From: a virus
Taxonomy: Duplodnaviria; Heunggongvirae; Uroviricota; Caudoviricetes
Length of the DNA stretch: 64,000 nucleotides
IMG/VR virus record: IMGVR_UViG_3300028048_000051
Location: 111,843 to 175,842 of that record
Direction: 5' to 3' (one strand)
Positions 1-64,000 of the stretch are shown here, piece after piece. The notes below the pieces were generated by a model. It was not told the DNA's origin. It did not search any database and saw only the letters and a program-made list of their open reading frames with translations. Position numbers and translations under genes: made by a program. How positions within the stretch are numbered: the stretch's first letter is position 1; every line of letters begins with the position of its first letter.

Positions 1-162
1 ACCGGCCGCACAAGCTGCAGTTCACCTAATCTGCAGAACTATCCGTCGCGGGACAAGGAATATCCGTTGCGCAACATCTTCATGCCTCCGGAGGGGTTTG
101 TGTTGTGCGCTACGGACTTTTCCTTCATAGAGTCGAACGAGCATGGCTCTCTTGCCGGGTAA
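1..162 (+). CDS. polA: Family-A DNA polymerase (Pol I-like) fragment, 5'-truncated by window edge, ending inside motif A
   Basis: Frame 1 reads ...SPNLQNYPSRDKEYPLRNIFMPPEGFVLCATDFSFIESNEHGSLAG*, matching the Pol I region NLQNIP...DYSQIELR. In-frame TAA at 160-162. Confidence 0.7.
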   Translation, partial: TGRTSCSSPNLQNYPSRDKEYPLRNIFMPPEGFVLCATDFSFIESNEHGSLAG

Positions 163-1129
163 CCGACATGACAAAAGAAAGTGAATTGCTGGAACGCCCA
201 ATGTGCGTAAGCATAATGGCCGATCAGCAGCCGATCAAGGATCGCCTAAACCAGAGGCATGGCGACCGGAAAAGGTTCATCGACCATCCGAAAGGAGTAG
301 GACTCTTCGTCCGAAGCGCTCCATCCCCGGAAACAGGGATGATGATATGGTCAGACCCCGCAGGAATGCGGAAAGGAGAAGAAAGTACATGAAGAACAAA
401 CACGGTGTTATCTACAAGATAGTATGCGCTCTCCACGAGCCGCACGTTGTCTATGTAGGGAAGACAACCCAAACACTGACCGGAAGACTCAGTCATCATG
501 CGGCCAGGCAACGCAAGCCCACAGCTATCAATAAATTGATAAGAACTGTAGGAAAGCAGTATTTCAGTATAGCGAAGATAGCTGAATCAGACGATCCGGT
601 AGAGTTGGCAGCACTGGAGAAGCGCTACATACAGGAATATAAATGCCTGTACAACAAGCGTATTGGCGCAGACTTCACGGAAAAGGATGTGCAGGAAGCA
701 CGAGAAACCTGCTACAAGAACAGGGCCGTGATCTGCGACGAAATGGGTACTGCCTACATATCCAGCGCAGAGGCAGCACGAGCCTTGGGATTGTGCGGTA
801 GCGATGTTCAGGAATGCTGCGCAAAACACCTGCAGCAGACCAAAGGCCTCCATTTTCGGTATGCTGACATGCCGCGCGAGGGTTATGTCGAATATTGGAA
901 CAATTCCATGATCCACAGAAACCGGCGTGTGCACTGCCCGGAGCTTCGTCAGACCTACGTGAATTGTCAGGCTGCAGCCACGGCTACTGGAGTGTCGAGA
1001 GACATCGTTTATCGTCAGTGTAATCACAAGGTTGCCAATTCCCGCTGTGGCTACACCTTCATGTACGAGGACTCGAAATGAGTATGCGCGTTCGCACAAA
1101 GTTGCCTTACGCGGTTCGGCAAATCGCGT
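163..1129 (+). mobile_element. Insertion interrupting polA at motif A; carries a GIY-YIG homing endonuclease gene (candidate group I intron or free-standing HEG that splits the gene)
   Basis: polA reading frame stops at 162 and resumes at 1130 with the motif A continuation (MADIINAGLDPH..., then KxxNFG motif B and VHDE motif C). There is 226 nt without an ORF before the HEG gene. Confidence 0.45.
389..1081 (+). CDS. GIY-YIG family homing endonuclease
   Basis: N-terminus MKNKHGVIYKI...VVYVGKT is the GIY-x10-YVG motif. A C-terminal helix-turn-helix-like segment (SSAEAARALGL) follows. Sits inside the split polA. Confidence 0.8.
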   Translation: MKNKHGVIYKIVCALHEPHVVYVGKTTQTLTGRLSHHAARQRKPTAINKLIRTVGKQYFSIAKIAESDDPVELAALEKRYIQEYKCLYNKRIGADFTEKDVQEARETCYKNRAVICDEMGTAYISSAEAARALGLCGSDVQECCAKHLQQTKGLHFRYADMPREGYVEYWNNSMIHRNRRVHCPELRQTYVNCQAAATATGVSRDIVYRQCNHKVANSRCGYTFMYEDSK

Positions 1130-1945
1130 ATGGCAGACATCATCAACGCCGGCTTGGACCCCCACCGTTGGTTCGCCGCGGTGAAGGCCCATCGGATAAC
1201 GACAAAATTGGACTTCATCCATGATCCCAAAGCCTGCGAAGATTTCAATGAATATTTGAAGCAAATCGTCTCCAAAGAGGAGCGGCAATTTGCAAAATCT
1301 TCAAATTTTGGGTTCCCGGGAGCGTTGGGCGCCAAGACTTTCTGGCGAAATTGCCGGGAGCAAGGAGTCGTGATGACTCTGGAGGAAGCCGCCGAGGCCC
1401 GCAAGGCCTGGATCGACGCCTTCCCCGAGATGCGGTATCACATGAAGCCGGAAGAAATCAAAGAAGATGCGAGGACACTCGCTAAATACGGAGGGGACAT
1501 CGATGAAGATGAAATAGAGATCGAAGGCAGCGAATCGTCGCGGCAAAGGTACAAGGCCACAACCATTACGGGGTTCAGGAGATACAACTGCTCCTACAAC
1601 TCTGCCTGCAACATCCACTTTCAGTCGGTAGTTGCCGAAGGAGCCAAGGAGGCGATGTGGAATCTACTGGCCAATGGTTTCGCCGACCGGATGGTCAACT
1701 TTGTCCATGATGAGGTCCTCTACTTGCTACGGATCGCGGAGCTTTGCGAGCGGATCCCTATAGTAGAGAAGTTGATGATCGCCGGGATGAAGAAAGTGAT
1801 ACCGGACGTCAAGGTGGGCGTGGAGAGTTCTGTAATGCGCCATTGGGATAAGGGCGCCGTGGAATTCGACAAGCTGGAATGGAAAGACGGCCGGCCGATA
1901 ATCGAAGAACCGGCATTTGTAAAGGGGCTGTACGCCCAAGGTTAA
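1130..1945 (+). CDS. polA: Family-A DNA polymerase C-terminal fragment (motif A tail, motif B, motif C)
   Basis: RQFAKSSNFGFPGALG is motif B (R..K..NFG..YG); VHDEVL is motif C; the start aligns with the Pol I sequence following DYSQIELR. Confidence 0.8.
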   Translation: MADIINAGLDPHRWFAAVKAHRITTKLDFIHDPKACEDFNEYLKQIVSKEERQFAKSSNFGFPGALGAKTFWRNCREQGVVMTLEEAAEARKAWIDAFPEMRYHMKPEEIKEDARTLAKYGGDIDEDEIEIEGSESSRQRYKATTITGFRRYNCSYNSACNIHFQSVVAEGAKEAMWNLLANGFADRMVNFVHDEVLYLLRIAELCERIPIVEKLMIAGMKKVIPDVKVGVESSVMRHWDKGAVEFDKLEWKDGRPIIEEPAFVKGLYAQG

Positions 1946-1981
1946 CAAAATGTGCATAACGCACGGAAAGAGAGAAGAGAA

Positions 1982-3409
1982 ATGCAAAGCATGGTAGGAG
2001 AAAGGCGTCAAAGCCAGCAGGTGCGACTGGGCCTCGTTCGTCCGGATTATCAAACCGGGTACGAGATCCCGTTGCTCCCGTATCAGAAGCGTGGTATTCT
2101 GAGTCGTGAGTTCTGGCCGAGCAGGGATCAGATCGTTCGCATCATCCCGGGCTACGATCCGGATACCGGCGAGATCTTTCCTCAGAACATCAACGTCAAC
2201 GAATTCGCCACGGATTCCGCGTATGCGGATTATCTGAGCGACACCTTCTGTACCGCATCCATCATGAGTGGGTTCGGCGGAGTCGGCAAGTTGCTGATCG
2301 CCGATTATCTTCCGGGAAGCGGGGAGGCTGAACGTTATGGCGGAAATACCGTTCTGCGGTGTTTCGCCAATACGATCTTCAACAGCCTCCGTGCCGAAAA
2401 GGAGAAGAAGGAAGTCCGCTGCAAGGGGATCCCCGAGTGGAAGGAATGGATGGGGCGTCAGGGGAAGCTCCCTCTGCCCCGTACTGCACTGCTTATGCAG
2501 GCGCTGATGTTCAAGATCAACGGCGAGTACATGCAGACGCGGGATGCGGATCGTGACGGGAACGAGGACGTCCTGTCCGGACCTTCCGGAGAGCCGCTTC
2601 CGCTGCTGGGAACTATTGCGATGGGCCAGAAGGAATCCATCAAGCAGTTGTTGCAGGCGTTGGTCGAACCTCAGGACAACAACAAACCGCTGAACGCACT
2701 CACCAACAACAAGTATGGCGGCATGGCGGAAGCGGAAGGGAACATCCTGTATCTCAACACGGTTTCCAATGCCGAAAAGACGCGGAACTATCTGCGTCCG
2801 CATGTGCAGGAAGCGGCCAAAGGGTGGAATCCTCACCCGTTCCCGCTGACCCCCGAGCAGATCAGGGCATTGTGGGTGCCGTGGCGTAAGCTGCTGCATT
2901 TCATGACGCCCGAGGAGCAGATGGAGGTGCTGACCGCAGAATTCGGTGCAGACAGCGTGAACTATGTGATCGGTCTCGATCCGCGATTCCGCGATCTGCC
3001 GATTCCGGAGTTCATCGCCAAGGCCGGATTTGGAAGGTATGCCGCCCTCACCGGGACTGCCAAACTGCCGACTGTCGCGGCTGCTCCTGTGGTGACGGCT
3101 TCGGTGTCTCAGGCTGCCGAGGAAGACGGGATCCCGATGGGATCGGCTCCTGCAAAGCCCTCCGGACTCAGTGGCCTCGGTGGGCTCGGTGGTTTGTCCA
3201 CTGGCATTTCCACGCCGAAACCCGCTCCCCGAAACGAAATGGCCCCCGGTATTGGCGTCGGGTTGGCTGCGCACACTCCGGTGGACAGTGAGGCCATACA
3301 GCGCGAACTTCAGAATATGAAGGAGAACGGGGTGTCCAACCCCGCCGCATCGCGCGAGATGGCCGAATCACTGCTCGTAGATTGTGACGTCAACAAAGAC
3401 GCCGAATAA
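1982..3409 (+). CDS. hypothetical protein with Gly-rich C-terminal region
   Basis: Long + strand ORF with a purine-rich ribosome-binding site before the ATG at 1982 (the track ORF begins at a GTG at 1952). No motif recognised. Confidence 0.55.
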   Translation: MQSMVGERRQSQQVRLGLVRPDYQTGYEIPLLPYQKRGILSREFWPSRDQIVRIIPGYDPDTGEIFPQNINVNEFATDSAYADYLSDTFCTASIMSGFGGVGKLLIADYLPGSGEAERYGGNTVLRCFANTIFNSLRAEKEKKEVRCKGIPEWKEWMGRQGKLPLPRTALLMQALMFKINGEYMQTRDADRDGNEDVLSGPSGEPLPLLGTIAMGQKESIKQLLQALVEPQDNNKPLNALTNNKYGGMAEAEGNILYLNTVSNAEKTRNYLRPHVQEAAKGWNPHPFPLTPEQIRALWVPWRKLLHFMTPEEQMEVLTAEFGADSVNYVIGLDPRFRDLPIPEFIAKAGFGRYAALTGTAKLPTVAAAPVVTASVSQAAEEDGIPMGSAPAKPSGLSGLGGLGGLSTGISTPKPAPRNEMAPGIGVGLAAHTPVDSEAIQRELQNMKENGVSNPAASREMAESLLVDCDVNKDAE

Positions 3410-3429
3410 TCTTTTTCGGAGAACGGTAA

Positions 3430-4797
3430 ATGGCCAATTCATTCATATCTGACATGATGGCCGATGTGGTCAAGGGCAGCAAGCCTGGGGCTATAGCCAC
3501 CGTGCAGGAACTGAAGGAAAATCAGTTCGGGCTGCCCCTGCCCCATTACGCGCAACAGTACCTCTTTGGGAGTACAGGCCTCCGACTGCGGACGTTCCAT
3601 TCCATAGCCGGGGTTCCTGCCTCCTGCAAGAGTCCATTGCTGTTCGATCTGATGGGACACATTTGCGCCGCACCGGACATCGGTGGTCTTGGTGGAATTG
3701 GATTCCTCTATGAATTGGAAGATAAGATCTCGCCGAGTTTGCTCGATTCGATGATGCGTCCATACGGAAACATCATCGGGGAGACGTTCCGGGTTATCCA
3801 GGACATGACCATCGACGAGGCTTTCAAGCATTTGACGCTGACTGTCATCGTCAATTACCTGAAGCGCATAACCGCAAGGAATGTGCCTCTGGTAGTCGGT
3901 ATGGATTCCATTGGCGGCGCCGCCTCCGCGGACACCGTCAAGAAAATCATGCAGGAAGGTAACGCCGGCAAGGGGTTCTACGAGAAGTCACACTACGTGA
4001 AGTACTTCTGCGAGAACATGTCCAGGATCATGGAGGATATTCCGATGGTGGTGATCTGTGTAAATCAGGAAAAGGAGAAAGCCTCCAGTGCTCCTGGCTA
4101 CGCAGGTCCGCCTCAGAAGCAGATCACCGGCGGCGTGAGTCAGATCTTCAAAGATGGACACATGATTTCGGCCACCTTCAAGACGCTTGCGTCCGGGGAT
4201 GGAAAAATCGTGACGTTGCGTACCACGAAGACCAGTTTCAGCGACGCCCGGAAGATCGAAGTTCGCTTCATGTGGAACAAATTCGGTACGAGCGAAGAGG
4301 ACTATTACGGTCATCACTTCGACTGGGCTCTGGCCTCGGCTAAGTGCCTTGCCGATCCGGAAAAAGGTGTAGGCGAACTGCGCTCCATAGCGGATGTGAA
4401 GGTGTCGGATGCAAATCTTGTCACCTGTCCGCAGTTGGGGTGCAAATCGGTCAAGCCCGAGGAATTCGAGCAGGCGCTCTTCGAGAACAAGGAGGTACTC
4501 AACGCGCTGTACGTCTATCAGAAGATCGACAGGATCAAGGACGTGAATGCGTACGTCGAATATCTGGAAGCCCTGAAGAAGAGCGGCAAGAAGGGAAAAG
4601 AGGCGGAGGTGATTCAGGTCGATAAACCCAAAAAGGGTGCGGCCAAGAAAGGTAAAGCCAAGCCCCAGGAAGACGTTGCCGCTCCTCCGGAGATGACGAA
4701 GGTCAGACCCTTGATGAGTTTTTCGCCGTCTGCCGAGGACAAGGAGGACGAGGATGACAAACCAAGCGTCTCCTCAGATAGCCGCGTTCTTGAGTGA
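3430..4797 (+). CDS. RecA-like recombinase (UvsX/Sak4-like) with non-canonical Walker A and a Lys-rich C-terminal tail
   Basis: GVPASCKS aligns to the RecA Walker A GPESSGKT. RNVPLVVGMDSIGGA resembles RecA VDVIVVDSVAAL. VVICVNQ resembles RecA LIFINQ. Confidence 0.5.
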   Translation: MANSFISDMMADVVKGSKPGAIATVQELKENQFGLPLPHYAQQYLFGSTGLRLRTFHSIAGVPASCKSPLLFDLMGHICAAPDIGGLGGIGFLYELEDKISPSLLDSMMRPYGNIIGETFRVIQDMTIDEAFKHLTLTVIVNYLKRITARNVPLVVGMDSIGGAASADTVKKIMQEGNAGKGFYEKSHYVKYFCENMSRIMEDIPMVVICVNQEKEKASSAPGYAGPPQKQITGGVSQIFKDGHMISATFKTLASGDGKIVTLRTTKTSFSDARKIEVRFMWNKFGTSEEDYYGHHFDWALASAKCLADPEKGVGELRSIADVKVSDANLVTCPQLGCKSVKPEEFEQALFENKEVLNALYVYQKIDRIKDVNAYVEYLEALKKSGKKGKEAEVIQVDKPKKGAAKKGKAKPQEDVAAPPEMTKVRPLMSFSPSAEDKEDEDDKPSVSSDSRVLE

Positions 4798-5278
4798 TGT
4801 CGGAAAAAGAACGGCAGTTCTCAGAAAGCAGCAGAAAACGGATGATATCATCAGATTTATCCGCAGCAGCTGGCGTTTGTGGACTGACGACCGAAACGAT
4901 CTGGAAATGGCGGTATCGCAACTCCACCGGGACAATGATGTCTCGGTGGAGCATCTTGCGATGCTTCTCGGGATTCCCGATGGGGTGTATTTCAAGCGCG
5001 TGAAGCAGACTGATGTCGCACGAGCGTTGCTCGATTTCCCCAAATCTGACTTGTTTGAAATATTTCTCAAGTGTGTTGACATGCGTAAATCCGCCGAGGC
5101 CTGTCTCTTTGCCGTAACCGGCAAGGAGGCGTTGGTTATCACCAACATGCAGACTGATTATGTCCCGGGCAAGATGCATCACTTCTTCAAGTCGATGCGC
5201 AATGCCAAGGATATTCATCTGTTCATGTCCGCGGAGGCGCCGGAGCGCTTGTCGATGTTCAGACATTTCGATCAATGA
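4754..5278 (+). CDS. hypothetical protein
   Basis: ORF with ATG start overlapping the end of the previous gene. Confidence 0.5.
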   Translation: MTNQASPQIAAFLSDVGKRTAVLRKQQKTDDIIRFIRSSWRLWTDDRNDLEMAVSQLHRDNDVSVEHLAMLLGIPDGVYFKRVKQTDVARALLDFPKSDLFEIFLKCVDMRKSAEACLFAVTGKEALVITNMQTDYVPGKMHHFFKSMRNAKDIHLFMSAEAPERLSMFRHFDQ

Positions 5279-5295
5279 AAAAGGAGTTTAAAAAA

Positions 5296-6345
5296 ATGAG
5301 CGAAGAAAACAACAACGTACCCACCGAAATTGAAGATGTTGCCGGAGTGGATGCTGCTCTGATGACTGTGGAGCCCATGCAGGGTTCCGATGTGGAGAGC
5401 ATCGCCCTCCCCGGACTGGATGAGGTGGACGACGACAAGAAAATAATCAAATCCATTCGTGATGTCTTCCGTGGTTTCGATTTCAACACCAAGGATGACT
5501 TCGGCACTCGATTCCCCACACTCGATTCGTTGGTGGATTACACCAGAAGTGCGATCGAGGATATTCGTGATGCTCGTACGAAGAGTGTGGCGGAGACGCT
5601 GCTCAACCAGGGCGCCTGTATTGGGCGTTTCTGGTGTGTCGGCAAGGCACTGGATTCCGCGCTGACCAATGCGAGTTACGGCGTGAACGCCTACAACCAG
5701 TTGGCGACCTCGTTGGGAAAGAGTGTTGGATTCGTATACAAATGGCGGTCTGTTGCCAAGAATCTCACGCTCAGTCAGGCATATCTGCTCGGCATCCGCG
5801 GCGTGGAGCAGACCACCGTGGTCAATCTCGCCTACAACATACACGACGACAACACGCGCAATGCGCTCATCTCAGGCTTCGTGTCGGCGGTGGTCGATGG
5901 GGCAGATGAACAGACCCGACTGGAAGCGGTGCGCAAGTTGAAGCAGGCCATCAACGACATTCCGCACAATAATCTACTGGAGACCGGGAATACCGATCCG
6001 GCTACCGGCGGAAATGAAGTGGAAGTCACGCCGGAGTTCACTGCCGCAATGAAGCTGTTTGCGGATATGCACCGCAAATACGCTCCGGTGGCGGATGAGA
6101 AATTTTTCGACCGTGTCGCCACTGTCTGCGAGGATTTTTACCTGATGGACGACGTTCCCGACTGTGAGGATCATCTGGAACGTCTGCGCGAACAGGCAGA
6201 AGAACTCAAGACGATGCTCACCGCGGCCATGAACATGACCACCGATGCGATTGCTCAACTTGACTCCATCGCTCACTGTGAACTCACCAAGGCGGAAGAC
6301 AATGACCAGGATGGAGGGGCTGACGGACAGATTGTCCAAGGCTAA
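5296..6345 (+). CDS. hypothetical acidic protein
   Basis: ORF 5275..6345. The ATG at 5296 is preceded by AAGGAG; the ATG at 5275 (ATGA overlap) is an alternative start. Confidence 0.55.
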   Translation: MSEENNNVPTEIEDVAGVDAALMTVEPMQGSDVESIALPGLDEVDDDKKIIKSIRDVFRGFDFNTKDDFGTRFPTLDSLVDYTRSAIEDIRDARTKSVAETLLNQGACIGRFWCVGKALDSALTNASYGVNAYNQLATSLGKSVGFVYKWRSVAKNLTLSQAYLLGIRGVEQTTVVNLAYNIHDDNTRNALISGFVSAVVDGADEQTRLEAVRKLKQAINDIPHNNLLETGNTDPATGGNEVEVTPEFTAAMKLFADMHRKYAPVADEKFFDRVATVCEDFYLMDDVPDCEDHLERLREQAEELKTMLTAAMNMTTDAIAQLDSIAHCELTKAEDNDQDGGADGQIVQG

Positions 6346-7036
6346 AGAAATCGCCCACGCGTTTGCCGGTGATTCCTTCGGAGAAAAAGAACTCGTGGGG
6401 CTGTGCCGCGCCTGCTCCCGCCTATGTCTGCCTCGCAAAGGCAAACTGGACGGTGTGCAGGCATTGGCCCTGCAACAGAGCCTGGAACATTTGCGCGGAC
6501 GCGGGCATTCCGAGGACATCATATACCTCAACATGTACCGCGTGATCGCCAACTGGGATTTCATCCGGGAAGGCATGCGCATTCCGATTTGGCAGGGCGA
6601 GCCCATCACATCGGACGTCATCTTCATTGGCGTCCGACTGCTCTCCAACAAACCTGGAGAGATGCCGCGTTATCACCTTGACGTGAGGTTAAAAACCGGT
6701 ATCGGAGCAGGCATAATATGTGGGGCGGTCCTTAGGACTGAAGCCATGCAATTGTTCTTGGACCGCGTCTCAGGGTGTGCAAAATACAACTGCACAGTCG
6801 AGGAGATAGCCGGCATGCAAACCAGAGCCGTGGTATCCCTGGTGTCAGGAAATCTGCATTTTCACGACTGGAAGTGCACTCCGGAACAAAAACGCAAGAA
6901 CAAGGAATTGGCTGAATTGCGTGGTGATCCCTGCAAATGCAGGAAGAAGAATATGTGCAACACCTGCAAGTGCGACATCAACGAGTGTCCGCTTGCGGTG
7001 TGGCTGCCGAATGAGGAAAAAATAAAAAATGGATAA
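6302..7036 (+). CDS. hypothetical protein with Cys-rich C-terminus
   Basis: ORF 6245..7036 with an internal ATG at residue 20. C-terminus reads CKCRKKNMCNTCKCDINEC. Confidence 0.5.
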   Translation: MTRMEGLTDRLSKAKEIAHAFAGDSFGEKELVGLCRACSRLCLPRKGKLDGVQALALQQSLEHLRGRGHSEDIIYLNMYRVIANWDFIREGMRIPIWQGEPITSDVIFIGVRLLSNKPGEMPRYHLDVRLKTGIGAGIICGAVLRTEAMQLFLDRVSGCAKYNCTVEEIAGMQTRAVVSLVSGNLHFHDWKCTPEQKRKNKELAELRGDPCKCRKKNMCNTCKCDINECPLAVWLPNEEKIKNG

Positions 7037-7757
7037 AAAACTGCATATCGTCAGAGTGCGTGGACGTGGTGACGGGACGTTCTATGATCCGCAGGCAGAT
7101 TTCCGCGGGATCTTGCCGAACATTGCTGTGCTCACACTCGGTGAATTGGAGGATTCGACAGAGGACCAGGAAGCGAAACAGGCGTACAAACACCTGTATC
7201 ACAGTTTCCGGATCTTCCAGTTGAGACTGCTGGAGGACAGCACCCCGTTGAACGAGCAATTGAAGTTGTTCCATACCGCGGTGAGCACCGTTCCTCTGAA
7301 ATATCGGGAAACGTGGCGTGCGGCGTTCATGGAAGTGCTGTTGTCGTTGTATGCATTGCTCATGCGTCGAGATCAGCCGATGCGTGGACGGGACTTCAAG
7401 GATCTCGTTAATGCCGCAGGGATGCTCAGCCTGCAAAAGAGACTGTCTCCGGAACACTATCGGCAGGTGTGTTCCTGGCTCGGAGAAGAGGGCGTGGATT
7501 CCACGTTTCCGGTATCGCAGGAGTCCACCGCCATATGTGAAGAGACAGGAGACAAGTTCACGAGGTTGCGGGACATTGCCGCCAGACTGGTCAACGCCGA
7601 CGGTGCCGAAACATGGGAGGAGATGGCTGATTTGTGCGACAAGCAGTTCAATGCTGATGGTCTTGCCGACGTGGAGAACATTGCGCTGGCTTTGGCTTAT
7701 CCCACCTACCGGCATCCGACGATGCGTGTGGAAGTGGAGGAGGAAGATGGAAGGTGA
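7029..7757 (+). CDS. hypothetical protein
   Basis: ORF with GAGGA ribosome-binding site before the ATG. Confidence 0.55.
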   Translation: MDKKLHIVRVRGRGDGTFYDPQADFRGILPNIAVLTLGELEDSTEDQEAKQAYKHLYHSFRIFQLRLLEDSTPLNEQLKLFHTAVSTVPLKYRETWRAAFMEVLLSLYALLMRRDQPMRGRDFKDLVNAAGMLSLQKRLSPEHYRQVCSWLGEEGVDSTFPVSQESTAICEETGDKFTRLRDIAARLVNADGAETWEEMADLCDKQFNADGLADVENIALALAYPTYRHPTMRVEVEEEDGR

Positions 7758-8532
7758 TTTCATCGAAAAACTTCACCGGCTGTACGGCATAAAAGATCAG
7801 GTCCTCTATCGCTGGAAGATCGGACGAACCGCAGGTACGCGGTACTGTGTTCTTTCGAGCGTGAGGTTCGAGTCGTTGTCCTGTCGTGACGGCGATATTG
7901 CGTTCAGCAGCGCTGCAGGATATCTGCAGTATGCATACGGCAGACCTCAGATCATCTTTGCTGACAAGGACATCGTGTTGAGTCTGTCTGGTTCGCGGGC
8001 CGGATGCAATTTCCCGTCCCGTTTTCGGCGCGATGAGGAGGACGTCAGCAAGGCGCCCAACTGCGGACAGTACGATGTTGGTCCCAACAGCCCGTCATGG
8101 TTGATCAACAAGGTGTTGAGCATGGGTAATGATCCTTATTACAACACCTTCAAGATCGTGCAGCCCGAGTGGTATCGTTCCACCAGGATGCCGGAGAATC
8201 TGAAACCGCTGTTCAATGCGGAGCTGATTCATGCCATAGGCGGCAGCAAGGGAGATCATCTGGAGAAGCTGGAGAAACTTTTCCAGCAGAATCTCGACAG
8301 ATTCGGCACATACGAGGAGGAAGGTTATGTGATACCGTTCGATCTCGTGGTCGCCGGAGGGCGGGTCATGTGTGCGACCAAAGGACTTTACGGTCGACAT
8401 GGCGCATTGCACTGCATGGACGGCGCCCAGTTTCGCGCCGAGATGGCGAGACTGCATTGGCATCTCAAAACAGGGGACTCCTATGGAACAGAGGAAGCGG
8501 CTGACCTGGGGAAGCTTGCTGCCGACGAATAG
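7747..8532 (+). CDS. hypothetical protein
   Basis: Internal ATG (MEGDFIEK) of track ORF 7318..8532. Overlaps the previous gene end by 11 nt. Confidence 0.55.
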   Translation: MEGDFIEKLHRLYGIKDQVLYRWKIGRTAGTRYCVLSSVRFESLSCRDGDIAFSSAAGYLQYAYGRPQIIFADKDIVLSLSGSRAGCNFPSRFRRDEEDVSKAPNCGQYDVGPNSPSWLINKVLSMGNDPYYNTFKIVQPEWYRSTRMPENLKPLFNAELIHAIGGSKGDHLEKLEKLFQQNLDRFGTYEEEGYVIPFDLVVAGGRVMCATKGLYGRHGALHCMDGAQFRAEMARLHWHLKTGDSYGTEEAADLGKLAADE

Positions 8533-9100
8533 TCCGGTTATCCTGCTGTGTACCGCCACTACCGGGTTGAAACCGCCGGAGGGCAAGTGCATCGGGGTTT
8601 GGTATCGGATATTCGACGTCAGAAGTCAGATAAGCACACAAGATTGTCTGATCAGAGACCTTTCGGAAGAGGAGCTTGCTCAAGGATCCGAGTACCATAA
8701 AATTACTTCGGAGTTTGTCCGGGTTCATGCTTTGGACAAGGAAGCGTTCCGCAGACGTTGTGTTGAACTTTTCGGTTCCGCCACGCTGTTGACGTTCAAT
8801 CCGAAGTTCCAGTCGCAGTGGCTTCCGGAAGCCGTCGGGCATCTGTTTGATCTGCCGTTGCTATTGAAAGGAGCCGACATGCGCATATGTATGACGCCTG
8901 AGGATTCAGGCAGTCTGCGTAACGCGGAGGCATTTTTCATGACAATGACGTTTTCGCCGAAAATCCAGGAATCCATGCGTTGGCATGGTGTCACTGAGGC
9001 AGAGGCAGAATTCCCGGTCGAGTCGAAACTCGTCGGCCTTTTCCATCTTTTCCGGGCTTGGAAAAACTTGGAACTTTCGGTGCAGGAGCCGACAACTTGA
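8483..9100 (+). CDS. degenerate DnaQ-like (DEDD) 3'-5' exonuclease fold protein, probably catalytically inactive
   Basis: VILLCTATTGL resembles the Exo I motif DTETTGL with D changed to C and E to A. LLTFNPKFQSQWL is Exo II-like. Confidence 0.4.
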   Translation: MEQRKRLTWGSLLPTNSPVILLCTATTGLKPPEGKCIGVWYRIFDVRSQISTQDCLIRDLSEEELAQGSEYHKITSEFVRVHALDKEAFRRRCVELFGSATLLTFNPKFQSQWLPEAVGHLFDLPLLLKGADMRICMTPEDSGSLRNAEAFFMTMTFSPKIQESMRWHGVTEAEAEFPVESKLVGLFHLFRAWKNLELSVQEPTT

Positions 9101-9542
9101 TGGCGTCGAACATGGCATTTGCACGATTGACGACGCACACCTCGGGGATGCCTTCGTTGTTGATTCGTATTGCTTGCGCAACGACGGAGCGTGATTGCAG
9201 CACGACGTTTCCCGGTAGGGCATGGATGAGTATGAAGCCGTCCTTGCCTCCGGGATCAACGAGGGAGGCTCCCTGAGTGTCCATCAATCGCCAATGTGCG
9301 GAGTTGACGGAGAGCAGCACACCATCCCGAGAAGAGGCATCAGAATCTGATTCCTTTACAAAGGTGAGCGACTGCTGAGTAAGTTTACCAAATTTGTCAG
9401 GAGAATCGAATAATGGATACATCATAAGTGATGCACGTTGGATCTGTGCAGTTCCGGGATCGTCGGTAAGGATACTCTCGTATTTACCAACATCGATTCC
9501 CGGTACCGGGTCTGTATCAACCGTATAACAAAGAAGTGACAT
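8991..9542 (-). CDS. hypothetical protein (minus-strand ORF, divergent from the RT gene)
   Basis: 183-aa ORF with protein-like composition. Its start codon abuts the RT ATG (cat|ATG) and its 3' end overlaps 8483..9100 by about 110 nt. Alternative reading: this span is the RT-associated ncRNA. Confidence 0.3.
   Translation of the reverse strand: MSLLCYTVDTDPVPGIDVGKYESILTDDPGTAQIQRASLMMYPLFDSPDKFGKLTQQSLTFVKESDSDASSRDGVLLSVNSAHWRLMDTQGASLVDPGGKDGFILIHALPGNVVLQSRSVVAQAIRINNEGIPEVCVVNRANAMFDAIKLSAPAPKVPSFSKPGKDGKGRRVSTRPGILPLPQ
9101..9542 (+). ncRNA. candidate RT-associated non-coding RNA region (retron msr/msd-like or DRT-type ncRNA); speculative
   Basis: About 440 nt immediately upstream of a small retron-sized RT with no + strand ORF. 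Short palindromes (cccggtaccggg, ttgcgcaa, gggaggctccc); no long a1/a2 pair found by eye. Confidence 0.2.
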
Positions 9543-10499
9543 ATGTTTGATTTCGATATGCCTCCCATCTCATGGAGGGAAGCAAGGATTCCCAAAAAAT
9601 CCGGGGGATTCCGTAAACTGGAGATCCCCAACGACGAGTTGAAGGCGGTACAACGTACTATCTTACAATACTTGTACCGTAACAAACGGCTTCGTCCGTC
9701 TGCCATGGCCCACGGGTTTGTTCCGTTCAGGAATACCTGCACGGCCCTGACACACCACAATACCAAAGCACCGATTATTCTGTGCATGGATATCCATGAC
9801 TTCTTCGGGACCTTTCCCCTGGAACCGGTGCGGGGGCGAATGCTGTCTGCCGGGTTGCCGGCTACTGTGGTGGACAAAATCCTGTCTGTCTGTACCTACA
9901 AGGGACATTTCCCTCAGGGTGCTCCGACTTCGCCGTATCTTACCAACATCGGAATGTTGGACACCGACAGGGTGCTTGCCGCCTACGCGTCGCGCCATGG
10001 TTACATCTACACCAGGTATGCCGACGACATTACCTTCTCTCTGAAGTCGTCTGAAAGGCCGATCAAAGGACAGGCATTCATTTTCTACGGCGTGGAGAAG
10101 ATTCTCAGTGTGATGCTGGGTATTCATCTCAAGAAATCCAAAAGTCACATCATCGACATCAAAGGTCGTGCCGCACGTCGCGTCACCGGTGTCGTGGTGC
10201 GCAAAGACGGGCTTGGGTTCAATGCACCGCGGAAAATGCGTAAAAACACTCGCGCCGGTATTCATAACCTGGCGGAGAAGATCAGGAAAAATCGAGGCAG
10301 GGTTTTCGACGAGGACCATCTGAAGTGGCGTGAACTGCTGGGTTATGCCAGGTACATGGATACGCTGCGCAGTTACAGCCCGGAACCGCAGGCGGCCGGA
10401 GCCGATCCGACGATATCTGAGATCGACTGGCGCTATCTGTGTCGGAAATTCAATTACAAGAAAGGATTGGAAGATGGAAATGGAACAATTCCCGATTGA
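9543..10499 (+). CDS. reverse transcriptase, small retron/DRT-like (RT domain only, 318 aa)
   Basis: Contains motif 1/2 IPKKSGGFRKLEIP, motif A ILCMDIHDFF, motif B' QGAPTSPYLTN, motif C YTRYADDITF, motif D/E LGIHLKKSKS, and an RRVTGVVV 'VTG' motif typical of retron-type RTs. Confidence 0.85.
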   Translation: MFDFDMPPISWREARIPKKSGGFRKLEIPNDELKAVQRTILQYLYRNKRLRPSAMAHGFVPFRNTCTALTHHNTKAPIILCMDIHDFFGTFPLEPVRGRMLSAGLPATVVDKILSVCTYKGHFPQGAPTSPYLTNIGMLDTDRVLAAYASRHGYIYTRYADDITFSLKSSERPIKGQAFIFYGVEKILSVMLGIHLKKSKSHIIDIKGRAARRVTGVVVRKDGLGFNAPRKMRKNTRAGIHNLAEKIRKNRGRVFDEDHLKWRELLGYARYMDTLRSYSPEPQAAGADPTISEIDWRYLCRKFNYKKGLEDGNGTIPD

Positions 10500-11412
10500 T
10501 GACGTGATCCCGGTGGATCATGCGCATCTGATCGAGGACCAAAACCGCCTGATCCTGCAACATGGTGGGGTGGTTACTCGCGTATTCTTCAACAAGGTAT
10601 CGCGGATGCCGCTGGATCATTATCTGAAGCACGAACTGCCGAAGGCTGACGGGACGACGAAATGTCACCTGATCCGAGACTACAACCACAATAACATCAC
10701 CATGATTCTGGACGATCACGTGGCGGTGTATGATGTGGCTTCGATCGAGGAAGTGTCTTTGAAAGATTTGGCCGACAACCTGATCACGACACAGAATCTG
10801 GAGCTGTTTCCAGATATTCCGTATCAGATCATCGGGTACATCAAACAACAGGACTGCCTGCTCGTCACGGTGTATATCCCAGCCAGTTGGTTCAATTACA
10901 GAGCTGCTGACGTGGATTCGGTGCGGGTGATGCATCCGCCGCTGTGGTTCAGAATCAAGCTCAACAATGCCGGAGCCCTGCTGTCTTCCGCCATGGCGGT
11001 GGTGCGAACCACAGAACCGCGATGGAAAAATACGCAGCTGTACAAATGGCTGTTGCCTAACGTATTTCCGAACAATGAAATATGTTTGGGATGTTCCCAA
11101 CTGTCCGGGGGCATCGATAATCCCACGAGCGGCCAGGCAATCATGTCGGTGTATCATCAGGTATTCGACAGTTTGTGGAACTACCATTTGTTCAACAGCG
11201 ATGATGCCGACAAGGCCGTCATGGCTGCATTCAATGCATTACCGAAAAACAGGGTACCGTTCGAGGGTCTGACGGACAAGGCACACAGTGCCACCGCATC
11301 CATAAAACGCATGCTGTCCGTGCTGCACCAGCCGGAAGGTTGGCGACAGATAAAATGGCCCGAGAATCAGTTTTCCGCCGAGGACTTTGTCCGAGGTAAG
11401 GGAGGTAGGTGA
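10474..11412 (+). CDS. hypothetical protein immediately downstream of and overlapping the RT gene
   Basis: Internal ATG (MEMEQF) of ORF 10330..11412. Contains VFPNNEICLGCSQL and MHPPLW segments with weak resemblance to E2/UEV-like HPN loops. Confidence 0.5.
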   Translation: MEMEQFPIDDVIPVDHAHLIEDQNRLILQHGGVVTRVFFNKVSRMPLDHYLKHELPKADGTTKCHLIRDYNHNNITMILDDHVAVYDVASIEEVSLKDLADNLITTQNLELFPDIPYQIIGYIKQQDCLLVTVYIPASWFNYRAADVDSVRVMHPPLWFRIKLNNAGALLSSAMAVVRTTEPRWKNTQLYKWLLPNVFPNNEICLGCSQLSGGIDNPTSGQAIMSVYHQVFDSLWNYHLFNSDDADKAVMAAFNALPKNRVPFEGLTDKAHSATASIKRMLSVLHQPEGWRQIKWPENQFSAEDFVRGKGGR

Positions 11413-11669
11413 TGAGACCGAGTATTGCCGGCCGCCACTCCAAATTGAGGTGTGTAGAAGCGCCAGTCATGGTTACACGCGCCGGTAAAATGCTTTTTGA
11501 GGATGTTACGGTGTATTATCCGGAACTGAAAGCACTGGCGCTGGCTTTCAACAAATCCAAGGAGACCAGACGTATGAACATCTTGGCTGAACACGTCAAG
11601 AACGAACGACATATGGCTGGGGAAATCAACACGGAGGACCTGGATATAACCGTCCTCGACAACAAGTAA
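11409..11669 (+). CDS. hypothetical small protein
   Basis: ATGATG start overlapping the upstream stop codon (GTGATG). Confidence 0.45.
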   Translation: MMRPSIAGRHSKLRCVEAPVMVTRAGKMLFEDVTVYYPELKALALAFNKSKETRRMNILAEHVKNERHMAGEINTEDLDITVLDNK

Positions 11670-11679
11670 AGGTATTCAA

Positions 11680-12747
11680 ATGAAAAACATGATTGTGGGC
11701 AGCGATGGCTGTCTGATTCGGACTCAGTCCAAGCTGATTTCCGGATGGGAGAAGTGCGACGACCTGAAAGTACTCAAGGCGTATGCCAAACCCCTGCCCG
11801 ATGGCTTTCAGGATGGGCTGAAGTGGATCGGAGCCAAAATTCCGGTCGAACTGATGCGCCGCATGTGGGCAACAATGAAAGAATTTCCTCATCGGGAAAT
11901 CGGATTCATGTTGTACATCAACAGCGAGAGTGGGGAGTGGTATGTAAAGTGCCCGCCTCAGCGCGGTTCCGGCGGCAGCGTCTTCATGGAAGACAAGGGA
12001 GAAGGCGTTCCTGACGGATTCGCCTGGATCGGCACTGTGCATACGCATCCCAACATGGGCGCGTTTTGGAGTGGCACCGATCAGAATGACCAGAAGGCCA
12101 AGTACGGGCTGCACTTCGTTTTCGGACTTGACGACGGTGTGCCCAAGCGGTGGAAGGTGACGATCTTCACACCGCGGGCGTCGTACGATCAGGAGATTCT
12201 TGACGTAGTTGAAGCCCTTCCGGATGACCAGAATCTTGGCGAGCCCGTCAAGGAATGGCTGGAGGTGTTGAATAAGCCGCTGCCCGAATCCGCCGAACGT
12301 CAGCGCTGCAATGTCGCGTGGTCTACTCCGATGTCGCCCTCGATGGCGTCGGCATTGCTCACCAAGCCGACGCTGTCGATACCTTCCGGGTCTTACTCCG
12401 ATCCTTCTCGCGAACGCAGAGCGCTCATGACCGATGTATTCAGAGAGGGATGGGAAGAGGTGCTCAAGGCACATATCGATTCTCTGTTCGGGCTTCTCGA
12501 TATGTGCGAAGATTCTTTCCCCGAACTTATGATATCCGACCTGCTCGTTGAGCAAATGTATAATCACGGGTGGCAGGATGCGGTGATGCAGTCATTGATG
12601 GAGATCCAGTCCGATGATGGATGGAGTTCTGCAGAATTGCGCAGAGCCTACGACATGCAACTTGCCGAGGGTCAGGATAAGTATCCGCCGAATGACGCTG
12701 ATGATGACCTGTGGGATGTGGGCTGCAGAAAGGCTTCCAAATGCTGA
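11680..12747 (+). CDS. JAB/MPN (JAMM) metallopeptidase domain protein with C-terminal extension
   Basis: E...GTVHTHPNMGAFWSGTDQND is the JAMM motif HxHx7Sx2D. Confidence 0.75.
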   Translation: MKNMIVGSDGCLIRTQSKLISGWEKCDDLKVLKAYAKPLPDGFQDGLKWIGAKIPVELMRRMWATMKEFPHREIGFMLYINSESGEWYVKCPPQRGSGGSVFMEDKGEGVPDGFAWIGTVHTHPNMGAFWSGTDQNDQKAKYGLHFVFGLDDGVPKRWKVTIFTPRASYDQEILDVVEALPDDQNLGEPVKEWLEVLNKPLPESAERQRCNVAWSTPMSPSMASALLTKPTLSIPSGSYSDPSRERRALMTDVFREGWEEVLKAHIDSLFGLLDMCEDSFPELMISDLLVEQMYNHGWQDAVMQSLMEIQSDDGWSSAELRRAYDMQLAEGQDKYPPNDADDDLWDVGCRKASKC

Positions 12748-13640
12748 ACATATATGTGATCGGCTGTGGAGGAATCGGAGGATATCTGCTGGACTTGCTG
12801 CCTCAGGCACTGGCCAGTGCCAGTCTCGATGCAATACAGGCCAACGGCACCGACATTACCCCCTTGCTGGAGAAAGCGGGTAATTGCTATATCCAATGTG
12901 TTGCCGACAGGCTGGTATTGATCGATGGCGACTCGTTCAATGCCCGCAATGCGCTGCGCCAGGGAGCAGGAGCCGGAGGCAAGCTGGTGACGCGCCTGCG
13001 GAGGATCAAGGATTCCATGCTGATGCAGACCTATCTGCAGGGCATGCATCTTTCAGGGGTCGATGGATACATCACCCCCGACAATATGGAGGATCTCATC
13101 CCTCGCATGGCTCCCGAAAACCCGGATAACATGCCGGACAACGCGTTTGCCGACAACTCTGGTGGGTTTGTGCTGCCAGGCCGCAAACACTATGCTTCCA
13201 CGGTAGTGTTCCTGTGCGTGGACAACGTCAAGACTCGGTACGAGGTTTCCAAATATATGGAGACATTCGATAATTGTCTAGTCATCAATGGCGGAAACGA
13301 GCGTACCACCGGGCATGTAACCGTGTATGAGAGGGTTGGCGGCATACCGCTTGATCCCAACATCATGGACATCTATCCCAACATCACGCCGGATGCCGAC
13401 AAGCGTCCGGACGAGTTGGCGTGTACTGCGGTAGCCCCCAAGCATGACCAGATCGCGGTCACCAATGCGATCGTAGCCAACGTGATGGCGATGATTTTCA
13501 TCCGATGGCTCGCCAACGGCACCATCAACCGGCAGATAACCCGCAAGGGATCTGTTGTGGTGGAACGCAAGAATGAAGTCGTCATCGACATAGAAACTAT
13601 GACGATGACTCCGTTGTATCACCCGAGAAACGATGGGTGA
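12741..13640 (+). CDS. ThiF/MoeB/E1-like ubiquitin-activating-enzyme family protein
   Basis: MLNIYVIGCGGIGGYLLDLL is the Rossmann GxGxxG motif. LIDGDSFNARNALRQ resembles the E1 motif LxDxDxVexSNLnRQ. ATG overlaps the upstream stop (ATGCTGA). Confidence 0.8.
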   Translation: MLNIYVIGCGGIGGYLLDLLPQALASASLDAIQANGTDITPLLEKAGNCYIQCVADRLVLIDGDSFNARNALRQGAGAGGKLVTRLRRIKDSMLMQTYLQGMHLSGVDGYITPDNMEDLIPRMAPENPDNMPDNAFADNSGGFVLPGRKHYASTVVFLCVDNVKTRYEVSKYMETFDNCLVINGGNERTTGHVTVYERVGGIPLDPNIMDIYPNITPDADKRPDELACTAVAPKHDQIAVTNAIVANVMAMIFIRWLANGTINRQITRKGSVVVERKNEVVIDIETMTMTPLYHPRNDG

Positions 13641-13679
13641 TTATAGTAAACCAAGGCCAACAAAGAAAGGAAAAGGAAA

Positions 13680-14057
13680 ATGGCTCAGGTTAACTTCCAT
13701 GTCAGGTCCAACCGCATCTCGCAGATGGAGGTGGACGGAAACAAGACGGTTGCGGAGATCCGTGAGATGCTCGCGCAGGCCGGTTTCGATGTGCGGGAAT
13801 CGCACGTCACGATCATCCGTAAGGACAATACGGCCTTGATCGGACACACCGATGGCTATGTCCCGGGGAATACCGACATCGTGCGTTTCGACACCTCGAC
13901 CGTGAATCTGCCGCTGGCGGAACGGGCCTATCGTGAGGCGGGTAATGCCTGCTGCGAAGCCTGCCGGCAGCCCGATGCTTCTGTTCGCGTCGGCGGTCAT
14001 GTGCTGAGTGTCGAGGCCGGCGAGGACGGCAAGACCGTGGTCATCAGGTTCCGGTAA
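13680..14057 (+). CDS. hypothetical protein (possible beta-grasp-like)
   Basis: ORF with a purine-rich ribosome-binding site; no motif recognised. Confidence 0.5.
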   Translation: MAQVNFHVRSNRISQMEVDGNKTVAEIREMLAQAGFDVRESHVTIIRKDNTALIGHTDGYVPGNTDIVRFDTSTVNLPLAERAYREAGNACCEACRQPDASVRVGGHVLSVEAGEDGKTVVIRFR

Positions 14058-14138
14058 TCCCGGAACCAGATGGGAGTATTCAACAAACAATCAACAACCA
14101 AATGTAAAAACACAATTTTTCAAGAAAGGTATTTCAAA

Positions 14139-14684
14139 ATGAAGAACATCACCATTATCGCCATCGAGAACAACGTCACCCGTACTTTCGTCGCCGCCGA
14201 GGATGAAACTCTCCGCTCCGTGTTGGAGCATGAGGATGTCCTCAATTTCTTCGACGCCGAGGCAGAGACCATCCGCAGCCATTTCGACACCTACAACGGC
14301 ACCGACATGTCGAACGAGGCGGTCGCCAGTGCGCTGCTCAACGCCGTCGTCAACGATGGCGACGTCATCGAGATCGATCTTGCCGGCAGCGAAGAAGCGG
14401 GAGAGGACAACGACGCTCAGGGCGGAACTTGTGTGGTCGCCACCTCCGGCGGCATGCAGGAAACCGAAGTTACGATCACCGAAGGCATGACCGTGCGTGA
14501 TGCGGTCTACAGCGAGGCCGTGCGCACCCGCTCCGGCATGACCGACGCCCAGCTTTCGGCCAGCAACTTCACCATCAACGGTGAAACCATTGCGGCAGCC
14601 AACCTCGGCAGTCGGCAGGTCCGTAACGGAGATCGCATCGTGCTTTCCCCGCATGCCGCCTGCACCAAGGGCTGCCGTCGGTAA
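14139..14684 (+). CDS. tandem ThiS/MoaD-like (beta-grasp, ubiquitin-like) domain protein with internal di-glycine motifs
   Basis: Domain 1 ends ...NDGDVIEIDLAGSEEAGEDNDAQGG; the linker reads TCVVATSGG; domain 2 reads EVTITEGMTVRDAVY...FTINGETIAA...NGDRIVLSP, resembling ThiS INGE...DGDxIxI. Confidence 0.55.
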   Translation: MKNITIIAIENNVTRTFVAAEDETLRSVLEHEDVLNFFDAEAETIRSHFDTYNGTDMSNEAVASALLNAVVNDGDVIEIDLAGSEEAGEDNDAQGGTCVVATSGGMQETEVTITEGMTVRDAVYSEAVRTRSGMTDAQLSASNFTINGETIAAANLGSRQVRNGDRIVLSPHAACTKGCRR

Positions 14685-14692
14685 TCCGCACT

Positions 14693-15208
14693 ATGCGGAC
14701 ATGGCAGATACACATTCCAGTACGTCCCAAGTGCGTACAGTCCACCGCGTTCAGACGCGGTCAGGGCGCGTACGCACCTAAGGACGTAAAAGAGTGGAAA
14801 GCCAAGATACGCCCGTTCATAATGGCCTCCTGCGGGGGGCCTCCCACCAAACTTCCGGTCGAGATCGTAGCACTCAGATACATATTCAAGTACCCGCAGA
14901 GCACGCCCCTGAACGTCAGAGAGTACATCCGTGCCGGAGGACTTGTTCCTTACCTAAAGGCCGCGGATATTCATGACAACCTCAACAAGGGCACGATAGA
15001 TGTCTGCAAAGGTATCGTATTCGAGGACGACAACCTCGTATGGCGGATCAAAGGCACGGTGGAGAAGGTGTACGGAGAACAGGACGGAATGTATCTGGAA
15101 TTCCGCGAATGTCCAGATGTCATGCTGATAGACGGACGGAAAGGAAAAGATCTTGATGAGTCTGCTGACGAAATTCAAGACGACTCCGGAACTTTTGGCT
15201 GGTCGTAA
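14693..15208 (+). CDS. rusA: RusA-like Holliday junction resolvase
   Basis: WQIHIPVRP... N-terminus, and ADIHDNLNKGTIDVCKGIVFEDDNLV matching the RusA DxDNxxKxxxDal...DD motif. Confidence 0.55.
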   Translation: MRTWQIHIPVRPKCVQSTAFRRGQGAYAPKDVKEWKAKIRPFIMASCGGPPTKLPVEIVALRYIFKYPQSTPLNVREYIRAGGLVPYLKAADIHDNLNKGTIDVCKGIVFEDDNLVWRIKGTVEKVYGEQDGMYLEFRECPDVMLIDGRKGKDLDESADEIQDDSGTFGWS

Positions 15209-15551
15209 GGATCTCCATCTGATTGTGGATCTGCTGTGGCAGAGAGGACCGTTCACCCGTACCCAGGTGTATCGGAAAATCTCCGATATGCTTGGATCGG
15301 GTGAGCTGGTCCACATTTCCGATCTTAAACTGTCCCAGATACGCTGGCTTGTCGATGCACTGCAGTTTGAATTGCAGAAAGTCGGAGTACTGCGTTGCAA
15401 GGACTGCAAGTACAAGTTCGTAGATCCGGTTTCCGGATTGTTTCGTTGCTCCAAATGGGGCAGTTTTTTCGAGAAGGGCGCGGTTGACATTGTCCCGTGC
15501 GAGGATTTCAGGAGAATAAAAAATGATTTTTCCATCAACCTTCAAACTTGA
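15153..15551 (+). CDS. hypothetical protein with Cys cluster (CKDCKY...C...C)
   Basis: ORF with ribosome-binding site; overlaps rusA 3' end by 56 nt. Confidence 0.4.
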   Translation: MMSLLTKFKTTPELLAGRKDLHLIVDLLWQRGPFTRTQVYRKISDMLGSGELVHISDLKLSQIRWLVDALQFELQKVGVLRCKDCKYKFVDPVSGLFRCSKWGSFFEKGAVDIVPCEDFRRIKNDFSINLQT

Positions 15552-16584
15552 CTGGTACGGAAGAATACTGGACGTTTATCTTCCGGTCGGGAAACGGAAT
15601 ACCAAAGAGTATCCGGAGTTCTACAAGGATTCCGAGGTATATCTGAACGCACGTCAGTTGAGTCAGCGTTTCCCGTACAACCCTCTGTGGATGTTGCTGC
15701 ACAGGCAAAATACACTGAAACACGACGTCAGAAAGATGAACAGATTGCCGCCTTCCACCGGCAAGCACAAGATCAAGCGAGATCAGACGCAATCGGATAG
15801 AGAGTCCATCATCGGACTGCTTTCAGAGGTGCTTCAGCCCGGTGTGAAGGGTTCGCGGCAGGGGCGCTACATAAGCATTCAGCAGCTGAGAGATATTCTC
15901 TATCTCGCCATCGCGAATTGGAACAAGCTCAAGATGCCCAAATCCGTGTACATCGACAGATGCTGTGCGTCTCCATCTGACGCAGATGCGCTGTACCTGT
16001 CGACCAAGGAGTGGTTCAGTGCCTGGTTGAATCTGCTCACCTCCGATCTGCCGGCAGCAGAGGGAGAGGCGGATGCGCTGTCCTATTACAGGGATTGGGC
16101 AAGGCAACTGGTGCACCGGGATCATCATCCGGAAAACTCTTCCGCGATGCTTCCGGAGCGTATCATCCCCTACGCCGGTGAGGACCGCGTGGAACTGCAG
16201 CTGGCTCCCGTGCAGAGTGTGGCACAGCAGATGGCGTTGAAGCCGGAAGATATCATTGCCGATCCGCATACCACACTGACTTTGAAAACCGAAGTGGTAG
16301 TCAATCACGCAACCTCGGAAGAGATACATGAAATCATGGAGCGCATCCAGTTGCTCGATGATTCCGGAGCCAAATTCTCGGTAGGAGGGATGGGAACGCT
16401 GGTGATCGAGATCACGGTTCCCACTTATTGCGGATATCCGATAAGCGATGGAGACCACTCGTTGTCTTTGGTCACCGCGGCGAGACATATCGACACCATA
16501 TTGCGACTAGTTGAAGTAGCCCGCAATATGCAGGAAAGTCAGCGGCATGTGGAAAAACTGGCAGAAGCCTATTCCGGGAGGTGA
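15523..16584 (+). CDS. hypothetical protein
   Basis: 353-aa ORF with ribosome-binding site GGAG before the ATG. Confidence 0.55.
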   Translation: MIFPSTFKLDWYGRILDVYLPVGKRNTKEYPEFYKDSEVYLNARQLSQRFPYNPLWMLLHRQNTLKHDVRKMNRLPPSTGKHKIKRDQTQSDRESIIGLLSEVLQPGVKGSRQGRYISIQQLRDILYLAIANWNKLKMPKSVYIDRCCASPSDADALYLSTKEWFSAWLNLLTSDLPAAEGEADALSYYRDWARQLVHRDHHPENSSAMLPERIIPYAGEDRVELQLAPVQSVAQQMALKPEDIIADPHTTLTLKTEVVVNHATSEEIHEIMERIQLLDDSGAKFSVGGMGTLVIEITVPTYCGYPISDGDHSLSLVTAARHIDTILRLVEVARNMQESQRHVEKLAEAYSGR

Positions 16585-16586
16585 AT

Positions 16587-17819
16587 ATGAAACTTGCCGA
16601 TGTGTTCGCAGACATAGCAGCAGAAGCTCCTGAAGCCACCAAGGTACGGCTTGAGGAGAACATGATCCATGTAACTGCCGCTGTGGTTTATGTTGGACCG
16701 GTGGAGTCCGAACATCAGCGTGCATGTCCCAACGGCAAACTTCTGCCATATCTTCCGAACAAGCCCAGACACAAGAATATCACCGATGTGGATCATCTGC
16801 GTCCGGAAAAACTTTTCAGGCCGGAGTCGGTAAAGTTGCCGACGGAGGTGCTGGCGAAGTATGCCGTGGAGGGTATGGCAGGCGATCTGTATATCACCTT
16901 CGGCAATATCCCGGGTCGTACATTCGAGCTTCTGTTGATGGTCGCCAGCGAGGTAAATGATAAGAAGATATGGCGCATCGTCTGGCGTTCGGAAGCATCG
17001 GATCATTTCAAGATAGCATACAAACGGTTTCTCTTGTCGACTTTGGAACCGCGTCTGTGCAGTGACTGTATTTCCGGTGAGTATGATTGGAAGATCCAGA
17101 CGTCGTATCGCGTCAATAATCCGGTATTGGCGATCAACAACAAGACCGAGACCTTGTATCATCTTCTGAAATACATCAAGGACCCTGCCGCGCTCCCCGA
17201 TTTCATCGTCGATGATGACTACGGACAGATATATTGTCCGGATGGCTGGAAAGATTCCACTCGGGATTTCACAAAACTCAGAACGGCTAAAGCCAAGGAG
17301 GTAAAAATGAGCGATGTAAAAATGCTCGGAAAACTGCCAATGCCCGATATCGGGACGGCCAAGAAGAAAGAAGAGGCCGGCGTCGCACCGGCTGCGGATC
17401 AGTCTGCCGTGACGTCGAATACCGTCAAGCAGTCCGCGGTACAGGAACCGTCGCAACCCGCTGCTCCGATATCGACGTCGAAAGTTTCGGACACCCCTGA
17501 ACTCCAGACTCCGCCAGCGGAAGCAGTCCAGCCGGAGATCGCGAATGCTCCCGCCGAAGAGGAGAAGCCTAAGCGTCAGCGTCGAATGAAGCAGGCCACG
17601 ACTGTGGGATTCAACTTCGACGAGGTGATTGAATATCTCGGGCATCCGGTAACTCTTGGCGCGGCAGATATTCCTGCGGCGGTCAATGAGGTGCGTATTA
17701 TTCGTGATCTACAGATCGCGGCAGCACGCAGGATGGCTAACATCTGTACCGGGCTGAACGAAATCGCCGGCCCGGCGATGGAGAAGTGCGGTAAGATCAA
17801 GGATCTGATGAACAACTAA
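16587..17819 (+). CDS. hypothetical protein with Pro/Ala/Glu-rich disordered segment
   Basis: ORF 16581..17819; second ATG chosen (GGGAGG at good spacing). Confidence 0.55.
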   Translation: MKLADVFADIAAEAPEATKVRLEENMIHVTAAVVYVGPVESEHQRACPNGKLLPYLPNKPRHKNITDVDHLRPEKLFRPESVKLPTEVLAKYAVEGMAGDLYITFGNIPGRTFELLLMVASEVNDKKIWRIVWRSEASDHFKIAYKRFLLSTLEPRLCSDCISGEYDWKIQTSYRVNNPVLAINNKTETLYHLLKYIKDPAALPDFIVDDDYGQIYCPDGWKDSTRDFTKLRTAKAKEVKMSDVKMLGKLPMPDIGTAKKKEEAGVAPAADQSAVTSNTVKQSAVQEPSQPAAPISTSKVSDTPELQTPPAEAVQPEIANAPAEEEKPKRQRRMKQATTVGFNFDEVIEYLGHPVTLGAADIPAAVNEVRIIRDLQIAAARRMANICTGLNEIAGPAMEKCGKIKDLMNN

Positions 17820-17829
17820 GCAAGAAAGG

Positions 17830-17882
17830 ATAAGAGCGTGTGACTCTCCTGTCGAAGGTGGTCACACGCTCTTATTGTTTGT
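17830..17882 (+). terminator. rho-independent terminator-like hairpin
   Basis: ATAAGAGCGTGTGAC / GTCACACGCTCTTAT perfect 15-bp stem, 16-nt loop, then TGTTTGT. Confidence 0.55.
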
Positions 17883-17883
17883 C

Positions 17884-18762
17884 ATGGAGAAATTTTTTAG
17901 TTCCAAATTCAGGAAACGTGTGAATGCTCTGCTGGATGCGGCTCAGGCTCAGGCAACACACACTCCTACGCTGGCCGTTGAATATAATTCCGGCGATCAT
18001 GTACATCTCGGAAGGGAGGCAAAACTCAGTACGTTAACTCCGTTGCCACCTGGGCTGGAAGTGATTGTTGGTGATCACAGCAGTGTTTCCGAGCTGCTTG
18101 TTCCTTCTGTCATGCATGAATGCCGCATCAGCATCGGTAAGCAGTGCTGGATACACAACATGCGCATTCGATGTGCGGTTAACATGCCAAGCGGGATAGA
18201 AATATCCATTGGCGATAACTGCAGATTATATGATGTAAGTATAAGCATCTTTGCGCATCAAGTATCGCTTACGATAGGCAGGGATTTTCGTGACAGCCAT
18301 GGTGATTTTTCGTTGTATAACTCTCTGCGGGTCGGCAATCGCGTTTTTTGTGACGGAGTCTCCATTCAAACTCCCTATGACATAAAGCGGAGGATACCGC
18401 GATGTATAGGAGATGACACGGTTATCGGAAGGTCAGGGTGCCTTAGCACCGAGTTGTCGCAACTTAGCGGAATAACTACTTTGCGCTTGTGCGGTGATGT
18501 CGGCAAGCGGAATATTATTCTTGCTGACAGCGCCAGTCTGTATAAGACGGGAGATGATGTCACCGCGGTATTCAAAGGGAAGACGTGTGCTATGAAGCAT
18601 ATATTGTATGACGGAGCCACGCTTATTTCCACCCGAGAGCTGGGCTTCCAAAGTGGTGTGGACACTTCCATCACTGTGGGAAGAAACGCCATATGCACAA
18701 TCAGGTCTCAGTTTTATGACGAAAACATTGTGGTGCATCCCAGTGCAGTGGTGATGCTGTAA
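17884..18762 (+). CDS. hexapeptide-repeat (left-handed beta-helix) protein, putative acyl/acetyltransferase
   Basis: Repeated [LIV]G-x-x-x-x hexapeptides (IGDNCRL, IGRDFRD, VGNRVFCDGVSI, IGRSGCL). Lower GC than neighbours and sits just after a terminator. Confidence 0.5.
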   Translation: MEKFFSSKFRKRVNALLDAAQAQATHTPTLAVEYNSGDHVHLGREAKLSTLTPLPPGLEVIVGDHSSVSELLVPSVMHECRISIGKQCWIHNMRIRCAVNMPSGIEISIGDNCRLYDVSISIFAHQVSLTIGRDFRDSHGDFSLYNSLRVGNRVFCDGVSIQTPYDIKRRIPRCIGDDTVIGRSGCLSTELSQLSGITTLRLCGDVGKRNIILADSASLYKTGDDVTAVFKGKTCAMKHILYDGATLISTRELGFQSGVDTSITVGRNAICTIRSQFYDENIVVHPSAVVML

Positions 18763-18779
18763 CAGGAAAGGTAAAGAAA

Positions 18780-19280
18780 ATGGCATTGACCGATTCTGTC
18801 GTGAAGGGCCTTGGTGCACATGTAGAGGAGCCCAGCGGAGTAAAACTGGCCAACGGGTGCATCAAGACCGCGGACGGCTTTATTGTCGTACCGCGTTCAC
18901 GACATCGTGAGGGTCTTCGCACCGGAAGACCGACAGAGTTGGACGAGACACCACCGTCGGAACAACCGGAAGTTGGGTGTTCCGGTTCTTCCGCGGCTTC
19001 GGTGGCACCCACGTCGGAGCGTGAGACGGTGACGTTCGGGTTTTCGTCCATGGGGCAGATACCGAGTCAATACACCGCTATAGGTACCGGACCTGATTGT
19101 GTGGTTTTGGGAATGATCCCGGGATTGTCGTTCATGCCTCCGGTAAGCACTGGCGAGGATATAAAAATGTTCTCGTTGAGCGTTAGTCAAGGTATGTTTG
19201 CCTTCACCGGCCTGGAATTTACGTTCGGTGACGCGACACGTTATATCGTGTTGCTGAAGGTAAGTTCGGAACAGGCTTAG
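18780..19280 (+). CDS. hypothetical protein
   Basis: ORF with ribosome-binding site. Confidence 0.5.
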   Translation: MALTDSVVKGLGAHVEEPSGVKLANGCIKTADGFIVVPRSRHREGLRTGRPTELDETPPSEQPEVGCSGSSAASVAPTSERETVTFGFSSMGQIPSQYTAIGTGPDCVVLGMIPGLSFMPPVSTGEDIKMFSLSVSQGMFAFTGLEFTFGDATRYIVLLKVSSEQA

Positions 19281-19301
19281 AAAACAGCAGGGAGAAAGAA
19301 A

Positions 19302-19457
19302 ATGGATAAGAATTCGAGTGAACACAAGGTCTGCATCTACTGTGACTCCGATGCACTTCCCGGTACCGAGCCGCCGGTTTGCGAAGTGCACAAGAACACA
19401 AAGCAGGCGTCCGATACCCCGGTGAACCTGAAGGATCTGGAAAGTCGTGAGGGGTAA
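19302..19457 (+). CDS. small Cys-containing protein (51 aa; CIYC...C..H)
   Basis: Not in the track (under 60 aa). GGGAGAAAGAAA ribosome-binding site before the ATG. Confidence 0.3.
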   Translation: MDKNSSEHKVCIYCDSDALPGTEPPVCEVHKNTKQASDTPVNLKDLESREG

Positions 19458-19571
19458 ATGGGTGATATCATCAATTTCATCGTCGGCTCCGCGGTGTTCT
19501 GCATCGTGTTGTCGGCGGTGACTCCGTTTTTCATGGCATTGAAAATAATCATAAAGGAGTTGTCGAGATGA
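19458..19571 (+). CDS. small hydrophobic membrane peptide (37 aa)
   Basis: MGDIINFIVGSAVFCIVLSAVTPFFMAL...; its stop overlaps the next ATG (ATGA). Confidence 0.3.
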   Translation: MGDIINFIVGSAVFCIVLSAVTPFFMALKIIIKELSR

Positions 19572-19861
19572 CTGAGTCGCAAAAACTTGCCGCATCTTTC
19601 GGTTTTACCACCAAGGGGTATCCGGCGCCTCCACAGGGAGTGCACAGTGTTCAGGATGCTTACTACAAAGCCGAGGATAAGCGTCCGGCAATCACAGAGG
19701 TGGATTCGAGTTGGCAACCTGCGCCTCCGCCTGCCGTAACCGGCAGTGCGAGTGAGGATCGCCAGGCGATCTTGGATCGGCTTTACGCCGAACGCGATCG
19801 GCTGTTGAAGTCTCTCGATGAAGTCAATGCTGAAATCTATCGGTTGCTCGGTCAGCAGTAA
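19568..19861 (+). CDS. hypothetical protein
   Basis: ORF with GGAG ribosome-binding site. Confidence 0.5.
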   Translation: MTESQKLAASFGFTTKGYPAPPQGVHSVQDAYYKAEDKRPAITEVDSSWQPAPPPAVTGSASEDRQAILDRLYAERDRLLKSLDEVNAEIYRLLGQQ

Positions 19862-19882
19862 TTTTATCCTTGGGTATAAAAA

Positions 19883-20116
19883 ATGAGCGGCGAGCAGTTG
19901 AGTAAACTGGCCGCGGCTGTATTGGCCGATGCCACCGGAGATAAACCGCAGGGCGTTCCGTTGTCTGGTGGATTGCGGGCGTGGTTTGAGTTCATCGACT
20001 ACCGCGAAAAGCCGAGGATGGCCGTCGCTGTGAAGAATGCGCATGGGGAGACGTTGTATCGGTATATTTCGAAGTCGTTCTACCGCATGTGCGCGTTGAA
20101 GAAAGTGCCGGCATAA
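19883..20116 (+). CDS. hypothetical protein
   Basis: ORF with ribosome-binding site. Confidence 0.5.
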   Translation: MSGEQLSKLAAAVLADATGDKPQGVPLSGGLRAWFEFIDYREKPRMAVAVKNAHGETLYRYISKSFYRMCALKKVPA

Positions 20117-20754
20117 TGTCCCGCCCGACGATGGCTATGCCGCCGGCTGTTTACAGCTGTGTGAAACGCGTAGGTGTGAAAGAATTTGCGCGTTCAGTCG
20201 GTATCAGCAAGAAAACACTGGAATCGGCAATGTGGCGGGGACGCATACTCCAATCATTATATCCCAGATACGAACTGGCGTTGCGGCTCTGTGCCGAAAG
20301 GATCCCGGAGCGGGATCGCTTTGCCGAATTCAGAGAAAAGCATCCGCGGATTGCCCGTCGTTTATTGGTTGCTGTTGGTGAAATGTTAGCAGTACAGCCG
20401 CAGAAAGTCAGTGAAATCGAATGTCATACACCTCTGTTGAGAGCATGGCGCGAATTCATGAACGCCCGGGCAAGAATGGAAAACATCTATGAGAACATAG
20501 GAATAAAAATGACGAAAATCCTGAAATTCACCACTCCCAGTTGTCCGCTGTGCAAGCAGCTGGGAAAAATGCTGGGTAAGCTGACTGACGTGCTGGTCGA
20601 GGAGCATAACGCTCTTGAATCGCCGTTGGCCGCCCAGTACAACATCACGACGGTTCCCACGTTGGTGATACTGCGCGATGGTAAAGAGATCGGCAGAACG
20701 GTTTCCATGACCGATCTTACAACGATTCGCGGAATCATCAACAAAAAGGACTGA
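20116..20754 (+). CDS. HTH-like N-terminal region fused in-frame to a thioredoxin/NrdH-like redoxin domain
   Basis: C-terminal MTKILKFTTPSCPLCKQLGKML has the CxxC thioredoxin-fold signature. The internal ATG at 20509 could give a stand-alone redoxin. TAATG overlap with the upstream gene. Confidence 0.55.
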   Translation: MSRPTMAMPPAVYSCVKRVGVKEFARSVGISKKTLESAMWRGRILQSLYPRYELALRLCAERIPERDRFAEFREKHPRIARRLLVAVGEMLAVQPQKVSEIECHTPLLRAWREFMNARARMENIYENIGIKMTKILKFTTPSCPLCKQLGKMLGKLTDVLVEEHNALESPLAAQYNITTVPTLVILRDGKEIGRTVSMTDLTTIRGIINKKD

Positions 20755-20758
20755 CAAG

Positions 20759-23700
20759 ATGTCGCTTACACAGATTGTGAAGCGGGACGGGACGACCGTG
20801 CCCTTCAACGAGACCAAAATATCCACCGCCATCGAGAAAGCGCTCGCCTCCGTAGGTATGAAGAGCGATCGTCTGATGAAGCTCGTGACCCGCGATGTAC
20901 TTACTGCACTTAAGGATCATGAGGGAATACCCACGGTCGAACAGGTGCAGGACATCGTCGAGCGCATGTTGACCAAACGCGGGCTCTACGCGGCGGCTAA
21001 GTCATTCATTCTCTACCGGGCGCAGCATGAAAAGATGCGCGACGGTAAAGAGCTGATGATGGATATCAGCGGTCTCATCAATGCCTACCGGGACCAGTCC
21101 GACTGGCGGGTTCACGAGAATGCGAACAGTGGATACAGCTACAGCAGTTTGCTGAAGCATGTTTCCAGCAGCGTGATGGCCAAGTACGGTCTGATGGAGC
21201 TGTATCCGCCGGAGATCGCTCGTCATCATATCGACGGTGATTTCCACATTCATGACCTGCAGTGCAGCATCATTCCGTACTGTGCTGGTCACTCGTTACG
21301 GGATCTCTTGCTCAAGGGTTTCAAAGGAACTCCAGACAAAAATACCGCAGGTCCGGCCAAGCACCTGGCTCCGGCGTTGCAGCAGGCGGCGAACTTCCTT
21401 GCCACGTTGCAGACCGAGTGGGCGGGGGCTCAGGCCTTCAGTTCCTTCGATACTTACATGGCCCCGTTCGTGAAAGTAGACAAGGAATACTTCGCCAAGC
21501 GCGGTTTCGCCAACTGGGGGTATACCGAGGTCAAGCAGGCGCTTCAAATGTTTTTGTACGTGATCAACGTCGCCTCGCGCTGGGGCGAATCGCCGTTCAC
21601 GAACATCACCATGGATCTAGTCTGTCCCCCGGACATGAAGGACCAGCCGGTAATCATCGGCGGTGAGTACGTAGACGGTCTCCATTATGGCGATTGTCAG
21701 GAAGAGATGAATATGCTCAACAAGGCGTTCATCGAACTGATGATGGCCGGGGACTATGAGGGCAAGCCGTTCAGCTTCCCGATTCCGACGTACAACATTA
21801 CGTCCGAGTTCGACTGGGAAAGCGATCTTTCTCGGGACCTGTTCGCACTGACCGGCAAGTATGGTATTCCGTATTTCCAGAACTTCATCGGCAGCGACAT
21901 AAGTCCGCAGGACACCCGCTCGATGTGCCCCATGGACGGTGATACGCCGGTGTGGGTCAAGGCTGGCAGGGGCATCCATATAAGAAAGATCAAGGATGTT
22001 TATCACCAGCCGGGCGGATATGTTGAACCTTTCCAGACATTGCTTCCTGATGGCAGCTGGGTTTCCGCCAGGGCAACCAGGCAGGAGCCGACAGACGTCA
22101 TCGAGGTGGAGCTGTCAAACGGCGATAAAAAGACGCTCGGAGTGGAACACATCCAACCCATCGTCAACCCGGATGGAAAGCTCGTCAGTATACGTGCCGC
22201 AGAGATTGAAAACGGGATGTATATTCCGTATTCGCTCGGAGGCATGGATACGGGGTGTGTGGGCAGCTACGATCTCGGATATGTTGTCGGGGTGTATCTC
22301 GGCGACGGGTCTACCGATGAGATCAACCGAGACGGGGAGAAGAATATCATCTTCTCGCTGTCGGCCTCCAAAGTCGATAAAACAGGTAAACCCGTAGCTG
22401 AGCGAATACGCGAATTTTTCCAGCCCATGGGCTTCGCAGTCACGGTCACTCCGCACGAGGACAGTCCGTTGATCACCGTAAGAGCCACAGGTCCGGCGTT
22501 TCATGTCATATCTCGCTTCATAGACGGAAATGACGCGAATGACAAAAGCATGACGCGCTATGTGTTCAATATGTCCTCGGAGTTCCGCCAAGGTGTGTTG
22601 GATGGCATACAGGATACTGACGGCTGCAGAGTCCGTCGCAGAATCTACACCTCCTCTCCTGCCCTGAGAGACGACCTGTTCAACTTGTGCTACTCTTTGG
22701 GCATCAAAGCCAGAAAGGTGTACACGGATGTCCGGGACAATCGGATCTCGCCCAACTCCAAGCCTGTGTACAGAATCGACTATACGCTTCGTAGCGGGTA
22801 CGGAGAGCTGTATAAAGAACTGGGCGGTTATTCTTGTGTATCGGTGGTGTCAGTCAAGCGGGTGAAAAACGGCAAGGCGCTCTACTGCTTTGAGGTGGAT
22901 ACGGACGAGCATTTGTTCGTACTCCCCGGCGGTATGGTCACGCACAACTGCCGCCTGCGTATCGACCTGCGCGAACTTCTCCGCAAGACCGGCGCGTTGT
23001 TCGGCTCGGGTGAAAAGACCGGCAGTATCGGCGTGGTGACGCTGAATATGCCGCGTCTCGGATACCTCCACCAGGGCAACGAGAAGACGTTCTTCGCGGC
23101 CTTGGAGCAGCTGATGGACGATGCGCGGGATTCGTTGGAGATCAAGCGCAAAGTGGTCGAGCGCAGCCTCAACAGTGGGCTGATGCCGTACTCGAAGGAG
23201 TACATCGGTTCATTCGACAACCACTTCAGCACCATCGGACTCGTCGGCATGAACGAGTGTTGTTTGAACTTCATGGGTGTGAATATCGCAGACCCCAAGG
23301 GCAAGGACTTCGCAGTCCGGGTCCTGAAGTTCATGCGTGATCGGCTCTCCTTCTATCAGGAGGAAACCAAGCACCTATACAACCTGGAAGCCACTCCGGC
23401 CGAGGGCACCTGCTACCGGCTTGCCAGAGCTGATAGGAAGGCGTATCCGGATATTATCACCGCCGGCGGAGATGGGGAGCCGTACTACACGAACTCCACG
23501 CATCTGCCGGTAGGTTATACGGATGACGTCTTCAAGGCTCTCGACCATCAGGAAGAGCTGCAGACTATCTACACCGGCGGTACTGTGGTTCATGTGTTCC
23601 TCGGCGAGGGTATCCAGGATCCCATGCAGTGCATGAAACTGGTGAAGAAAATCGCGGAAACCTACAAGATCCCTGCGTTCACCATTACTCCCACATACAG

Positions 23701-23815
23701 TGTGTGCCCGGAACACGGGTACATCAAGGGCGAGCATAAGCGGTGCCCGAAGTGTGTGGAGGTCGAAGTGTCCGGGGAAGAAATCATCAAACAAATGAAG
23801 GAAGAAGGAAAATGA
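20759..23815 (+). CDS. nrdD: anaerobic ribonucleoside-triphosphate reductase (class III) large fragment, intein-containing
   Basis: N-terminal ATP-cone (IVKRDGTTVPFNETKISTAIEKA). C-terminal CPEHGY...CPKC Zn-site half. The glycyl-radical motif is in the next overlapping ORF. Confidence 0.85.
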   Translation: MSLTQIVKRDGTTVPFNETKISTAIEKALASVGMKSDRLMKLVTRDVLTALKDHEGIPTVEQVQDIVERMLTKRGLYAAAKSFILYRAQHEKMRDGKELMMDISGLINAYRDQSDWRVHENANSGYSYSSLLKHVSSSVMAKYGLMELYPPEIARHHIDGDFHIHDLQCSIIPYCAGHSLRDLLLKGFKGTPDKNTAGPAKHLAPALQQAANFLATLQTEWAGAQAFSSFDTYMAPFVKVDKEYFAKRGFANWGYTEVKQALQMFLYVINVASRWGESPFTNITMDLVCPPDMKDQPVIIGGEYVDGLHYGDCQEEMNMLNKAFIELMMAGDYEGKPFSFPIPTYNITSEFDWESDLSRDLFALTGKYGIPYFQNFIGSDISPQDTRSMCPMDGDTPVWVKAGRGIHIRKIKDVYHQPGGYVEPFQTLLPDGSWVSARATRQEPTDVIEVELSNGDKKTLGVEHIQPIVNPDGKLVSIRAAEIENGMYIPYSLGGMDTGCVGSYDLGYVVGVYLGDGSTDEINRDGEKNIIFSLSASKVDKTGKPVAERIREFFQPMGFAVTVTPHEDSPLITVRATGPAFHVISRFIDGNDANDKSMTRYVFNMSSEFRQGVLDGIQDTDGCRVRRRIYTSSPALRDDLFNLCYSLGIKARKVYTDVRDNRISPNSKPVYRIDYTLRSGYGELYKELGGYSCVSVVSVKRVKNGKALYCFEVDTDEHLFVLPGGMVTHNCRLRIDLRELLRKTGALFGSGEKTGSIGVVTLNMPRLGYLHQGNEKTFFAALEQLMDDARDSLEIKRKVVERSLNSGLMPYSKEYIGSFDNHFSTIGLVGMNECCLNFMGVNIADPKGKDFAVRVLKFMRDRLSFYQEETKHLYNLEATPAEGTCYRLARADRKAYPDIITAGGDGEPYYTNSTHLPVGYTDDVFKALDHQEELQTIYTGGTVVHVFLGEGIQDPMQCMKLVKKIAETYKIPAFTITPTYSVCPEHGYIKGEHKRCPKCVEVEVSGEEIIKQMKEEGK
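21926..22948 (+). mobile_element. intein (341 aa) with LAGLIDADG homing endonuclease domain inside nrdD
   Basis: Begins CPMDGDTPVWV (block A) and ends VTHN followed by extein Cys (CRLRIDL). LAGLIDADG motifs LGYVVGVYLGDGS and FRQGVLDGIQDTDGC. Confidence 0.75.
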
Positions 23816-23973
23816 AAGAGAAAAAGGAATGCGGCCAGAAGACTGCGGTGTTCAGCCGAGTCAACGGGTACTACCGTCCGGTGGAAAACTGGAATAAGGG
23901 CAAGCAGTCCGAGTTCGCTGAGCGCAAGGAGTACGAGAACGGCAAGGAGTGCGCCTGCGCTACCGGGTGCTGA
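23812..23973 (+). CDS. nrdD: NrdD C-terminal glycyl-radical domain encoded as a separate 53-aa ORF (ATGA overlap, -1 frame relative to nrdD)
   Basis: MKEKKECGQKTAVFSRVNGYYRPVENWN... carries the RVxGY glycyl-radical motif plus Cys ligands (CG...CACATGC). Confidence 0.6.
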   Translation: MKEKKECGQKTAVFSRVNGYYRPVENWNKGKQSEFAERKEYENGKECACATGC

Positions 23974-23988
23974 GAGCCAGTAACACGC

Positions 23989-24028
23989 GAAGGCGGCGGG
24001 ATATAAAAGTCCCGCCGCCTTCTTTTTG
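23989..24028 (+). terminator. rho-independent terminator
   Basis: GAAGGCGGCGGGA / TCCCGCCGCCTTC 13-bp stem, 8-nt loop, then TTTTTG. Confidence 0.7.
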
Positions 24029-24033
24029 CGGTC

Positions 24034-24063
24034 TTGACAGAGCGCCCGATGGGAGGTTATATT
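24034..24063 (+). promoter_or_regulatory. sigma70-like promoter (TTGACA, 17-18 nt spacer, TATATT)
   Basis: Consensus -35 hexamer and a near-consensus -10 immediately upstream of the lipoprotein gene. Confidence 0.5.
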
Positions 24064-24090
24064 AGACCGTAGCTGAAAGAAACGGAGGAA

Positions 24091-24591
24091 ATGATGAAGA
24101 GTAGCATACTGTTGTGCGCGGCAGTGCTGTGCATGCTGTTTGTCGGATGCCGCAGCAAAGCCCCGGGGATATGTGATTATGATGATTGTCCGCTGATCGC
24201 GGTCACGGCCGACAGACATTATTGCACCATCCATTGTGCCGAGGATATGGAGAAGCGGAATGATAGCGACATGGCCCACCGGTGTGCGGTGGTCTGTCAG
24301 GTGTGCGGCGAGAAGCTCGACCCTCCGCAGTGGATCAGGGCAAGGATCGTGTACTGCAGAGGTTATGAGTTTCAGCCCTCGCAGTATAATTTCTACAACA
24401 TCCCTGTCTGCCCCAAGCACAGTAAGCACTGTATACGGAAATCGGTTTATCCGGTATTTATCGTGTTCGGGGGCAGAATCGAATATGTACTCGATAAAAT
24501 GCGACCATTCGATTTCAGCAATCTTGAAAGCGGTTCCGATGATCTGTTTGATCATTGTCGGAGGAAAAGAAGTCGTCAATACGAGGATTGA
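24091..24591 (+). CDS. predicted lipoprotein, Cys-rich (moron-like)
   Basis: MMKSSILLCAAVLCMLFVGC is a signal peptide with a lipobox-like FVGC. Flanked by its own promoter and a terminator. Confidence 0.55.
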   Translation: MMKSSILLCAAVLCMLFVGCRSKAPGICDYDDCPLIAVTADRHYCTIHCAEDMEKRNDSDMAHRCAVVCQVCGEKLDPPQWIRARIVYCRGYEFQPSQYNFYNIPVCPKHSKHCIRKSVYPVFIVFGGRIEYVLDKMRPFDFSNLESGSDDLFDHCRRKRSRQYED

Positions 24592-24688
24592 CCGTTCCAT
24601 CTGTGTGTGGCTGAGTGCCGATCTTCAAGGATAGACGCATTCTCTTATATGTATCAGTGCATTTTATTTTACGTAGGAGAAATGTGTT

Positions 24689-26137
24689 ATGGCCGCTGAA
24701 GCTTTGATGCCTAACGACCCGGCAGCCATTGTTCGTAAGGGGTTCGCCGATGTACCGGCACAACCATATAGTTATATTCTGGGCAGGTTGCTGCGGGATC
24801 CGGCGTACACCTTGGCAGCGTACATCAATCCCCAGAAAGCGTACAATGGCAGTCTTGTCGGAGTTCCTAATCCGAGAATGTCTACAAAAGGTACGGACTG
24901 GTATTATTGGCTTACGCAGGGCATCAATCCCCGGCATGTACGGGAGCAGAACGAAAGAGCCTGGGCGGAAATCAACAAGGATGCGGACACGCTGGGTATT
25001 CCGAAGGATCATATCGTCCGCGCCAATCTTCCAGTGGTGTACCCGTTAGATGGCAACGGTAATCCGGTTCCGTTGAGGCTTAAGACGGTGGATGACCGTA
25101 CCGGCCGGGCCGCGAGGCGTTTGCGGCGTGCAGGCAAGGATCCGGAGCCGGGAGTGTACGCCGGAGATTATTACGACTCGGGCAAGCGCGGATTCTCTCC
25201 GGAAGATGTGCTCCTTCCCTCGTGGCGACGCAAGTTCGTTCCCGGGACTCCCGAATACAACCGGATACTGATCGGCACGAACAATGCCAACAGGCCCTGG
25301 GATGAAACGCGCTCCTACTCCATACCGATGACCGGTTATGTGGATCTCGACCGCAGAGATGACCTCGGGACAGTCACCGAGGAGGTACTGCACAACTTCA
25401 ATCCGGCGCTCCACCACGGCGGCAGCGGTGCAATTCTGCGTTGGATGTTGTCCGGACATTACGACTCGCGGAATCGTACTGTACCGAAAATACCCGGTCT
25501 GACAGAGTTTGATATTCTGCCGATGTTTGATTCCCGCCAAAGCAGTGATGTTTACGTTAACAGACGTTATCGTTCCGGAGCCCACCCTACGCAGTTGGGT
25601 TACAATACGCCGGTACATACTATGGAAAATTCCGCTGGAGTTGCTGCTCTGGTACTGAATGAGATGGGAATGACTGGCAAAGAAGCTCCTGGAGGTTATG
25701 CTGCCTTGTTGAAGGGTATGATCGACCGTGGTGCATTATTGGAGGGTTTCGACGGTAAACTGTACGAAGTCCCCGGTGCCAAGAGGTTTTTCAACAACAA
25801 GTTCACCAACGAAAATACTGGCTGGAACGAGTTCATTGATAATGAGAACCGTTTCCGAGAAGCTGAGAATACAGTGAAAGCGCGCCTGCAGAAGGCCCGC
25901 AGTTATCTTACCGGTGGTTTCAAAACTGGTCTCAAGGCGGCGCCGTTGCGTACACTCGGCATGCCCTTTCAGAAGGCGCTGCAGGAGGCCAACAAGTATG
26001 GTTGGGCATACGAGGGTGCGCGCTATGCTCCCATGTACCGTACCAACATGGATAAAGCCGTGAGAACCGCACGCTTTGGTCCGGATCCCAGAGCAGTCGG
26101 AGCATATATTCCACCTCCCGCTGCCGATCCTAAGTAA
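24689..26137 (+). CDS. hypothetical protein (482 aa)
   Basis: Long ORF with ribosome-binding site; no recognisable motif. Confidence 0.6.
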   Translation: MAAEALMPNDPAAIVRKGFADVPAQPYSYILGRLLRDPAYTLAAYINPQKAYNGSLVGVPNPRMSTKGTDWYYWLTQGINPRHVREQNERAWAEINKDADTLGIPKDHIVRANLPVVYPLDGNGNPVPLRLKTVDDRTGRAARRLRRAGKDPEPGVYAGDYYDSGKRGFSPEDVLLPSWRRKFVPGTPEYNRILIGTNNANRPWDETRSYSIPMTGYVDLDRRDDLGTVTEEVLHNFNPALHHGGSGAILRWMLSGHYDSRNRTVPKIPGLTEFDILPMFDSRQSSDVYVNRRYRSGAHPTQLGYNTPVHTMENSAGVAALVLNEMGMTGKEAPGGYAALLKGMIDRGALLEGFDGKLYEVPGAKRFFNNKFTNENTGWNEFIDNENRFREAENTVKARLQKARSYLTGGFKTGLKAAPLRTLGMPFQKALQEANKYGWAYEGARYAPMYRTNMDKAVRTARFGPDPRAVGAYIPPPAADPK

Positions 26138-26160
26138 AGTCAAGTTCCCTACCCTTTTCA

Positions 26161-26191
26161 CCCACGGTAGTTAACTACCGTGGGTTTTATT
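26161..26191 (+). terminator. rho-independent terminator
   Basis: CCCACGGTAG / CTACCGTGGG 10-bp stem, TTAA loop, then TTTTATT. Confidence 0.6.
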
Positions 26192-26226
26192 GTATATACA
26201 CACATCAAAACCAAGGAGGAAAACCA

Positions 26227-27387
26227 ATGTACAAAATTGCAGAGAATGTCCTGTCATGGTGCAATGATCCGGAGTCCGGAGCGCAGTTTCAGGCGATGAA
26301 TATCTCTCGCCATCCGTGTCTCATTGGCAATGTGTGTCTCATGCCGGACACGCATGAAGGTTACGGCATGCCGATAGGCGGCGTGGCGGCATTTGAAAAT
26401 GCCGTCTGTCCCAACATGGTCGGCGTGGATATCGGCTGTGGGATGCTCGCGGTGAGGACATCCATCATCGAAAAACCCGGTCGTGAGGAGCTGTGTCGGG
26501 TCGTACAGAAGATACGAGCGTCCGTTCCTGTCGGGACTTCCCATCAGAGTACACCGCAGCCCGACGAATTGTTCGACGAGCCGATTTGGAGCAGTAACAG
26601 TGTTTGCGGGTTTGAGTGCGAAAATGCCAAGCGACAACTTGGTACGCTCGGCGGTGGCAATCACTTCATCGAGCTGCAGTGGGGTGATGATGGGCATATG
26701 TGGCTCATGATCCATTCCGGCTCACGTAATCTCGGTAAAAAAGTTGCCGATTATTACAACAACATCGCGGTAGAACTCTGCACCAGATGGCGGCAGATCG
26801 AGTGCGTCAGGGATCAACTGGCTTTCTTGCCTCGCGGCACCACGGAATATACTGATTACATGCGCGAGATGAACGCCTGCATACGTTTCGGTCAGGCCAA
26901 TCGTCGACATATTGCCGATGCCGTGATCCGCGCGATCAGTGAGGTATTCAGCAGCCAATGTCCTGATTTTGCCGATCCCATCAACATCAAGCACAACTAC
27001 GCCACTCTGGAACATCACTACGGCAAGGATGTCATGGTACACCGCAAGGGCGCTACGCTTGCCAGGAAAGGCGTCATCGGTATCATTCCCGGGTCACAGG
27101 GCAGCTGCTCGTATATCGTGGAGGGTCTGGGTAACGAGGCGTCGCTTTGTTCCTGTTCACACGGAGCCGGCCGCAGAATGTCGCGTTCGCGCGCACGCTC
27201 AGTGTTGAGTCTTGAGGACGAGGTTGCCAAGATGGATGCTTGCGGCATAGTGCATGGCATCAGCTGTGCCGATGACCTGGACGAGGCGCCGTCCGCGTAC
27301 AAGGACATAGACACTGTCATGCGGGAGCAGGCTGATCTGGTGAAGCCGTTGGTGCAGCTTAGCCCGTTGGCGGTCATCAAAGGATAG
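26227..27387 (+). CDS. rtcB: RtcB-family RNA ligase
   Basis: MPDTHEGYGMPIGGV, GGGNHFIE, HRKGAT and SCSHGAGR are RtcB active-site motifs. CAAGGAGGAAAACCA ribosome-binding site. Confidence 0.9.
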   Translation: MYKIAENVLSWCNDPESGAQFQAMNISRHPCLIGNVCLMPDTHEGYGMPIGGVAAFENAVCPNMVGVDIGCGMLAVRTSIIEKPGREELCRVVQKIRASVPVGTSHQSTPQPDELFDEPIWSSNSVCGFECENAKRQLGTLGGGNHFIELQWGDDGHMWLMIHSGSRNLGKKVADYYNNIAVELCTRWRQIECVRDQLAFLPRGTTEYTDYMREMNACIRFGQANRRHIADAVIRAISEVFSSQCPDFADPINIKHNYATLEHHYGKDVMVHRKGATLARKGVIGIIPGSQGSCSYIVEGLGNEASLCSCSHGAGRRMSRSRARSVLSLEDEVAKMDACGIVHGISCADDLDEAPSAYKDIDTVMREQADLVKPLVQLSPLAVIKG

Positions 27388-27395
27388 GAGGAATC

Positions 27396-28151
27396 ATGCA
27401 TCATTTCAGCGAAAACGACAATCTCATCGCTGGCATTACGCCCTTCACCACCATCGACTACCCGGGCGAGCTTGCAGCAGTGCTCTTCGTCCGCGGCTGT
27501 CCGTTGAGATGTCGATACTGTCACAATCCTTCGCTGCTCGGCACTGAGGGCGAGCACATGTCGGACAACTCGGTGTTCGAGTTTCTGGAGCAGCACAAAG
27601 GCAAGCTCTCAGGCATCGTGCTTTCCGGCGGCGATCCGCTGCTGGCGGCACGAAGGCAGCTTCCTGGCATCAATGAACTCATCGCCCATGCTCACGCCAT
27701 GGGCTACAAGGTCAAGTTCGACACCAACGGCGTGTGCTATACCGAGTATTTTAGCGAGGAGCCGTACAACCGTGGTAAGCAGCTGATAGCGTCGATGGAC
27801 TACATCGGGCTGGACATCAAGGCTCCGGTCGACAAGTACACCCTATTTCAGGGCAGCCCACAATGTTTCAAGAATGTGCAGGCCTTCATCGAGGACGTAC
27901 TCGAAAGCGGCGTCCCCATCGAGGTGCGCACCACCGTGCACAAATCACTGCTTGACGAGCGCGACCTCGTCCGGATCAAGGAGGAGATCATCGATCCTTA
28001 CGGCCTGGGAGATCGGTGGTGGCTGCAGCAGTTCCACGAGGGCGAGCTGTATGACAATTCAATCAATAAGGAACCGACGTATTCTGACATTGAACTTACC
28101 CGGATCGCTGGTGAACTGGGGTGTCGGATACGCGGAGTAAAGGAGGAATAA
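27396..28151 (+). CDS. nrdG: anaerobic ribonucleotide reductase activating protein (radical SAM)
   Basis: GCPLRCRYCHN is the CxxxCxxC radical-SAM cluster motif typical of NrdG/PflA-type activases. Confidence 0.8.
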   Translation: MHHFSENDNLIAGITPFTTIDYPGELAAVLFVRGCPLRCRYCHNPSLLGTEGEHMSDNSVFEFLEQHKGKLSGIVLSGGDPLLAARRQLPGINELIAHAHAMGYKVKFDTNGVCYTEYFSEEPYNRGKQLIASMDYIGLDIKAPVDKYTLFQGSPQCFKNVQAFIEDVLESGVPIEVRTTVHKSLLDERDLVRIKEEIIDPYGLGDRWWLQQFHEGELYDNSINKEPTYSDIELTRIAGELGCRIRGVKEE

Positions 28152-28153
28152 AG

Positions 28154-28597
28154 ATGGAGAAACAGAAACTCAAGTTCCATTGTTCGGAACCTAACCTTGA
28201 CCAGCTGGTCAAAGCGCATCCCACTGATGCCGGGTACGACCTGTGCTGTGCCGAACACACCGTGACCGTTCCGGCACGCGAGTGGGCGGTGATAGCTACC
28301 GGCGTGCGCCTGGCTATTCCGGAAGGCTACGTCGGCATTGTCAAGCCGCGTTCCGGTCTGGCGGCCAAACAAGGCATCGACGTAGGTGCCGGCGTCATCG
28401 ACTCCGGATATCGTGGAGAGGTCAAGGTGGTGCTTTTCAACCATTCCGATACGGATGTCCAATTCCAATACGGAGATCGTATCGCTCAGTTGGTGGTGCT
28501 CCAACTTTTCACCGGAGATTTGGAGAAAGTTGAATCCACGGATGATCTGCCGGAAGCCGATCGTGCGGAAAAGGGATTTGGAAGCAGTGGAGTATGA
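28154..28597 (+). CDS. dut: dUTP diphosphatase
   Basis: AGYDL, RSGLA, GVIDSGYRGEV, GDRIAQL and a C-terminal GFGSSG motif. Confidence 0.9.
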   Translation: MEKQKLKFHCSEPNLDQLVKAHPTDAGYDLCCAEHTVTVPAREWAVIATGVRLAIPEGYVGIVKPRSGLAAKQGIDVGAGVIDSGYRGEVKVVLFNHSDTDVQFQYGDRIAQLVVLQLFTGDLEKVESTDDLPEADRAEKGFGSSGV

Positions 28598-28668
28598 ATG
28601 ATGCAATACTTTTCGGAGTTTTGCTCGCAGTGTTTCTCGGATCACTGCGACTTTTCACGAGGTGAGCC

Positions 28669-29352
28669 ATGTACAGATTAGATACCATCAGTCCCGAGGC
28701 TGGACAGTATCTTCATTTGGTCGTGATGGATGTACATCCTTTATTCACTGATGATTTGAGCATAAAAAGGATATCTGTCAGTCCCGTGAATGGAAGAACA
28801 TATCGGGTTTATATCGGACTTTCCGATGGCAAAGACGAGGTGGTGACCATAGACAAACTGGTCCATTTTAACCGGAGAAATTTCAATAAAACTTCCTGTG
28901 TTCCAGTGTTTTCGAACATAACTTACGAAGAGACCTCTGACGGGTTTGACGATAATTTTCTCCATATCGAGTTGAGTGCGCCTGGAACTGGGGATACGCT
29001 GCTTGTTCGTATGCCCAGTTCCGATTTCCTTAGGCGGCGAGTGTGGTATGGAGGTACAAGTATCGGTATGTCTCCTTGGGAAATCAGATATTCAACGCCG
29101 CTGATGTTTCAACTGTCCGAGTTGCTCAACTCACCGGAACACTTCCGGAAGGTGCATCTACCCGGGTATTCCTCGGAGCAGGTAGCGCAACTGGTACACA
29201 AGATTCCGGAGACGATCGGTCGTTCCGATGGCTGTCTGGCGATATTGCGTAAGGCCAGAGTCAAACAACTGACACTGCAGGAACTTGCCCGTAAGTATCG
29301 TGTGGACAGCGACAAGCGTGAATTGGCCTCGTTTATCGATCCTGAGGATTGA
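28669..29352 (+). CDS. hypothetical protein (AT-rich gene)
   Basis: ORF with distinctly lower GC than its neighbours. Confidence 0.5.
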   Translation: MYRLDTISPEAGQYLHLVVMDVHPLFTDDLSIKRISVSPVNGRTYRVYIGLSDGKDEVVTIDKLVHFNRRNFNKTSCVPVFSNITYEETSDGFDDNFLHIELSAPGTGDTLLVRMPSSDFLRRRVWYGGTSIGMSPWEIRYSTPLMFQLSELLNSPEHFRKVHLPGYSSEQVAQLVHKIPETIGRSDGCLAILRKARVKQLTLQELARKYRVDSDKRELASFIDPED

Positions 29353-29370
29353 AAGGAGTTTATGTGAAAA

Positions 29371-29631
29371 ATGTTTGAAAAGTGGCTGTTGAAGTTGAAG
29401 GAAGGTTTGGAACTTCCGTGCCTGTTCGTCCCCCGGAGGACCTCTTTTGACGAGGTGCCGGATAAAGCGTATGCGTACCGTTATGAGGCGTCCACCAGCA
29501 TAATGACCGGAAAGGTGAATGCCATCCAACAGAAGGCATACTGCAACTACTGCGGAGATATTTGGCTGGCCAGACCTCTCCGAGTGGGTAAGTTCTCGTG
29601 GAGGGAAGTCGTCAGCATTCTTCCGCGGTAG
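29371..29631 (+). CDS. hypothetical small protein
   Basis: ORF with GGAG ribosome-binding site. Confidence 0.45.
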   Translation: MFEKWLLKLKEGLELPCLFVPRRTSFDEVPDKAYAYRYEASTSIMTGKVNAIQQKAYCNYCGDIWLARPLRVGKFSWREVVSILPR

Positions 29632-29660
29632 CTCCAAAGAAAAAGAAAATTCATTAACCC

Positions 29661-29696
29661 GGCGGGGTTGAGCGATCTGCTCCCCCGCCTTTTTTG
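29661..29696 (+). terminator. rho-independent terminator-like hairpin
   Basis: GGCGGGG / CCCCGCC stem followed by TTTTTTG. Confidence 0.55.
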
Positions 29697-29723
29697 TGTC
29701 CATTTACAAGGAGTATTGTAAAA

Positions 29724-30314
29724 ATGTTCAGAAAGAAATCCGTATCCGCATCCGTTTCCTCGGCGTCTATCGTTCACCCCGGCGTCTCCAAGTCCGATTT
29801 GCCCAGTCGCACCACCGTCTCCGTTACCCGAGAGTCGAAGCGGCTGCGTACAGAGCACTTGCGTTATATCCGGCGTGAGGCGGCAGCGGCGAAGGCGCAG
29901 AAACTTCAAGACTTCCGTGCGAAGACCGAGGCCGCACTTCAGGTGTTCGACGACACCGCCGTGATGGTGCGTTTCGCGGATATCCTCTCGTCTCGCGGAG
30001 GGGCCTACATCCAGAAGCAGCTGATTGACCTAATCATCGGGCGTCTCCGTGACGGACGTACCTCGGCCAAGCACAATGTCATCGGGATCGATCTGTCGAA
30101 GATCCCTGAATTCATTGCCCTGAGGAGTAATTTCCAGAAGTCCAGGGATGCATTGAACGAGGCCTACGAGGCCGGAGTTCAGAAGATCGAGCAGTCCATC
30201 TCGGATGTCGTCGACGGTGTGTATCTCGACAGCATGCCGGACGAGTGTGCTGAAAAGGTGCGGCTGCTCCGGGAACTGCCGATACCGGGACTTCCGCAGC
30301 CGGCAGTGGTGTAA
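29724..30314 (+). CDS. hypothetical protein
   Basis: ORF 29694..30314; ATG preceded by AAGGAG. Confidence 0.5.
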   Translation: MFRKKSVSASVSSASIVHPGVSKSDLPSRTTVSVTRESKRLRTEHLRYIRREAAAAKAQKLQDFRAKTEAALQVFDDTAVMVRFADILSSRGGAYIQKQLIDLIIGRLRDGRTSAKHNVIGIDLSKIPEFIALRSNFQKSRDALNEAYEAGVQKIEQSISDVVDGVYLDSMPDECAEKVRLLRELPIPGLPQPAVV

Positions 30315-30365
30315 TGTACAGTAAAGCGGTGGGGACACTGTGTCCCCACCGTACGTCTGGAGGTA

Positions 30366-30623
30366 ATGATGGTAGACGAGGAAAAAGGCGAACTTCATAT
30401 CATCTGGGATGTGAATGATATCCGAAATTACGCCACCATGTGCTTGGAGCCGGAGACGTGTCAGGAACTGTCGCACGAGGACGCGCTGAATATTCTGCAC
30501 GAGCTTGATCGCGAGCACGACAGCAGTCGAGGCATCACCTGGAAGGTGGTGGAGTCGAAGATACGTGAGTATCTGAGGAACAAGGAAACCGAATTGCAGA
30601 GGGCGGTGAATTATGGCAGCTGA
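30366..30623 (+). CDS. hypothetical small protein
   Basis: ORF with GGAGG ribosome-binding site. Confidence 0.45.
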   Translation: MMVDEEKGELHIIWDVNDIRNYATMCLEPETCQELSHEDALNILHELDREHDSSRGITWKVVESKIREYLRNKETELQRAVNYGS

Positions 30624-30792
30624 GTTCGAGTTAAATGGCAAACAGTATACGACGAAAGAGCATTTCGCGCGCACTTGCGCAGGCTGTGTCTTTGCACATG
30701 GAGATCATTCGGAATGCGCCGAAGCACAGAATGTATCCGGTAAGTCTTGTGGTTTGGATCACGTAGTTTTTATCGAGGTTAAACATGAATGA
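30613..30792 (+). CDS. small Cys/His protein (59 aa)
   Basis: Not in the track; MAAEFELNGKQYTTKEHFARTCAGCVFAHGDHSECAEAQ...; overlaps its neighbours. Confidence 0.3.
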   Translation: MAAEFELNGKQYTTKEHFARTCAGCVFAHGDHSECAEAQNVSGKSCGLDHVVFIEVKHE

Positions 30793-31033
30793 AGACGAAT
30801 ATCTGAAAGCACTGCTGCAGCGCAATCCGGGATTGAACAAAGGCGACGACGATACTGTCACGCTGAGAGTCCGCGGACTGAAGGCCATTATCCGTCAGGC
30901 TTTCCAGAAGGGACGGGAATCGGCGTTGGGTGATCAGAAAAATTACAGTGCCGCAGGTGACGGCAGCAGCGGTTCCGCGCTGTTCGATAAACTTTTTGGA
31001 GGAAACCGAAATGGACAAAGCAGCTTCTTTTGA
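30785..31033 (+). CDS. hypothetical small protein
   Basis: ORF with ATG. Confidence 0.4.
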   Translation: MNEDEYLKALLQRNPGLNKGDDDTVTLRVRGLKAIIRQAFQKGRESALGDQKNYSAAGDGSSGSALFDKLFGGNRNGQSSFF

Positions 31034-31463
31034 TCAGAAAAAGGCAGATGATCCGGTAAATCACCCCGGTCATTATTGTGTTGGAAATCTGGAATGCATT
31101 GAGGTGATGCGCAGTATCCACGGCGATTTCGCGGTGGGTTGTTTTGCCCGCTGTAACGCCTGGAAGTACTTGTGGCGCACCAACCGGAAAAACGGCAAGC
31201 AGGACATTGAGAAAGCCTTGTGGTACTTGACCAAGTACAATAATGAGCTTTCCAACAGTACCGATGAGGTTAAAGCCGCCATTCGTGTTCTGACATCTTG
31301 TGCCATAAAAGTCGGCGTGCGCAGGTCTTCCGGGTGCGGTACGGAATCCGCGGAAATGGAACTTTGCAAGGCATTCAGGAGACTGCATGATCTCCTCGGT
31401 TTGAGCAGCGACTGGAATCCTGTGAGCGGCACGCTGCCCAGTATATTGGGGGAGGACAAGTAA
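31011..31463 (+). CDS. DUF3310-like phage protein
   Basis: NHPGHYCVGNLECIEV...NAWKYLWR...KALWYL matches the DUF3310 pattern HY..g.iE.id.....NaiKYl.R....KA.wYl. Confidence 0.5.
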   Translation: MDKAASFDQKKADDPVNHPGHYCVGNLECIEVMRSIHGDFAVGCFARCNAWKYLWRTNRKNGKQDIEKALWYLTKYNNELSNSTDEVKAAIRVLTSCAIKVGVRRSSGCGTESAEMELCKAFRRLHDLLGLSSDWNPVSGTLPSILGEDK

Positions 31464-31799
31464 ATGATGCAGAAGGCATGCATAAAGACTCCCAATGGCA
31501 CTGCGGTGGCCATAAGCGTTGATCTGCACAAGGTGTTTTCTGATGACTTCAAGGCCATCGTCAGAACGACGTTGGTGGGTAACCTGCTCAAGGAATTCGC
31601 CGCGGCCAAGTGCAATCCCGAAGACACCAGTCACAAGGGAGAAGCCTTCCGCAACACGGTATGCGACATTGCGGAATATACCGCGGCGGCAATCCAGCCT
31701 ATGATCAATGAACTCATGGAGGAAATACGTCATGGCGATGTTCTCGATCAGGAGCTGGCGGATATGGGCATCACCTTCGCCGATGATAAGGAGAAGTAG
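31464..31799 (+). CDS. hypothetical protein
   Basis: ORF; its ATGATG follows the upstream stop. Confidence 0.5.
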   Translation: MMQKACIKTPNGTAVAISVDLHKVFSDDFKAIVRTTLVGNLLKEFAAAKCNPEDTSHKGEAFRNTVCDIAEYTAAAIQPMINELMEEIRHGDVLDQELADMGITFADDKEK

Positions 31800-31801
31800 C
31801 A

Positions 31802-32197
31802 ATGGGATTGATGATAGGTAAGACTGGAGCAAATCCTACGATTCCGATTTGTCCATACTGCGGCAAAGGAAAGAACGAGGTAATACTTACCGGATTGGCC
31901 GGTGAGAAGTGGGCCAAAGAAAACGGACGTCCAGACGGCCAGATGCCGATGTATGTGCAGATCGAGGGTGATGTTGAACCTTGCGCTGAATGCAAAAAGA
32001 AGGGCATTGCGATAGTAGAGATGGCTCCGGACACCCGGAAACCCACCGGTAAACGGTGGCTGGTGACCAGGGATTACATCAAGCGTACGGTGAAACAACC
32101 GCTGCAGGATCAGATTCTTAAAAAAGGTATCGCCTTCATTGATCCCGAGACCGCCGAGTCGGTGGGATTGCATGCAGCACTAGAACAGGAGGGTTAA
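31802..32197 (+). CDS. hypothetical Zn-ribbon protein (CPYCG...CAEC)
   Basis: ORF with two CxxC pairs. Confidence 0.5.
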   Translation: MGLMIGKTGANPTIPICPYCGKGKNEVILTGLAGEKWAKENGRPDGQMPMYVQIEGDVEPCAECKKKGIAIVEMAPDTRKPTGKRWLVTRDYIKRTVKQPLQDQILKKGIAFIDPETAESVGLHAALEQEG

Positions 32198-32199
32198 AC

Positions 32200-32508
32200 A
32201 TGAGCTGGGGTACTTATTACAAACACAAGGGTTATCTGTCTCATATTTGTGAGAATGAGTTAGATAACAAATACGATGAGTGTAAACAGATCAATGATAT
32301 GATCTGGCGTGAGATACTCTCGTATATGGCTTCGACGCCTCCCGCTACGGCGAAGGACTTCGAAGGTAATGAGTACCCCTGGCCCGAGTTTATCGCAAAT
32401 AAGGTGCGGGAGTTTCGTGAAACCATTGAGGAGAACAATCACTTGATGACACGAATTAACGACTGCATTGAAGCTCGTGAAGACAATCCTGAAAACGTAT
32501 GGTCGTAG
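32200..32508 (+). CDS. hypothetical protein
   Basis: ORF. Confidence 0.5.
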   Translation: MSWGTYYKHKGYLSHICENELDNKYDECKQINDMIWREILSYMASTPPATAKDFEGNEYPWPEFIANKVREFRETIEENNHLMTRINDCIEAREDNPENVWS

Positions 32509-32515
32509 GTGTATT

Positions 32516-32689
32516 ATGGATTTTGTGTTTTTCTATTTGATCGTGACTGCGTGGACATGGCTCGGCAGACAGTATATGCTGACATCTGAAGATGACCGTC
32601 GCGATTATTTTCGTAACGGCTTTGCCGAGTTCATCAGATGTCTTGGCTGGCCGTTGATGTTGATTAACCACAAGGAGAAAACTAAATGA
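32516..32689 (+). CDS. small hydrophobic protein
   Basis: Internal ATG of ORF 32468..32689; MDFVFFYLIVTAWTWL... Confidence 0.35.
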   Translation: MDFVFFYLIVTAWTWLGRQYMLTSEDDRRDYFRNGFAEFIRCLGWPLMLINHKEKTK

Positions 32690-33753
32690 GGAAGTTGGCA
32701 AGCATCAGAACGATAGAGTCTCTCAGTCCTATCGAGGGCGCGGATAAGATCGAGTTGGCTCATACCGGTGGATGGCAATGTGTGGTCGGCAAGGACCAGT
32801 TCAAACCTGGTGAAGCTGCTGTGTTTTTCGAGATCGACAGTGCTTTGGCTCCAAATGATGAGCGTTATGCTTTCTTGAAGCCGACATGTCTTAAGGAATG
32901 GCGGAACAAGGACGGACAGCTCGTTGATTCCTGTATACGGATTCGTACCATGCGGTTCCGTGGTCAGATCTCGCAGGGGTTGTTTATGCCCATTCACGAT
33001 TTTCCAGAGATTGTGGATAGGACTGAGGGAATTGACCTTACTGAAGTACTGCATGTACGGCATTTCGACCTGATCAAGGAGCAGGCCGATACCATTCTCG
33101 GCAAGGTAAAGCTCGCTGGAGACATCTATGGTAGTTTCCCATCGGCATTGGTCCCGAAGACCGATGAGGAAAGACTGCAGAATCTGATGGACTATTTCGA
33201 GACCAGGAAAGATGTAGCCTTTGAATGTACTGAGAAGTTCGACGGATGCAGCGTTACCTTTGGGTACTCCACCACGTTGGAGGATCCATTCTTTGTCTGT
33301 GGCAGAAACAACCGTCTCAAGGACACGGGAGAGAATCTCTACTGGCGAATGGCGAGAAAGTACGATCTGCAGCATCTTCTGGAGCAGTGCTCCAAGATGG
33401 GAACTGACCTGGCCATCCAAGCCGAGATAGTCGGTCCCGGAGTCAACGGCAATCGGGATCAATACACCGAGCATGAGATACGGGTATTTCGTATCTACGA
33501 CATGCAGAAGCAGCAGTGGTTGACTCCTGAAGCGCGTCATGCATTTTGTGAACGCCATAAACTGCCGCATGTCAAGATCGTCCGTGATAACTGGGAGGTG
33601 TTCAAGGAGTTCACATCGTTGGATGACTTCCTGAGGTTCGTTGAGGGCAAAACCGATCGGGGGCATGAGCGGGAGGGCATGGTGTGGAAATCTCTAAATG
33701 GTCGTACCAGCTTCAAGGTCATCAACAATAATTACTTGCTGAAGGAGAAGTGA
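32686..33753 (+). CDS. ATP-dependent polynucleotide ligase of the covalent nucleotidyltransferase superfamily, RNA-ligase-like
   Basis: TEKFDGCS (motif I KxDG lacking the Arg typical of DNA ligases) and EGMVWK (motif V). Confidence 0.6.
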   Translation: MRKLASIRTIESLSPIEGADKIELAHTGGWQCVVGKDQFKPGEAAVFFEIDSALAPNDERYAFLKPTCLKEWRNKDGQLVDSCIRIRTMRFRGQISQGLFMPIHDFPEIVDRTEGIDLTEVLHVRHFDLIKEQADTILGKVKLAGDIYGSFPSALVPKTDEERLQNLMDYFETRKDVAFECTEKFDGCSVTFGYSTTLEDPFFVCGRNNRLKDTGENLYWRMARKYDLQHLLEQCSKMGTDLAIQAEIVGPGVNGNRDQYTEHEIRVFRIYDMQKQQWLTPEARHAFCERHKLPHVKIVRDNWEVFKEFTSLDDFLRFVEGKTDRGHEREGMVWKSLNGRTSFKVINNNYLLKEK

Positions 33754-33754
33754 A

Positions 33755-34141
33755 GTGGTTACCGAAAGCATGATTTATTGGATATTCCGCCTAGATTATA
33801 TCCGTGCATTTTGTATCGGAGTTGCGGTAGTATCCAGTGTTGCTGCTGTTTTGTTGCCGTTTGCTGCGATGGATATCAACAGTGACGATGACCTTGCAAA
33901 GCGATGGAAACGGCGTCTGTTTCGATTGTCGGCATTGTGCGCGGTGTTGTTTATCTCGGCCGTACAAGGATCAATATTCATACCCACCACACAAGAGATG
34001 ATCTTAATCAAGGTGATTCCTGTCATCAGCAATTCCAAGTTCATGACCGAACAATTGCCTGGTGAAATGAAGGAATTTTACGACCTCGGCAGAAAGGCGC
34101 TCATCAGTAATTTGAAAGGTGCGGTCGATGGACAAAAATGA
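33755..34141 (+). CDS. small membrane protein, paralogue of 35029..35427
   Basis: GTG start. MxYWIxRxDxIR... and FxPTTxExxxIxVxPxIxNS... are shared with the paralogue. Confidence 0.5.
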   Translation: MVTESMIYWIFRLDYIRAFCIGVAVVSSVAAVLLPFAAMDINSDDDLAKRWKRRLFRLSALCAVLFISAVQGSIFIPTTQEMILIKVIPVISNSKFMTEQLPGEMKEFYDLGRKALISNLKGAVDGQK

Positions 34142-34526
34142 ACTTGTAAAAACTTGCGTGGCCTGTGGTAAGTGTCAGGGATACGAACTGTTCGCCTCGC
34201 AGGGTGTTCCCGATGGACTGGATTGCGAAACCGCCCGAAAATGGGCGGAGTCCGGGACGTTGCGGAACAACGTGCGGAGCAATGTCGAAGCCGACGGCAA
34301 GTTGTATCATGTGTACTACGGAGCCAAATTCAACGGTACTCAGCAGGAATTCGTCCTCGATGTTCGGGCGAGTAGTGCCAGGGAGGCCTGTGCAGAATGT
34401 AAACGACTGGTGTTCAAGAACACTGGACGTAACGCATTTACACCGCAGGCGGTGCTTTCTGACAAAAGACCCAAATGGTACTCCGAAGCTAAAGTGCGTA
34501 AGGGGTATCCTCCTCCGAAGATGTGA
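34128..34526 (+). CDS. hypothetical Cys-containing protein
   Basis: ATG inside track ORF 34119..34526. Confidence 0.45.
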   Translation: MDKNELVKTCVACGKCQGYELFASQGVPDGLDCETARKWAESGTLRNNVRSNVEADGKLYHVYYGAKFNGTQQEFVLDVRASSAREACAECKRLVFKNTGRNAFTPQAVLSDKRPKWYSEAKVRKGYPPPKM

Positions 34527-34528
34527 CC

Positions 34529-34834
34529 ATGTTCAAATTACTGAAATTTGTGTGTATTCACTGTGGCTCAGATGATGCGCATGTACGTGAGCATTTGCGT
34601 GCACCGATGCTTGTGAAGCAGTATATCGCAGTAAGTACTGATGGCCAATGTTGGAAAGGCAATAACGCCCTGTCCGAGTATGACATTGACGACACATCGA
34701 CTCAGGTACCTAAAGTGGAGTTCTTTTGTAGCAACTGTGGGCGTCCTATACTGGCAAGACCAATGGACGTCAAAGAGGGACGTAAGGCTCTTTTTGAATT
34801 TTTGAAGACATTGCCCTGTAACCAGAAGGAGTAG
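34529..34834 (+). CDS. hypothetical Zn-ribbon protein (CIHCG...CSNCG)
   Basis: ATG at residue 3 of track ORF 34523. Confidence 0.45.
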   Translation: MFKLLKFVCIHCGSDDAHVREHLRAPMLVKQYIAVSTDGQCWKGNNALSEYDIDDTSTQVPKVEFFCSNCGRPILARPMDVKEGRKALFEFLKTLPCNQKE

Positions 34835-34837
34835 ATA

Positions 34838-35032
34838 ATGTCTACCAAGCCGGAAAGAGATAAAGAGGGCTGGACGTGGTTGTGGAACGCCCGTAAGGAT
34901 CATTATTTCCGCAATGGAAGAAGTCTTTGCGGGCGTTGGCTGTGCCTGGGAAGTGAACTCTACGACTCCCCGAATCCGTTGGCAACTTGTGCCGCTTGTT
35001 TGAAGAAACTTGAAAAGGAGAAGAAAAAGTGA
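34838..35032 (+). CDS. hypothetical small protein
   Basis: ORF with GGAG ribosome-binding site. Confidence 0.45.
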   Translation: MSTKPERDKEGWTWLWNARKDHYFRNGRSLCGRWLCLGSELYDSPNPLATCAACLKKLEKEKKK

Positions 35033-35427
35033 TTACGACAACACAGATGTATTGGATCACACGTGCCGATGCGATACGGCATGGCCTCGTGGGGATAATG
35101 ATACCAATCATTCTTCTATTTGTGCTGGCTTCGGTGGGTAAGATAGTTACGTTGATCGAGCAGACGGTCAGCGGTGACGAATCACCGTTGGCCAGAACTA
35201 TGACGCGACTTTGGGTCGGGTTCTCCGCGGCACTTATACTGGTGATTGGCGCGGAGATGTTCACACCCACTACCAAGGAACTGGCGGCGATCATCGTTGT
35301 GCCGAAGATCGCCAACTCCACGCTGGTGACGGAGAAGATCCCGCAGGAGCTTAGCGAGTTGTACACGCTCGCCAAGCAGTATATGATCGAAAGTCTGAAG
35401 GAAAAGAAAAAGGAGGCAGAGAAGTGA
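35029..35427 (+). CDS. small membrane protein, paralogue of 33755..34141
   Basis: GTG start; pattern shared with its paralogue. Confidence 0.5.
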   Translation: MITTTQMYWITRADAIRHGLVGIMIPIILLFVLASVGKIVTLIEQTVSGDESPLARTMTRLWVGFSAALILVIGAEMFTPTTKELAAIIVVPKIANSTLVTEKIPQELSELYTLAKQYMIESLKEKKKEAEK

Positions 35428-36278
35428 AAATCGTAATGCCCAGCGTGGAAATCATTCCGCGCATGGACCCCATCAAGAAGATAGAACTGTGCGCCCGTGT
35501 GGCGTACAAGTCCGAGGACAAAATCACCGAGGATTCCGCAGAACGCTTCGTCAAGCGCCTGATCGAGCGGGGGCATACGAGTGTGTTGGAACATGCGAGA
35601 GTACTGGCTCCCGAGACAGCCCTCAGTTACTGCCCACCGGATGCAGAACGGCCGTATGGATGGCGTGATCGAGTGAAATGGTTCAGTAGCAAGGAGTATG
35701 GCGCCCAATACCACGTAACTTGGTGGCGTACTTTGAATGCGCGTGATTTCATTGCGCTAGGCGGAACCCTCGAGCAACTCAAAACGCTCGAAGAAGCCGA
35801 TGACTACATGTCGGTGCGATTCACCTGCGACCGTGCCATTGCCAACGAACTGGTGCGCCACAGACAACTAAGTTTTACTCAGTCATCAACACGCTATATC
35901 AACTACAGAGAGGGCGTGGAGTTCGTGCTACCAGTGCCGTTCGGCTGGACGGCGTATTCCGAAGTGGTCACCGACCTTCGTCCGGCCTCCGAGGATCCGC
36001 TGTATGCCGAGTGGAAACAGGCGTGCTCATATGCCGAGCGTGCGTACATCCAGATGATCCGTCATGGCGCCACCCCGCAGGAAGCGCGCGACGTGCTACC
36101 ATTGTCTACCAAGACCGAGCTTATCATGACCGGCATGTACAAGCAGTGGGAGGACGTCTTCAAGCTGCGACTCGACAAGGCCGCCCATCCGCAGATGCGG
36201 TACCTGATGAAACTGCTGGTCAACCTGCCGGAGTTCCCGAAGGATAAGATCCACGTGGAGGACAAGACCGATGACTGA
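35424..36278 (+). CDS. thyX: flavin-dependent thymidylate synthase
   Basis: VRHRQLSFTQSSTRY is the ThyX motif RHRxxSxxxxSxR. GTG start 7 nt after AAGGAGG. Confidence 0.85.
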   Translation: MKIVMPSVEIIPRMDPIKKIELCARVAYKSEDKITEDSAERFVKRLIERGHTSVLEHARVLAPETALSYCPPDAERPYGWRDRVKWFSSKEYGAQYHVTWWRTLNARDFIALGGTLEQLKTLEEADDYMSVRFTCDRAIANELVRHRQLSFTQSSTRYINYREGVEFVLPVPFGWTAYSEVVTDLRPASEDPLYAEWKQACSYAERAYIQMIRHGATPQEARDVLPLSTKTELIMTGMYKQWEDVFKLRLDKAAHPQMRYLMKLLVNLPEFPKDKIHVEDKTDD

Positions 36279-36615
36279 CGCGCATGGCGTAATAGCAGGA
36301 TTGCTGTTTCTCTTTTTCGTTATCCAGTTCATAGAGCTGTTAGCGTTTGAGCATGGCGATCGCAGTCAGGCGATGAACACTGGGATTGTGTACGTCGTAC
36401 TCATCGGCGCTCTGGCGATAGCCAATCTCGTGTGCTGGATGAATCCGGACGTCGCATTAGTCGGGTTGGACAAGCGTGAGATAGCCATCATCCGCGAGTG
36501 CCGTGCCGAACAGACAGTTATCAAAGCGCAGCAGGAGCTGCAGAAATTGAAACAGAAAGGAGATACTGATGGTAACGATCAAAATCGAGACGGACAACGC
36601 CGCCTTCCACGATGA
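36271..36615 (+). CDS. hypothetical membrane protein
   Basis: ATGA overlap with thyX; hydrophobic N-terminus. Confidence 0.45.
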   Translation: MTDAHGVIAGLLFLFFVIQFIELLAFEHGDRSQAMNTGIVYVVLIGALAIANLVCWMNPDVALVGLDKREIAIIRECRAEQTVIKAQQELQKLKQKGDTDGNDQNRDGQRRLPR

Positions 36616-36814
36616 CGACGGCAAGCCCAGTGCGTATGCTCAAACACTGGAAGTGGCGCGTATTCTGCGTAAGTTGGTGCACGAACTGGAGTCCAATTTG
36701 TCCATAGGATCTCACGTGTATGCTACCCCGCTGATGGACTGCAACGGCAATCATGTCGGTGACTTTTCCATGGATCCCCCTTGCAATGAGGAGGACCACC
36801 ATGAAGAAGCGTAA
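36569..36814 (+). CDS. hypothetical small protein
   Basis: ORF with GGAG ribosome-binding site. Confidence 0.45.
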   Translation: MVTIKIETDNAAFHDDDGKPSAYAQTLEVARILRKLVHELESNLSIGSHVYATPLMDCNGNHVGDFSMDPPCNEEDHHEEA

Positions 36815-36989
36815 GCGCGGATACAAAGTCTACGTCAGATTCAGTCAGGTGACTCCGATCATCGTGGATGCCTACAGTGCATCCGGCGCGCTGAAGAAGG
36901 CCTTGGAAAAAGCCAGCGCCATGTCTGTGGTCGGCGAGGAAGTGGAAACGGTTTCATGGATTTATCTGGAAAAGGAGAAAAATGAGTAA
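36801..36989 (+). CDS. hypothetical small basic protein
   Basis: Internal ATG of ORF 36753..36989, preceded by GGAGGA. Confidence 0.4.
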   Translation: MKKRKRGYKVYVRFSQVTPIIVDAYSASGALKKALEKASAMSVVGEEVETVSWIYLEKEKNE

Positions 36990-37518
36990 CTACAGTGGTG
37001 ATATCGAACTTACTTTCAAAACGTTTGGGACGGTGGTTCCTGATGTCTATGACTTTTTCGTACAAAACACACTGTCTGTGCTGTTGGACTGGCCTGATCT
37101 AGCAGCGGATTCGGTTTGTCATCCGGAATCCAGTGCATTCGGACGAATTTGCATATACTACACGGCTTCCAATCTTCCGGATGTTCCAACGTTTAAGCGG
37201 TTGATGTCTATAAATGATCTGCAGGAGTTCAATATTTGGTACTCCGACAGCGATATGACTGATCGCGGTGAATTTCATTGGAGTTTTACTTCTGGCAGCA
37301 AAGAGTCTGAGGTTGTTGTGTGGACGCATCTTCAAGAGGCGTTTAAACGACAGAAGCTGATGGCCATGACGTTTAAGTGCTTCAATGAATATGAGTTGGA
37401 GGAATTGTACCAGAAATATCGCGATATAGATCGTATTGACGTTCCTGTCAGGAATCCCAACGATCCCTCATTCCAGGCGATCATGGAAGCGCTCCAGCAT
37501 CATCGGAGGCATGTATGA
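36982..37518 (+). CDS. hypothetical protein
   Basis: ORF with ribosome-binding site. Confidence 0.5.
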   Translation: MSNYSGDIELTFKTFGTVVPDVYDFFVQNTLSVLLDWPDLAADSVCHPESSAFGRICIYYTASNLPDVPTFKRLMSINDLQEFNIWYSDSDMTDRGEFHWSFTSGSKESEVVVWTHLQEAFKRQKLMAMTFKCFNEYELEELYQKYRDIDRIDVPVRNPNDPSFQAIMEALQHHRRHV

Positions 37519-37916
37519 GTGATATTCGTAGTGTTCCTCCTGAGAAGCTGTTGGGGCGTGGCGTGTGGGTGTGCGTCAACAACAAAACCGATGACTGGGA
37601 AAAGCGCATTGTTATCAAAGCATTAGTGCCGATGAGCTTGGAGCCCATTCTTGATAACGGTGTTGGGCGTTGTAGGGCCTACGTTGATTCGGTGACAGTA
37701 CGCGATCGGGGCGGACAGCAGCATTTTGTTCCTGGGCGGGAGGCGTTTTTGCGTAAGCGTGACATTCCCTATGTAGGAGCATACACCGAGGCTGCAAAAA
37801 AAGTCAGGACTGCACTTAATGAGTGCAATGAGAAGATCGGGCAACTGAAGACGAAGCGCAGACAGTTGATGGATAAGCTGAGATGGCTGTCGGTAAGACG
37901 CGTCGTGAAAGGATAA
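37515..37916 (+). CDS. hypothetical protein
   Basis: ORF with GGAGG ribosome-binding site. Confidence 0.5.
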   Translation: MSDIRSVPPEKLLGRGVWVCVNNKTDDWEKRIVIKALVPMSLEPILDNGVGRCRAYVDSVTVRDRGGQQHFVPGREAFLRKRDIPYVGAYTEAAKKVRTALNECNEKIGQLKTKRRQLMDKLRWLSVRRVVKG

Positions 37917-37918
37917 AA

Positions 37919-38140
37919 ATGGATACGCTCAAGAAAATCATGCAGAATCTCACGGAGTCGATAAACAACAGCACTGCGAGTTTCAATAACTCGTTGGACG
38001 AAATATCGGACTGGTTGGCGCAGGACCCTACCGCCAGTCCCACTCTGCGGGGCAAAGTTATTGAGATCGCAATGATGCTCAACAGTCTCGTCGATCGACA
38101 TTCCGAACTGCTTTCCAAGGTAAGTGATGTGCGGAGGTGA
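37919..38140 (+). CDS. hypothetical small protein
   Basis: Internal ATG of ORF 37883..38140. Confidence 0.45.
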   Translation: MDTLKKIMQNLTESINNSTASFNNSLDEISDWLAQDPTASPTLRGKVIEIAMMLNSLVDRHSELLSKVSDVRR

Positions 38141-38144
38141 AGTG

Positions 38145-38492
38145 ATGCCTAAAACATATGTGGCCCGGAGGTATGATGTAAAGTTCCAGAGCTGGCTTCA
38201 GTCCAGTGAATGGGATGAGATGTGCGTAACATGGGCTGATCTCTATGAGGCGTACGTCGATTCGGACGGCTGGGATTGCGACTCAGATCTTGATGCCGGC
38301 TGGTATGAGTTCAAAAAGGCCGATGTCCGGAAGCTGTTGGAGGTGCTGAAAACCTTCAGATGTTTGAACGGTTGGTTGTACGCTCCAGGAGAAGCATCTC
38401 CGATATGTCCGATCGCTACGCGTGATTATCTGGAGGAGTTGTTGCTCATCTCAAAGCACGTCCCTGGATTTATTCGAGTGGAGGTGAGATGA
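38145..38492 (+). CDS. hypothetical protein
   Basis: Internal ATG of ORF 38124..38492, preceded by GGAGGTGA. Confidence 0.45.
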   Translation: MPKTYVARRYDVKFQSWLQSSEWDEMCVTWADLYEAYVDSDGWDCDSDLDAGWYEFKKADVRKLLEVLKTFRCLNGWLYAPGEASPICPIATRDYLEELLLISKHVPGFIRVEVR

Positions 38493-38860
38493 GTACGCAA
38501 AAGTACACGGTCGAGCTGAGTACCGACAACGTAGAAGCAATGAGACTCATAGAAGAACTCGGCAAGGTGGCCAACGTCGTAAAACGACCGTACTGGGACG
38601 ATTATCTCAAATGTCATTGTCCATCGTGTGGAACATCAGCGCGGATCATGCGCAAGTGCGAGGATCTGAAGATGTTGGTGCCGACGTTCGAAGAGTCACC
38701 CGGATTTGTCGGATTGGACTGGACCGAGTGGGAAAGTCAGCCGGACATTGGCGATACCGAACCGTTGTACGTCTGTGAAAACTGCGGACATGTACTCTTT
38801 CGAGGCATCACCGAGATCGATGAATGGTTGAAGGAGCATCCGCAAAAGAAGGAGGAATGA
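38489..38860 (+). CDS. hypothetical Zn-ribbon protein (CPSCG...CENCG)
   Basis: ORF with ribosome-binding site. Confidence 0.5.
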   Translation: MSTQKYTVELSTDNVEAMRLIEELGKVANVVKRPYWDDYLKCHCPSCGTSARIMRKCEDLKMLVPTFEESPGFVGLDWTEWESQPDIGDTEPLYVCENCGHVLFRGITEIDEWLKEHPQKKEE

Positions 38861-38861
38861 T

Positions 38862-39293
38862 ATGGGACATTTAGAGGATTTGGTGCCCCCGCTGGAGTTG
38901 TGCGAGCAGCTTCCTGCTGGGGCTTTCAGCGACAGCGCCCTGGTACATGTCGAAGTGCTGATTAAGGATGGCTTGGTCAACCTCAAAGGCATTGTTCCTC
39001 GGGCTTGCTTGAAAGCATGTTACGATGGCACGCTCGGCACCGTTTTCGGCACCGTTCTTGCCCCTGCTCCGACTCTACAGGAGATTATGGACGCGCTGTA
39101 CACGGATGCCGAAGGCACCTGTGAGTGCATCAACTGTGAGCGAGATATGCTAGGATGGAACGTGGATACAACATACGAATGTCACGATGACAGCGGTTAC
39201 GGGTCGGACGATGGAACGGAATCCGATGGATCCAATCCTGCCGCCGCTGCGTTGAGGCTGTATCTGGAAAGGTATGGGAACGATGGAGCGTAA
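38862..39293 (+). CDS. paralogue family A member (LVPxLELC...FxDSALV...PAPTLxEIM)
   Basis: Shares its N-terminal motif with 39283, 47141 and 50495. Confidence 0.5.
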   Translation: MGHLEDLVPPLELCEQLPAGAFSDSALVHVEVLIKDGLVNLKGIVPRACLKACYDGTLGTVFGTVLAPAPTLQEIMDALYTDAEGTCECINCERDMLGWNVDTTYECHDDSGYGSDDGTESDGSNPAAAALRLYLERYGNDGA

Positions 39294-39732
39294 GTACCTG
39301 GTGCCGTCGCTCGAACTGTGCAAGCGACTCCATGAGGACTCCTCGCCGCCGTACTTCTGTGATTCGCACTTCATGTGGTGCGAGGATGATAAGGGCGCGG
39401 CCGTCATCGAGCGCGACAGTTCGTGCCCGGACGGCGGCACGCACCGCATCGGCTATCCGGGGCAACTGGTCTATCCGGCGCCCACGATCGGGGAGCTGAT
39501 GCGGGCGATCATGTGCCAGGTGGGCAAGCAGAAGACCGTGGAGTTGAGAGTCATCAACGACGGCAACCCGCATTGGTTCGTGAAATGCCAGGTCAAGGAC
39601 AGCCTGCTCGACTACCTCGAGAATACTGAGCACGGCCCGGCGCGTCCCGAGGATCAGCTGGCGCAGACATGGCTGATGCTTCGCGAGGCTAAGCGACGGA
39701 GGCGTGTAAGAAAGGAGAAACAAAATGGATGA
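39283..39732 (+). CDS. paralogue family A member
   Basis: MERKYLVPSLELCKRLHE...YPAPTIGELMRAI. Internal ATG of ORF 39274. Confidence 0.5.
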   Translation: MERKYLVPSLELCKRLHEDSSPPYFCDSHFMWCEDDKGAAVIERDSSCPDGGTHRIGYPGQLVYPAPTIGELMRAIMCQVGKQKTVELRVINDGNPHWFVKCQVKDSLLDYLENTEHGPARPEDQLAQTWLMLREAKRRRRVRKEKQNG

Positions 39733-40402
39733 GGAAAAAGAAAAGGCGCAGTGCCTCAACTTCTGGCCAACCGGGAAGCAGTTGTCGCTGCTCACGCTGG
39801 ATTTACTGGTGTGCGGCATGGTCAACAAACTGTCGCACAGTAACGAATACTGGATGAAGAACCTCGACGTCGTTCGCAACGCCGATCGGATCACGTTGTG
39901 GTTTCACGGCACTACCGGTTGCGATCAGTTCTGGCACGAGCTGACCAATTTGTGCACCTATGCACATGAGTGCGGTGCGCTGAAGGAGGTCGGCGGCGAG
40001 CTCTGGTTTATTCCAACGTTGGGCGGACAGGAATCGATAGTGGCTGGTCCGGGCTATCATCTGGAGAGACTGGTACGTAAGCGGGTGGCACGGTGGGGAG
40101 AGGAGGTGCCGGTGAAGTTGGACGAGGCACTGGGGACCGAAAAACCCGTGCGACCGGATAACGAGGTAAAGCTGGGTGTCGTGCAGAAGGTGTGGGAGCA
40201 CTGCAATGAGTGTCCCAACATGCGTGTGGCATGTGTCAGCGATACGCCGTGTCCTTCCTGCATCCTGTCCACTGAATTTGATCCTCCGCCGGCAGGGTGC
40301 CCAACGATCAAGCAGTGCAAGCTCGACAATCGGCCGTGCGACCACAGCTGCGATGGACATAAGCTCTTCGCGGCGAAGCTGGAAGCGGGAGACCAGGTAT
40401 GA
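39725..40402 (+). CDS. hypothetical Cys-rich protein
   Basis: ORF with ribosome-binding site. Confidence 0.5.
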   Translation: MDEEKEKAQCLNFWPTGKQLSLLTLDLLVCGMVNKLSHSNEYWMKNLDVVRNADRITLWFHGTTGCDQFWHELTNLCTYAHECGALKEVGGELWFIPTLGGQESIVAGPGYHLERLVRKRVARWGEEVPVKLDEALGTEKPVRPDNEVKLGVVQKVWEHCNECPNMRVACVSDTPCPSCILSTEFDPPPAGCPTIKQCKLDNRPCDHSCDGHKLFAAKLEAGDQV

Positions 40403-40587
40403 ACCACGACTACGCGCATTGTCAAAACGGGTTGTGCCCGCTGCACCAGTCCTGCCACCGGTACATTTTGTACTTGGAGGATAAAAAGGGCAACAGCCCT
40501 GGCTGGTGCAGCTATTCCAGCTTCAAGCCGGACAAGAAGGGCGAGTGCGAACATTACATCCCAGAGGATTGGAAGGAGAACGACTGA
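40399..40587 (+). CDS. hypothetical small Cys/His protein
   Basis: ORF with ribosome-binding site. Confidence 0.45.
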   Translation: MNHDYAHCQNGLCPLHQSCHRYILYLEDKKGNSPGWCSYSSFKPDKKGECEHYIPEDWKEND

Positions 40588-40701
40588 TAGCTTTTGTCAT
40601 TGTAATCTTGATGTGTATTGCGCCGGTATTGGAGTTGGTGGCTGCCGCCAGCGACAGGAACGAGGCTCGCAACCATGAGGACTACATGCGGAGGATCAAA
40701 G

Positions 40702-40941
40702 ATGCCTACCATCGGTGAATGCTATCATGCGCTCGCGGTCAAGATGGCCGCGTTGATGGGTGATCTGCAGGAGGTCATGGAGAAGTGTGAGGATCTTCAG
40801 GACGCTGCAGACGATGATGGGCTGCCGTATTATGAGATGCAGAGCTGCGTTCGGTATGGCGGGACCGCGTTGGCGGCTATGGTTACCTACGCGGATGAGT
40901 ATCTCAAAGCGGAAAAGAACGTGAAAGGAGAAACTAAATGA
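40702..40941 (+). CDS. hypothetical small protein
   Basis: Internal ATG of ORF 40618..40941. Confidence 0.4.
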   Translation: MPTIGECYHALAVKMAALMGDLQEVMEKCEDLQDAADDDGLPYYEMQSCVRYGGTALAAMVTYADEYLKAEKNVKGETK

Positions 40942-41435
40942 GTTTTTACGTTTATGCACGGTGGCGCTTCGAGGTCCCTTACCACACAAAGGGACAGAAG
41001 AAGGCGCTTATCGAAAAAATCAACCTCGAGCAGCTGATTGCACGGTTGGAGATGTTCCCTGCCGACAGCAATACAAGTCTCGAAGATGTGCCCGAGTGCA
41101 GTATGCTGGTCATTGATTCCAACGGCACTACCGAGATCAAGGCTGATTTCGATGATGTCGTGGAGGATCTTTGGTACCGGCTGCGCTACGAGAACAGTGC
41201 CCAGATGACCGGGTATGTAGTGACCGACAATTCAGAGGGAGCTTACTACCGTGGAGATCTCACTTCAGAGGGAAAGCTCGATTATGAGGACGTTCGACAG
41301 TTTACTGATTTCAAGGTAGATGATCTGCGTAAATTGCTGAAGATCGCCGACATACTGGACAAAGAACAGAGCGGCCTGGGTAAATTGCTCAAAGTTGCTG
41401 AAGTTTTGAAGGAGGACGAAGAAGATGCCGAGTAA
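40938..41435 (+). CDS. hypothetical acidic protein
   Basis: ORF with ribosome-binding site. Confidence 0.5.
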   Translation: MSFYVYARWRFEVPYHTKGQKKALIEKINLEQLIARLEMFPADSNTSLEDVPECSMLVIDSNGTTEIKADFDDVVEDLWYRLRYENSAQMTGYVVTDNSEGAYYRGDLTSEGKLDYEDVRQFTDFKVDDLRKLLKIADILDKEQSGLGKLLKVAEVLKEDEEDAE

Positions 41436-41925
41436 ACTTAAATTCATATGTCCGCAGTGTGGTTGCACCGAGATCGAGGCCGTGCAGCAGAACGCGCAGG
41501 TCTCGCAGAAGGTCGAGCTGGACCGCGACGGCAGCATCGAATGGATCGGTTTTCCGGCGATCAGTGGTGATGACATCTTCACCGAGCGTTTTCAGTGCGC
41601 GGCGTGCGGTAAGGTTTTGCCGCTGCATTACGGTGATGGTGACGAGATGGATCAGCTGTGTGAGTATCTGGAGTCACAAGACTACAACCGGCCTATTACA
41701 AGGTCTAAACAGGAGTTATCCGCTATTGCAAAGGCTGTGGACGCTCTCGTGGATCAAGCCAAGGAACTTGCACAGATGGAGAATCTGTTTAACGAGGATT
41801 CCGATGAGTTGAAAAAGTGCTTGCACACGTTCTATGAGCGACGCGACGAGTTATATGCGGTTATCGGCGGTTGCGATGAGCTGCTTGAGTCTGTGAATGA
41901 GGCTGAGGAGACTTCAAATGAGTAG
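41425..41925 (+). CDS. hypothetical Zn-ribbon protein (CPQCGC...CAACG)
   Basis: ORF. Confidence 0.5.
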   Translation: MPSKLKFICPQCGCTEIEAVQQNAQVSQKVELDRDGSIEWIGFPAISGDDIFTERFQCAACGKVLPLHYGDGDEMDQLCEYLESQDYNRPITRSKQELSAIAKAVDALVDQAKELAQMENLFNEDSDELKKCLHTFYERRDELYAVIGGCDELLESVNEAEETSNE

Positions 41926-42256
41926 TAACAATCCGCAGGACCCCGAGTACAATCCGTTCGATGACCGCTCTCCGGAGGACAGAAAATATCCGCAACCCAA
42001 GTTCAGCATCGGCGAGGCTGTATATTGGCTATCAAGTGCTGCTGATAATGGTTTCATAGTGACGCTGGTAACCGTCACCAGTATTCGGTATTGTGCCGAT
42101 TGCGGTTTTCGTTACGATGTAAAAGAAAGCGAGGATTGTTATATAGTAAAGGAGTCCCGCCTGTTCTCTACGCCGCGTGCTGCAATGCGTCAAGGTATGC
42201 AGGAGTACGAAAAGCAGTTGGAGATGGAAGAGAAAATCCGACAGGCGAAAGCATAA
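41918..42256 (+). CDS. hypothetical protein
   Basis: Internal ATG of ORF 41897..42256. Confidence 0.45.
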   Translation: MSSNNPQDPEYNPFDDRSPEDRKYPQPKFSIGEAVYWLSSAADNGFIVTLVTVTSIRYCADCGFRYDVKESEDCYIVKESRLFSTPRAAMRQGMQEYEKQLEMEEKIRQAKA

Positions 42257-42263
42257 TTGTGTT

Positions 42264-42328
42264 CCCGCACAGAGAGTTAAACAAACAAAAGTACAGGTTG
42301 CTTGCCCTCTCTGTGCGGGGCTTTTATT
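42264..42328 (+). terminator. terminator-like hairpin with large loop
   Basis: CCCGCACAGAGAG / CTCTCTGTGCGGG 13-bp stem, about 30-nt loop, then GCTTTTATT. Confidence 0.4.
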
Positions 42329-42345
42329 ACAGAAAGGATTGAAGC

Positions 42346-42570
42346 ATGAAGGTTATCCAAATAATAAGCTGTCGTGAGTACACTGCCCATCGTCCTCGTG
42401 CGCGTGTCCTCTTGCGCCGGGTGTGCGACGCCGGTAAGTGCGAGGAACTGGAGATGCTGCTGAACATGTGGGCTCCTCACGGCTTTACCCAAGAGGGGTG
42501 GGACAGCTTCCTCACCGAGCATTACGACCACATCTTGAACAAACTGATGCTGGCGGAGTCCGAGTCGTGA
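42346..42570 (+). CDS. hypothetical small protein
   Basis: ORF with ribosome-binding site. Confidence 0.45.
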   Translation: MKVIQIISCREYTAHRPRARVLLRRVCDAGKCEELEMLLNMWAPHGFTQEGWDSFLTEHYDHILNKLMLAESES

Positions 42571-42678
42571 AGTTGTTGGTAAACCTTTTGTTGTTCACTG
42601 GTTGCGTAGTTTTGGCGGTCATCACATTATCGGTGATCGCCTTTTCTATCTGTTTTGATTCGATGGTGGAGGACGTGG

Positions 42679-42945
42679 ATGGTGGCTAAGACAATCATTT
42701 ACGAATTGCGCATAGACCATACCAATAAGTTCTTCTGGTCGTTGGCCCGCATCAGGGCGGCCTTAAAGAAGCTGCCGGAAGAAACTCAGTTCAAATCGTA
42801 CGGCGGTGTTAAGCTTTCACGTACCCAGGCATTGTGTACGCGGTGGTGGAAGGAAGAGTTGGACAAGTGGGGTATGGCATCGTTTATTTGTCGTTATGAC
42901 AACGAATGTAAAAGTATCGATATCCTGAATCATGAGGTGAACTGA
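42679..42945 (+). CDS. hypothetical small protein
   Basis: Internal ATG of ORF 42655..42945, preceded by GGAGGACG. Confidence 0.45.
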   Translation: MVAKTIIYELRIDHTNKFFWSLARIRAALKKLPEETQFKSYGGVKLSRTQALCTRWWKEELDKWGMASFICRYDNECKSIDILNHEVN

Positions 42946-42979
42946 TGGAGTGCATAAAATATATCCCGTTTGCCGCGGT

Positions 42980-43354
42980 ATGTATCGCCGTGGCATTCGC
43001 ATTCGGAGGTACAGATTGACAGTGGAAAGTATTCTCGGCATCATTGCGGCGGTGCTGTGCTTTTGCGTGATTCGGCAGTATTACTACAACATGGTGTTCG
43101 CCAAGAGCATCAAAAAGTTGATCGAGACGGTCACTCGCGACAGTGTCTCCGACCTATTCATGAACAGTCAGGATTTGTCGGAGGCGAGCCTGCATGACCC
43201 CCGCAACGAGGAATTCGCAAGGTATTACAAGGTCATCGAGGCGGAGCATGTACATGCGAAGCGTGGATGGCCGCGTGGAACTTGGATGGCGTCCAACAAA
43301 TTCGGTGAAGTGATAAAGAGAGGAACGCTATATGTCGAAAGATTGCAGCAATGA
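42980..43354 (+). CDS. hypothetical membrane-anchored protein
   Basis: Internal ATG of ORF 42950..43354; the track start is a GTG, so the true start is uncertain. Confidence 0.4.
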   Translation: MYRRGIRIRRYRLTVESILGIIAAVLCFCVIRQYYYNMVFAKSIKKLIETVTRDSVSDLFMNSQDLSEASLHDPRNEEFARYYKVIEAEHVHAKRGWPRGTWMASNKFGEVIKRGTLYVERLQQ

Positions 43355-43553
43355 AGTCTTGCCGAGCATTATTCATATCCCGGTGGATGATATGCCGAAA
43401 TTACAGGAGATAGCTCCTGTAAAGTGGACTGGCTGTCGTTTTTCCCTGTTCGGTATCACAATAAAACCCAACCGCACAGTGGAACCTGGTACGTGGGTTG
43501 CCGTATATCCTGACGGTGAGCTACTGGTGGGAAAAATAAAGGAGGATTCGTAG
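43332..43553 (+). CDS. hypothetical small protein
   Basis: ORF. Confidence 0.45.
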   Translation: MSKDCSNEVLPSIIHIPVDDMPKLQEIAPVKWTGCRFSLFGITIKPNRTVEPGTWVAVYPDGELLVGKIKEDS

Positions 43554-43820
43554 ATGTCTAAAGACATTCTGTCGGAAAAGCTTAAGCCCTGCCCTTTTTG
43601 CGGTAACAATGTTTTGCACGTCAGGCACGCTGAAATAGGCGGACTGCAGTACGCAGCTCCCGGTTTTATCAGTTGTGAATGCGGTGTCCGCATGCCTGGT
43701 ATAATGCTGTGGGAAGCTGGAAAGGATGAGGTTGCAAACGCAGAGGCATGTGATGCCGATATGGTGCGTCGCTGGAATACAAGAAAGGGGAATGACGATG
43801 GAAATCAAGACCAAGTATGA
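43554..43820 (+). CDS. Lar-like (restriction alleviation family) small Zn-binding protein
   Basis: LKPCPFCGN...C.C matches the Lar-family KPCPFCG signature. Confidence 0.4.
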   Translation: MSKDILSEKLKPCPFCGNNVLHVRHAEIGGLQYAAPGFISCECGVRMPGIMLWEAGKDEVANAEACDADMVRRWNTRKGNDDGNQDQV

Positions 43821-44271
43821 TATTGGAGATATTGTGTGGTTGACCAGGCTTGGGCAATTTCAACAAGGCCCGGTGCAGGGCAAAATTTTCGAGATACGTA
43901 TAGACAACTTCGGCAGTATTTCGTATCAGACCTGTGATGATCACATCTTCTACGAGGAGCGGTATCTGCATGACAATGAAGAGGACGCTATCTTGGCGCA
44001 TGCCAAAGCACTTGTAAGTTGTCAACAGCAGGTGGTGGAAAGTTCTCGCGATACTTTGAGATACTATGAGCGACTGGTACAAGAGAAGCAAGCAGAACTT
44101 GAAAATGAGGAGAAAAGACTTAGCTTCTATAGAGAAGTCGCAAACAGCAGTAAGCATTGCGGGTCTTGTGTGTACTTCAAAAAGAATGCTTGCATTTATT
44201 CACACCCTATCACCGCTGTTAGCGATGCCAGTTCCTGCCCCATATACGAAGCAAGTGAGGTTTGTCCATGA
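43798..44271 (+). CDS. paralogue family B member (N-terminal KYxIGDxV beta-rich domain plus C-terminal coiled coil)
   Basis: MEIKTKYDIGDIVWL...; tandem with 44268 and 44620. Confidence 0.5.
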   Translation: MEIKTKYDIGDIVWLTRLGQFQQGPVQGKIFEIRIDNFGSISYQTCDDHIFYEERYLHDNEEDAILAHAKALVSCQQQVVESSRDTLRYYERLVQEKQAELENEEKRLSFYREVANSSKHCGSCVYFKKNACIYSHPITAVSDASSCPIYEASEVCP

Positions 44272-44639
44272 AACTACTGCCCACAAAATATACCGTCGGA
44301 GATAAGGTGTATTGCACATCAGAGTACGCCAAAGAGGAATATGGAGTGATATGCGGAATAATTTCCGCAATCAAATACACCGAGTTCGGCGGCAATATGT
44401 ATCAGTTCAGGAATGCCTATGAGTGGTATGAGGAGTGTGAACTCTACGATACGGAAGAGGAGGCCCGTAGTAAGTTCAACACCGATCTTCTCAAACGGTA
44501 TCAGGAGCGCTTGGAGTCTCTGGAACGCGATCTGGAAGGACATAAGAGTGTTGTACAGATCATCAAGAGACACATAGAAGAGGTAAAGGATAAAATCAAG
44601 CAAGTAAAGGAATGGCTCGATGGCAACACTGGAAACTAA
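44268..44639 (+). CDS. paralogue family B member
   Basis: MKLLPTKYTVGDKVYCTSEYAKEEYGVICGII...; ATGA overlap. Confidence 0.5.
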   Translation: MKLLPTKYTVGDKVYCTSEYAKEEYGVICGIISAIKYTEFGGNMYQFRNAYEWYEECELYDTEEEARSKFNTDLLKRYQERLESLERDLEGHKSVVQIIKRHIEEVKDKIKQVKEWLDGNTGN

Positions 44640-44988
44640 GTACGGTATTGGCGACAAAGTGTATGTGATGACCGAGTACGCAAAAGACATGTACGGTGTG
44701 GTGTGCGGAGTAATCGATAGCATTCGCGTCAGCACCTTTGGTCGTCCTTGTTATCAGTTCAAAGGAGGGTACGATTGGCACTTGGAAGATGAACTGTATA
44801 AGACTTGTGCGGAGGCTGAGAGTAACAAGACTCGTTCGATGTTGGCCGCTTATCGTTCGACTTTGGCGCGCAATAACAAGGAGCTCGCCCAATATCAGAA
44901 CGCCGTACAGCACCTTAGCGATCATCGGAAAGAGTTGGAAGAAAAGATAAAGGAGCTGGAGAAGAATGAAGAAACGGGTAAGGATTAA
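44620..44988 (+). CDS. paralogue family B member
   Basis: MATLETKYGIGDKVYVMTEYAKDMYGVVCGVI... Confidence 0.5.
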   Translation: MATLETKYGIGDKVYVMTEYAKDMYGVVCGVIDSIRVSTFGRPCYQFKGGYDWHLEDELYKTCAEAESNKTRSMLAAYRSTLARNNKELAQYQNAVQHLSDHRKELEEKIKELEKNEETGKD

Positions 44989-45148
44989 TAAGTATTGGCG
45001 GCACAAAGACTTTTTGTGTTTGTTGATCCGGCGTTACAAGGCGCGTCTTGGTTGTTTCGGTGAGCGTGAACTCCTTGCTTTTATGAACTCCAGAGATTGG
45101 TTTGAGCGTCCGTGGAGTATCAAGATAAAACGAAAGGGCAAACGATGA
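44966..45148 (+). CDS. hypothetical small basic protein
   Basis: ORF. Confidence 0.4.
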   Translation: MKKRVRINKYWRHKDFLCLLIRRYKARLGCFGERELLAFMNSRDWFERPWSIKIKRKGKR

Positions 45149-45543
45149 GCAGAGATTATCTGAAGTATCGGGTGTGGGACACAGAGAAGAAGGAGTACAT
45201 TGGAGACGATACCGATGCCGAGCTGCGTGTCGACGGCACATTGTTGCTCTATCGTAGGGCCCTGGGTGAGCGCTACGTGGATGATGACAGTTATGACGAG
45301 TGCAGACACGCTGTAGAACGTTGTACTGGCTTTAGAGACGACCGTGATATACCCATTTATGAGAAGGATCGCATCAAGGTTGAAGATCCCATAAAGGGAA
45401 TCAAGGAAGACACCGAATACTATATCGGATGGTTCTACGGGTGTTGGTATGCGCTGGGTGTTCACGGTATGAGGAGACTCTCGGAGTTGTTGGAAAAGCA
45501 CAGTGTAGTTGTATTGGGTACTGTTCACGACAAGGAGGACTAA
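45145..45543 (+). CDS. hypothetical protein
   Basis: Internal ATG (MSRDYLKYRVWD) of ORF 45112. Confidence 0.5.
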   Translation: MSRDYLKYRVWDTEKKEYIGDDTDAELRVDGTLLLYRRALGERYVDDDSYDECRHAVERCTGFRDDRDIPIYEKDRIKVEDPIKGIKEDTEYYIGWFYGCWYALGVHGMRRLSELLEKHSVVVLGTVHDKED

Positions 45544-45545
45544 AA

Positions 45546-45920
45546 ATGTTCAAAATCTTTTTGCTTTGCCTCGGATTGCACTTTTTCGCCGATTACACGC
45601 TGCAGGGTTGGCTGGCACAAGCCAAGTGCACGGCGTGGTGGGAGAAAAACGCTCCTGATCCGTTGTATAGGTGCGACTGGTCCTGCGCCCTGCTGTGTCA
45701 CGCGGTGTACTGGACGCTCGTCACGTATGCACCGTTGATTTGGCTGTGGCCCGGACATACGGCCAAGTTGGCCGTGTTGTTGTTCCTTAATATCATTGCT
45801 CATTGCGCCATTGATGACCTGAAGGCCAATCGTCATCACATCAATCTGTGGCATGACCAAGCGCTACATGTCCTACAGATAGCAATGACGATGTTGCCGC
45901 TTGCTGCTTTATTGCACTAG
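45546..45920 (+). CDS. hypothetical integral membrane protein (Cys/His/Trp-rich)
   Basis: MFKIFLLCLGLHFFADYTLQGW...; GGAGGACTAAAA ribosome-binding site. Confidence 0.5.
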   Translation: MFKIFLLCLGLHFFADYTLQGWLAQAKCTAWWEKNAPDPLYRCDWSCALLCHAVYWTLVTYAPLIWLWPGHTAKLAVLLFLNIIAHCAIDDLKANRHHINLWHDQALHVLQIAMTMLPLAALLH

Positions 45921-45930
45921 GAGGGGCAGT

Positions 45931-46530
45931 ATGGAGATTAGACGCTGGGGTGACTATGAAATACCCGCGGGGTTGACTGATCCGGCAAAACAGATCGTGA
46001 CTTTCGGAGCCTGCTGTTTGAAGGGAGACTCCGAAATGAGCAAATGCTGCTACGGGGACACAAGGGTAGCCTGTAAGGATTGCATCTGCTTTGCAGCCAA
46101 TCGCAGTCACCTGAAGGATATGCTCAGATACCAGGGAATACCCTACAACTACATGCCGGAGATAAAGCCCGGTTATGTAATCGGCAAGGACATGCTTCAG
46201 GGGCGTGTCTGGGTGTTTGTTCAACAGGTAAAGGGCACCGAGGCAGAAGGATACGTGCTGCAGGAAGGTTGCAATCGTGCAGGAGACGCTGCCGTTGTAC
46301 TGGTCGGATTGGGGTGGATACCCTTCAGCGATATCGTCGAGATATACGCACCTAGGGTTCCTGTTGTTTCTACGGTTGCTTTGATGGATCTGGTACGCAA
46401 CGGTGAGTGCAGTTTCATGGATCGTATCTACAGGAGAATCAAGGAGGAGTACGAGGTTATGGAGTTGACACATAGACAGCTGGAACAACACTTCGGGCGC
46501 AAGATCAGAATCGTGGAGGACGAGAAATGA
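45931..46530 (+). CDS. hypothetical protein
   Basis: Internal ATG of ORF 45901, preceded by GGAGGGG. Confidence 0.5.
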   Translation: MEIRRWGDYEIPAGLTDPAKQIVTFGACCLKGDSEMSKCCYGDTRVACKDCICFAANRSHLKDMLRYQGIPYNYMPEIKPGYVIGKDMLQGRVWVFVQQVKGTEAEGYVLQEGCNRAGDAAVVLVGLGWIPFSDIVEIYAPRVPVVSTVALMDLVRNGECSFMDRIYRRIKEEYEVMELTHRQLEQHFGRKIRIVEDEK

Positions 46531-46617
46531 GGAGTAAAGAATCCAGTCCACTATAACGGGGCGCTCGCAGCAGCTTGTTTGTGGCGTTTGGCTGATTGTT
46601 ACAAGGAGGTAGAATAG

Positions 46618-47148
46618 ATGAATAACTTAACGACGAGGGAGTTTTGCAGGGATTTCGGGGCGTGCCCCGAGGGCACACGCTTCGCGCTCAAGTTCGAAAC
46701 AATGAAGGATTGTTACGCCGCTTTGCTTCGCGGCGAAGCGGGAGAGAAGTCCGCAGGATGGGCGGTTTGGACGATCACGCGCGAAGGAGTGATAAGTGAC
46801 CGCAACTTGCGACTGTTCGCCGTGCGTTGTGCGAGGAGAGTGCAACATCTGATGACGGATGAGCGCATCATCAAGGCGCTCGACGCGGCGGAGCGGTATG
46901 CCAACGGCGAAGCGACGGACGATGAGCTTGCTGCCGCCCGTGCCGCCGCCTATGCTGCCCATGCCGCCGCCTATGCTGTCGCCTGTGCCGCCCATGCCAC
47001 CGCGAGCGCCGCCGCCTATGCTGCCGCCCGTGCCGCCTGTGTCGTCCATGCCCCCGCCTATTACGCCGCCCGTGCCGCCGAGCGTCGAGCGCAGTTGGAG
47101 ATTCTCGCCGAGTTCGGCAACCCGTTCGAGGAGACGAAAGATGAATAA
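46618..47148 (+). CDS. hypothetical protein with Ala-rich tandem-repeat region
   Basis: AAARAAAYAAHAAAYAVACAAHATASAAAYAAARAA... encoded by degenerate 21/24-nt repeats. Confidence 0.5.
   Translation: MNNLTTREFCRDFGACPEGTRFALKFETMKDCYAALLRGEAGEKSAGWAVWTITREGVISDRNLRLFAVRCARRVQHLMTDERIIKALDAAERYANGEATDDELAAARAAAYAAHAAAYAVACAAHATASAAAYAAARAACVVHAPAYYAARAAERRAQLEILAEFGNPFEETKDE
46930..47085. repeat. degenerate tandem repeat (about 21-24 nt units, GCCGCCCGTGCCGCCGCCTATGCT-like) inside a coding region
   Basis: Visible periodic repetition of gccgcc(c/t)(g/a)tgccgccgcctatgct units. Confidence 0.5.
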
Positions 47149-47485
47149 TCTCGAACAACTTGTGCCGCCGCCGAAAATGTGCCGGGAAATACCGGAAGGC
47201 GCGTTCGCGGACAGCGCGCTGGTGTGGACGCAGGGCATAGACGGTATGTTCATTGATTTCCGCGACGCGCTCCCAGAGGATGAAGAGGGCGATTTGCCCG
47301 CGCCAACGCTAGTCGAGATCCTTAAGGAGGGCGGCGCCCGTATGGAGTTCGAGATCGCTAACCTGCTGCTCATGGGCGGCGAGCATGCCGACACCATAAC
47401 CGATTCGGCTCTGGAGGCGTGGCTGGACATTCAAAAGGAGAAGCAGGAGCAGCCAGATGACGCAGGAAGAGACCCGTTTGATTGA
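47141..47485 (+). CDS. paralogue family A member
   Basis: MNNLEQLVPPPKMCREIPEGAFADSALVW...LPAPTLVEILKE. Confidence 0.5.
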   Translation: MNNLEQLVPPPKMCREIPEGAFADSALVWTQGIDGMFIDFRDALPEDEEGDLPAPTLVEILKEGGARMEFEIANLLLMGGEHADTITDSALEAWLDIQKEKQEQPDDAGRDPFD

Positions 47486-47777
47486 GATGCTTCGTCGCGT
47501 ACCGAAAGGGTTTATGTTCGGAAACGAGTATATGCCCGGGCAATACGAGATCGCCGACCTGCTCGAAGAAGTGCGGGATGCCATCGAGCGCAGGGATAAG
47601 GAACAAGTTATCCAGGCTCAGCGTTTTTGTGAGGAGTTCTCGAAGCGCGAAGCTGCCGAGGCTATAAAGCTGTCGGAGTTGCGTAGAGAGTCTTACGAGG
47701 GCATCTCGCAGGTCTATTCTGGGTTGGTCGACGATCTGGACAAGATCGCCGATGATTTGAGGAAAGGTAAAACGTAA
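47457..47777 (+). CDS. hypothetical protein
   Basis: ORF. Confidence 0.5.
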   Translation: MTQEETRLIEMLRRVPKGFMFGNEYMPGQYEIADLLEEVRDAIERRDKEQVIQAQRFCEEFSKREAAEAIKLSELRRESYEGISQVYSGLVDDLDKIADDLRKGKT

Positions 47778-47795
47778 AGAAAGGAGAAGCGGAAT

Positions 47796-48281
47796 ATGGA
47801 GGAGGATAAGGAGTTCTTTCCCACCACGCCGCGATCGGATGGTGTGAAACGGTTTTTCACACTTCCGGAAAAGCAACCGTTGTCGCGGGGGATGGCAGTG
47901 CTGTATAGCATCGGTTACGTGGTGGACAAGTGCATTACCGTGCTGCTGATCGTACTGTGGCCGCTGCTGACGCTACTCACCTGGGCAAGCTACTGCTACT
48001 TCAACGTCAGGACAAGACAGTGGGTCTGTATGGAAAAGGATGATCAACCGTTGGTTGATTTACGCGGCGGAGATGGTTCAGACTTTGTCGAGGCGTTGTT
48101 CATTACTTTTTTGGGCAATATTGCCGTCGGTGGATGTTTGGCTTCGTTGCTCGCCGTAGGTTGTTGGATGTGGGACCACCCGCGGATATCAGCTGTTATT
48201 CTCGGGAGTACGGCAGTGGTAGTAGCACTGTCGTATTGTGAGCATGTGTACTTAAAAAATAAAGGAATGAAACATGTCTGA
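47796..48281 (+). CDS. hypothetical membrane protein
   Basis: Two or three hydrophobic segments; ribosome-binding site present. Confidence 0.5.
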   Translation: MEEDKEFFPTTPRSDGVKRFFTLPEKQPLSRGMAVLYSIGYVVDKCITVLLIVLWPLLTLLTWASYCYFNVRTRQWVCMEKDDQPLVDLRGGDGSDFVEALFITFLGNIAVGGCLASLLAVGCWMWDHPRISAVILGSTAVVVALSYCEHVYLKNKGMKHV

Positions 48282-48699
48282 CTACCAGATCTGTGTGGTG
48301 ATCGATGGTGATGACGTCGATCTCCGGGCCAACCGTGAGAAGTTTCGTATCTTGGAACAGACCATGCGGGACAAGATGAAGGAGCTTGGATTGGATAAAC
48401 CGCGGTGTGGTGTGGTCAGCTGCTGTACCGAGGTTCCTAAACCGCTGCGCCACTACTGCCCCGAGTGCGAGCAGGAAACGCTGGTGATGCTCATATATGA
48501 GAACGCCGACGTTCAGATGCTGCTCACCAACGAGTTCGGCAACATTGTGGAGAACCGTGACAATGTGGGTATCGAGCCGGATGAAAACACTTCTGTCAAG
48601 TGCGTCTGTCACAACTGTCGGCATGTGTTTTGTTTGGATGTGATTCCGGAAACGGTTGAGCAGTTCGAGGAGATGTGCGGAAAGGAGGAGTGCCAATAA
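48274..48699 (+). CDS. hypothetical Cys-rich protein
   Basis: ORF with multiple CxxC pairs. Confidence 0.5.
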   Translation: MSDYQICVVIDGDDVDLRANREKFRILEQTMRDKMKELGLDKPRCGVVSCCTEVPKPLRHYCPECEQETLVMLIYENADVQMLLTNEFGNIVENRDNVGIEPDENTSVKCVCHNCRHVFCLDVIPETVEQFEEMCGKEECQ

Positions 48700-48700
48700 T

Positions 48701-49180
48701 ATGAAGCACTTTGATCTCCTGATAAAAGCCGAGGAGCAGCTCAAGCGTTGGAAGTGCAGCCCGATTGTAACGGAACTCCATACTTGTAACAACACCGGAG
48801 AGATCCCAGATACTATCGGCTGGACTTGCAGGGGTTCTATTCTCTTCGAGTGTAAGGCCAGCAGGGAGGATTTCCTACGGGACCGTAACAAGCTGTTTCG
48901 CCATGATCTTCCGGATCGTGGGATGGGAGATTTTAGGTTCTACCTCACCAATCCCGGCGTTGTTCATTCCGCCGACGAGCTGCCTGCCGGTTGGGGATGC
49001 TACGAGGTTAACCCAACCGGTGGGAAACCACTGTTAATCCACAAGTTCGGTGTAAAATACCACTGGTCGCTGCAGCCACCGTTGTGTGGCAATAAGCATA
49101 ATGAGATTATCATGCTGAGAAGCGTGATAAGGAGAAAAGGCGGTTATATTTCCAAATCCAGTTTGAAGGAGGAAGTATGA
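48701..49180 (+). CDS. PD-(D/E)xK-like nuclease fold protein (VRR-NUC/RecB-like), putative
   Basis: IPDTIGW...GSILFECK resembles the D...E.K core. Confidence 0.4.
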   Translation: MKHFDLLIKAEEQLKRWKCSPIVTELHTCNNTGEIPDTIGWTCRGSILFECKASREDFLRDRNKLFRHDLPDRGMGDFRFYLTNPGVVHSADELPAGWGCYEVNPTGGKPLLIHKFGVKYHWSLQPPLCGNKHNEIIMLRSVIRRKGGYISKSSLKEEV

Positions 49181-49344
49181 AAAACTTCACTGTGCATATG
49201 AAAGTCACCAAAGAATATAGCTTCACATTGCCGGCGGAAGATCTCGACGACGCATGGGAGAACGCCAAGGAGGCATTTGACCTCAATGATGCTGAGGAGA
49301 TATTCTCAAAGAAAGACATCATCAACATCGTGGAGCAGAAGTAA
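49180..49344 (+). CDS. small acidic protein (54 aa)
   Basis: Not in the track; GGAGGAAGT ribosome-binding site; coordinates hand-counted. Confidence 0.3.
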   Translation, partial: KNFTVHMKVTKEYSFTLPAEDLDDAWENAKEAFDLNDAEEIFSKKDIINIVEQK

Positions 49345-49733
49345 TGGACAAAACATGTGAATCCATCTACCAGGGCAAACCCTTGATTGCAGTAGGCAGT
49401 ACGGCGTGGGTGATACACTCGTCGAATCTTGTCAATGGCCCGAATGTGGGGACTGCGCGAGTGTCGAAAATAGAGATCACCCCGAATGGCGTGTATTATT
49501 TGCTGCATGGCGATGATAATAACGTCACGTACACCAAGAGCGCAAACCATGTTTTCGGCGATCGGGATGCCGCATACATGGCGGCTCTCGGGTGCATGCA
49601 CGAGGCTTGTCACCAGCAACTTGAGCAGGCTGAAAAAGCTATTTCCGAAAAGAAGGAGGAGCTGGAAGAACTCCTGAAGATCCGGGAGCGCATCAACTCG
49701 ATGATGACATCGATGCCGTGGAGGGACAACTGA
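49344..49733 (+). CDS. paralogue family B-like member (beta-rich N-terminus plus coiled coil)
   Basis: Same architecture as 44268 and 44620. Confidence 0.45.
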   Translation: MDKTCESIYQGKPLIAVGSTAWVIHSSNLVNGPNVGTARVSKIEITPNGVYYLLHGDDNNVTYTKSANHVFGDRDAAYMAALGCMHEACHQQLEQAEKAISEKKEELEELLKIRERINSMMTSMPWRDN

Positions 49734-50065
49734 TGGTGCAGAAGAAAACCATTGGTGTTGGTGACAAGGCGTTCTTCTACGAGATCGATCCGTTCGGCGA
49801 TGGCGACGTGTGGGAGGGTCGTGTTACTACGGTTACTAAGGAACATAGCTATGTGTTGATCGTCAACGATAAGCCCATATATGTCCCAGAAGCCCGTATT
49901 TTCGACTCTAGGGTCAAAGCCAAACATGCTCTCAGGAAAGCGATGATCAATAGTCTGGAGCAGAGACTTGACAATCTGCATGGTCGAGTTGAGGATTTGG
50001 AGCAGGCCTTACGGTTGATGAAGAAGGTCCTCGGCAATATAATTATGAAGATGAAGGAGATGTGA
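49733..50065 (+). CDS. paralogue family B member
   Basis: MVQKKTIGVGDKAFFYEID...; ATGA overlap. Confidence 0.5.
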   Translation: MVQKKTIGVGDKAFFYEIDPFGDGDVWEGRVTTVTKEHSYVLIVNDKPIYVPEARIFDSRVKAKHALRKAMINSLEQRLDNLHGRVEDLEQALRLMKKVLGNIIMKMKEM

Positions 50066-50494
50066 GATGTCCAAGGAAAACATCGAAAGCGCTCTCATCC
50101 CGCACAGAGTGGTGGAAGACGTGTACATCGGTGACATGTCTCCACTTCGCGCCTGGCGATTGTACCAGAGCTTCGTCAATCCGGGATACGTCCCGACGCT
50201 GTGGTAGATCGATGCGATGTGCGCCAAGCTCGGCATGACGCGGAACGAGTACATCGAACTCGAACTAAAAAAGCATCCCGACCCGGAGCTGCTGAAGAAG
50301 GCGGCCGATGCGCTCGGCATCACGCCGGAGCAGCTCGACGTGCGCGGTACGTATTTCGGACATGCGAAGGATACTGAAAATGCCTGATTGCACATCGACG
50401 GGATTTGCGTCGTGGGAACTCGCGGCCTGGCATGCCTGTGCTGACATGTACGCTTTCTACAGTAAGGCGCAGGAATGCGGAATAAGGAGTACGT

Positions 50495-50839
50495 ATGGAA
50501 GAGCAACTCAAGAATATCGTTCCTGACCTGAAGTTGTGCAAACATATCCCGGAGGGCGAGTTTGCCGACAGTGCCCTGGTGTGGGAACGGAACATCGGGC
50601 TGGACAGAACGGAGTATGAACCGGTCGTGAACACGCGCAAGGCCGCGCTCGACCACAACATCATCTGCCCTGCCCCCACTTTGGAGGAGGTGCTGAAGAA
50701 ACTTCCGCTCGCCATGTGCCGCCAGTATTTCGATGACGGCGATTGGTGCGTAGGATTGAATCACGTGGTCGTATGCGAGCCCTGCGCCGCTTCGGCGGCA
50801 CTGCAGCTGTGGCTGGCGCGACAGAAACCGAAACCCTGA
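50495..50839 (+). CDS. paralogue family A member
   Basis: MEEQLKNIVPDLKLCKHIPEGEFADSALVW...CPAPTLEEVLKK. Confidence 0.5.
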   Translation: MEEQLKNIVPDLKLCKHIPEGEFADSALVWERNIGLDRTEYEPVVNTRKAALDHNIICPAPTLEEVLKKLPLAMCRQYFDDGDWCVGLNHVVVCEPCAASAALQLWLARQKPKP

Positions 50840-50853
50840 ATAAGGACAAAGCA

Positions 50854-51210
50854 ATGAAGAAATTCACATTCATCGAACTGCTGACCATCATCGGCATCAT
50901 TCTCATCATCGTCGCCATGTTGTCACCGGCGTTCCATTCCTGCAACGCCAAACGGGTGAACGACATCCGCGAGTCGTACATCACTCAGGACGCCGACGTG
51001 CGCGTCAACTCCTACGAGTGGTTCTACGACATGTACCATCAGATCCAGGCGACCAAACGCAAGGCCGAACTGGCCAAGGGCACTCCCGAGGAACGCGGCA
51101 TCCGCATGGTGCTCTCCGGCATGATCGAGGAGTACAACGCCAAAAGTCGGATGACAGGTACGAAGGCGCAGTGGAAGCCGCGCGACCTGCCGTTCGAGAT
51201 CACCGAGTAA
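50854..51210 (+). CDS. protein with prepilin-type N-terminal hydrophobic segment (pilin/pseudopilin-like)
   Basis: MKKFTFIELLTIIGIILIIVAML resembles the class III (G)FTLIELxxVIxII segment, with the conserved Glu5 but no Gly before Phe. Confidence 0.4.
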   Translation: MKKFTFIELLTIIGIILIIVAMLSPAFHSCNAKRVNDIRESYITQDADVRVNSYEWFYDMYHQIQATKRKAELAKGTPEERGIRMVLSGMIEEYNAKSRMTGTKAQWKPRDLPFEITE

Positions 51211-51234
51211 CAAACAAACCAAGGAGGAAACAAC

Positions 51235-51762
51235 ATGAAGAAGGTATTCGGAATTCTCACCATCGCCGCTGCAGCTGTCTGTTTGCTGTGCGGAGCCAAG
51301 GGCGGCTGTTTGGACGAGCCGCAGGACGTCGAAAGACAGGAACAGCGTCGCAACATTCAATCGGCGCAGGCATCGATCCCGATCCCGCGGATGACGTATT
51401 ATCAGGAGCGTCGCACCATTTCCAAGTGGGCGCAGCGGTGGGATACGCCGAATCTGCCGTGCTACGTCTATCTCGTATCGTACGGGCGGATCATCGGGTA
51501 CTACGTCACCAATGGCAAGCCGTCGAGCACCCGCAGCTACATCCTGCCGGAGTACAAGCACAATTACCACGGAAGCGGTAACTGCTGTCTGGAGCCGACC
51601 GCGGATCTGGACGGTACCTACGGGCAGAACAACCCCGGCATCCGGTTCTTCACGGCCGAGGGCACCGCGGTGGAGTGGGCGGGAGACGGCGCGAGCTACA
51701 TATACTCCGACGCCCCGCTGCCGGTGAATGCGCCGATGCTCAATCAGAGACCCGCAAAATGA
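51235..51762 (+). CDS. secreted or lipoprotein-like protein with signal peptide
   Basis: MKKVFGILTIAAAAVCLLCGAKGGC...; GGAGGAAACAAC ribosome-binding site. Confidence 0.5.
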   Translation: MKKVFGILTIAAAAVCLLCGAKGGCLDEPQDVERQEQRRNIQSAQASIPIPRMTYYQERRTISKWAQRWDTPNLPCYVYLVSYGRIIGYYVTNGKPSSTRSYILPEYKHNYHGSGNCCLEPTADLDGTYGQNNPGIRFFTAEGTAVEWAGDGASYIYSDAPLPVNAPMLNQRPAK

Positions 51763-52211
51763 AGCGGGTCTTCTGGTTCGAGTGCCGGTACTCCGATGTT
51801 CTTTCCGATGTAGTTATCCGCACGTGCGACAGTCCGATCAAGCGCGTGGACAAGGAGGCTTGCCTCGTCCATACGACCGACGGTCAGGCCGTCCCGTTGG
51901 ACGAGGGGCTGTACAAGTCCCCGCAGGATGCGCTGCACCACGACTGCATGGCACCGCTGCGGGTGGATATCGAGGAGGCCAAGTATGGTTGCATCACCAG
52001 TGTCTACGGCGCCGGATTCGTGTACAAGGAAAACGTCGATGTCAAGGCTCTGTTGAAAGCCAGACTGAAGATCGCGTTGGAGTGCACGGCGTCCTGGAAA
52101 AGGCATGTGACCGAGCTTCGTACCGCGCTCGCGGACAAGTCGAGAATGGTGGCCCGCGCCGAGCTCGCCGTCAACAACTCCGTCAATATGAAGGAGGAGG
52201 CAAATGGATAA
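51759..52211 (+). CDS. paralogue family C member (RVFWFECRY...HTTDG...LDEGLYxSPQDA..HDCMAP...YGAGF)
   Basis: Near-identical motif order to 52479. Confidence 0.5.
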   Translation: MKRVFWFECRYSDVLSDVVIRTCDSPIKRVDKEACLVHTTDGQAVPLDEGLYKSPQDALHHDCMAPLRVDIEEAKYGCITSVYGAGFVYKENVDVKALLKARLKIALECTASWKRHVTELRTALADKSRMVARAELAVNNSVNMKEEANG

Positions 52212-52482
52212 CTATGTCTACATGGTCCGCAGTGCTTGGTATGACGAGTACCATGTGTTCGGCATATACACCACCGCGGAAGCCGCACGTGAGGTCTTGA
52301 GAAAATATCTTGACGAACGTACCATGATTGGATTACACACCTATAAATGGCGAGACGATAATACCGTTGATGAGTATGCTCGCATTGACCACATTACTGA
52401 GGATGTGTATTGCAATGAGTACAAAATAATCAAAGTACCGCTCAATCAGTGGACAGAAAAACCCGAGGCATGGAGAGCATGA
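52204..52482 (+). CDS. hypothetical small protein
   Basis: ORF with GGAGGAGG ribosome-binding site. Confidence 0.45.
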   Translation: MDNYVYMVRSAWYDEYHVFGIYTTAEAAREVLRKYLDERTMIGLHTYKWRDDNTVDEYARIDHITEDVYCNEYKIIKVPLNQWTEKPEAWRA

Positions 52483-52901
52483 AAAAGAGCAGAAAGAGAG
52501 TTTTTTGGTTCGAGTGCCGTTACTCTGCCGCGGTTGTTGATGTCGAGATCAGGAAGATAGACGGTGTAATCAGGTCCCGTGATGAATATTCCATCCATAC
52601 AACGGACGGCAAAGAAGTCCTGCTTGATGAAGGACTGTATAGATCTCCTCAGGACGCAAGCGACCACGACTGCATGGCGCCGGCCAGGTACTATATCGAA
52701 GCCAACAAGGTAACAAATATCTACGGTGCCGGATTCGAATACGAATCTACTGACGATCCGGAACTTGTGTACAGGACCAAAGTCAGAATAGCTGAAGAAT
52801 GCACCACGCAATGGCGCATTGAGGCTGCCGGGTATCGCCGTGATCTTGACGAGCGTGCCGTAGAAGTTACCAGGGAGGTGCTTAAAGCAGGGAAAGGATA
52901 A
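52479..52901 (+). CDS. paralogue family C member
   Basis: MKKSRKRVFWFECRYS...IHTTDGKEVLLDEGLYRSPQDASDHDCMAP...YGAGFEYESTDDPELV. Confidence 0.5.
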   Translation: MKKSRKRVFWFECRYSAAVVDVEIRKIDGVIRSRDEYSIHTTDGKEVLLDEGLYRSPQDASDHDCMAPARYYIEANKVTNIYGAGFEYESTDDPELVYRTKVRIAEECTTQWRIEAAGYRRDLDERAVEVTREVLKAGKG

Positions 52902-52906
52902 TACTG

Positions 52907-53329
52907 ATGTCTAAACGACTTTTTTGTTTTGCCGTGGAGTATACGGAGTCGCTGTCCATTTTCAACATCACGGTCAACATGGACGAGGAGGTCGATCGCA
53001 TGTCGTCGGGGACCTACCTGGCAAAAGACGGTCTGACGAAAGAAGCCTGGAGGATACTGGACTCGCCTTTGCAGGTATTGGCAATGGATCATCCGGCAGA
53101 TCACCATACGGTATATCCGCGGTTTCGAGACGAACTGCTGCATTGTCGTGGCGGGGCCTTTGCCTATAACTCTGATGATGATCCTGAGTTGGTTGAAAAG
53201 GCCAAACGTCATATTCTTCACGCGGTTACCGATCCTGTTTCGGAAGTCTGTGCAAACCTCTACAGACGTGTGTTGGCGATATCCGATAAGATATTGGTTA
53301 CCAACGACCAAATCTGTCAGCATCACTAA
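52907..53329 (+). CDS. paralogue family C distant member
   Basis: KRLFCFAVEY...GGAFAYNSDDDPELVEKAKRHI. Confidence 0.5.
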   Translation: MSKRLFCFAVEYTESLSIFNITVNMDEEVDRMSSGTYLAKDGLTKEAWRILDSPLQVLAMDHPADHHTVYPRFRDELLHCRGGAFAYNSDDDPELVEKAKRHILHAVTDPVSEVCANLYRRVLAISDKILVTNDQICQHH

Positions 53330-53342
53330 GGGAGCTACGTCA

Positions 53343-53801
53343 ATGAGTAAGTACGTGTTTTACTTTAGGTGTTCATTTACCCAAGATCCTGAGGATTTGC
53401 GCATCGACGTGGTGGACGATCTTGTTAGAGAGTCTACTGGCAACGGTATTGTCACAAAGGGCGGCAGGTATGTGATTACCAGTCATGGAGGAGTATATCC
53501 TACGTTGAAGGCAATGAAAAATGCCATCAAGCAAGGATATAGGCACGGCAGTGACATCCACGTATGTGATGATGCCGGCACGTTGATGAGGCATCACTGG
53601 TTTGGCTTCTGCTATGACTCAGAAGATGATTCGGAAGATGTCGCTGTTACAAGAGCACGTGTGGCCGATATCTGTACCGCGGCATACCTTGACATGCTGA
53701 AACACCAACGCGAGGTCATTGATGATATGACGGTCAAAGTGAAGGATGCTGTAGCTATGGTAAGAAGGGGAGAGATTCCAAGGAGTGTTATCAATGAATA
53801 G
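53343..53801 (+). CDS. paralogue family C distant member
   Basis: KYVFYFRCSF...FGFCYDSEDDSEDVAVTRARV. Confidence 0.45.
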   Translation: MSKYVFYFRCSFTQDPEDLRIDVVDDLVRESTGNGIVTKGGRYVITSHGGVYPTLKAMKNAIKQGYRHGSDIHVCDDAGTLMRHHWFGFCYDSEDDSEDVAVTRARVADICTAAYLDMLKHQREVIDDMTVKVKDAVAMVRRGEIPRSVINE

Positions 53802-54300
53802 ACCTACCATTTATGCCATCGACTTCGATGGTACCATCGTGAGGGATGCCTGGCCAGGTATTGGTGATCCTATTCCAGAGGTATGTAATCTCATCCTGAA
53901 CATCCAGAAACGCGGGGACAAATGGATCTTGTACACCATGCGCGAAGGAGAGTTGCTGGATAAGGCTCTGAAGGAGTGCGAAAGGATAGGTCTGAAGCCG
54001 GATGCGGTCAACGACAACATCAAATCCATGCAGGAGTTGTTTGGCAATAATCCGCGGAAGATATATGCCGATGTATATATCGACGACCACAACGCCGGTG
54101 GGCTGCGACTGGACAACCAAGAATCGTCGAAAAGTACAACACCTTTTTGCGATGATTGTCGGTATCGGCTTCCCATATGGCCGAATGACATTTGCGTTTA
54201 CGGTAATATGAGTCGTTCCTGCAAAATTCTTCGAGACACAAAAGATCTTTGTGGTCCGGAGGGTAAATGGTTTGATCCTAACAAGGTGGTACCTGTGTAG
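53794..54300 (+). CDS. HAD-superfamily phosphatase-like protein
   Basis: IYAIDFDGTIV is HAD motif I (DxDGT). Confidence 0.5.
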   Translation: MNRPTIYAIDFDGTIVRDAWPGIGDPIPEVCNLILNIQKRGDKWILYTMREGELLDKALKECERIGLKPDAVNDNIKSMQELFGNNPRKIYADVYIDDHNAGGLRLDNQESSKSTTPFCDDCRYRLPIWPNDICVYGNMSRSCKILRDTKDLCGPEGKWFDPNKVVPV

Positions 54301-54591
54301 ATGAAATCTTCGGTAGACATGTTGTGGGAGCGTATTTTCGCAGAGCCCGACATTGGGACAGACCAGTGGAGACAGCGCACTCGACAATGGTTGATGGACT
54401 TCGGAGCAAGTCATCGTGATTGGGTTTACTGTCGCAGACTGAAGCGAAGGGACAAACGTAAGAACACAAGGTTCTGGCGTACCAAGCAGGTCTGTGCAAC
54501 ATGGAAATCACATCCGCGCATAGTATCCACTCCGCATTCACCTGGGATGTCTGTATACGCTATGGCGTTTGGCGTCAATACAGAGCAGTAG
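54301..54591 (+). CDS. hypothetical small basic protein
   Basis: ORF. Confidence 0.4.
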   Translation: MKSSVDMLWERIFAEPDIGTDQWRQRTRQWLMDFGASHRDWVYCRRLKRRDKRKNTRFWRTKQVCATWKSHPRIVSTPHSPGMSVYAMAFGVNTEQ

Positions 54592-54611
54592 GTTTTAAGA
54601 AAGGAAAAGAT

Positions 54612-54899
54612 ATGAGTTGTCGGTTCTGCAAACACTGTAAACCGGCGCCGGAGGGCGCGGATTACTGCGATATGGACGTAGAACATATCATTACGCCGGA
54701 GGGTGTGAAGACCGAGAATTATCCGCGCAGTTGGTGTGGAGCGTCCTTGGAGTATTTCAGATCCAAGAACAACGGTCGGTGTCCGCACTTTTCCAAATCA
54801 TGGTACTGTAGTGGTAATTGCGGATGTTGCGGCGCCCTTCTGTGTGGAATACCGGCAGTGTTACTGCTTTTGTTTGTGTTGTTCGTATTATGTAGGTAA
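54612..54899 (+). CDS. hypothetical Cys-rich protein with C-terminal transmembrane segment
   Basis: Internal ATG of ORF 54501, preceded by AAGGAAAAG. Confidence 0.4.
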   Translation: MSCRFCKHCKPAPEGADYCDMDVEHIITPEGVKTENYPRSWCGASLEYFRSKNNGRCPHFSKSWYCSGNCGCCGALLCGIPAVLLLLFVLFVLCR

Positions 54900-54903
54900 G
54901 ATC

Positions 54904-55326
54904 ATGTCTGCATCGTTGGCAAAAGCCTTTGGGCTTTTCAGTGGATTGCTTCAGTACAGGTACTACCACGCCATTCACATGGCATTGGAACATTACGACG
55001 ATCCGGATGCGGTGGTGGCATTGTTTCATGATCTGGTGGAGGATGGTGATGTAACTTGGCAGCAGATAGAGGATGCCGAGGTACTGAGTGACGAGCAACT
55101 GGAGGCCCTTAAAATTCTTACGCATGACAAGATCATGACTTATCGCGATTACATCTTATCCTGTGTGGGTAATCCCATAGCGCGAAAGGTGAAATTGTGG
55201 GATGTCGAGCATCACTTGAACACCAAGGACTCACTGGCTAACTGGTTGGAGCCTAAATACCATAAAGCGAGAAGAGTGTTGATTGGAACCAAAACCGAAC
55301 ACCAAGGCTACGGAAAGGAGGTATGA
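54904..55326 (+). CDS. Rel/SpoT-type HD-domain hydrolase (small alarmone hydrolase-like)
   Basis: HMALEHYDDPDAVVALFHDLVEDGDVT resembles SpoT H...aALLHDviEDT. KVKLWDVEHHLNT resembles IKLADRLHNMRT. Confidence 0.65.
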   Translation: MSASLAKAFGLFSGLLQYRYYHAIHMALEHYDDPDAVVALFHDLVEDGDVTWQQIEDAEVLSDEQLEALKILTHDKIMTYRDYILSCVGNPIARKVKLWDVEHHLNTKDSLANWLEPKYHKARRVLIGTKTEHQGYGKEV

Positions 55327-55565
55327 TGCTACGTATACTGTTGGTGTTGGGACTCACGTTTGCGCTGTGGTGGACTGTCTACAGGTTTCTGCTGAGACGG
55401 TTCATACGCGTACGCAGTGAGTTGGAAGACGAAGACGAACCCTGCGAGGGTCGTCTTTATGAACTGAAGGAAAAGCGAAACAAACTCAAAGCCGACTGTG
55501 CGGAGGCGCAGAAGGCAGCCGCCCGTAAGATCAAAGAGGCGGAGAAGATCAAAAAAGCACTATGA
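55323..55565 (+). CDS. small membrane protein with charged coiled-coil tail
   Basis: MMLRILLVLGLTFALWWTVYRFLL... Confidence 0.45.
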   Translation: MMLRILLVLGLTFALWWTVYRFLLRRFIRVRSELEDEDEPCEGRLYELKEKRNKLKADCAEAQKAAARKIKEAEKIKKAL

Positions 55566-56764
55566 GCAAAAAGAAAAAGGAGGATAACAGAATGAATCAG
55601 AAAGGTATTGTGGCTATCATAGCCGTGGTCGTGGCGCTCGTGTTGGCGCTCATCATCAGCAATGTGTTTCTGCACAGCAACAACGTGCAGAACTTCCAGG
55701 TCATCCAATCCATTACCGGTGACATCGAGGTTCGTCATGACGGTGGATACTACTTCCGGGTGCTGCCCAAGATTTGGACGTACCCGAAGGTCAACACCGT
55801 GTTTTTCTCCAACGAGACGCAGGAGAGCAAAGAACGCGACGGCGTGCAGGTCCGCTTCTCCAACAAGGGCGAAGGCGATGTCTCCTGCCAGGTGGTGTAT
55901 CGTCTGTACACCGAGCAGGAATCCATCAAGCGGATGCACAACTATGCCGGCGGCAATATCGATGTGGTCGACAACCTGGTGTTGTCGAAGCTTAAGGATA
56001 TCGCCATGACCTGTGCCGCCAATATCACTTCCAGTCAGGCCATCGAGAACCGCGAGGAGTTTGCCAGCAACATCCGAAAGCTGTTTGTGAACAATCCGGA
56101 ACTCAAGGCTACCGGTATCGTTGTCGAACAGTTCTCGATCACGAAGATCAATTTCGACAAGATCACCACCGACCTGTTCCAGGCGCAACAGAAGGCAGAC
56201 CTGCAGAAGAAGACCGCGGAGGCCGAAAAGCAGAATCTGCTCATGCAGAAGGAGCGCACTGTTGCCCAATATGAACAGCAGGTTGCCGAGTCCAAGGGTA
56301 AGGCCGAGGTCGAGAAGATCAAGGCAGTGACCGACGCTCAGCGGCAGAAGGAACTTGCCGAGATCAAGGCTCAACAGGAAGTTGCTGTTGCCGAGCTCGC
56401 CAAGAAGCAGGCTACGGTTGAGGCCCAGAAGAAGCTGGAAGTTGCTGAAATTCAGAAAAAGGAAGAGGCTGCCAAGCTCGAAGTCATCCGTATTCAGGCC
56501 GAACAGAAGGTGGCCGCGGCAAAGGCACGTGAGCAGGAGATCAAGCTGTCCGGCGCCATGACCGAGCAGGAGAAGGTGCGGCTGGAGATCGAGAAGGAAA
56601 CCCGCATCGGAGTGGCCAAGGCGTGGGCCGACGGCATATCCCGTATGACCCTGCCGAGTACGGTCATGCTGGGTTCCGGAGCCAACGGATCTCCGGTCGG
56701 CGATTTGATCAATTTGATGACGGTCGAGAAGGCCAAAGCACTTGCCGCGAAGCCGAGCAAGTAA
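55562..56764 (+). CDS. SPFH/band-7 (flotillin/YqiK-like) membrane protein with long coiled coil
   Basis: N-terminal transmembrane segment, a beta-rich SPFH-like core, then Ala/Glu/Lys/Gln heptad repeats. Confidence 0.55.
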   Translation: MSKKKKEDNRMNQKGIVAIIAVVVALVLALIISNVFLHSNNVQNFQVIQSITGDIEVRHDGGYYFRVLPKIWTYPKVNTVFFSNETQESKERDGVQVRFSNKGEGDVSCQVVYRLYTEQESIKRMHNYAGGNIDVVDNLVLSKLKDIAMTCAANITSSQAIENREEFASNIRKLFVNNPELKATGIVVEQFSITKINFDKITTDLFQAQQKADLQKKTAEAEKQNLLMQKERTVAQYEQQVAESKGKAEVEKIKAVTDAQRQKELAEIKAQQEVAVAELAKKQATVEAQKKLEVAEIQKKEEAAKLEVIRIQAEQKVAAAKAREQEIKLSGAMTEQEKVRLEIEKETRIGVAKAWADGISRMTLPSTVMLGSGANGSPVGDLINLMTVEKAKALAAKPSK

Positions 56765-56813
56765 GACATTCATCGAACAATGGCCCTATAGAAAAACAGG
56801 CCAATATTTCTGC

Positions 56814-56846
56814 AAACACCGGGGTAACTCCCGGTGTTTGTTTTTA
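56814..56846 (+). terminator. rho-independent terminator
   Basis: AAACACCGGG / CCCGGTGTTT 10-bp stem then GTTTTT. Confidence 0.55.
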
Positions 56847-56923
56847 TGCCCACAGTGGGCAGAACAAATCGGGCTTTCAGTCCGTGCCGCCGGAAGCGGT
56901 AATAATCATAACGAGAGTATGAA

Positions 56924-57172
56924 GTGGGTAACAACAGAAAAAGTATCTTCCATTTGTGGAAGTCCATAGGTGCCACGAGAAAATTGCGCAAGATGGGCGC
57001 AGGACGTGGTGTGTATTGTCTGTACTATGAAATAGACGGTAAGCCGCTATACTGCATCCGCTGTACCAGACGTGATTCAAGGATAGTGGCTTATACGGAT
57101 CTGGAAGGAGCGTACTCGCTATGGAAATATTGTCCCTGCGCACCAAGGGTTGTGTCACGCTGGGGATGTTGA
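56924..57172 (+). CDS. hypothetical small Cys-rich protein
   Basis: 82-aa ORF followed directly by a strong terminator; weak ribosome-binding site. Confidence 0.3.
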   Translation: MGNNRKSIFHLWKSIGATRKLRKMGAGRGVYCLYYEIDGKPLYCIRCTRRDSRIVAYTDLEGAYSLWKYCPCAPRVVSRWGC

Positions 57173-57182
57173 AAATTTGACA

Positions 57183-57217
57183 GTCCTTCCGATGGATACG
57201 GGAGGACTTTTTTTTTT
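57183..57217 (+). terminator. rho-independent terminator (T10 tract)
   Basis: GTCCTTCCG / CGGGAGGAC stem with one G·U pair, then TTTTTTTTTT. Confidence 0.6.
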
Positions 57218-57350
57218 ACTCTTCGTCAGTCAGGCCGAGAAGGATCTCCATCGCCAGCACCACAGCAGGGTCTACGCATTCACATGGAGTGTACTCTTCG
57301 TCTTCGTCCGCCTTCAGGAATTCAGTTAGTTCCAGGACATCCCCGAACAT
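57216..57350 (-). CDS. small acidic protein (44 aa) immediately downstream of the sigma factor gene; candidate sigma-associated or anti-sigma factor
   Basis: MFGDVLELTEFLKADEDEEYTPCECVDPAVVLAMEILLGLTDEE. Same frame as the sigma gene and one codon after its stop (TGA ACG ATG), with AAGGGG ribosome-binding site. Confidence 0.35.
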   Translation of the reverse strand: MFGDVLELTEFLKADEDEEYTPCECVDPAVVLAMEILLGLTDEE

Positions 57351-57353
57351 CGT

Positions 57354-58211
57354 TCACACCCCTTCATGTCTGCCGGTGATTCCATCTGCCAACAGGCGTT
57401 TCTTCAGTGTTGCCAGTTCCTGCTGAAGGAATGCCTCGGTGTTTCTTATGGACATGCCGATCTCTTGGGCCACTACCTTAATAGGCCATGTCTTTTTGCC
57501 CATACCGAAAAACAACTCCACAGCCAATTTACCGCGGTCAGACAGTTGATCTATGTGTTTCTGCAGAGTTTTAACGAGCATTTCGTTATATGCAGCATCC
57601 TGAGGATCCTCGCATTCTGCACACAGCACGTCTCCAAACGTAAGTTCTTCATCCTCTTTGATTTTCTCATCTAACGAGCACGCGTGTACAGCAGCGTATT
57701 TGAGTGTCTTTACTGTGCCGAGTCCGATGTTGGACAGTGCGGCGAGTTCTTCATCGTCCGGCAGTCTGTCGAATTCACGTACAAAGGCCGCTTTTGCCTG
57801 TTCTATCTTGTGCAGTTGTCCTGTGGTTTGCGTAGACAGTTTCACTGCGTGCGCTTGTGCAGATATCGCCAAACGCATGGTCTGTTTGATCCAGTATGAA
57901 GCATAGGCTCCGAACTTAGGGCACTTGGAGGGATCGAAGCGTTGTGCTGCGATGATGAGTCCTAGATTACCTTCGGATACGAGATCCTGAAATCCAAGTC
58001 CGCAGTATTTCAGGTCGTGGGCTATCTTCACAACTAATCGCAGATTACCGGTGACAAGTTCGTTGATTGCGTTGGTGCGCTCTTCAGGAGTACCATGTTG
58101 GATGATCTCTGCGAGTTCCGTTTCGCGGGAACGGACGATGCGCGGGAACTGATTGATGCTGCGTACGTACCTGTTTACTGATTCGATCGGCGCCGCTGCT
58201 GTCTGTGTCAT
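57354..58211 (-). CDS. sigma-70 family RNA polymerase sigma factor
   Basis: Regions 2 (ELVTGNLRLVVKIAHDL...YASYWIKQ), 3 and 4 (helix-turn-helix near the C-terminus). AGGAGGAAGTACC ribosome-binding site before the ATG. Confidence 0.85.
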   Translation of the reverse strand: MTQTAAAPIESVNRYVRSINQFPRIVRSRETELAEIIQHGTPEERTNAINELVTGNLRLVVKIAHDLKYCGLGFQDLVSEGNLGLIIAAQRFDPSKCPKFGAYASYWIKQTMRLAISAQAHAVKLSTQTTGQLHKIEQAKAAFVREFDRLPDDEELAALSNIGLGTVKTLKYAAVHACSLDEKIKEDEELTFGDVLCAECEDPQDAAYNEMLVKTLQKHIDQLSDRGKLAVELFFGMGKKTWPIKVVAQEIGMSIRNTEAFLQQELATLKKRLLADGITGRHEGV

Positions 58212-58345
58212 GGTACTTCCTCCTACTGTATGGCTATGACGCTGATAAAGTATACTACTTAAAGTTGATAATTTCAAGTCGAAAACGACTTAATTTCAAA
58301 GGTTTTTTCGGCATAATATAATGGAACGAAAGTTCCAAAAGTAAA

Positions 58346-58365
58346 TTTTGTACTTAAGTACAAAA
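58346..58365. promoter_or_regulatory. perfect 20-bp palindrome TTTTGTACTTAAGTACAAAA (candidate operator) in a divergent promoter region
   Basis: Seen directly; lies 5 nt upstream of the AAGTATAACCCA motif, between the sigma gene and 58401. Confidence 0.45.
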
Positions 58366-58369
58366 TCAA

Positions 58370-58381
58370 AAGTATAACCCA
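58370..58381 (+). promoter_or_regulatory. conserved promoter-like motif AAGTATAACCCA (copy 1 of 4), 8 nt upstream of AGGAGGGTA
   Basis: Repeated at 59223, 60523 and 61856 at fixed distance from ribosome-binding site and ATG. Confidence 0.5.
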
Positions 58382-58400
58382 AACACAGGAGGGTACAAAA

Positions 58401-58769
58401 ATGAGTATGACCGCTACGTTGTTTCTGAAACTCGAAAAGGAGTTTTGCTCCGAAACATATTTTGACTTTCATGGCGTTCCGGCGCTTAAGCGCAAAATCG
58501 CCAGTCTTCGCAAGTTCATTCAGTCGTGCAGGTCATGGCTGGACAAAGAAACCTCGGATGATCTCAAACTAAAGCTCAAGGCTGCTGAAGCCGAGCTCGA
58601 CCGACGTCTGAATCCCGACATACCTTGTCGGGACTGCCGTCAATATCGTGTTGTCTGGAATTACCTGGACAATTGTCCGGAAGAGGTTCGGAACTGCCGT
58701 CGTGCATGGCAGAGTCATCCCTTCAAATGTCCGCGGAGAGTACACGGCGAAAAGAAGGAGGGCAGATGA
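58401..58769 (+). CDS. hypothetical protein
   Basis: ORF downstream of the motif and ribosome-binding site. Confidence 0.5.
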   Translation: MSMTATLFLKLEKEFCSETYFDFHGVPALKRKIASLRKFIQSCRSWLDKETSDDLKLKLKAAEAELDRRLNPDIPCRDCRQYRVVWNYLDNCPEEVRNCRRAWQSHPFKCPRRVHGEKKEGR

Positions 58770-59080
58770 TGGACTGGAGTGCTCTTTTTCAAAAACCAGC
58801 GCGGGAGCGCAAAGCACTCCGCGAACTGGATCTTGCGGATAAACTGGTCAGTTGGGGGACGGATCATATCTGGATCGCCAACGCCAAGTACCCGGTCACG
58901 TACATCAACGTGGCCAGGGACGTTGTTGACGGCGAATCGGTTATGCAGGCCGGAGATATCCGGTTCGCATACCGTAATAATGACAACCAGTGGTTGGATG
59001 GTATTGCCAGTCGCTACAAAACCGATGCGTGCATCGGTCATCCTGCCGCATGGCGGTGGGAGATAAAATTTTTCCACTGA
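58766..59080 (+). CDS. hypothetical protein
   Basis: Internal ATGATG of ORF 58625, preceded by AAGGAGGG. Confidence 0.5.
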   Translation: MMDWSALFQKPARERKALRELDLADKLVSWGTDHIWIANAKYPVTYINVARDVVDGESVMQAGDIRFAYRNNDNQWLDGIASRYKTDACIGHPAAWRWEIKFFH

Positions 59081-59222
59081 ACAAAAAAAAAAACAGGCTT
59101 GGGCAGTGCCGTTAAACTGCCCACCGTCCAGGCGGGTCGTTCCCGTCTGCCGATGAGCCAACGATCCGCAAAACAGCGGTAAAGGCGAAACGGTAACGTC
59201 GTTACGGTCATTGTTCAGCCGT

Positions 59223-59234
59223 AACGATTCACAA
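59223..59234 (+). promoter_or_regulatory. AAGTATAACCCA motif copy 2
   Basis: acaAGTATAACCCAaacataAGGAGGGTAcatcATG. Confidence 0.5.
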
Positions 59235-59263
59235 GTATAACCCAAACATAAGGAGGGTACATC

Positions 59264-60283
59264 ATGAACGTCAACACCAACACCATTAACAACAACGTCA
59301 TCAGCTGCCGTGATCTCGAGCTTCCGTTCAACGAGGCTCTGCTCACAGCCAACGAGAAGCTCTTCATCGAGAAGGGCTGGGACGGCGAGGCCTGCCTCAA
59401 GACCGCGCTGCGTTTCGAAGATGTGGTTGCCGTCCACGACGGCGAGTTCCACAGCGATGAGGTTCTGAGCCTCGCGCTGTTGGTAGTATTCGCGGGGCTG
59501 GACCCCGAACAGCGGATGCGGACCCGCGATCCGAAGAAGCTCATGGACGCCGACCTCCGGGTCGACGTGGGCGAAGGCCTCCTCGACCATCACGGCGCTC
59601 GTGCCACCACCGGAGTAGCGGCCTGCAGCCGGGTGTTCGCGTTGTTGAGAAACACCGGAGTTTTCCGTAAACTAGCGCTGTCGACCAGGGCGGTAGACGC
59701 CCTGGTCGACCTGGTCGATCGGGTAGCCGCGGTCGACACCGGCGATCCCAATGCCGAGGGGCACTGGATCATCGACATGGTCCAGACTTTTAATCGGGCC
59801 ACTACAGTAATAACTGGAGAAGATTTCTTCGACCGCGCCGTAGCGGCGGTCGTCGACGCTCTTCAATGCATCATCGGCATTGCCGATGCCGAGGCGATCG
59901 CAACCAATGCGGCGCTTGATGCGATCGTGGCCGCTGACGGGGATGCCGTCGTGGCATTCCCGGCGGAAGCCCGGGCGGCGAAGTGCAAGGAGCTGTTGTG
60001 GAAACACGCGAAGGACTGCGTGTACTACGTCAGCCCCGAGAGTCCTGACGATTGGCGCATTCTTTGCGCCGCGGCTCCGGAAGTCAGCCCCGCGGACGGA
60101 AAGGCATTCGCTTTCTCCAGCCGTCGACTGATCCCGGAGAGATTCCGAGGACTTCGCGGAGAACAACTCTCGGAGGTCACCGGCATCGACGGAGGCATCT
60201 TCAGCCACGCGGCAGGTTTTATCGCGGGTTTCAAGACTCGCGAGGCGGCAATCCATTTCGCGGTGCTTTGTCTCCGCGACTGA
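59264..60283 (+). CDS. MYG1/UPF0160-like metal-dependent hydrolase family protein (high-GC gene)
   Basis: VAVHDGEFHSDEVLSLALL resembles the MYG1 signature THNGTFHCDEALACALL. GC content is clearly above the surrounding genome. Confidence 0.4.
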   Translation: MNVNTNTINNNVISCRDLELPFNEALLTANEKLFIEKGWDGEACLKTALRFEDVVAVHDGEFHSDEVLSLALLVVFAGLDPEQRMRTRDPKKLMDADLRVDVGEGLLDHHGARATTGVAACSRVFALLRNTGVFRKLALSTRAVDALVDLVDRVAAVDTGDPNAEGHWIIDMVQTFNRATTVITGEDFFDRAVAAVVDALQCIIGIADAEAIATNAALDAIVAADGDAVVAFPAEARAAKCKELLWKHAKDCVYYVSPESPDDWRILCAAAPEVSPADGKAFAFSSRRLIPERFRGLRGEQLSEVTGIDGGIFSHAAGFIAGFKTREAAIHFAVLCLRD

Positions 60284-60295
60284 TTTAATGATCGG

Positions 60296-60375
60296 GGGGC
60301 CGGAAGAGGTTCGACGGGGCGCAAAGCCAAAGCGCAAAGCTCCGGACAGGGATTCGATTCCCCTCGGCTCCACCA
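60296..60375 (+). ncRNA. tmRNA tRNA-like-domain mimic (5' and 3' tmRNA termini fused, about 80 nt, genomically encoded CCA, G3·U70 acceptor pair)
   Basis: GGGGCCGGAAGAGGUUCGACGGGG... resembles the tmRNA 5' end GGGGCUGAUUCUGGAUUCGACGGG. ...GGACAGGGAUUCGAUUCCCCUCGGCUCCACCA resembles the tmRNA 3' end GGACGCGGGUUCAACUCCCGCCAGCUCCACCA. No mRNA-like domain. Confidence 0.45.
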
Positions 60376-60388
60376 ATTCTTTCATGGG

Positions 60389-60461
60389 GGCGCGGTAGCT
60401 CAAAGGTAGAGCTCTCGACGCTTAATCGAGCGGGTGAAGGTTCGAGTCCTTCCTGCGCCCC
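60389..60461 (+). tRNA. tRNA (anticodon-loop positions give CUU = Lys, but with unusual G at position 33)
   Basis: Acceptor GGCGCGG/CUGCGCC; U8A9; D-stem GCUC/GAGC; anticodon stem CUCGA/UCGAG with loop CGCUUAA; T-arm GAAGG-UUCGAGU-CCUUC. Confidence 0.65.
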
Positions 60462-60522
60462 CGTCATTTTATAAATCAATATGGACGTCATCCACGGTGG
60501 GTGGCGTCCTTTTTATTTCCCA

Positions 60523-60533
60523 AAGTATAACCA
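60523..60533 (+). promoter_or_regulatory. AAGTATAACC(A) motif copy 3
   Basis: cccaAAGTATAACCAAGGAGaataaaaATG. Confidence 0.45.
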
Positions 60534-60545
60534 AGGAGAATAAAA

Positions 60546-61088
60546 ATGAAGAAGGTTTTTTCAATGTTTTTGGCGCTCATTTGCGCCGTTACCGTCTTTG
60601 CCGGATTCCCGGCCAACATATACATCGCGGATCCACAGGACGTCGCGTCCGTGGTGTCCAAACTGCAGAAGCAGCAGAACGCCGAAACAGTGTACGTCGA
60701 AACCTTTATGCAGGGTTTCCGCGCTGGCTTCACAATAGCCAGTGACAAGGAGTTGGGAACTCTCGAACTGCGGTACGTTCGTAAGAAGGTAGAGGAGTTC
60801 GTGGCTACTAAGCTGGTTCCGGTCCTGAAGCGGGATGGCTTTTATGAAGACTGGCGAAAGGCCCAGTTTGATCCGGAGCAGATCTTCATGGTCGAGGACG
60901 TTGTACAGATGTATCTCGATCATGAGGCTTACTCCCCTAAGGAGCTGATGGCTAAAATAGAAAAGCATGTGGCCATCATGAGGAAGAAGCATCCTGTCAT
61001 AAAGATGATGGAAAACGATCCCAAATACGTGGGTATGATCGTTATCCTGAACAGAGATATCGTCGCCCACTTCAAACAGGACAAGTGA
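60546..61088 (+). CDS. secreted protein with signal peptide
   Basis: MKKVFSMFLALICAVTVFAGFPA... Confidence 0.5.
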   Translation: MKKVFSMFLALICAVTVFAGFPANIYIADPQDVASVVSKLQKQQNAETVYVETFMQGFRAGFTIASDKELGTLELRYVRKKVEEFVATKLVPVLKRDGFYEDWRKAQFDPEQIFMVEDVVQMYLDHEAYSPKELMAKIEKHVAIMRKKHPVIKMMENDPKYVGMIVILNRDIVAHFKQDK

Positions 61089-61214
61089 TCATGGCCAAGG
61101 TCAAAATGGTACTTTGTTTCGCGGTCGGAGATTTCTTCGACTTCGCCGGTTGCGGTATTTGTGCGGCTCGTTGGTACCTGCGCGGTGCCAATTGCATCAA
61201 GGGAGGTGACTACA

Positions 61215-61658
61215 ATGAGTAACCATCTCACTTTTGATGAAGCAGTCAACGACGGCAGTTTCATTCTCAGGTTCCTGATGCAAGGCCTGGAGACCGGTAA
61301 GAGCATTACTCCGGAGCAGGCCATCCGCAACGGTGAGAAGATATTCGCCAAGATCAGGGCGAAGGGCATCACCGGAGCAGATGTCACCTTGCTACGTGCC
61401 TACAAGGCCATAGTGCAGGCCGAGTACATCATCAGGTCTTGTCCGGAAGACGCTCCGTTGCCGGCGCGTATTCTTGGCACTCTCGCCAAGGAAACGCAAC
61501 AGGCGATCATCCGCACTTGGACCTTCAAGGGTCCTGGTAACGACGACCGGTGTCGCGACGCCAGGTTCCGGGCATTGAAAGAGATAGAGTTCAGGTTGAG
61601 GGTCATTCAGCAGATCTTCAACAAACTGGGCTACGATATGGGGGATACGGAACAATGA
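61215..61658 (+). CDS. hypothetical protein
   Basis: Internal ATG of ORF 61161, preceded by GGGAGGTGAC. Confidence 0.5.
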   Translation: MSNHLTFDEAVNDGSFILRFLMQGLETGKSITPEQAIRNGEKIFAKIRAKGITGADVTLLRAYKAIVQAEYIIRSCPEDAPLPARILGTLAKETQQAIIRTWTFKGPGNDDRCRDARFRALKEIEFRLRVIQQIFNKLGYDMGDTEQ

Positions 61659-61780
61659 ATAATCTCCCTGCTTGGACTCAGGCACTCTTGCTGATTACCG
61701 GTATTACGCTGATAGTTATCGGCGTAGCCGGTGCGTTTGACAAGGCCGAGAAGGATTACGAAGATCCTGATCGGTGGTAA
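61655..61780 (+). CDS. small membrane peptide (41 aa)
   Basis: MNNLPAWTQALLLITGITLIVIGVAGAF... Confidence 0.3.
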   Translation: MNNLPAWTQALLLITGITLIVIGVAGAFDKAEKDYEDPDRW

Positions 61781-61855
61781 TGTAAAGTATCTCGGAAGCA
61801 TGGCGCCCTATCCCCATTGGGGCGATCTCCTCCGTGCTTCCGAGATTTTTCTTTT

Positions 61856-61867
61856 AAGTATAACCCA
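61856..61867 (+). promoter_or_regulatory. AAGTATAACCCA motif copy 4
   Basis: ttttAAGTATAACCCAGGAGGGTAaacacaaATG. Confidence 0.5.
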
Positions 61868-61882
61868 GGAGGGTAAACACAA

Positions 61883-62248
61883 ATGAGTGAAGTCAAAAAA
61901 GAGCAACCCACGTTGATCGAAGGCCGTTGGTATTGGGTGAAGAAACATCACGCGGTACCGGAATGCGCCTTGTATGGAACCAAGGACGGCATCAGAGGGT
62001 TCCATCTGATATATGAAGACGACAAGGTCTACCAGTTGGAAGACTTCGAGCTCTTCATCGGAGAGGCAATCAACCCGGCGTTGAAGAAAATATACAACAT
62101 CCTGAAGAAGGATATTAAAGCCAAGTTGGCCGATGTGGAGCTGCGCATGCTATATAACCACGTTTGTCGCAACACTTGCGTGGTGGAAGGCTGTCCGGAA
62201 TCCCAGATGAGGGAGTGTTTCCTCGTCAGAATGAAGAAAAATTTGTAA
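61883..62248 (+). CDS. hypothetical protein
   Basis: ORF downstream of the motif and ribosome-binding site. Confidence 0.5.
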   Translation: MSEVKKEQPTLIEGRWYWVKKHHAVPECALYGTKDGIRGFHLIYEDDKVYQLEDFELFIGEAINPALKKIYNILKKDIKAKLADVELRMLYNHVCRNTCVVEGCPESQMRECFLVRMKKNL

Positions 62249-62354
62249 CAGATGTCGTTACTTATTGTCGGGAGCCATCGTTCCGGCTCCCTCCAATAAG
62301 TACAACATCGTAAAATGCCTGCTTACGCAAGGCTAGACAAAGGAGAATCATGAG

Positions 62355-62573
62355 ATGAAAAATATAATCAAAAAAATCAATGACTGTGTGGAAAATATAA
62401 AGAAAAGCCTACTGCCGCGGTGTATCCACAAGTGGACTCTTTACAGAGGCCATTATTATGTGGACAACGACGGAAATCGTCATGTGGTGGTGCGTTGCAA
62501 CAAGTGCGGCGCCATGATGACGTCGTTCGGAGTACTGCGTCCGGAAGAGCTCATCAGCGTGAAGGAGGCGTAG
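62355..62573 (+). CDS. hypothetical small Zn-ribbon-like protein
   Basis: ORF with AAAGGAGAATC ribosome-binding site. Confidence 0.5.
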   Translation: MKNIIKKINDCVENIKKSLLPRCIHKWTLYRGHYYVDNDGNRHVVVRCNKCGAMMTSFGVLRPEELISVKEA

Positions 62574-62575
62574 TA

Positions 62576-62611
62576 TGGGATTCAAAACATTTACTTGCGT
62601 CATCTGCGGCT
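62576..62611 (+). repeat. direct repeat copy 1: truncated duplicate of the 5' end of gene 63126 (encodes MGFKTFTCVICG then stop)
   Basis: ATGGGATTCAAAACATTTACTTGCGTCATCTGCGGC versus ATGGGATTCAAGACTTTCACCTGTGTCATCTGCGGC at 63126. Confidence 0.5.
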
Positions 62612-62652
62612 AATCTCTCCTAAAAGGAGGATTAAAAAAAAGGAGTAACGAC

Positions 62653-63105
62653 ATGGATTTCAAGCGCATCATGAAGTACATCATTCCGGTTGAGAAGCAG
62701 ATTCCCACCGGTGATGTCGATGAGCAGAGTCTGTTTTATCAAAAGGTCGAAGGCCGGTGGGAGTTGGTTTACGACTATTATCGCGACAGTGCCGGTCATG
62801 AGTATGAGAATCAGAGAATCGGTAATCTTCCGCGAATCGAAGATAATCTTCCGCACAACGGAATTCGTACGATCAATCCGACTGTTGATTATAACGGTAA
62901 CATGGCGATCGTGATCGAGGGAACGATCTCCTATGACGGCGATAACATCATGAATGACAACTTCCGTCTGCGCACGGAGATCAAGGAGCAGATGATGTTC
63001 GAAGTTCAGCGGATTTTCGACGAGGCTCGTAGCCGCATTCGTGAGCAGAAGAAACGTCTTGACGATCTGCTTGCCAAATATGAGCATCTTCCGATCAAGG
63101 GCTAA
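62653..63105 (+). CDS. hypothetical protein (cassette between direct repeats)
   Basis: ORF with AAAAAAGGAGTAACGAC ribosome-binding site. Confidence 0.5.
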   Translation: MDFKRIMKYIIPVEKQIPTGDVDEQSLFYQKVEGRWELVYDYYRDSAGHEYENQRIGNLPRIEDNLPHNGIRTINPTVDYNGNMAIVIEGTISYDGDNIMNDNFRLRTEIKEQMMFEVQRIFDEARSRIREQKKRLDDLLAKYEHLPIKG

Positions 63106-63125
63106 CAAACAATGAGGAGATCAAA

Positions 63126-63161
63126 ATGGGATTCAAGACTTTCACCTGTGTCATCTGCGGC
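63126..63161 (+). repeat. direct repeat copy 2 (intact 5' end of gene 63126..63926)
   Basis: See copy 1. Confidence 0.5.
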
Positions 63162-63926
63162 AAGGAAGGACTGACGAAGCGCAGCAGCTATGCGGTAGGC
63201 GTTGGTCGTGCCTGCAGGGAACACCAGGAGGCGCAGGATGCCAATAACAAACGGCAGGAGGCCTGTCGGAAGGCACAGGAAAAGCGAGATGACATCGTTG
63301 CCGAATTACGGAAGATGAATCGTCGTAATTTCCTGCCCTGTGATATAGAGCAGTATGATTTCAGATGTCTGGAATATCTGGAGTCGGCCGCGTCGGACAA
63401 CACGACTAACGGCTTCATGACTGAAATACTTCCGTTGTTGAGACAACTCGCGAAATCTCCATATGCATTCTACCCGCGACACTACACCCAGATGGCCCTG
63501 GATGACATAGAAAAAATGCTTGACGAGGACAACTGCCAGATGCACTTTGTAAAGGCGGTCGTGAAGAACGCCAAAGATGCATTGCGTCGGGACAGTCTGA
63601 GACAGTTGAACAGCAATCTTGTCGCCCAGGTGGAGAAGTGCTTGTTGGATTGGTGTCGTGCCACTGTCGCAGTACTGAAGGCGCCTGTGGAGAAACGTAC
63701 TCCGATAATGCTTGAAGCAGTATTGAAGACGTTGAGGCAGGTCAGGGAAACCGAAAAGCAGTTTTCTCAGCTGGACTATCGGTTGTGGGCCTTCACCGAT
63801 GACACTTCGGTATATCCGGCTCACGTGGAGAAACTGCATTGTTTGCGCTATGCGATTGTATCCATGGGCGGAAGGCAGGAGAAACTTCCGGAATTACTTC
63901 GCATGGTGATGACGTTGCGGAAGTGA
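63126..63926 (+). CDS. hypothetical protein with N-terminal CxxC...C..H cluster
   Basis: ORF. Confidence 0.55.
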   Translation: MGFKTFTCVICGKEGLTKRSSYAVGVGRACREHQEAQDANNKRQEACRKAQEKRDDIVAELRKMNRRNFLPCDIEQYDFRCLEYLESAASDNTTNGFMTEILPLLRQLAKSPYAFYPRHYTQMALDDIEKMLDEDNCQMHFVKAVVKNAKDALRRDSLRQLNSNLVAQVEKCLLDWCRATVAVLKAPVEKRTPIMLEAVLKTLRQVRETEKQFSQLDYRLWAFTDDTSVYPAHVEKLHCLRYAIVSMGGRQEKLPELLRMVMTLRK

Positions 63927-63942
63927 AGGAAACCACACGTGG

Positions 63943-63974
63943 AGACGGCTTGGATGCCGTCTTTTTTTTTTTTT
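63943..63974 (+). terminator. rho-independent terminator (T13 tract)
   Basis: AGACGGC / GCCGTCT stem, TTGGAT loop, then 13 T. Confidence 0.65.
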
Positions 63975-64000
63975 ACCCTATAGGTGGAAATATTAAAAGG

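What the first reader, a model, noticed from the sequence alone, without database searches (positions are those of the whole stretch)
60296..60461. tmRNA tRNA-like-domain mimic with encoded CCA and G3·U70, next to a tRNA with a non-canonical G33
An 80-nt element starts with GGGGCCGGAAGAGGUUCGACGGGG, close to the tmRNA 5' end GGGGCUGAUUCUGGAUUCGACGGG. It ends with GGACAGGGAUUCGAUUCCCCUCGGCUCCACCA, close to the tmRNA 3' end ...GGGUUCAACUCCCGCCAGCUCCACCA. Its acceptor helix GGGGCCG/CGGCUCC contains the AlaRS identity pair G3·U70, and CCA is genomically encoded. Nothing resembling an mRNA-like tag ORF or pseudoknots lies between. It could be an alanylatable mini-tmRNA or TLD decoy, or a remnant of an attP for a tmRNA-targeting integrase. 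Thirteen nt downstream is a bona fide cloverleaf tRNA whose anticodon loop CGCUUAA places G at position 33, suggesting an unusual or suppressor-like decoding tRNA. Both follow a high-GC, probably horizontally acquired gene.
Basis: seen in the sequence. Interest (0 to 1): 0.75.

Follow-up and report, generated by a model that had tools for sequence, protein, structure and literature searches.

The report
Phage mini-tmRNA beside odd lysine tRNA
A large uncultured phage carries an 80-base gene that keeps only the tRNA-like ends of the bacterial ribosome-rescue RNA (tmRNA), next to a lysine tRNA that lacks the almost universal U at position 33; the first is a new member of a barely studied but widespread phage RNA family, and the pair probably helps the phage manipulate or protect host translation.

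Summary
Window 60296-60375 (+) matches the Rfam tmRNA model above its curated threshold (52.2 vs 47 bits, E 1e-17). All 312 central model positions are replaced by an 18-nt loop. It has G3·U70, A73 and an encoded CCA, and no tag reading frame, stop codon or pseudoknot. Thirteen nt downstream lies a good tRNA-Lys(CUU) (59 bits) with G33.

It is not an attP remnant and not noise. It is a tRNA-like-domain-only (TLD-only) tmRNA, a kind reported so far only from mycobacteriophage DS6A. I located the DS6A copy; it has the same acceptor stem. Pattern scans found about 60 distinct complete copies in viral contigs and genomes, often inside tRNA arrays. Covariation is strong: 96% of cells paired, and 13 of 19 pairs carry compensatory changes.

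Three relatives of this phage keep the same pairing of mini-tmRNA and tRNA-Lys(CUU). Position 33 is always a purine (G, G, A, A), and the anticodon stem covaries.

The most likely function, by inference, is an SmpB/AlaRS-binding decoy that blocks host tagging, or a tag-less rescuer. The tRNA may be a nuclease-resistant tRNA-Lys in a phage that also encodes RtcB and an RNA ligase. "Suppressor-like" decoding is not supported.

Verdict: new member of a known but under-described kind; moderate interest.

The parts
60296..60375 (+). TLD-only mini-tmRNA, 80 nt. Acceptor 5' strand 60296-60302; stemless D-loop analogue 60303-60312; GAC 60313-60315; helix P2 5' strand 60316-60320; 18-nt loop 60321-60338 (GCAAAGCCAAAGCGCAAA); P2 3' strand 60339-60343; GGAC 60344-60347; T arm 60348-60364 (A53·C61 mismatch at 60352/60360); acceptor 3' strand 60365-60371 (U70 = 60369); A73-CCA 60372-60375.
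   Evidence: Rfam tmRNA 52.2 bits, above the gathering score of 47, E 1.2e-17. Family covariation. Relatives L063 and L070 carry compensatory or restoring changes.
60389..60462 (+). tRNA-Lys(CUU) with G33. C32 = 60419, G33 = 60420, anticodon 60421-60423, discriminator C73 = 60460, followed by CC then G (no A76 encoded).
   Evidence: ARAGORN. Rfam tRNA 59.3 bits. Purine-33 and a covarying anticodon stem in four relatives.
60483..60517 (+). Intrinsic-terminator-like hairpin (12-bp stem) plus a T run, closing the transcription unit just after the tRNA.
   Evidence: The hairpin is kept with compensatory changes in L063.
59264..60283 (+). MYG1/UPF0160-family gene (putative 3'-5' RNA exonuclease family). 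Same strand, ends 12 nt before the mini-tmRNA, probably co-transcribed.
   Evidence: Pfam PF03690, E 1.7e-28. The same gene order occurs in L063 and L065.
58295..58322 (+). Sigma-70-like promoter match (TTCAAA-16-TATAAT) upstream of the co-oriented ORFs that lead into the MYG1 gene. A possible start of the unit; weak evidence.
   Evidence: consensus match only.
26227..27384 (+). RtcB RNA ligase gene. Context only: RNA/tRNA repair capacity of the same phage. A functional link is inferred, not shown.
   Evidence: Pfam PF01139, E 1.5e-104. DS6A, the published carrier of a TLD-only RNA, also has an RtcB.
32686..33750 (+). RNA ligase gene (T4 Rnl-like family). Context only.
   Evidence: phrog_968, E 6.8e-72. 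Pfam RNA_ligase and PHA02142.

Best explanation
What it is (confidence about 0.9): a phage gene for a TLD-only tmRNA. The acceptor stem, stemless D-loop, T arm and the first helix (P2a) of tmRNA are closed by a short hairpin loop. The tag reading frame and the pseudoknots are missing.

How it is made (inferred from anatomy): it is transcribed with the upstream MYG1-family gene and the downstream tRNA-Lys, ending at the terminator at 60483. RNase P and 3' trimming then excise it like a tRNA.

How it most likely works (the 0.45 is for this step):
- The mature RNA of about 80 nt binds host SmpB through the retained D-loop/T-loop elbow and the GAC...GGAC junction.
- Because it has G3·U70, A73 and CCA, it is probably also charged by AlaRS and bound by EF-Tu.
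- It cannot provide a resume codon, so it competes with host tmRNA for SmpB and for stalled ribosomes. This suppresses ssrA tagging and degradation of nascent, phage-encoded proteins during infection.

The adjacent tRNA-Lys(CUU) with a purine at position 33 is read as a functional AAG decoder. Its altered anticodon loop may make it a poor substrate for host anticodon-loop nucleases. The phage also has RtcB and an Rnl-type ligase, so the locus may be part of a 'keep translation running under tRNA-targeting defence' toolkit. Only the sequence and structure features and their conservation are shown here. Binding, charging and inhibition are inferred.
For: Identity:
- Rfam tmRNA hit above the curated threshold, with the whole central domain deleted.
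- The same architecture occurs in the published DS6A TLD-only element, which I located at JN698994 28478-28556. It has the identical acceptor stem GGGGCCG/CGGCUCC.

Family reality:
- 52 of 59 IMG/VR pattern hits and 21 of 114 genome hits are complete 64-90-nt minis. With L063 and DS6A they give 60 distinct sequences.
- G1-C72, G2-C71 and G3·U70 are invariant (60/60).
- 96.3% of cells are paired, against 71% in shuffles and 47-56% when partners are slid. The covariation score is 0.652 against 0.139. Thirteen of 19 pairs have changes on both sides (independent count).

Processing as a tRNA: many copies lie 2-15 nt from tRNAs inside tRNA arrays. Here the element is 13 nt upstream of a tRNA, and one terminator follows the pair.

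Lineage conservation:
- L063 (MYG1 85% identical) has the mini at 62.4 bits, with P2 GGAAC/GUUCC against GGGGC/GCUCC in the window, followed by tRNA-Lys with G33.
- L070 has a copy that differs from the window at 2 nt only.
- L065 has two related elements plus tRNA-Lys with A33.

Mechanism:
- PMC4131195 and PMC11915505 report, citing Mao et al. 2009, that a TLD-only molecule strongly inhibits tmRNA in E. coli whether or not it is chargeable, perhaps by titrating SmpB.
- PMC3968760 states that G3·U70 plus A73 specify AlaRS, and that SmpB binds the TLD elbow and D-loop.

tRNA-Lys and repair context:
- No SmpB family appeared in the Pfam scans of the window's ORFs, so the RNA would depend on host SmpB.
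- Phage tRNAs with anticodon-loop changes that evade tRNases: PMC10264068, PMC11464382, PMC12409363.
- RtcB and RNA ligase are in the window.
Against: - There is no expression, processing, charging or binding data for this or any metagenomic copy.
- The window copy has an A53·C61 mismatch at the normally invariant G53-C61 pair (1 of 60). This could weaken T-loop folding and SmpB binding, and may mark a mildly defective allele.
- In the same phage lineage the elements diverge exactly where SmpB should bind. L065a has a D-like stem and no UUCGAC. 'Type B' copies have the T-loops UGUAGUU and UGCAACU. Meanwhile the acceptor stem and ACCA stay constant, which favours charging over SmpB binding as the conserved property.
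- The 3' CTCCACCA (hence U70 and the CCA) and half of the T-stem G-C pairs were demanded by my search patterns. Their invariance is therefore partly by selection; G1-G4, P2 and T-stem pairs 1-2 were not constrained.
- Only 64 kb of a genome of about 176 kb was examined, so a phage SmpB elsewhere is not excluded.
- The link between G33 and nuclease evasion is an analogy. No nuclease or host is known.
Confidence: 0.45

Rival explanations
1. Tag-less ribosome rescuer. Ala-mini-tmRNA with SmpB enters stalled ribosomes and accepts the nascent chain. Having no reading frame, it lets the peptide (+Ala) be released by hydrolysis or drop-off, without a degradation tag. This frees ribosomes for the phage while sparing phage proteins.
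For: - The acceptor stem with G3·U70, A73 and CCA is the most conserved part, even in the divergent lineage copies. That fits a requirement for charging.
- CDS-less tmRNAs that co-occur with SmpB are known in jakobid mitochondria, and there are apparently CDS-less ones in some plastids (PMC11915505).
- About 26 of 60 family members carry UAA at nt 26-29 in the P2 loop, which could act as an immediate stop.
Against: - The window copy and its close relatives have no stop codon at all.
- According to PMC4131195, a similar TLD-only molecule inhibited tmRNA whether or not it was chargeable.
- No release mechanism is known for peptidyl-TLD.
Confidence: 0.2
2. Decoy or substrate for something other than SmpB. 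Examples are a bait for a host tRNA-directed defence nuclease or modifier that recognises the acceptor/CCA end, a sink for AlaRS, or an alanyl donor for a non-ribosomal reaction.
For: - The acceptor end is constant while the SmpB-contact regions vary within the lineage.
- tRNA 3' tails and anticodon loops are known targets of bacterial immunity (PMC12851939, PMC11464382).
- The phage carries RNA-repair genes.
- The loop motif AAAGCCAAAG[CU]GC is conserved in otherwise diverged copies and is unexplained.
Against: - Across the 60-member family the tmRNA-specific UUCGAC...GGAC and stemless D-loop are kept, though my patterns partly demanded this.
- No candidate partner was identified.
Confidence: 0.1
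3. A decaying remnant of a once complete phage tmRNA, or a neutral tRNA-like passenger, with no present function.
For: - A53·C61 mismatch in the window copy.
- Rapid divergence of paralogous copies in relatives.
- Phages do carry complete and permuted tmRNAs (PMC9004378).
Against: - Compensatory changes occur in 13 of 19 pairs across 60 sequences.
- Lengths fall in a narrow range (mostly 76-84 nt).
- The element is retained next to tRNA-Lys in four diverged relatives and is identical in three independent samples.
Confidence: 0.1
4. RNA-processing punctuation. The tRNA-like fold serves mainly as an RNase P/RNase Z cleavage signal that defines the 3' end of the MYG1 mRNA and the 5' side of the tRNA.
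For: In more distant phages the homologous MYG1 gene is flanked by self-cleaving ribozymes instead. Pistol ribozymes lie on both sides in L189, and also in L187 and L190. An HDV-like match below threshold lies before the gene in L067.
Against: - Any tRNA would serve as a cleavage signal. That does not explain the invariant AlaRS identity set, the encoded CCA and the tmRNA-type D-loop across the family.
- It also does not explain copies embedded in pure tRNA arrays.
Confidence: 0.08
5. An attP or att-site remnant of integration into host ssrA.
For: ssrA is a frequent integration target, and fragments of it occur in prophages (PMC4131195, PMC9004378).
Against: - Att duplications copy only one end (normally the 3' part) of ssrA. 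Here a 5' strand, D-loop, P2 helix, T arm and 3' strand form one compact covarying RNA.
- No integrase family was found in the Pfam scans of window ORFs.
- The gene content is that of a large phage (NrdD, ThyX, Pol A, RtcB, an intron and a GIY-YIG domain) with no integrase seen in this window, although only 64 of about 176 kb was examined.
Confidence: 0.02

Closest known systems
TLD-only tmRNA of mycobacteriophage DS6A (tmRNA Website tmID 11587; Hudson et al. 2014, PMC4131195; Mao et al. 2009 as cited there; PMC11915505)
   Same: - Phage-encoded and about 80 nt: tmRNA 5' and 3' ends joined by a short P2 hairpin, with no tag frame.
- Identical acceptor stem GGGGCCG/CGGCUCC with G3·U70 and A73.
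- Similar A-rich ...AAA[AG]CC... loop.
- Both phages also encode an RtcB ligase.
   Different: - DS6A does not encode CCA (ACTA), has GUCGAC...GCAC instead of UUCGAC...GGAC, and scores below the Rfam threshold (43.2 bits against 52.2 here).
- DS6A is a 60-kb temperate actinophage with an integrase. The window is from a phage of about 176 kb from an unknown host.
- The DS6A element is not next to a tRNA (nearest genes are gp33 and gp34).
- The window copy has the A53·C61 mismatch.
Bacterial tmRNA (ssrA; Rfam RF00023)
   Same: The acceptor stem identity set for AlaRS, the stemless D-loop, the T arm, the tandem G·A junction GAC/GGA and helix P2a are all present. It passes the Rfam gathering score.
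   Different: It lacks all 312 central model positions: resume codon, tag ORF, stop codon and pseudoknots PK1-PK4. It therefore cannot perform the mRNA half of trans-translation.
CDS-less organellar tmRNAs (jakobid mitochondria; about 65-bp plastid genes of Mallomonadaceae; PMC11915505)
   Same: Reduced to the tRNA-like domain and thought to act with SmpB without tagging.
   Different: Those are cellular or organellar, co-evolving with an organelle-targeted SmpB. Here a virus-encoded RNA would act on a foreign (host) SmpB.
Phage tRNAs with anticodon-stem-loop substitutions that escape host tRNases (T5 tRNA-Lys against PARIS AriB, PMC11464382 and PMC12409363; mycobacteriophage tRNAs, PMC10264068)
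   Same: A phage-encoded tRNA-Lys carries a non-canonical anticodon arm, in a phage that also has RNA ligases. T4 uses Rnl and Pnk against PrrC cleavage of tRNA-Lys (PMC10264068).
   Different: - The change here is at the near-universal U33 (G or A), and the isoacceptor is CUU, not UUU.
- No cognate nuclease, host or resistance has been shown.
- AriB cleaves at 40/41, not at 33/34.

Membership tests
tmRNA (RF00023) | Covariance-model score at or above the curated gathering score | tested here: met
   52.2 bits against 47, E 1.2e-17.
tmRNA (RF00023) | Acceptor stem with G3·U70, discriminator A73 and a 3' CCA (AlaRS identity) | tested here: met
   GGGGCCG/CGGCUCC-ACCA read directly. Role of these features: PMC3968760.
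tmRNA (RF00023) | Stemless D-loop, T arm with a T-loop, and the GAC...GGA(C) junction into helix 2 | tested here: met
   GAAGAGGUUC-GAC ... GGAC-AGGGA-UUCGAUU-CCCCU. Caveat: the 53:61 pair is A·C.
tmRNA (RF00023) | mRNA-like domain: resume codon, tag reading frame ending in a stop codon | tested here: not met
   Only 18 nt lie between the P2 strands, with no stop codon in any frame. ARAGORN finds no tmRNA.
tmRNA (RF00023) | Pseudoknots PK1-PK4 | tested here: not met
   312 model positions are absent.
TLD-only tmRNA (DS6A type) | tmRNA 5' and 3' ends contiguous, closed by a short hairpin, total about 65-90 nt, no CDS | tested here: met
   80 nt. Aligns column for column with DS6A and 58 others.
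TLD-only tmRNA (DS6A type) | Encoded by a phage or mobile element | tested here: met
   The window carries NrdD, ThyX, dUTPase, Pol A, RtcB, Rnl, YopX, GIY-YIG and a group I intron. The same protein lies on a 175,842-bp contig.
TLD-only tmRNA (DS6A type) | Inhibits host tmRNA function when expressed / binds SmpB | not testable with these tools
   Reported for a similar molecule (PMC4131195, citing Mao 2009). The Mao paper is not held.
ssrA att-site fragment | Only one end of ssrA duplicated, at an integration junction next to an integrase | tested here: not met
   Both ends are present and paired. No integrase family among the window ORFs scanned.
tRNA-Ala | Full cloverleaf with D stem and anticodon arm carrying a GC-ending Ala anticodon | tested here: not met
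   There is no D stem and no 7-nt anticodon loop. The tmRNA model is the one kept at this site by clan competition, and ARAGORN is silent.
Canonical elongator tRNA (for 60389-60462) | Cloverleaf, 7-nt anticodon loop, T-loop, score above the Rfam threshold | tested here: met
   59.3 bits against 29. ARAGORN calls tRNA-Lys CTT.
Canonical elongator tRNA (for 60389-60462) | U at position 33 | tested here: not met
   G33 here and in L063; A33 in L065 and L070. Among 238 unique tRNAs of the fetched loci, 225 have U33.
Suppressor tRNA | Anticodon complementary to a stop codon, or an expanded loop | tested here: not met
   The anticodon is CUU in a 7-nt loop in all four relatives.
tRNA-Lys (aminoacylation identity) | LysRS identity set (U35/U36 plus discriminator A73 in bacteria; from my own knowledge) | tested here: inconclusive
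   U35 and U36 are present, but the discriminator is C73, and a GGG leader can pair with C73-C74-C75. This is invariant in four relatives.

The most novel reading that the evidence does not exclude
The mini-tmRNA and the purine-33 tRNA-Lys(CUU) form one conserved phage counter-defence module.
- When a host anticodon nuclease depletes tRNA-Lys and ribosomes stall on phage mRNAs, the phage supplies a cleavage-resistant AAG decoder.
- At the same time it floods the cell with an alanylatable TLD decoy, which stops SmpB-tmRNA from tagging the stalled phage proteins for destruction.
- RtcB, the Rnl-type ligase and perhaps the MYG1 exonuclease repair or mature the RNAs.

More broadly, TLD-only tmRNAs would be a widespread class of viral anti-trans-translation RNA, so far unnamed and missed by ARAGORN. 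The class has at least 60 distinct sequences here and also sits in cyanobacterial tRNA clusters.
Probability: 0.2. Interest if true: 0.75.

Novelty: new member of a known kind. Interest (0 to 1): 0.5.

Why it matters
Trans-translation is the main bacterial ribosome-rescue and quality-control pathway, and it is an antibiotic target. A natural, virus-encoded RNA that mimics only its tRNA-like half would be a ready-made inhibitor or modulator.

The literature held here names a single phage example, DS6A. The data gathered here show dozens of covarying relatives in phage tRNA arrays, prophage-like contigs and Nostoc tRNA clusters. The class is therefore much broader than recorded, and standard annotation largely misses it. 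ARAGORN called this copy nothing, and DS6A falls below the Rfam threshold.

The neighbouring tRNA-Lys shows that an elongator tRNA can persist without U33 (G or A) across diverged phages. That bears on the current idea that phage tRNAs evolve to escape anticodon nucleases. Both ideas are directly testable with an 80-nt transcript and standard AlaRS, SmpB and tRNase assays.

Tried and rejected
- BLAST of 59200-61200 against cultured phages found only generic tRNA similarity (L5 and Gordonia tRNA-Asn). There was no relative of the locus.
- An IMG/VR search for relatives of the MYG1 protein returned none. PHROGs gave nothing for it or for most large ORFs.
- The metagenome pattern scan for the tRNA-Lys family returned a single contig, L070. 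That contig proved useful, but the scan did not give the intended unbiased sample of position 33.
- The plain MAFFT alignment (A1) misaligned the 5' acceptor strands because the D-loop length varies. I replaced it with an anchor-based, N-padded alignment (A3) for pair counting.
- 7 of 59 viral hits and 93 of 114 genome hits were ordinary or permuted tmRNAs whose helix 2 happens to contain TTCGAC. They were excluded.
- ARAGORN's 'tmRNA' calls with odd tags at L019 and L048 were judged to be over-extensions of minis.
- DS6A gave no hit at the Rfam gathering threshold. It was found by a structural regular expression and then confirmed at 43.2 bits.
- Mao et al. 2009 could not be read, so its result is cited second-hand.
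- MYG1 contexts L067, L068 and L187-L190 have no mini-tmRNA or tRNA-Lys, so the MYG1 linkage is confined to the window's closer relatives.
- Alternative anticodon-loop registers that would restore U33 or give a UUA or UAA anticodon do not form a stem (by inspection). I rejected them.
- A second copy in the window was sought with CGGCTCCACCA at up to one mismatch. Only chance-level hits inside ORFs were found.
- No covariance model was built, because the Rfam model plus direct pair counts sufficed.
Full report
1. WHAT IS IN THE SEQUENCE

The element. Window 60296-60375 (+) is an 80-nt element: GGGGCCG-GAAGAGGUUC-GAC-GGGGC-[GCAAAGCCAAAGCGCAAA]-GCUCC-GGAC-AGGGA-UUCGAUU-CCCCU-CGGCUCC-ACCA.
- Rfam's tmRNA model (RF00023) matches it end to end (model 1-374) at 52.2 bits, above the curated threshold of 47, with E 1.2e-17. 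The 312 central model positions are replaced by 18 nt.
- ARAGORN does not report it.
- The minimum-free-energy fold gives the same three helices. Its z-score is unremarkable (-1.6), as expected for a short GC-rich RNA.
- The acceptor stem has G1-C72, G2-C71, G3·U70 and G4-C69, followed by A73 and an encoded CCA.
- There is no UAA, UAG or UGA in any frame, so there is no tag reading frame.

The tRNA. Thirteen nt downstream, 60389-60460/62 is a high-scoring tRNA (Rfam 59.3 bits; ARAGORN tRNA-Lys, anticodon CTT). The anticodon loop CGCUUAA places G at position 33 (60420).

The flanks.
- A strong terminator-like hairpin (12-bp stem plus a T run) follows at 60483.
- The gene that ends 12 nt upstream (59264-60283) belongs to the MYG1/UPF0160 family (Pfam E 1.7e-28). 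It is GC-rich: 61.4% against 52.3% for the window.

2. WHAT KIND OF GENOME THIS IS

- Most ORFs are on the + strand. They include anaerobic ribonucleotide reductase NrdD, ThyX, dUTPase, dCTP deaminase-like, a family A DNA polymerase, a GIY-YIG domain, YopX, a sigma-70-like factor, RtcB and a T4 Rnl-like RNA ligase. There is a group I intron at 110-373.
- The MYG1 protein occurs identically on contigs of up to 175,842 bp, and an 85% relative occurs on a 178,417-bp contig. This is therefore a large uncultured phage.
- It has no close relative among cultured phages or in IMG/VR.
- The same DNA (99.97-100% identical) was assembled independently from three samples. G33 and A53 are therefore real alleles, not errors.
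- No SmpB or integrase family appeared in the Pfam scans of the window's ORFs.

3. THE ELEMENT BELONGS TO A REAL, WIDESPREAD RNA FAMILY

The search. I scanned for a tmRNA 5' motif (TTCGAC), a gap of 12-42 nt, and the tmRNA 3' end.
- The viral scan gave 59 viral contigs. In 52 of them a 7-nt strand complementary to the 3' acceptor strand lies 9-14 nt upstream of TTCGAC. My pattern did not require this strand. These are complete minis of 64-90 nt, and all start with GGGG.
- The other seven viral hits are ordinary or permuted phage tmRNAs.
- A slightly looser pattern on one genome per species gave 114 hits. Of these, 21 are complete minis. The rest are normal tmRNA 3' regions.

Pair counts. Adding the relative L063 and phage DS6A gave 60 distinct sequences in an anchor-based alignment. 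On the named structure:
- 96.3% of cells form standard pairs. The figure is 71% in column shuffles and 47-56% when partners are slid.
- The covariation score is 0.652, against 0.139 in shuffles and at most 0.12 when slid.
- 13 of 19 pairs show changes on both sides.
- An independent count, anchored only on the invariant motifs, gave 89.5% pairing in P2 against 32-43% when shifted.

Caveats.
- The 3' CTCCACCA (hence U70 and the CCA) and two T-stem G-C pairs were imposed by the patterns.
- Acceptor complementarity was a selection criterion.
- The unconstrained evidence is therefore: P2 (six covarying pairs), T-stem pairs 1-2 (four pair types each, 100% paired), the identity of acceptor positions 5-7, and the invariant G1-G4.

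Genomic setting. Many copies lie 2-15 nt from tRNAs inside phage tRNA arrays: L001, L008, L014, L033, L043, L051, L053, L054, L107 and L127. This is what one expects of an RNA matured by the tRNA-processing machinery.

4. THE CLOSEST KNOWN THING

The tmRNA database papers list one phage with a 'TLD only' tmRNA, mycobacteriophage DS6A.
[quoted passage not shown] 2009; repeated in PMC11915505).
- The GenBank record does not annotate the element.
- I located it at JN698994 28478-28556 (+): GGGGCCG-CAAUGGUGGUC-GAC-CGCCG-[ACGAAAACCGCACGCGGUAC]-CGGCG-GCAC-GCGAG-UUCGAUU-CUCGC-CGGCUCC-A.
- It has the same acceptor stem as the window element and the same architecture, but no encoded CCA.
- Rfam scores it 43.2 bits, below threshold.

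The window element is therefore a clearer member of the same kind. CDS-less organellar tmRNAs (PMC11915505) are a looser parallel. The held literature names no phage example other than DS6A. The breadth found here seems not to be recorded.

5. RELATIVES OF THIS PHAGE

L063 (MYG1 85% identical, many shared genes).
- Gene order is MYG1, mini, tRNA-Lys, terminator.
- Its mini scores 62.4 bits and has an intact T stem (AGGGG/CCCCU).
- Its P2 is GGAAC/GUUCC, where the window has GGGGC/GCUCC. This is a compensatory change.
- Its tRNA-Lys has the same CGCUUAA loop.

L070 (downstream ORFs 80-92% identical).
- It has a type A mini that differs from the window at just two positions. Both restore Watson-Crick pairs: A-U for G·U in P2, and G53-C61 for A·C.
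- It also has a shorter 'type B' mini (68 nt; UUUCGAUA; T-loop UGUAGUU) and a tRNA-Lys(CUU) with loop CACUUAA, that is A33.

L065 (MYG1 54-56% identical).
- It has a tRNA-like element with G3·U70 and ACCA, a short D-like stem, and a 17-nt loop carrying the same AAAGCCAAAGUGC motif.
- It then has tRNA-Arg, tRNA-Lys(CUU) with A33 and a covarying anticodon stem (CUGCA/UGCAG against CUCGA/UCGAG), and a type B mini whose P2 covaries with that of L070.

What this shows.
- The pairing of a mini-tmRNA with a purine-33 tRNA-Lys(CUU) is conserved in this lineage.
- The acceptor end (GGGGCCG/CGGCUCC-ACCA) is the most stable part.
- The regions that contact SmpB in tmRNA vary.
- The window's A53 is a derived, probably slightly destabilising, allele.

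6. THE tRNA

- Among 238 distinct tRNAs in all loci fetched, 225 have U33, 8 have C, 3 have G and 2 have A. The purine cases are this tRNA-Lys lineage (four sequences) plus one tRNA-Pro.
- The cloverleaf is otherwise canonical, and the anticodon stem covaries. It is therefore a maintained gene, not a pseudogene.
- The anticodon is a normal CUU, so nothing suggests suppression.
- Two oddities remain unexplained. The discriminator is C73. A GGG leader can pair with C73-C74-C75, and this is invariant in all four relatives. Its charging identity therefore cannot be settled here.
- Published work shows that phage tRNAs accumulate anticodon-stem-loop changes that protect them from host tRNases. T5 tRNA-Lys escapes PARIS AriB in this way, and T4 repairs PrrC-cut tRNA-Lys with its RNA ligase (PMC10264068, PMC11464382, PMC12409363).
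- RtcB and an Rnl-type ligase are in this window. A nuclease-evading tRNA-Lys is therefore a reasonable reading, but it is untested.

7. HOW IT MOST LIKELY WORKS

Shown:
- tmRNA-type TLD anatomy, with the AlaRS identity set and an encoded CCA.
- Absence of any coding part.
- Family-wide covariation.
- A tRNA-array context.
- Conservation next to tRNA-Lys.
- A single terminator after the pair.

Inferred:
- Co-transcription with the MYG1 gene.
- RNase P and exonuclease maturation.
- Binding of host SmpB at the D-loop/T-loop elbow and alanylation by AlaRS (roles as reviewed in PMC3968760).
- Competition with host tmRNA, so that tagging of stalled nascent chains is suppressed. This follows the inhibition reported for a similar TLD-only molecule.

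I give the identity about 0.9 and the decoy mechanism about 0.45. The rivals are:
- Tag-less rescue (0.2). It is favoured by the constancy of the chargeable end. It is disfavoured by the report that charging was not needed for inhibition, and by the lack of any stop codon here.
- A decoy or substrate for another acceptor-end-recognising factor (0.1).
- A decaying remnant (0.1). Covariation and retention argue against it.
- RNA-processing punctuation (0.08). This was prompted by pistol ribozymes flanking the homologous MYG1 gene in other phages.
- An att-site remnant (0.02). Both halves form one covarying RNA, and no integrase was seen.

8. VERDICT

The mini-tmRNA/TLD-decoy reading stands, the G33 tRNA is real, and attP and suppressor decoding are rejected.
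- It is a new member of a known but barely described kind.
- The added value lies in three points: the apparent breadth of the family, its invisibility to routine annotation, and the conserved partnership with an elongator tRNA that lacks U33.
- Interest is moderate (0.5).

Noticed in passing
window 110-373 (+): Group I catalytic intron (Rfam RF00028, 52.1 bits, gathering score 50). An ORF at 347-1081 overlaps its 3' part. A GIY-YIG domain was detected among the window ORFs, so this may be a homing-endonuclease intron.
   Followed up: no
L189 3902-3968 and 5043-5109; L187 1553-1612 and 1884-1943; L190 2967-3038; L067 4664-4733: In more distant large-phage contigs the homologous MYG1-family gene is flanked by Pistol self-cleaving ribozymes (54-61 bits, gathering score 34.5). 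In L067 it is preceded by an HDV-like ribozyme match (38.5 bits, below threshold). This suggests that these genes are excised from polycistronic RNA by RNA-based processing signals.
   Followed up: partly
L070 943-1010; L065 6866-6934: A second, shorter 'type B' mini-tmRNA (68-69 nt) occurs in relatives. It has the same acceptor stem GGGGCCG/CGGCUCC-ACCA, but UUUCGAUA in place of UUCGAC and non-canonical T-loops (UGUAGUU, UGCAACU). Its P2 helix covaries between the two loci. It is absent from the window.
   Followed up: partly
L065 6466-6545: A hybrid tRNA-like element. It has G3·U70, ACCA and a 3-bp D-like stem. Its 'anticodon' stem closes a 17-nt loop that carries the same AAAGCCAAAGUGC motif as the loop of the window mini-tmRNA. 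ARAGORN miscalls it tRNA-Phe(aaa). The conserved loop motif is unexplained.
   Followed up: partly
L065 7742-7812 and 8130-9644: A Ro60-like vWA gene (PF25045) is preceded by a weak tRNA-like hit (34.4 bits). This may be a phage Ro60/Y-RNA-like pair, in the same contig as the MYG1 gene and the tRNA arrays.
   Followed up: no
L097, L129, L130, L131, L135, L140, L079, L101, L180 (Nostoc and other cyanobacterial genomes): A conserved 84-nt TLD-only tmRNA gene lies in or near cyanobacterial tRNA clusters. These clusters also hold odd tRNAs (CUA anticodon called 'Pyl', and two-base anticodons). TLD-only genes are therefore not confined to phage contigs.
   Followed up: partly
L013, L022, L033, L037, L053, L054, L079 (tRNAs listed): Nine further phage or genomic tRNAs lack U33 (eight C33, one G33), out of 238 distinct tRNAs. 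Non-U33 elongator tRNAs recur at about 5% in these mini-tmRNA-bearing contigs.
   Followed up: partly
window 60386-60388 and 60460-60466, and the same positions in L063, L065, L070: The tRNA-Lys leader GGG and the trailer C73-CC-GTCAT are invariant in four relatives while the other flanks vary. GGG can pair with C73-C75. C73 is atypical for a bacterial tRNA-Lys and recalls the G-1:C73 feature of tRNA-His. Charging identity is unresolved.
   Followed up: partly
JN698994 (DS6A) 28478-28556 and gp76 at 49300-50502: The published DS6A TLD-only RNA is not annotated in the GenBank record and falls below the Rfam gathering score (43.2 bits). DS6A, like the window phage, encodes an RtcB ligase (37% identical to the window's).
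   Followed up: yes
family alignment A3, nt 26-29 of about 26 of 60 members: Many minis carry UAA at the start of the P2 loop (UAAAGCC or UAAGACC). The window, L063 and DS6A have CAAAGCC or GAAAACC instead. Whether this UAA acts as an immediate stop codon is unknown.
   Followed up: partly
window 10345-12744: Neighbouring ORFs have weak matches to prokaryotic E2 (Prok-E2_D, E 4e-4) and JAB (Prok-JAB, E 3e-6) domains. A ThiF-family hit lies elsewhere in the window. This may be a ubiquitin-like conjugation or deconjugation gene set in the phage.
   Followed up: no
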